A stretch of DNA of 15,778 nucleotides, from assembly GCA_043805855.1 (NCBI GenBank), contig JAZDHP010000063.1, forward strand, positions 1 through 15,778, written 5' to 3'. This DNA is from Candidatus Micrarchaeota archaeon. GTDB taxonomy: Archaea > Micrarchaeota > Micrarchaeia > Norongarragalinales > UBA8480. Under the pieces are notes generated by a model. That model was given only the letters and a program-made list of their open reading frames with translations. It ran no database searches and was not told the origin of the DNA. Numbering within the stretch: position 1 is the stretch's first letter; every line of letters begins with the position of its first letter. The position numbers and the translations under genes are program-made. Shown here piece by piece: positions 1 through 15,778 of the stretch.

Positions 1-1
1 C

Positions 2-898
2 GTAAAGTGGGGAATTGAACACGACGTCGACTACATTGCACAGAGTTTCGTCAAAAACGCAGAAAACGTAAAACAACTGCGTAAATTACTCGACGAAAAC
101 GGCGGAAAAGAAATTAAAATAATAGCAAAAATCGAAGAGTACCCAGCTGTACAGAATATTGACGAAATTATAGCTTCGGCAGACGGCATAATGATAGCTC
201 GTGGAGATTTAGGAGTGCAAATGCCAATTGAACAAGTACCTTCAGTGCAAAAGCACATTATTGAAAAGTGCAACGAAGCAATGAAACCCGTAATTACCGC
301 AACGCAAATGCTCGAGTCAATGACAAACAGCCCAATTCCAACACGCGCAGAAGTTACAGACGTCGCCAATGCAATTCTAGACGGCAGCGACGCAGTTATG
401 CTATCCGGCGAAACTTCAATTGGAAAATACCCAGTAAAAACAGTTCAAATGATGGCGCGTATAATCCAGCACACTGAACAGAGCTTATTAGAGTACGGCC
501 AATTTGACCGCCACCACTGTAAAGTGGAAGACGAGAGAAACACAACGCTGTCAATTGCAAAAGCTGCAAGTAAAATTGCAACTGAACTAAACGCGGCGGC
601 GATTATAACTTACACTGAAACTGGCCGAACCGCAAGGAGAATTATACACACGCGACCAAAAATTCCAATCGTAGCTGTAACTCCCGACGAGAAAACCGCA
701 CGTAAGCTATGCCTATGTTGGGGTATTATACCAGTGTATGCTAAAACTCGAGCGCCGCTTGAAGAAGTGCTTTACAAAGTCGCCGACATCGTTACACAGA
801 CGGGAATCGTGAAAAAAGGCGATACAGTTGTAATTGTAACTGGCATACCGCTCGGTCAACCGGGAAGCACGAACTTAATCAAAGTACAAATGCTGTGA
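2..898 (+). CDS. pyk: Pyruvate kinase (5'-truncated by window edge)
   Basis: The frame is open from base 2 (VKWGIEHDVDYIAQSFVKNAENV...IIAKIEE...DGIMIARGDLG). It contains the PK motifs KIE, MIARGDLG, ITATQMLESM, PTRAEVTDVANAILDGSDAVMLSGETS and the C-terminal G.PLG.PGSTN. Ends at TGA 896-898. The ORF-track start at 191 is internal. Confidence 0.97.
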   Translation, partial: VKWGIEHDVDYIAQSFVKNAENVKQLRKLLDENGGKEIKIIAKIEEYPAVQNIDEIIASADGIMIARGDLGVQMPIEQVPSVQKHIIEKCNEAMKPVITATQMLESMTNSPIPTRAEVTDVANAILDGSDAVMLSGETSIGKYPVKTVQMMARIIQHTEQSLLEYGQFDRHHCKVEDERNTTLSIAKAASKIATELNAAAIITYTETGRTARRIIHTRPKIPIVAVTPDEKTARKLCLCWGIIPVYAKTRAPLEEVLYKVADIVTQTGIVKKGDTVVIVTGIPLGQPGSTNLIKVQML

Positions 899-922
899 GC
901 TATTTTTAGGTAAAACAATAAA

Positions 923-1774
923 ATGATTGAAATAAACGCAGTTGCATTTGGCCTAGGCGCAGCAATATCCTGGGGCTTGTACGACTACCTAAGTGCTAAA
1001 CTAGCCAAGCGCGTTGGATACAACCGAGCTTATTTTGAAACTAGCGTAAGCCCAGCAATAATTGCACTTTTACTACTATTCGCAACTAGCCAAATTTTAA
1101 TACCAACAAAAATTGACACGCTTGCCATCGTTGCAATAGTTGGAATTGTTTCCTTTATCGGTTCACTTTTGGTTTACAAGTCATTCGCAATTGGAAAAGT
1201 CAGCATAAACTCACCAATAAGCTCACTATACCTGGTTGTTTCAATAATTGCAGTTGCATTGATCACGCAGTCAACAATGTCACTTGCCAAACTAGCGCTC
1301 GGCACAATCACTGTACTATTTTCCGTATTCGCCGCGTTTCACTCTCTCAACTTAAAAGAGTATAAACTTGAAAAGGGAGTTCTCTTCGCTGCGTTGGCCG
1401 CGTTGTGCTTTACCTTAACCGGAACGCTTCCAGCGGTTGTGAAAAACGAAGTGCACGCGTTAACCTTTGCACTAATTATAATTTTAATAACCGCAATTTG
1501 CATTACCGCACTAAATTGGAAAAACGCATTGAAATGGATTAAAAGTATTTCAAAAATAGGCGCTTTTACTGGCTTACTTTACTTAGCTGGTTGGATTTTC
1601 TACTTCTACGGGATAAACACCGCCGATAGCGTCGTTACAGTTGCAATTACCGGACTATTTCCAACTGTCCCAGTAATTTTGTCAGCGTTGAAACGCGAAG
1701 AACAACTACAACAACACCAGAAAATTGCACTTGCAGCAATGTTTGTGTTTCTCGTTGCGTTTCTCCTTTACTAA
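923..1774 (+). CDS. EamA/DMT family transporter
   Basis: 283 aa with about 10 hydrophobic segments in two similar halves (GLGAAISWGLYDYLSAK...YKSFAIGKVSINSPI and ALAALCFTL...FYFYGINTADSVVTVAI), the EamA duplication pattern. Confidence 0.85.
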   Translation: MIEINAVAFGLGAAISWGLYDYLSAKLAKRVGYNRAYFETSVSPAIIALLLLFATSQILIPTKIDTLAIVAIVGIVSFIGSLLVYKSFAIGKVSINSPISSLYLVVSIIAVALITQSTMSLAKLALGTITVLFSVFAAFHSLNLKEYKLEKGVLFAALAALCFTLTGTLPAVVKNEVHALTFALIIILITAICITALNWKNALKWIKSISKIGAFTGLLYLAGWIFYFYGINTADSVVTVAITGLFPTVPVILSALKREEQLQQHQKIALAAMFVFLVAFLLY

Positions 1775-1833
1775 AAAGCTAGCTAATAGCAAAAATACTA
1801 AACGTATTTATTTTCAGTTGCAGTTAAACAAAC

Positions 1834-2883
1834 ATGGTTGAATTAAACATAGGCATAGTTGAAACAATAGTTTTTACATTTGGATTTCTAATTGGCGCAA
1901 TAATCGTATCAGAAATATTCTTACTAATATTAGATAAGATAATTAAGCCACTAACGTCAAAGACAAAAACAACGCTTGACGACCGACTTATAGATGCGGT
2001 TAAAACACCAGTGCGCTTTTTGGGAATTTTAATTGGAATTTACTTAACCATAAAGCCACTTTACCCTAATTATATTTTATTCGGCCACGATTTTGACTTC
2101 TGGCTAGTGACGCTGTTAATTCTCTGGACAGCTATGCTTATTTCCAACTTAGCAAACGCAATGTTGAAATGGTATTTGTACGAATTGTCAGAAGATTCAC
2201 ACGTAAAGAGCAAAATTAAAATCACTCAAGACATGCTTCCGACAATACGTAAATTCGTCAGCATAATAATCTACACCGTAAGTTTAACAATTGTACTCAA
2301 CCGGTTAGGTATTGAAATAACTCCCTTGATAACCGCTTTGGGAATTGGAGGTTTGGCAGTTGCACTTGCATTGAAAGACACTCTAAGCAACTTCTTTGCA
2401 AGCATTTATTTGATAACAGACAAACCGATTAAAATTGGCGAGTACATTGCGCTTGACAACGAAAACTCTACAATTCGCGGGTTTGTGGAAGAAATAGGCT
2501 GGCGCACGACGAGAATACGCACGCGCGGCAATTATATTTACTTTATTCCAAACGAAAAAATAACCCTTAGTAACATTGTGAACTTTTCCCGCGGGGAAGG
2601 CAACTGGAAAGGCGCCAGTATAACACTAGCTGTACCTCATGGCACAAACGTTGAAAAAACGCGAGCGCTGTTGCTAAAAGCAGTTGAAAAAACGCAAAAG
2701 AAAAGCAAGTTATTTGAAAAAAGCACCGCGCCGTTTGTTCAAATAGAAGATTTAAACAAAAACGGAATTACTTTCAAAATCTACTACCGCATTAACAGCC
2801 ACCAAGAGACAGAAGCAGCTGCAAGTGAAGTACGCGAACAAATACTAGAAGAACTACGCCGGAACAAAATAAAACTAGCGTAG
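1834..2883 (+). CDS. mscS: Small-conductance mechanosensitive channel (MscS family, with extra N-terminal TM helices)
   Basis: TM3 pore helix LGIGGLAVALALKDTLSNFFAS, followed by KPIKIGEYI...GFVEEIGWRTTRIRT...IPN, the MscS beta-domain signature. Confidence 0.93.
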   Translation: MVELNIGIVETIVFTFGFLIGAIIVSEIFLLILDKIIKPLTSKTKTTLDDRLIDAVKTPVRFLGILIGIYLTIKPLYPNYILFGHDFDFWLVTLLILWTAMLISNLANAMLKWYLYELSEDSHVKSKIKITQDMLPTIRKFVSIIIYTVSLTIVLNRLGIEITPLITALGIGGLAVALALKDTLSNFFASIYLITDKPIKIGEYIALDNENSTIRGFVEEIGWRTTRIRTRGNYIYFIPNEKITLSNIVNFSRGEGNWKGASITLAVPHGTNVEKTRALLLKAVEKTQKKSKLFEKSTAPFVQIEDLNKNGITFKIYYRINSHQETEAAASEVREQILEELRRNKIKLA

Positions 2884-2897
2884 CGCAAAATTTAAAA
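2884..2897 (+). promoter_or_regulatory. Archaeal BRE/TATA promoter for the 2920 ORF (likely leaderless transcript)
   Basis: CGCAAAA immediately followed by TTTAAAA (2891-2897), 23-29 nt upstream of ATG 2920. Confidence 0.55.
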
Positions 2898-2919
2898 CAA
2901 CCAACGCGCTAGTTAACTC

Positions 2920-3240
2920 ATGGGAAGTATATTTGAAATGGCTAAAGCCGGCAAACTACTGGCAAAGCGAAATATGGCGCAAGAATCTGCTGAAGCAAGA
3001 AATCAGAGATTAGTAGAAGTAAGCAAAGCAGTAGAGCGGCCACAACCAAATAAACGCGAATTACTCATAGCAGCTGCTACGCGCGCAAGATTACGCCCTT
3101 CTCTTCCAAACGCTCAAACTCAATTTAATCAACCTAAAAAACCTAGCCCAATGCAGCTAGAAAACGCAAGGAGACTCGCAATAGCTCTTGATAGAGCTAA
3201 AGGCAAACCACTAACTAGAGCTGCGCTTGGAAAAAGATAA
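2920..3240 (+). CDS. Hypothetical small basic protein (106 aa, Arg/Lys/Ala-rich)
   Basis: Fills the gap between mscS and the deaminase gene, has its own BRE/TATA, ATG start and TAA stop. No recognisable domain. Confidence 0.7.
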   Translation: MGSIFEMAKAGKLLAKRNMAQESAEARNQRLVEVSKAVERPQPNKRELLIAAATRARLRPSLPNAQTQFNQPKKPSPMQLENARRLAIALDRAKGKPLTRAALGKR

Positions 3241-3256
3241 AAAGAAGAAAAAAAGA
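3239..3256 (-). terminator. Oligo-T tract, putative archaeal terminator for the deaminase gene
   Basis: The minus strand reads TCTTTTTTTCTTCTTTTT about 9 nt after the TAA at 3265-3267. Confidence 0.4.
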
Positions 3257-3264
3257 TTTTTCAC

Positions 3265-4278
3265 TTACTGCAATTTATACTTTCTAGTTTTCACGCCTGC
3301 TTCGTTTAGCAGTGCAACGCAAAAGTCAGTCATTGGATAATCTGTATTATAAATTACCTCTGCAATTCCTGAGTTTATAATTAACTTAGTGCAAAATAGA
3401 CAAGGAGAAAACGTCGAGTAAAGGGTTGCGCCTTTTACTGAAAAGCCGTGAAAAGCAGCTTGGATAATTGCATTTTCCTCACCGTGAGAACAAACGCACT
3501 CGCCGAGGTTCTCGCCAGCTCCTCCAAAACTATTACACCTTGCGCAGCCGCCCTCGTAGCAATTCCTTACACCGCGCGGTGTGCCATTATAACCAGTTGA
3601 AACAATGCGCCTATCTTTAACAACTATAGCCGCTACTTTACGCTTAACGCAGTTACTACGCGAGGCGACAACTTTCGCAATGTTCATGAAGTAATCATCC
3701 CACGCTGGACGGACAAGTTTAAAATCCTTTGAAATCTCTGCAAGCGCGGCGTCGATTTTATCGTAAAACTGCTGCAAATTACCATCGTTAACAAGAGTCT
3801 TGTCAGCCATTTTAGCAGTTGGAGCTAAGTTTTGCTGGTGAGCTGGACCTTGGCGCTCTAGATCCTCTTGTTTCAAAAATGCTTGAAGGGTTTTCAAGTC
3901 ACCTTCCCTGCTACGCGAGCGCATTCTCTCAAACCGCAGTTCAGCTGGCGCAGTTATGTAAAATAAAAAGAAGTTACCTGACTTTTTCAACTCTTCAACT
4001 TCAGCAGGGTTGCGAATAGAGTCTATAATGTAGTTGCGGTCGCCGTGCAATGCAGCGAGGGTTTTCTTGGCCAAAACGCTCGGGCCAAATTCTTGCCGCA
4101 TTTCATTAGCCTTGCGCGTTAAATTTTCACGCGTGACTTCCTTGCCTTCACTTACAAGTTCAGCGCGTATAACATCAGACAGCGAAGCGAACACAAAGCC
4201 CTTTTTCACAAGGTATTCAGCAACTGTTCCTTTGCCCCCGCAGTTTTCTCCAGTTAACCCGATAATTAAAGACGACAT
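3265..4278 (-). CDS. Fusion: N-terminal P-loop nucleotide-kinase-like domain (dephospho-CoA kinase/UPF0200-like) + C-terminal dCMP deaminase
   Basis: The N-terminus has the Walker A IIGLTGENCGGKGT, plus SDVIR, IIDSIRNPAEV and ADKTLVNDG. The C-terminus has RPAWDDYFMNIA..VASRSNC, GYNGTPRG, and the Zn motifs HGEENAI and SPCLFC typical of ComEB/dCMP deaminases. Confidence 0.9.
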   Translation of the reverse strand: MSSLIIGLTGENCGGKGTVAEYLVKKGFVFASLSDVIRAELVSEGKEVTRENLTRKANEMRQEFGPSVLAKKTLAALHGDRNYIIDSIRNPAEVEELKKSGNFFLFYITAPAELRFERMRSRSREGDLKTLQAFLKQEDLERQGPAHQQNLAPTAKMADKTLVNDGNLQQFYDKIDAALAEISKDFKLVRPAWDDYFMNIAKVVASRSNCVKRKVAAIVVKDRRIVSTGYNGTPRGVRNCYEGGCARCNSFGGAGENLGECVCSHGEENAIIQAAFHGFSVKGATLYSTFSPCLFCTKLIINSGIAEVIYNTDYPMTDFCVALLNEAGVKTRKYKLQ

Positions 4279-4293
4279 AGTAAAAATAAAGCT

Positions 4294-4328
4294 GAAAAGA
4301 CATAAAAACCCGCAGTTAGTTATAAATA
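4294..4328. promoter_or_regulatory. Divergent promoter region between the deaminase (ATG 4278) and the basic ORF (ATG 4338)
   Basis: CATAAAAA at 4301-4308 reads TTTTTATG on the minus strand, 23-30 nt from ATG 4278, and lies about 30 nt from ATG 4338 on the plus strand. A second TTATAAATA sits at 4320-4328. Confidence 0.4.
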
Positions 4329-4337
4329 TTGAAAATA

Positions 4338-4787
4338 ATGGCTACAGTTCGCGAAATTGAAATTCCAAGAAAACATTTAACCCGCGCAATACGTCCAACT
4401 GCAGAACAGTTTATCCGACGCGCTAGAGAAGTTGCTGCCAAAAAAGGCTTTCAACCACATCAAATAACCTTTTGTATTGACGGAGTACAGCACTCTTCCT
4501 TTGGAAGAAACAAGAGATTCGTCTTAATGCAAGACAGACACACACCTGAAGCAATTTACTTTGCAAAAAAATACAAAAAAGGAACTGAAGTACTACCCGC
4601 AGCTTACCTTGGAAGCGCACACATAAAAGGCACAAACGCAGCGACGCGATATGTTCACTTTGTAGTTCCAACAAGACGCAAGGTACTAGACGATAACCCA
4701 ACAAACCCTACAAATTATACTATAAGAGAATTACTTAGAAGGGCAACTGAAATACAAAATAGAAAAGAAGAAAATGAGAAAAAATAA
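4338..4787 (+). CDS. Hypothetical basic protein (149 aa)
   Basis: ATG 4338 (MATVREIEIPRK...) is preferred over the TTG at 4329. Arg/Lys-rich, no signal peptide, no recognisable family. Lies between two minus-strand genes without overlapping either. Confidence 0.7.
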   Translation: MATVREIEIPRKHLTRAIRPTAEQFIRRAREVAAKKGFQPHQITFCIDGVQHSSFGRNKRFVLMQDRHTPEAIYFAKKYKKGTEVLPAAYLGSAHIKGTNAATRYVHFVVPTRRKVLDDNPTNPTNYTIRELLRRATEIQNRKEENEKK

Positions 4788-4840
4788 AAAGAAGAAAAAA
4801 TAAAAAGGAAAAAGAAGAAAAATAAAAAAAATAGAGAAAG
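4779..4840 (-). terminator. Long pyrimidine/oligo-T tract downstream of hppA
   Basis: The plus strand is almost pure A/G (AAAAATAAAAAGAAGAAAAAATAAAAAGGAAAAAGAAGAAAAATAAAAAAAATAG), i.e. repeated T-runs on the hppA strand. Confidence 0.45.
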
Positions 4841-4854
4841 CGCTGAACTTATTC

Positions 4855-6816
4855 TTACAATACTATCAATGCAACTGTGAATGAAGCTGCGAATAGCAGT
4901 GCAATTGTGTTCAACACTTTGATTAAAGAGTTGAGCGCTGGGCCTGCAGTGTCCTTAAATGGATCGCCGACTGTATCGCCTACAACTGCTGCTTTGTGGC
5001 TATCGCTCCCTTTGCCACCGTGTACGCCAGTTTCAACTAACTTCTTAGCGTTGTCCCAAGCTGCACCTGCGTTTGACATAAACACGGCAAGAAGGAAACC
5101 AGAAGCAATTGCGCCAGCTAATAATCCCCCGAGCGCAGCTGCGCCGAACACATAGCCGACAATTAACGGCGAAAGCACTGCAATTAAACCCGGAACCATC
5201 AACTCGTTCAAAGCTGCGCCGGTGCTTATTGAAACGCAACGCGCGTAATCAGGTTTACCTTTTCCACTCATTAAGCCTTTAATTTCACGGAACTGACGGC
5301 GTACTTCTTCAACAATTTGATGTGCCGCGCGGCTCACTGCCTTCATTAGAAATGAGGCAAAGAGAAACGGTAACAATGCGCCGATGAACAAGCCAATTAC
5401 TACAACGGGACTAAGGAGGTTAATTACAGTTAAGTTAGTTGCCTCTGCAAACGCACCGAACAACGCCAACGCGCCTAGCGCTGCGCCTGCAATTGCAAAA
5501 CCTTTAGTTGTAGCTTTTGTTGTGTTGCCAACTGCGTCGAGCGCGTCAGTAATATTGCGTACTTTTGACGGCAAGTGAGCCATTTCTGCAATGCCGCCAG
5601 CGTTGTCCGTAATTGGGCCATAAGCGTCGAGCGCGATGATTATACCAGTTAACGATAACATTGCTGCTGCGGCTAACGCGATTCCATATAACCCCGCAAA
5701 GTAGTACGAGAAAATTATAGAGAGGATGACAATTATCATCATTGGAGCAGTGCTTTGCATTCCAACTGCAAGTCCACTAATGACGTTAGTGCCTGCACCG
5801 GTTGTTGACGCGTCTGCCACTTCTCTAACTGGCTTACCTTCGCGAGTAGTATAGTAGTCAGTAACCATGACAATCAACGCGCTTGCAATTATTCCAACTG
5901 CAGCTGCGCCCATTAAATCAAGGTCGTTTCGGAACAGTGCGATTACGCCAATTAGTGACAAGATGCACGTTGCGAAGAAACCTTTGTAAAGTGCGCCCAT
6001 GATGTTCTTTGATTTGCCGAGTTTGACAAAGTAAGCTCCGACGATTGTTGCAACTGCGAGGATTCCAGCCATTGTCAACGGGAGGAAAACATATTGTTCT
6101 CCAAGCGCACCGCCAAGTAACATCGCTGCAATTAATGTAACAACATATGATTCAAACAAGTCAGCCGCCATTCCTGCACAGTCTCCAACGTTGTCTCCAA
6201 CGTTGTCTGCAATTACAGCTGGGTTACGCGGGTCGTCTTCTGGAATTCCCTTTTCTATCTTACCAACGAGATCTGCACCAACGTCAGCTGCTTTTGTGTA
6301 AATTCCACCGCCAACTCGAGCAAATAGAGAAATTATAGAAGCTCCAAACCCAAAGCCAATCAACGCATTAACGTCGTTGAAAACATAGTAAAGTGAGGAA
6401 ACTCCAATTAGCCCGAGGCCGATTAGTGCAAGTCCAGTTACTTCTCCGCCTTTAAACGCAACGTCAAGCGCGTTTTGCATTCCACTGCTAGCAGCTTGTG
6501 CCGTGCGAACATTAGCACGAACGCTGACCATCATACCAATAAAGCCAGCAAGCGCTGATAGTATAACTCCTACTAGGAACGAAACGGCAAGTGGCATTCC
6601 AAGGAAGTAGTAAATTATAGCAGCCAGGACAATGACAAACGGAAGTAAAGTAGTGTACTGCTTTTTGAGATAGGCCATTGCACCTTCGCGAATAGCTGCA
6701 GATATCTCCTGCATTTTTGCACTGCCAGCTGGCCGTGACAAAATCCACTTAATTAAATAAGCGGCAAACAACAGCGTAACTAAACCAATAGCCGCTGGAA
6801 AAACTAAATCCACCAT
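4855..6816 (-). CDS. hppA: Membrane-bound H+-translocating pyrophosphatase, predicted K+-independent
   Basis: Motifs GGGIYTKAADVGADLVGK, EDDPRNPAVIADNVGDNVGD, DAYGPITDNAGGIAEM, GAAWDNAKK and GDTVGDPFKDTAGP. GNTTKA has Lys at the K+-dependence position. Highly hydrophobic, 653 aa. Confidence 0.97.
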   Translation of the reverse strand: MVDLVFPAAIGLVTLLFAAYLIKWILSRPAGSAKMQEISAAIREGAMAYLKKQYTTLLPFVIVLAAIIYYFLGMPLAVSFLVGVILSALAGFIGMMVSVRANVRTAQAASSGMQNALDVAFKGGEVTGLALIGLGLIGVSSLYYVFNDVNALIGFGFGASIISLFARVGGGIYTKAADVGADLVGKIEKGIPEDDPRNPAVIADNVGDNVGDCAGMAADLFESYVVTLIAAMLLGGALGEQYVFLPLTMAGILAVATIVGAYFVKLGKSKNIMGALYKGFFATCILSLIGVIALFRNDLDLMGAAAVGIIASALIVMVTDYYTTREGKPVREVADASTTGAGTNVISGLAVGMQSTAPMMIIVILSIIFSYYFAGLYGIALAAAAMLSLTGIIIALDAYGPITDNAGGIAEMAHLPSKVRNITDALDAVGNTTKATTKGFAIAGAALGALALFGAFAEATNLTVINLLSPVVVIGLFIGALLPFLFASFLMKAVSRAAHQIVEEVRRQFREIKGLMSGKGKPDYARCVSISTGAALNELMVPGLIAVLSPLIVGYVFGAAALGGLLAGAIASGFLLAVFMSNAGAAWDNAKKLVETGVHGGKGSDSHKAAVVGDTVGDPFKDTAGPALNSLIKVLNTIALLFAASFTVALIVL

Positions 6817-6828
6817 TTTTTTCTAAAA

Positions 6829-6834
6829 CACCTC
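6829..6834 (-). promoter_or_regulatory. Shine-Dalgarno-like element for hppA
   Basis: GAGGTG on the minus strand, 12 nt upstream of ATG 6816. Confidence 0.45.
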
Positions 6835-6873
6835 TAAAACCAAACGAACTTAAAAATTAAAGTTACAAAAGAA

Positions 6874-6892
6874 CGAAAAACAAATATATAAA
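6874..6892 (+). promoter_or_regulatory. BRE/TATA promoter for the 6924 ORF
   Basis: Purine-rich CGAAAAACAAA followed by TATATAAA (6885-6892), about 32 nt before ATG 6924. Confidence 0.5.
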
Positions 6893-6923
6893 GTAAACCT
6901 TCCTAAATAAATTTAGTGAGAAA

Positions 6924-7604
6924 ATGTCAGTAAGTCAGCCAATTACTCGCGAACGCATACAACGTAGACTATCCCTATTTAGAAATGCAGAAGGAAAAGA
7001 AACTCCTTTAACTCGAGCAGCTCAAGTTGGTTACTTACATGAAGTTCTACGCCGCAGTGGAAAAATGGAAAGCGGTAATCGAGAAGCAATAGCCGCTGCT
7101 TACAGACAAAAACTAGGAGAGATGCTAGCCAAAAATAAAAGAGGCACAGTAGCTATTAGGATGCCTGTATATGCAAGGCAATTAGTGGAAGCTGGTTATG
7201 GAAAAGCTGGTATTGAAATACTCAAAGCACAAGGGCATGGAATTCACGCACGTAGGCTTGAAAAACAAATAGCTAATGAAAAGAGGACTGCAGAGGATGC
7301 GCTTAAACCAAACTTCTTAACTCGAAGCGGATACCCCTTAGCTGCGGCTGGCAATTATCTCCGTGCTGGAGAATTAAGAAAAGCAGTTTCTGCCTTTCAA
7401 AGCGGAGGCGCATATACAACTGCCGCAGAAGTTTTACTCGAAAGGGGAAAACATGCAGAAGCCGCTGGGATATTCGCTAGAGAAAGAAAACCCTACTTAG
7501 CTGTTAAGGTTTTAGAAGAAGGAGGAAAACCCAACGCAGCGGCTAGACTATTGAAAAGTTTAAGAGAAAATTTAAAGGACAACAAAAGAGCTAAAAAAAA
7601 TTAG
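6924..7604 (+). CDS. Hypothetical basic protein with 13-residue alpha-helical (TPR/SNAP-like solenoid) repeats
   Basis: 226 aa, Ala/Arg/Lys-rich. The C-terminal half parses into 13-aa units (YPLAAAGNYLRAG/ELRKAVSAFQSGG/AYTTAAEVLLERG/KHAEAAGIFARER/KPYLAVKVLEEGG/KPNAAARLLKSLR). Confidence 0.75.
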   Translation: MSVSQPITRERIQRRLSLFRNAEGKETPLTRAAQVGYLHEVLRRSGKMESGNREAIAAAYRQKLGEMLAKNKRGTVAIRMPVYARQLVEAGYGKAGIEILKAQGHGIHARRLEKQIANEKRTAEDALKPNFLTRSGYPLAAAGNYLRAGELRKAVSAFQSGGAYTTAAEVLLERGKHAEAAGIFARERKPYLAVKVLEEGGKPNAAARLLKSLRENLKDNKRAKKN

Positions 7605-7613
7605 CTAAATAGT

Positions 7614-10238
7614 TCACTTTAACCCCAACAATCCCTTTAGCAAGGTAGAAATGCTTTTTACAATTTGTGTTACAATATCTGGCTTAACGTGCAAGCCGCG
7701 TTTTATTCCAACGTCTTGGTCAAGTTCGTTAAACCACCCGCGCTTGAGAACTTCCTCACCGTAAAAATCATTAACTTGGTTAGCGGCACTGTAAAGTTTA
7801 AACTGACCTTGCGCGCCCATTATAAAATCGTAGCGCATTAAGTCAAAAGAACTCGAAGCTGAATCAATAGAGCCTTTTTCTTCAATTAAAAAGCGCACAA
7901 AGCTAAATGCCGCGCCGTAGTAAATGTGGTCAAAGTCAACTAAATTCTTGTCCATTTCGTTTTCGTTCAACCACGAAGTTTTGCGAAGAGCGTCGTTTTC
8001 AACAGTATCGAGATAACTTCGTTCAGAGTCAGTTAAGTAGCCAATGAAAATCTCTTCACGCTGTTCAGAAACACTACGCTTTGTAGGCGCGTTGTTCGCT
8101 TTTTTAAACCAGTAAAGATAAGCGCCGTACTCTGCTAAACCTTCGCGGAACCACAGAGGCACGCGTTTATATTCACCGCTTTGATTAAGTGCAAAACCAT
8201 TAAAATGATAGTGAATTAACTCGTGTGCAATTGCGTTTATTTGCATTTCCTCTGGAGAATATCCTCCAAAATTCTTGTAAGTTGACTTGTAAGGCACTGT
8301 CAACGTGTTTGTAACGTCATCCCAACTTGCAGTAGTTTCACTTGCACTCATTTGCAAAGTAATGTACTTATCGTTAGAACGCGGGCCATCGTAATACTGA
8401 GTTAGCGAAATATCATTGAAACCCCGCACTAGCGTCGGGTAAACGTCTTCTTCAATTAACTTCGCAACTGCATCAGCTTCGGGGTTATTCGGCTGTATAA
8501 CCGTAACCAAATCTAAATATTTTGCATTTGTTTGCTGCGTTGAAGGCGGCGGGGTTATTTCTGTTGAAGGCGTTTGAGTTTGATCGCTTGTTGAAGAAGT
8601 TGATTCAGATGAACTTCCACTACTGCAAATTTCAACGTTGTCAAAAGTGTCAAAAAGCTCTCCAAAAGCAGCGTCCCACGCGTCTTTTGCAATGAACGTC
8701 AAATAAAGTTTATCCCTGCCAGCCACATCTACAAACAAATCACACGACTTACTAGTTGAATACTTAGCCAAGCCACAACGAGCTAAAGCAACTGTAGTAT
8801 CTTTAATTACACAATTGTTATCCCAATCCCCTATAGTGCCTCCGCAAGTTGACAATTCTGAACTCTTGTCACTTGAAAACACTAACATTTCAACATAATT
8901 ATCATAGTGAATTTCTCCACTTGTTGTACTTAAGTCTGCTTTTACGTGCAATGTGTCCATTCCAGAAACGTTAATCTCTTTAATTGCATAGGCGCGCCAC
9001 TGCCCTTCTTCATACCCACAGCCAACTTTGAAATGCCCGTTTTCAGCTTCCTGCATCCACGAACGACAAGAGTAACCAGCACGATCGCTTCTAAAAACCT
9101 TCGCGTCACGAAAGTCAACTGCACGACAACCTGAAGCTGGCGAAGAACTTGGAGACTCTAAACCAACTTCATAGGCGTCAGGCGTTACTAAAAAGTGTTC
9201 AGCATTACACTTATAAGTAGCTCCTTTTACAACCACACTTGTTCCAGGAGTTTCAGAACAACACTTTCTATAAACCGGACAGCAAACTCCATTTGCATTT
9301 GTAACAATGCCCTGGTTAGTTGAATAGTCATCGCCGTACAAGTTACAATTCTTTGACTCACACTCTTGATAATAAGTACAACTACCACCGCTAGCCTTTG
9401 GCGGCTCAGTAATGTCCCTAATTACAGTATAATCTGCACTGCACACAACTGCCCCAGAATCTGCATTTACAGAGCCGCGGTTAACATGGCAACACCGGTT
9501 TCCAGCAGCGCAGCACGTTCCACTGCGATCTTCACTTGCGGTTGTGCCAAACCAATTGCAATTACCGGTCAAACATTCAGAATTACCATAGCAAGATTGG
9601 CCAACTGCACGATCAGTAACTGAACCCTTTACACAAACGCCATTTCCAGTGCACTTGTAACCTTCAAACTCCTCGCAATCCCAATTGTGCTTACACGCAC
9701 AAACGCCACTCGTACAAATTCGCGAGTGGCAATCGTTATTCACAGAGCAAGTTTTAACTGAACTTGAAGAAACAGAAGAAGCCGACGTAGTAGACGATGA
9801 ACTTGAAGTAGAGGACGAGCTTGAAGTGGAAGTTGAACTTGACGAACTTGAATATGAAACGCAGTAATGTAATGACGTGTCGCACTTCTCGTAACGACCA
9901 GACCACCCGTTGCAGTCTGAGTTAAACTCACAGCACTGTTTTCCAGCCTCACAGCAAACGAAGTCATGGCAATTGCCAGAAGCGCAAGCCCAATTATCGT
10001 CCATTATATTCAAGCCAATTGCACTGTAACCACAGCCGCCACCGTTTTGAACCCACCCCTTGTCACGGCAATAGCCATTCATAGAAGAAGAGGAGGAACC
10101 CCAGCAAAACTGTCCATCCGGGCAACTAGACTGATAGCCAGGGGTATTACAATTCACAGCAAATACAATAGAAGAACAAAATAAAAGCAAAAGGCAAAAA
10201 GCTAGTTTTAAACCCAAGAGTTTAAATTTAAAAACCAT
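7614..10238 (-). CDS. Secreted Cys-rich protein with C-terminal gluzincin (Peptidase MA-like) metallopeptidase domain, 874 aa
   Basis: ATG 10238 gives a signal peptide (MVFKFKLLGLKLAFCLLLLFCSSIVFA) and sits 23-30 nt below a TATA, so it is preferred over the TTG at 10286. Cys-rich repeats and Ser/Thr linkers are followed by HELIH (8211-8225), PLWFREGLAEY (EGLAEY 8127-8144) and YYGAAFSFVRFL. Ends in an amphipathic C-terminal helix. Confidence 0.85.
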   Translation of the reverse strand: MVFKFKLLGLKLAFCLLLLFCSSIVFAVNCNTPGYQSSCPDGQFCWGSSSSSMNGYCRDKGWVQNGGGCGYSAIGLNIMDDNWACASGNCHDFVCCEAGKQCCEFNSDCNGWSGRYEKCDTSLHYCVSYSSSSSSTSTSSSSSTSSSSSTTSASSVSSSSVKTCSVNNDCHSRICTSGVCACKHNWDCEEFEGYKCTGNGVCVKGSVTDRAVGQSCYGNSECLTGNCNWFGTTASEDRSGTCCAAGNRCCHVNRGSVNADSGAVVCSADYTVIRDITEPPKASGGSCTYYQECESKNCNLYGDDYSTNQGIVTNANGVCCPVYRKCCSETPGTSVVVKGATYKCNAEHFLVTPDAYEVGLESPSSSPASGCRAVDFRDAKVFRSDRAGYSCRSWMQEAENGHFKVGCGYEEGQWRAYAIKEINVSGMDTLHVKADLSTTSGEIHYDNYVEMLVFSSDKSSELSTCGGTIGDWDNNCVIKDTTVALARCGLAKYSTSKSCDLFVDVAGRDKLYLTFIAKDAWDAAFGELFDTFDNVEICSSGSSSESTSSTSDQTQTPSTEITPPPSTQQTNAKYLDLVTVIQPNNPEADAVAKLIEEDVYPTLVRGFNDISLTQYYDGPRSNDKYITLQMSASETTASWDDVTNTLTVPYKSTYKNFGGYSPEEMQINAIAHELIHYHFNGFALNQSGEYKRVPLWFREGLAEYGAYLYWFKKANNAPTKRSVSEQREEIFIGYLTDSERSYLDTVENDALRKTSWLNENEMDKNLVDFDHIYYGAAFSFVRFLIEEKGSIDSASSSFDLMRYDFIMGAQGQFKLYSAANQVNDFYGEEVLKRGWFNELDQDVGIKRGLHVKPDIVTQIVKSISTLLKGLLGLK
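9258..10043 (-). repeat. Three Cys-rich protein repeats in the peptidase N-terminal region
   Basis: GGGC...CASGNC...CCEAGKQCC; GQSC...CLTGNC...CCAAGNRCC; GGSC...CESKNC...CCPVYRKCC. Confidence 0.7.
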
Positions 10239-10260
10239 GAAAAAGACAACTGCACAAGAG

Positions 10261-10268
10261 TATAAAAA
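10261..10268 (-). promoter_or_regulatory. TATA box for the peptidase gene (leaderless)
   Basis: TTTTTATA on the minus strand, 23-30 nt upstream of ATG 10238. Confidence 0.5.
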
Positions 10269-10315
10269 ACACCCAGGCGAAACCAACTAAAAGGCACAGC
10301 GCGCTAATTATTCCA

Positions 10316-10364
10316 ATGATGAAACCGTCCCAGTCTGACTCATGATGACCAAGGTAGCTTCTGA
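10316..10364 (+). ncRNA. Archaeal box C/D methylation-guide sRNA (double guide, predicted 23S rRNA targets)
   Basis: C box ATGATGA (10316-10322), 12-nt guide AACCGTCCCAGT, D' CTGA (10335-10338), CTC spacer, C' ATGATGA (10342-10348), 12-nt guide CCAAGGTAGCTT, D CTGA (10361-10364). Intergenic and followed by a T-tract. Both guides are complementary to conserved 23S domain V sequences as recalled. Confidence 0.92.
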
Positions 10365-10371
10365 CAAAAGA

Positions 10372-10383
10372 TCTTTTTCTTTT
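10372..10383 (+). terminator. Oligo-T terminator after the C/D sRNA
   Basis: TCTTTTTCTTTT 7 nt after the D box. It is the only long plus-strand T-tract in this otherwise A-rich spacer. Confidence 0.55.
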
Positions 10384-10391
10384 ACGAAAAG

Positions 10392-10554
10392 AAAAAGCTC
10401 TTTTAGACTTCAAAAAGAAAAACTAAACTCCAAGAAAAAGAAAAGAACAAAAAGCCCTTTTATACTCCAAAAAGAATTAACTCCGAGAAAAAGAAAACGA
10501 GAAAAAACTCTTTTATACAAAAAGAAAAATTTAGACTTCAAGAAAAAGAAAACG
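10392..10554. repeat. Degenerate A-rich tandem repeat, 3 units of 57/53/53 bp
   Basis: Units start at 10392 (AAAAAGCTCTTTTAGACTTCAAAAAGAA...), 10449 (AAAAAGCCCTTTTATACTCCAAAAAGAA...) and 10502 (AAAAAACTCTTTTATACAAAAAGAA...). Each ends near ACT[TC]C[AG]AGAAAAAGAAAA. Confidence 0.7.
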
Positions 10555-10593
10555 AAAAAACTTATTTCACCAATGATTTAACAGGTTATTTAC

Positions 10594-11661
10594 ATGCAGT
10601 GGTTTGACCAGATTTTAAAAAGTTCCAACGCGGCAATTGAACTAAATGGCAATCTACATTACACGCCGTTTAACCCTTACACTTCTCTATGGCCACTTTA
10701 TTCAAAAGAGTGGCTCGACTGGTTGTACGTTGCGTTTGAAAAAAGCAAGCAAAAAAACTCAACAATTCGCGAGCTGGCGTTTGGCTTCTTGGGACCGCAG
10801 TTAATTAGAAAAACGTTGGTTGACGTCGCGTTCATGTCAAAAGCGTGCAGCTACGACAAACAAAAGACAACTCAACTATTAACCTGGCTTAAGGACATTT
10901 TACTAGAGAAGTGTACTGGCGACCCGTTTGGATTCGAGTCAAACCAAGTGCTCAGTAAAGAAGATTTAAAATATTTAATGCAAATGTTTCCATTTCACCC
11001 GCCAGCTGAAGGCGAAGCACAAGCAGCAATGCAACTAGTGAAAAACTGCGAGGCACTAACTCAAGTTAACTTTCTCTGGAACACTCAAGAGTGGTTCGAC
11101 ACTTACGGCCCATACCCGTTGCCTTCGGGAAGAAAAATAATTCTACACGCATTTACCAATTTCGAGCCAGTTGAAATATTTCCACACGCTGCTGGTTTTG
11201 ACCCGTCGACAATTTATATATATTCAATTCACGACAACGCAGAAATCAAAATAGATTACTACGGGAGAACGAACAGCAAAGCGCCGCTCACGGAAACTAT
11301 GACTAGTTTGTTAATTTTTGAACACGGTAGACTAGTAAAAGACCAAATGCGAATAACTGAGCTAAACGCTTTACTGCAAGAAGAAACACAAAAACAAGCA
11401 ATGCGAATGCAAGCTCTTGACGCGGAACAGTTAAAAGAAAAAGAAGTTGAACTTCATTGTTATATGTACCGTGAACTGTTTAAGCTACTTGAACTTGACT
11501 GGAAGCCAACTGAAGAAATGAAAAACGCAGTAAAAGGCAAAGCGTTGTTGAAATTTGAAACACCAGCTTTTGAAAACGAAACGCAAAAACGCGAATACTG
11601 GAACAAACTGCTTAATCCAAACGATGACTTTTTCCCGCAAGAGCTTAAGCTAGATAATTAA
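10594..11661 (+). CDS. Hypothetical soluble protein (355 aa)
   Basis: Long ORF with globular composition and no signal peptide or TM segment. CGAAAAAACTTATTT (10553-10567) upstream is promoter-like. No family recognised. Confidence 0.85.
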   Translation: MQWFDQILKSSNAAIELNGNLHYTPFNPYTSLWPLYSKEWLDWLYVAFEKSKQKNSTIRELAFGFLGPQLIRKTLVDVAFMSKACSYDKQKTTQLLTWLKDILLEKCTGDPFGFESNQVLSKEDLKYLMQMFPFHPPAEGEAQAAMQLVKNCEALTQVNFLWNTQEWFDTYGPYPLPSGRKIILHAFTNFEPVEIFPHAAGFDPSTIYIYSIHDNAEIKIDYYGRTNSKAPLTETMTSLLIFEHGRLVKDQMRITELNALLQEETQKQAMRMQALDAEQLKEKEVELHCYMYRELFKLLELDWKPTEEMKNAVKGKALLKFETPAFENETQKREYWNKLLNPNDDFFPQELKLDN

Positions 11662-11711
11662 AAAAAAGAAAATAAAAAGAAATTAAAAAAAGCCAAAGGT
11701 TTTCTTTGGCT
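11661..11711 (-). terminator. Hairpin plus T-tract terminator for the 11715-14039 gene
   Basis: AGCCAAAG (11691-11698), GTTTT loop, CTTTGGCT (11704-11711) form a perfect 8-bp stem 3 nt after the TAG. T-runs follow on the minus strand. Confidence 0.6.
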
Positions 11712-11714
11712 AAA

Positions 11715-14039
11715 CTACTTGCCGCCGACAATGTTGGCAAGCATACTGACTATTCCGCCGGCGTTTAACTGACGTGCTTTGGCGTCTTTTTCTAGCGCTG
11801 TAATTTCAGCGTCGAGTTGTGCAAGTTGCTGGTCGCAAACTGGTTTAGCTGCCTCGTTTGCTTTGCTGCAAATATCTTGAAGTGCAGTTTTAGCCGCGTT
11901 TAATTTAACAACTTGTTCCTGTTGCTTCTTTGCAAGTTCAGTTTCTTCTTGTTGGCGCATTCCAAACAACTTCATTAAATCTTTGAGAACGTCAGCGCGT
12001 ATATCTTGCTTTAACTTTTCAAGTTCTCCTGCGGTTAGGACAATTTTGTCACTTGCCGCTGACTTTAGCACTGAATCTTCCTGCGCTCCAGAACTTAAGT
12101 TAAGCCGGTCAAGCATTTCAACAGTGTTTCTCAATGCACCGCTTTGTTGCATTAACGCCATTTTACTGCATTCAACTTGCGCTTTTTGCTTAATGATTTC
12201 AACTACTTTATCGCGAGTCGCTAACTTCTTACAAGCTGTTAACGCGTCTTTAACCATTTTACAGCTTTCAGTTGTTCGCTTCTTACAGTTCTCGTAAGGT
12301 GAACCGTACTTCGCTTGTTCGTCGCAGAAACGGCCGAAGTTGTTGCCATTCATTTGGAATTCGTTCTTACACATTTGTGCAATGTCAGATTCAGACGGTT
12401 GGTTTTGCTTGAAGCCCTCTAAACAACGTGAAATGAACGCTTCTTTAGTACAAACCATTTCACCTTGGCCACCGCCAAAACCGCCTTGTGGCCCCATTGG
12501 ACCCTGTTGACCCATTCCTCCTTGTGGACCAAAATTACCTTGTTGCGGCATCATACCCTGCGGACCAAAATTACCTTGTGGCCCCATTTGGCCGCCCATC
12601 ATCGGGCCAGCTTCAAATAAACCAGTTACACGTGAAGGAGTTTGGTTAACTGGAGGCTGTATTTGATCTGCAACACAAGTTCCAGTTGGACAGCCACCGT
12701 TACTTGGGTTTAACACATAATGTTGCCCTGCGCCACATATCGGCTGTTGCGGACAAGGCTGTTGACCACCTGGAGGCATTTGAGTGTCTGGTATACAAAC
12801 TAAAGCCTGACAGCCATTGGGAGATGGAGAACCTGTAACGCTAGTTTCAATATGTTGTCCAGCACCGCATGTTGGCGCAGGCAGACACTGGCCTGAACCA
12901 GTACCAGTAGTTCCAGCTACACATTCATAACGCTGGCAATTGTTTGAGTCCATTCCACGTTGTTCAGAACGCTGCCCAGAACCACACATTGGGGGTTGCG
13001 GACAATTCATAATAGGAGGTTGTTGTCCAGATATGCATTCGTAATTTGGACAGCTACCAGCTTGTCCAGATCCACTTGACCTTGGATATTGACCAGAAGG
13101 ACATTGAGGTTGTGGACATTGCATATTCTGTTGACCCATTTGACCTTGTTGGTTCATTTGTCCTGGCTGTTGCCACTGGCCTTGCTGGTTATTCATTTGC
13201 GGGCCCATTTGACCTTGTTGATTATTAGATTGGCTACATTGTTGGGTTATTCTCTTGCCTTCCATTAGCCACGCGTTTTCACATGAAAGCGTAGCCATTT
13301 TATCTTGGCCAGTAAAGCGTTTACTACACATTGCAATGTACTTAGTTTCGTCAAACGGACAAGTTACCTCTTCACCGTTTGGACCGCGGGGGCCGCCCAT
13401 TGACTTTAAATCTTCACACATTATACTTGCTTTTTCACAGCGCTGTACCCCGTTTTCAAGTTGCTTGCATAAACTAGCAAAGTCAGAATCTTTAAACGTG
13501 GCACTTACCGTAGAAGCGATTTTGTCAACATCTGGACAAAGTGGTTTCAAAGTTTGCTCCGGGTTGCCAATTTTCTGGAATAGAATTGGACCAATAAAAC
13601 CCATTACCATATCTTCTTCGCTTAAACCTTGAAAATCAGGAATATAAGATGGGCCAAAGTTAACATTCACACCCTGCATAACTTGAACTTGTTTCATATC
13701 TTGACCTTGCGGCATCATTGGACCGCCAAAATTAGACGCTTGTCCAAAACCACCGCCTTCAAAATTAGGTGGAGACATATCACCAGGAAAACCAGGGCCA
13801 GTTCCAGGCGCGTAATTTGGGCCACCGCCCATACCTTGACCGCCGTCAAAGCCTCCTCCCTGAGGGCCCATACCTGGACCTTGAGGACCGCCAAAATCAC
13901 CGCCTTACGGACCCATTTGACCGGGGTTGCCATTTGGACCGCCGGCACCAGCTTGGCCAAACGGGCCAGGTTGGAACTGTGCTGAAACCAGCGCAGTTAC
14001 AAGTAATAAAATTGTAGAAATTACAGCTACGTTTTTCAT
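11715..14039 (-). CDS. Putative secreted Cys-rich, Gly/Gln/Pro/Met-rich surface protein (774 codons), interrupted by an in-frame TAA at codon 45 (candidate pseudogene or sequence error)
   Basis: ATG 14039 encodes a signal peptide MKNVAVISTILLLVTALVSA|QF, in frame with the 718-aa ORF starting at 13871. The only stop between them is TAA at 13905-13907, in GQMGP*GGDFGGPQG. The protein has MGPQG repeats, four 4-Cys repeats, and a helical Cys/coiled-coil C-terminus ending NAGGIVSMLANIVGGK. Confidence 0.8.
12484..12588 (-). repeat. DNA direct repeats encoding the QGNFGP / MGPQG low-complexity units
   Basis: GGACCAAAATTACCTTGT is exact at 12526-12543 and 12562-12579. CCTTGTGGCCCCATT occurs at 12484-12498 and 12574-12588. 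Confidence 0.7.
12675..13118 (-). repeat. Four tandem 4-Cys protein repeats (C-x4-5-C-x2-GQ...C-x4-C)
   Basis: CPQPQCPSGQ...CPNYEC; CPQPPMCGSGQ...CQRYEC; CLPAPTCGAGQ...CQALVC; CPQQPICGAGQ...CPTGTC. Confidence 0.75.
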
Positions 14040-14058
14040 GAAAAAACTAAGCATTATG

Positions 14059-14076
14059 TATATAAAAGTCTTTGCG
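14059..14076 (-). promoter_or_regulatory. BRE/TATA promoter for the 14039 gene (leaderless)
   Basis: The minus strand reads CGCAAAGAC-TTTTATATA, with the TATA 20-28 nt upstream of ATG 14039. The CGCAAA BRE-like core matches the one at 2884. Confidence 0.65.
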
Positions 14077-14094
14077 CTGCTTCCAACAAATTCA

Positions 14095-15777
14095 CTAGCC
14101 GCCGAACATGCTGCATACGCCGCCTGCGTTTTTCAATTTAGCGCCGCACTTGTCCTTTGACTCCTGTAAGTCTTTTTTCAATCCACTTAGCGCCTGGTTC
14201 AAAACCGCTTTGTTGCTGTCGTTTTGATTTTCCAAAATTGACTCAAGAAGATTTATTGTATTGCTTAGTTTCGTAACGCCTTTGCTGCACTCCTGTGCTT
14301 CTTTCTTTTCATCTTGGGTTTTCATACAAGCTAATTTTTGCATTTCGTAAACAACATCTTTAGATTCAGTTGCTTGTGCAATTGCAACATTTGCTTCAGT
14401 TACACCGGTTTGTGCCGCAGCTACCATCACGTCATCTTGACTATTAAGTGAAAGCGCATCAAACTCAGCAAGAACCGCTTCTGGATTCTCGCAAGCAGCT
14501 GAAACTGCGGTTAATACCATCTCTCGCACTCCGTCATTTAGCACAATGTCTTTACATTGATCAACTGCAGGTTGCGCGAGTTGACAGTATGTTTGAACTT
14601 CAGCCTTACATTCATTAGTTGGATTGTCTGCTTCGCAGTACTTGCTTAATTTTGAATAAAGTGATTCGCTTTCCTTTGTGCAAGTTTTTTCAATTTCTTC
14701 GTCGGTATAACTAAACAGGCGCTTGGTGCGTATTGAATCTTGACACTGCGCATTTAATGCAGATAAACTACAACTTTGTTCACTGTTGCCAGCGTCGCTT
14801 TCATCGCTTTCGCTTGTAATTTCTTCACCTTCGTCAGAAGTGACAAACGCTGATAACATTGAAGGAATTGCAACTATTTTCACTGTGAACGGCGCAATTA
14901 AATTACCAGTTATTATAGTTTGTGATCCAGAAATGCTAGGCGTAGAAGTACACGCTGAATTACTACAAGCGCAAGAGTAAGTTAATTTCCATGCTTCTTT
15001 ACTTAAACAGAAATATTCAGTTAACAAAGTTGAACTTGCGCAAGTATCGCGAAACGTGTAACTTGAGCCATTTGAATAAGTTTTAGTAACTACCCCTGCA
15101 GTTCTAGGTTGGACTCCTCCGCTTGAAGTGCTATCTGTATCAGTACAAGCGCCTGGGTCATTTATACAAGCTCCATTTGAACACATTTGGCCAGAAGAGC
15201 AATAGTGCGACGTTTGTACCATTGCACCATTTTGGCAATAAAATTCACTAACTTGACTTGTGCCTGAAGTTATGCAACTATCAGTTTCAGTGGCAGTTGC
15301 CCCGAGCGAATTAATGTAAGTGACTGTTCCCTTTACCGCTATTGCATCTCCACCGTCAGTGTCAGAACAAGTAGTTTTGCAAGCGCCGTTAAGACACTGC
15401 GTGCCAGATGGACAAGTAATTTGTGCAGAAGCAAAGCTATTATCCGCAGCGCAGTAGTATTCAGTTAAAGTTGAACTACTGCATTTATCATAAAAAACTT
15501 GAAGACTTCCTCCGGATGAAACGCGCCTTAGAGTGCCCTGAACTGAAGGGTTGTTGCCGTTATCAGAATCTGTACAAGTATACGTTACTGTAGGTGTTGT
15601 TGAAGAAGTCGAAGCAGGTATTGTTGAAGAAGTCGAAGCAGAGTCTCCAGGCGCAGTTATCGCAACGCATTGTTTTACAATGCCACAATCTGGATCTTGG
15701 CTTATTACTAATTCATAACCCGCACTACAACTGTTTGGTCCAGTTGGACAAGATGGGATATTGTCGCTTTCACGTGA
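14095..15777 (-). CDS. Cys-rich putative surface protein, paralogue of the 11715-14039 gene (5'-truncated by window edge)
   Basis: The frame is open from 15777 (SRESDNIPSCPTGPNSCSAGYE...), so the ORF-track start at 15222 is internal. Three C-x-D-[ST]-D repeats are followed by a helical 8-Cys and coiled-coil C-terminus ending NAGGVCSMFGG. Confidence 0.88.
   Translation of the reverse strand, partial: SRESDNIPSCPTGPNSCSAGYELVISQDPDCGIVKQCVAITAPGDSASTSSTIPASTSSTTPTVTYTCTDSDNGNNPSVQGTLRRVSSGGSLQVFYDKCSSSTLTEYYCAADNSFASAQITCPSGTQCLNGACKTTCSDTDGGDAIAVKGTVTYINSLGATATETDSCITSGTSQVSEFYCQNGAMVQTSHYCSSGQMCSNGACINDPGACTDTDSTSSGGVQPRTAGVVTKTYSNGSSYTFRDTCASSTLLTEYFCLSKEAWKLTYSCACSNSACTSTPSISGSQTIITGNLIAPFTVKIVAIPSMLSAFVTSDEGEEITSESDESDAGNSEQSCSLSALNAQCQDSIRTKRLFSYTDEEIEKTCTKESESLYSKLSKYCEADNPTNECKAEVQTYCQLAQPAVDQCKDIVLNDGVREMVLTAVSAACENPEAVLAEFDALSLNSQDDVMVAAAQTGVTEANVAIAQATESKDVVYEMQKLACMKTQDEKKEAQECSKGVTKLSNTINLLESILENQNDSNKAVLNQALSGLKKDLQESKDKCGAKLKNAGGVCSMFGG
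14950..15576 (-). repeat. Three 66-68 aa C-x-D-[ST]-D...D-x-C...E-[YF]-[YF]-C...N-[GS]-A-C repeats
   Basis: CTDSDNG...DKC...TEYYC...CLNGAC (15379-15576); CSDTDGG...DSC...SEFYC...CSNGAC (15166-15369); CTDTDS...DTC...TEYFC...CSNSAC (14950-15147). Confidence 0.8.
15597..15641. repeat. Exact 21-bp duplication (period 24) in a Ser/Thr linker
   Basis: TTGTTGAAGAAGTCGAAGCAG at 15597-15617 and 15621-15641. It encodes ASTSST twice on the minus strand. Confidence 0.8.
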
Positions 15778-15778
15778 A

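Follow-up and report, generated by a model that had tools for sequence, protein, structure and literature searches.

In archaeal box C/D small ribonucleoproteins (sRNPs), fibrillarin methylates the rRNA nucleotide that pairs with guide base five, counted upstream from box D' or box D (position N+5), and a guide spacer of ~12 nt is optimal. The equivalent of E. coli G2251, within the P-loop of 23S rRNA, is a near-universal site of this modification (Gm). Dennis 2015 (PMC4644070), in which alignment position G2520 is the counterpart of E. coli G2251, predicts methylation at this nucleotide in three of seven archaea; the guides named are Thermoproteus tenax sR7, Pyrobaculum calidifontis sR36, and two sRNAs of Methanopyrus kandleri. 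In supplements 1 and 2 of the same work, the predicted target of the D guide of Nanoarchaeum equitans sR14 is 23S U2712. This nucleotide, the U of AAGCUACC, is equivalent to U2438. Human SNORD31 (U31) and yeast snR67 guide the formation of Gm4196 and Gm2619, respectively, both of which correspond to E. coli Gm2251 (PMC7600485), and snR67 has a second target, Um2724 (PMC11121408). A literature search found no paper joining box sRNA, fibrillarin, and DPANN, and none joining box C/D sRNA and Micrarchaeota.

The stretch of DNA analysed here (the window, 15,778 nt) is contig C63, one of 67 in a 1.03-Mb archaeal assembly that is rated 92% complete. Judged from its sequence, the plus strand at 10316-10364 most likely contains a stand-alone gene that encodes an archaeal box C/D sRNA with two guides, which would methylate the G2251 and U2438 equivalents. 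A pattern search of 41 genomes, in which the matches were read in context, yielded 15 clear homologues; these constitute alignment A1. The features of the locus are as follows.

10287-10294, plus strand: TATA-like element CTAAAAGG, a putative promoter element about 22-29 nt upstream of box C
10316-10322, plus strand: box C, ATGATGA, whose TGA.GA is invariant in alignment A1 (15/15) and kept in alignment A2
10323-10334, plus strand: D' guide AACCGTCCCAGT, 12 nt, predicted to target the spliced 23S P-loop ACTGGGGCGGTA
10335-10338, plus strand: box D', CTGA, whose C1 pairs with G6 of box C'
10339-10341, plus strand: D'-C' linker, CTC, 3 nt, as read in the window
10342-10348, plus strand: box C', ATGATGA, read from the sequence and from alignments A1 and A2
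10349-10360, plus strand: D guide CCAAGGTAGCTT, 12 nt, predicted to target 23S AAGCTACCCTGG, with an A.C mismatch at guide position 4
10361-10364, plus strand: box D, CTGA, whose first base is paired to G6 of box C in 15/15 sequences
10374-10378 and 10380-10383, plus strand: T5 and T4 tracts downstream of box D, a putative oligo-T terminator

Thus, boxes C, D', C' and D are all present, as the class requires, and each of the two spacers is exactly 12 nt. The initial annotation had described perfect boxes, two 12-nt guides and a trailing T-tract, and all of these are indeed read at 10316-10364 and 10374-10383. When both strands of the 1.03-Mb genome are searched with a strict four-box pattern (RTGATGA-N10-13-CTGA-N2-12-TGATGA-N10-13-CTGA), only two matches are obtained, the window sRNA and one other on contig C53; the same pattern has no match in any of 20 first-order Markov genomes. 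The sRNA alone folds no better than shuffled sequences (z +1.1), as expected for an RNA whose guides are open.

The sRNA lies in a gap between two divergent ORFs, one of 890 aa (7614-10286, minus strand) and one of 355 aa (10594-11661, plus strand), neither of which has a Pfam match. The only short ORFs that run across the sRNA, 10228-10413 (minus) and 10342-10581 (plus), likewise have no Pfam match, and at gathering thresholds Rfam finds nothing in the window. These results agree with the earlier description of an sRNA "hidden" beneath spurious ORFs. A search of the window for tRNA genes found none. A 53-nt A-rich tandem repeat (10390-10560; 3.1 copies, 78% matching) is present in the gap from the sRNA to the 355-aa ORF. 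The window also encodes a membrane H+-pyrophosphatase (4855-6816, minus; Pfam H_PPase, E 3e-269), and the four other long window ORFs that were scanned (226-890 aa) have no Pfam match.

The three proteins that the initial annotation had proposed looking for, fibrillarin, Nop5, and L7Ae, are all encoded in the genome. Fibrillarin (262.8 bits) adjoins Nop5 (191.6 bits) on contig C42, and L7Ae (98.7 bits) is present on contig C39; each exceeds its Pfam cut-off. By analogy with the established archaeal sRNP, the sRNA would form k-turns at C/D and at C'/D' and would bind L7Ae, Nop5, and fibrillarin, and the two 12-nt guides would then position fibrillarin on the G2251 equivalent (D' guide) and on the U2438 equivalent (D guide). 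Pairing to two strands of domain V would probably aid local folding as well, in keeping with the chaperone idea put forward in Dennis 2015. The 16S and 23S rRNA genes, both on contig C5, are far longer than the Rfam models. The 16S gene (C5:62463-64899, minus) spans 2437 nt compared with a model of 1478 positions, and therefore carries large insertions too. Despite the completeness rating of 92%, tRNA genes are few, six by the Rfam tRNA model (five over the cut-off) and 11 by ARAGORN. The scarcity of detectable tRNA genes could be due to missing contigs or to atypical tRNA genes.

On the genome's own spliced P-loop, the D' guide forms 10 Watson-Crick pairs and one G-U pair, and N+5 is the second G of the G run, engaged in a C-G pair. 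This G is the G2251 equivalent in the E. coli numbering of the P-loop. Among 30 homologues, the CCCAG core of the D' guide is invariant (30/30), and the guide T that generates the G-U wobble, at the position proximal to an exon junction discussed below, is present in 28. By itself, a D' match of this quality is not rare, since shuffled guides equal its score against 8.7 kb of rRNA in 219 of 3000 trials. A change on both sides of the duplex is seen in genus g3, in which position 5 of the D' guide is A and the P-loop reads GGGGTGG. In two genomes of this genus (G009 and G011), U replaces C at rRNA position 2254, opposite the guide A; a third (G005) has the same guide change, with the rRNA side read from G009 and G011 only.

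The qualification "spliced" is needed since the raw 23S gene has no D' guide pairing of at least 10/12 at the P-loop. Infernal alignment reveals an insertion within the P-loop of this gene, a 797-nt intron (C5:57930-58726, minus) that separates the G2252 equivalent from the G2253 equivalent, and the order of the gene is GTTTGACTGGG, 797 nt, then GCGGTACGCC. In the same-genus relative G002, the P-loop intron is absent and the sequence is a contiguous GACTGGGGCGGTACGCC; thus, the spliced target is ACTGGGGCGGTA. The intron is of a mobile kind and carries a 221-aa LAGLIDADG ORF that is antisense to the rRNA. It splits the D' duplex into 6 nt in the 5' exon and 5 nt in the 3' exon, and in unspliced pre-rRNA only ACUGGG (6 bp, N+5 included) can pair with the D' guide. 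Because the intron lies inside the D' target, the 11-bp duplex can form only on spliced rRNA, and P-loop methylation in this genome would have to follow intron removal and exon ligation. The intron within the D' target thereby offers a natural test of whether C/D methylation can follow rRNA splicing.

The identical P-loop site is interrupted in five genomes of the order (this one, G042, G044, G024, and G022). When the ends of the intron are folded, CUGG of the 5' exon pairs with the 3'-terminal CCAG of the intron, so that the 5' splice site falls within a bulge of 3 nt; the geometry of a canonical bulge-helix-bulge (BHB) did not emerge. Judged by title, no work on archaeal P-loop introns is found among papers on rRNA introns, LAGLIDADG, or DPANN. 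The sRNA might have a role beyond methylation, bridging or proof-reading the P-loop at the point where its exons have been joined. In that case Gm2251 would be made only on correctly spliced 23S rRNA, and the junction-proximal G-U wobble would reflect a function tied to the recurrent intron site. We regard this added role as quite doubtful.

The target of the D guide, AAGCTACCCTGG, lies ~190 nt downstream of the P-loop target and corresponds to E. coli 2434-2445, a numbering obtained from the E. coli row of supplement 2 of Dennis 2015. Pairing to this sequence in the genome's own 23S is 11/12 Watson-Crick, and N+5 is the U2438 equivalent in an A-U pair. The own rRNA has C, not U, at 2442, giving a single A.C mismatch at guide position 4 (N+9). 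The duplex therefore consists of eight contiguous Watson-Crick pairs beside box D, the mismatch, and three more pairs. Shuffled guides equal the D score in 44 of 3000 trials (8.7 kb of rRNA). Both the D' and the D duplex have the ~9 bp or more, and the Watson-Crick pair at N+5, by which guides of this class are recognized, and for double guides the 9-bp rule is relaxed in Dennis 2015 (PMC4644070). Within a single genome, the guide-target evidence for the two arms is suggestive rather than decisive.

Most of what the initial annotation had predicted for the two guides is borne out by the genome's own rRNA (10 Watson-Crick pairs plus one G-U for D', 11/12 for D). The single G-U pair in the P-loop duplex and the placement of N+5 at G2251 were correctly foreseen. 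The D' target itself was found only on the spliced P-loop, and the contiguous target that had been supposed does not exist in the gene, where 797 nt of intron divide it. For the D guide, the location at ~2434-2445 and the N+5 assignment to U2438 held, but the full complementarity that had been claimed gave way to 11/12, owing to the C at 2442.

Comparison among genomes adds to these single-genome matches. Position 3 of the D guide and rRNA position 2443 are paired in 8/8 genomes, as A-U in four (this genome, which is G000, together with G002, G038, and G020) and as G-C in the other four (G025, G031, G018, and G026). The A.C mismatch at 2442 is kept in all of the examined homologues that retain the D guide. 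In genus g3 the D duplex is reduced to the eight box-proximal pairs. In genus g2 (G004, G010, and G008; loci L061, L062, and L024), the D' guide is unchanged and an unrelated sequence, CCCAA(T/A)GACAGT(T)G, takes the place of the D guide; the rRNA of G004 has AAGGTACC in place of AAGCTACC.

The persistence of the mismatch bears on how the D arm is used. If only the D' arm of a genuine C/D sRNA methylates (at G2251), the D arm could be a non-methylating anchor or chaperone that holds 2434-2445 near the P-loop. Such an arrangement would accommodate an A.C mismatch at position 4 in every homologue with this D guide and the retention of the guide in genus g3 with only eight pairs, and there are precedents in Dennis 2015 (PMC4644070), in which some double guides have one arm that pairs without methylating and chaperone roles are proposed. 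However, the mismatch is at N+9, distant from N+5, and N+1 to N+8 are Watson-Crick and invariant. Furthermore, position 3, which is past the mismatch, co-varies with its target in all eight genomes, and the similar D guide of N. equitans sR14 is predicted to methylate the same U. A purely anchoring D arm is thus unlikely, although it deserves to be kept in mind, and methylation by both arms is the preferred reading.

It is much less probable that the sRNA is real but acts on tRNA, mRNA, or other RNAs, with its rRNA matches being coincidental. Of 489 archaeal sRNAs in Dennis 2015 (PMC4644070), 163 have no rRNA target, the tRNA comparison covers just 10 sequences from an assembly with few tRNA genes, and, among the matches listed, 11/12 guide matches elsewhere in the genome occur at about the chance rate. 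Against this, both guides match domain V of one rRNA, one of them at a nucleotide that is methylated almost universally, and both duplexes co-vary with the rRNA across genomes. Moreover, the best tRNA match has only 9/12 pairs (10 ARAGORN tRNA sequences of 11 genes).

A covariance model, R1, was used to search the order and a sample of the phylum. It finds a single copy of the sRNA in 52 of the order's 68 genomes, including 19 of the 22 that are of high quality. In the phylum-wide sample, where most families are positive, it finds one copy in 69 of 151 genomes. Within the same class, R1 finds no copy in 45 genomes of family f13 or in 25 genomes of family f14. Fibrillarin is encoded in all five of the f13/f14 genomes that were checked (G069, G070, G078, G083, and G089), and in these two families the guide may have diverged, or another may have taken its place. 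The family is thus conserved across most of the class and is unannotated, and its members can be annotated with model R1.

Boxes C and D are conserved in 30 homologues, and the D'-C' linker varies from 3 to 14 nt, forming a small hairpin in some. Compensatory changes are seen in the terminal stems, in one k-turn pair, and in both of the duplexes that the guides form with their targets. The k-turn pair, between C1 of box D' and G6 of box C', is C-G in 14 of 15 sequences and U-A in the remaining one. Terminal stems of 4-6 bp with compensatory changes are found in GC-richer relatives, and six of six stem pairs are changed on both sides. The covariation score of the stem is 0.314, compared with 0.170 for shuffles, and none of 500 shuffles reaches it. 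Only 50% of cells in the stem are paired, and the window copy has no terminal stem. By tblastn (E <=1e-5), the four ORFs that flank the sRNA in the window have no match in the sRNA loci of 34 relatives (L044-L078, minus the window's own L046). Thus, the flanking genes are not conserved and the RNA itself is what is kept.

Transcription signals are less distinct. An all-A/T heptamer starting between -42 and -28 relative to box C is found in 19 of 30 homologues, compared with 7-11 of 30 in four control windows, and is consistent with a putative TATA-like promoter element at 10287-10294. The element in the window is weaker, as it is interrupted by a C and G's. Four or more consecutive T within 25 nt past box D are found in 13 of the 30 homologues, which is weak evidence for the oligo-T tract as a transcription terminator. 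That the locus is no gene at all, its short motifs having come together by chance in A/T-rich intergenic DNA, is scarcely credible: the lack of an Rfam match at gathering thresholds and of a terminal stem in the window copy would suit it, but it is already contradicted by the conservation data, with single-copy homologues in 52/68 genomes of the order that keep boxes and guides amid unrelated flanks, and by two real pattern matches as opposed to none in each of the 20 simulated genomes.

The second match to the strict pattern, on contig C53 at about 13330-13379 (minus), is also a canonical double-guide C/D sRNA, with the layout GTGATGA / ACCTGAACAACCT / CTGA / CTT / GTGATGA / AGTTGATAGCGG / CTGA. 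The D' guide of this sRNA is complementary to the genome's own A-loop, GGGTTGTTCATCC, such that the U2552 equivalent is at N+5. The D guide forms nine Watson-Crick and three G-U pairs with TCGCTATCGGCT (E. coli 2500-2511), with the U2504 equivalent at N+5. The pattern of this sRNA is found in 22 of 41 genomes, compared with three control matches, and the full dual-guide layout is present in most. In a relaxed scan for single units (C-box/12-nt/CTGA, with at least 9 bp to rRNA), 11 were found in the real genome and 5 in the reversed genome; past the two canonical sRNAs, this signal is near noise.

The 23S gene has other peculiarities in the same region. Two further insertions in the peptidyl-transferase region (C5, about 56700-57730, minus) lie just downstream of the D target. 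One, of 679 nt, follows GGGGGTAA and precedes CAGGCTCG, contains a sense 188-aa LAGLIDADG ORF, and is common to G002; the other, of 276 nt, follows GAGAGTTCAT. In addition, the lineage has G at 2448 (GGGGGTAAC). Positions 2503 and 2505 of 23S rRNA are near-universal. At the equivalents of E. coli 2496-2505, the 23S of the order (L032-L043) reads TACATCGCTATCGGC, compared with CACCUCGAUGUCGGC in the E. coli row of the Dennis supplement. The difference, CGCTATC versus CGAUGUC, puts a C at 2503 and an A at 2505; in genus g3 the segment is CGCGGTC. The variant 23S sequence is matched by the D guide of the C53 sRNA.

Together, the two canonical sRNAs aim at the equivalents of the P-loop G2251 and the A-loop U2552, plus two neighbouring sites in the peptidyl-transferase centre. 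A lineage of the host-dependent type, with a genome of ~1 Mb, would thus appear to keep RNA-guided methylation of the catalytic core of its ribosome. This choice of targets is in keeping with the idea that, of its rRNA ribose methylations, a cell gives these up last.

How closely the window sRNA resembles known RNAs can be stated at several levels. Its best sub-threshold Rfam match is SNORD31 (RF00089; 33.6 bits, E 2e-6). Membership was rejected, as the gathering threshold is 40 bits and the likeness is found only in the boxes, the D' guide, and a portion of the D guide. Membership of the archaeal Rfam sRNA families (sR12, snoPyro_CD, sR14, sR1, and others) was also rejected, because their thresholds are not reached; the best of these matches are to sR12 (22.5 bits, threshold 38) and snoPyro_CD (21.2 bits, threshold 45). 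The Rfam SNORD31 consensus and the window sRNA have in common the D' guide and box ACCG.CCCAGUCUGA. The second sites differ, since by an offset estimate Um2724, the second target of snR67, is not the U2438 equivalent. The guide common to SNORD31/snR67 and the window sRNA may reflect an invariant target rather than common descent. In bacteria and mitochondria the same P-loop nucleotide is modified by RlmB and by MRM1/Pet56, respectively (PMC7600485); unlike the window sRNA, these are stand-alone SPOUT enzymes that use no guide RNA.

The closest relatives in function are archaeal. T. tenax sR7, P. calidifontis sR36, and the M. kandleri sRNAs belong to the same class of RNP and have the same architecture and the same predicted N+5 target in the P-loop. 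Their second sites are U2544, G2546, G2490, and G2564 (Dennis numbering), whereas that of the window sRNA is the U2438 equivalent. These organisms are hyperthermophiles with large sets of sRNAs, in contrast to the 1-Mb genome examined here, in which two canonical double-guide sRNAs were found. The D guide of N. equitans sR14, AAGGAGTAGCTG, as given in the supplements, is closely similar to the D guide of the present family (..GAGTAGCTT in other orders), but its D' guide is listed there without a predicted target, while the D' guide of the window sRNA is directed to the P-loop. Thus, given the guides reported in Dennis 2015, among them N. equitans sR14, and U31/snR67, the mechanism and both target sites are already known or predicted in other archaea, and the window sRNA is otherwise an ordinary example of its class. 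What is particular here is that both sites are paired in one RNA, together with the breadth of this RNA in its lineage.
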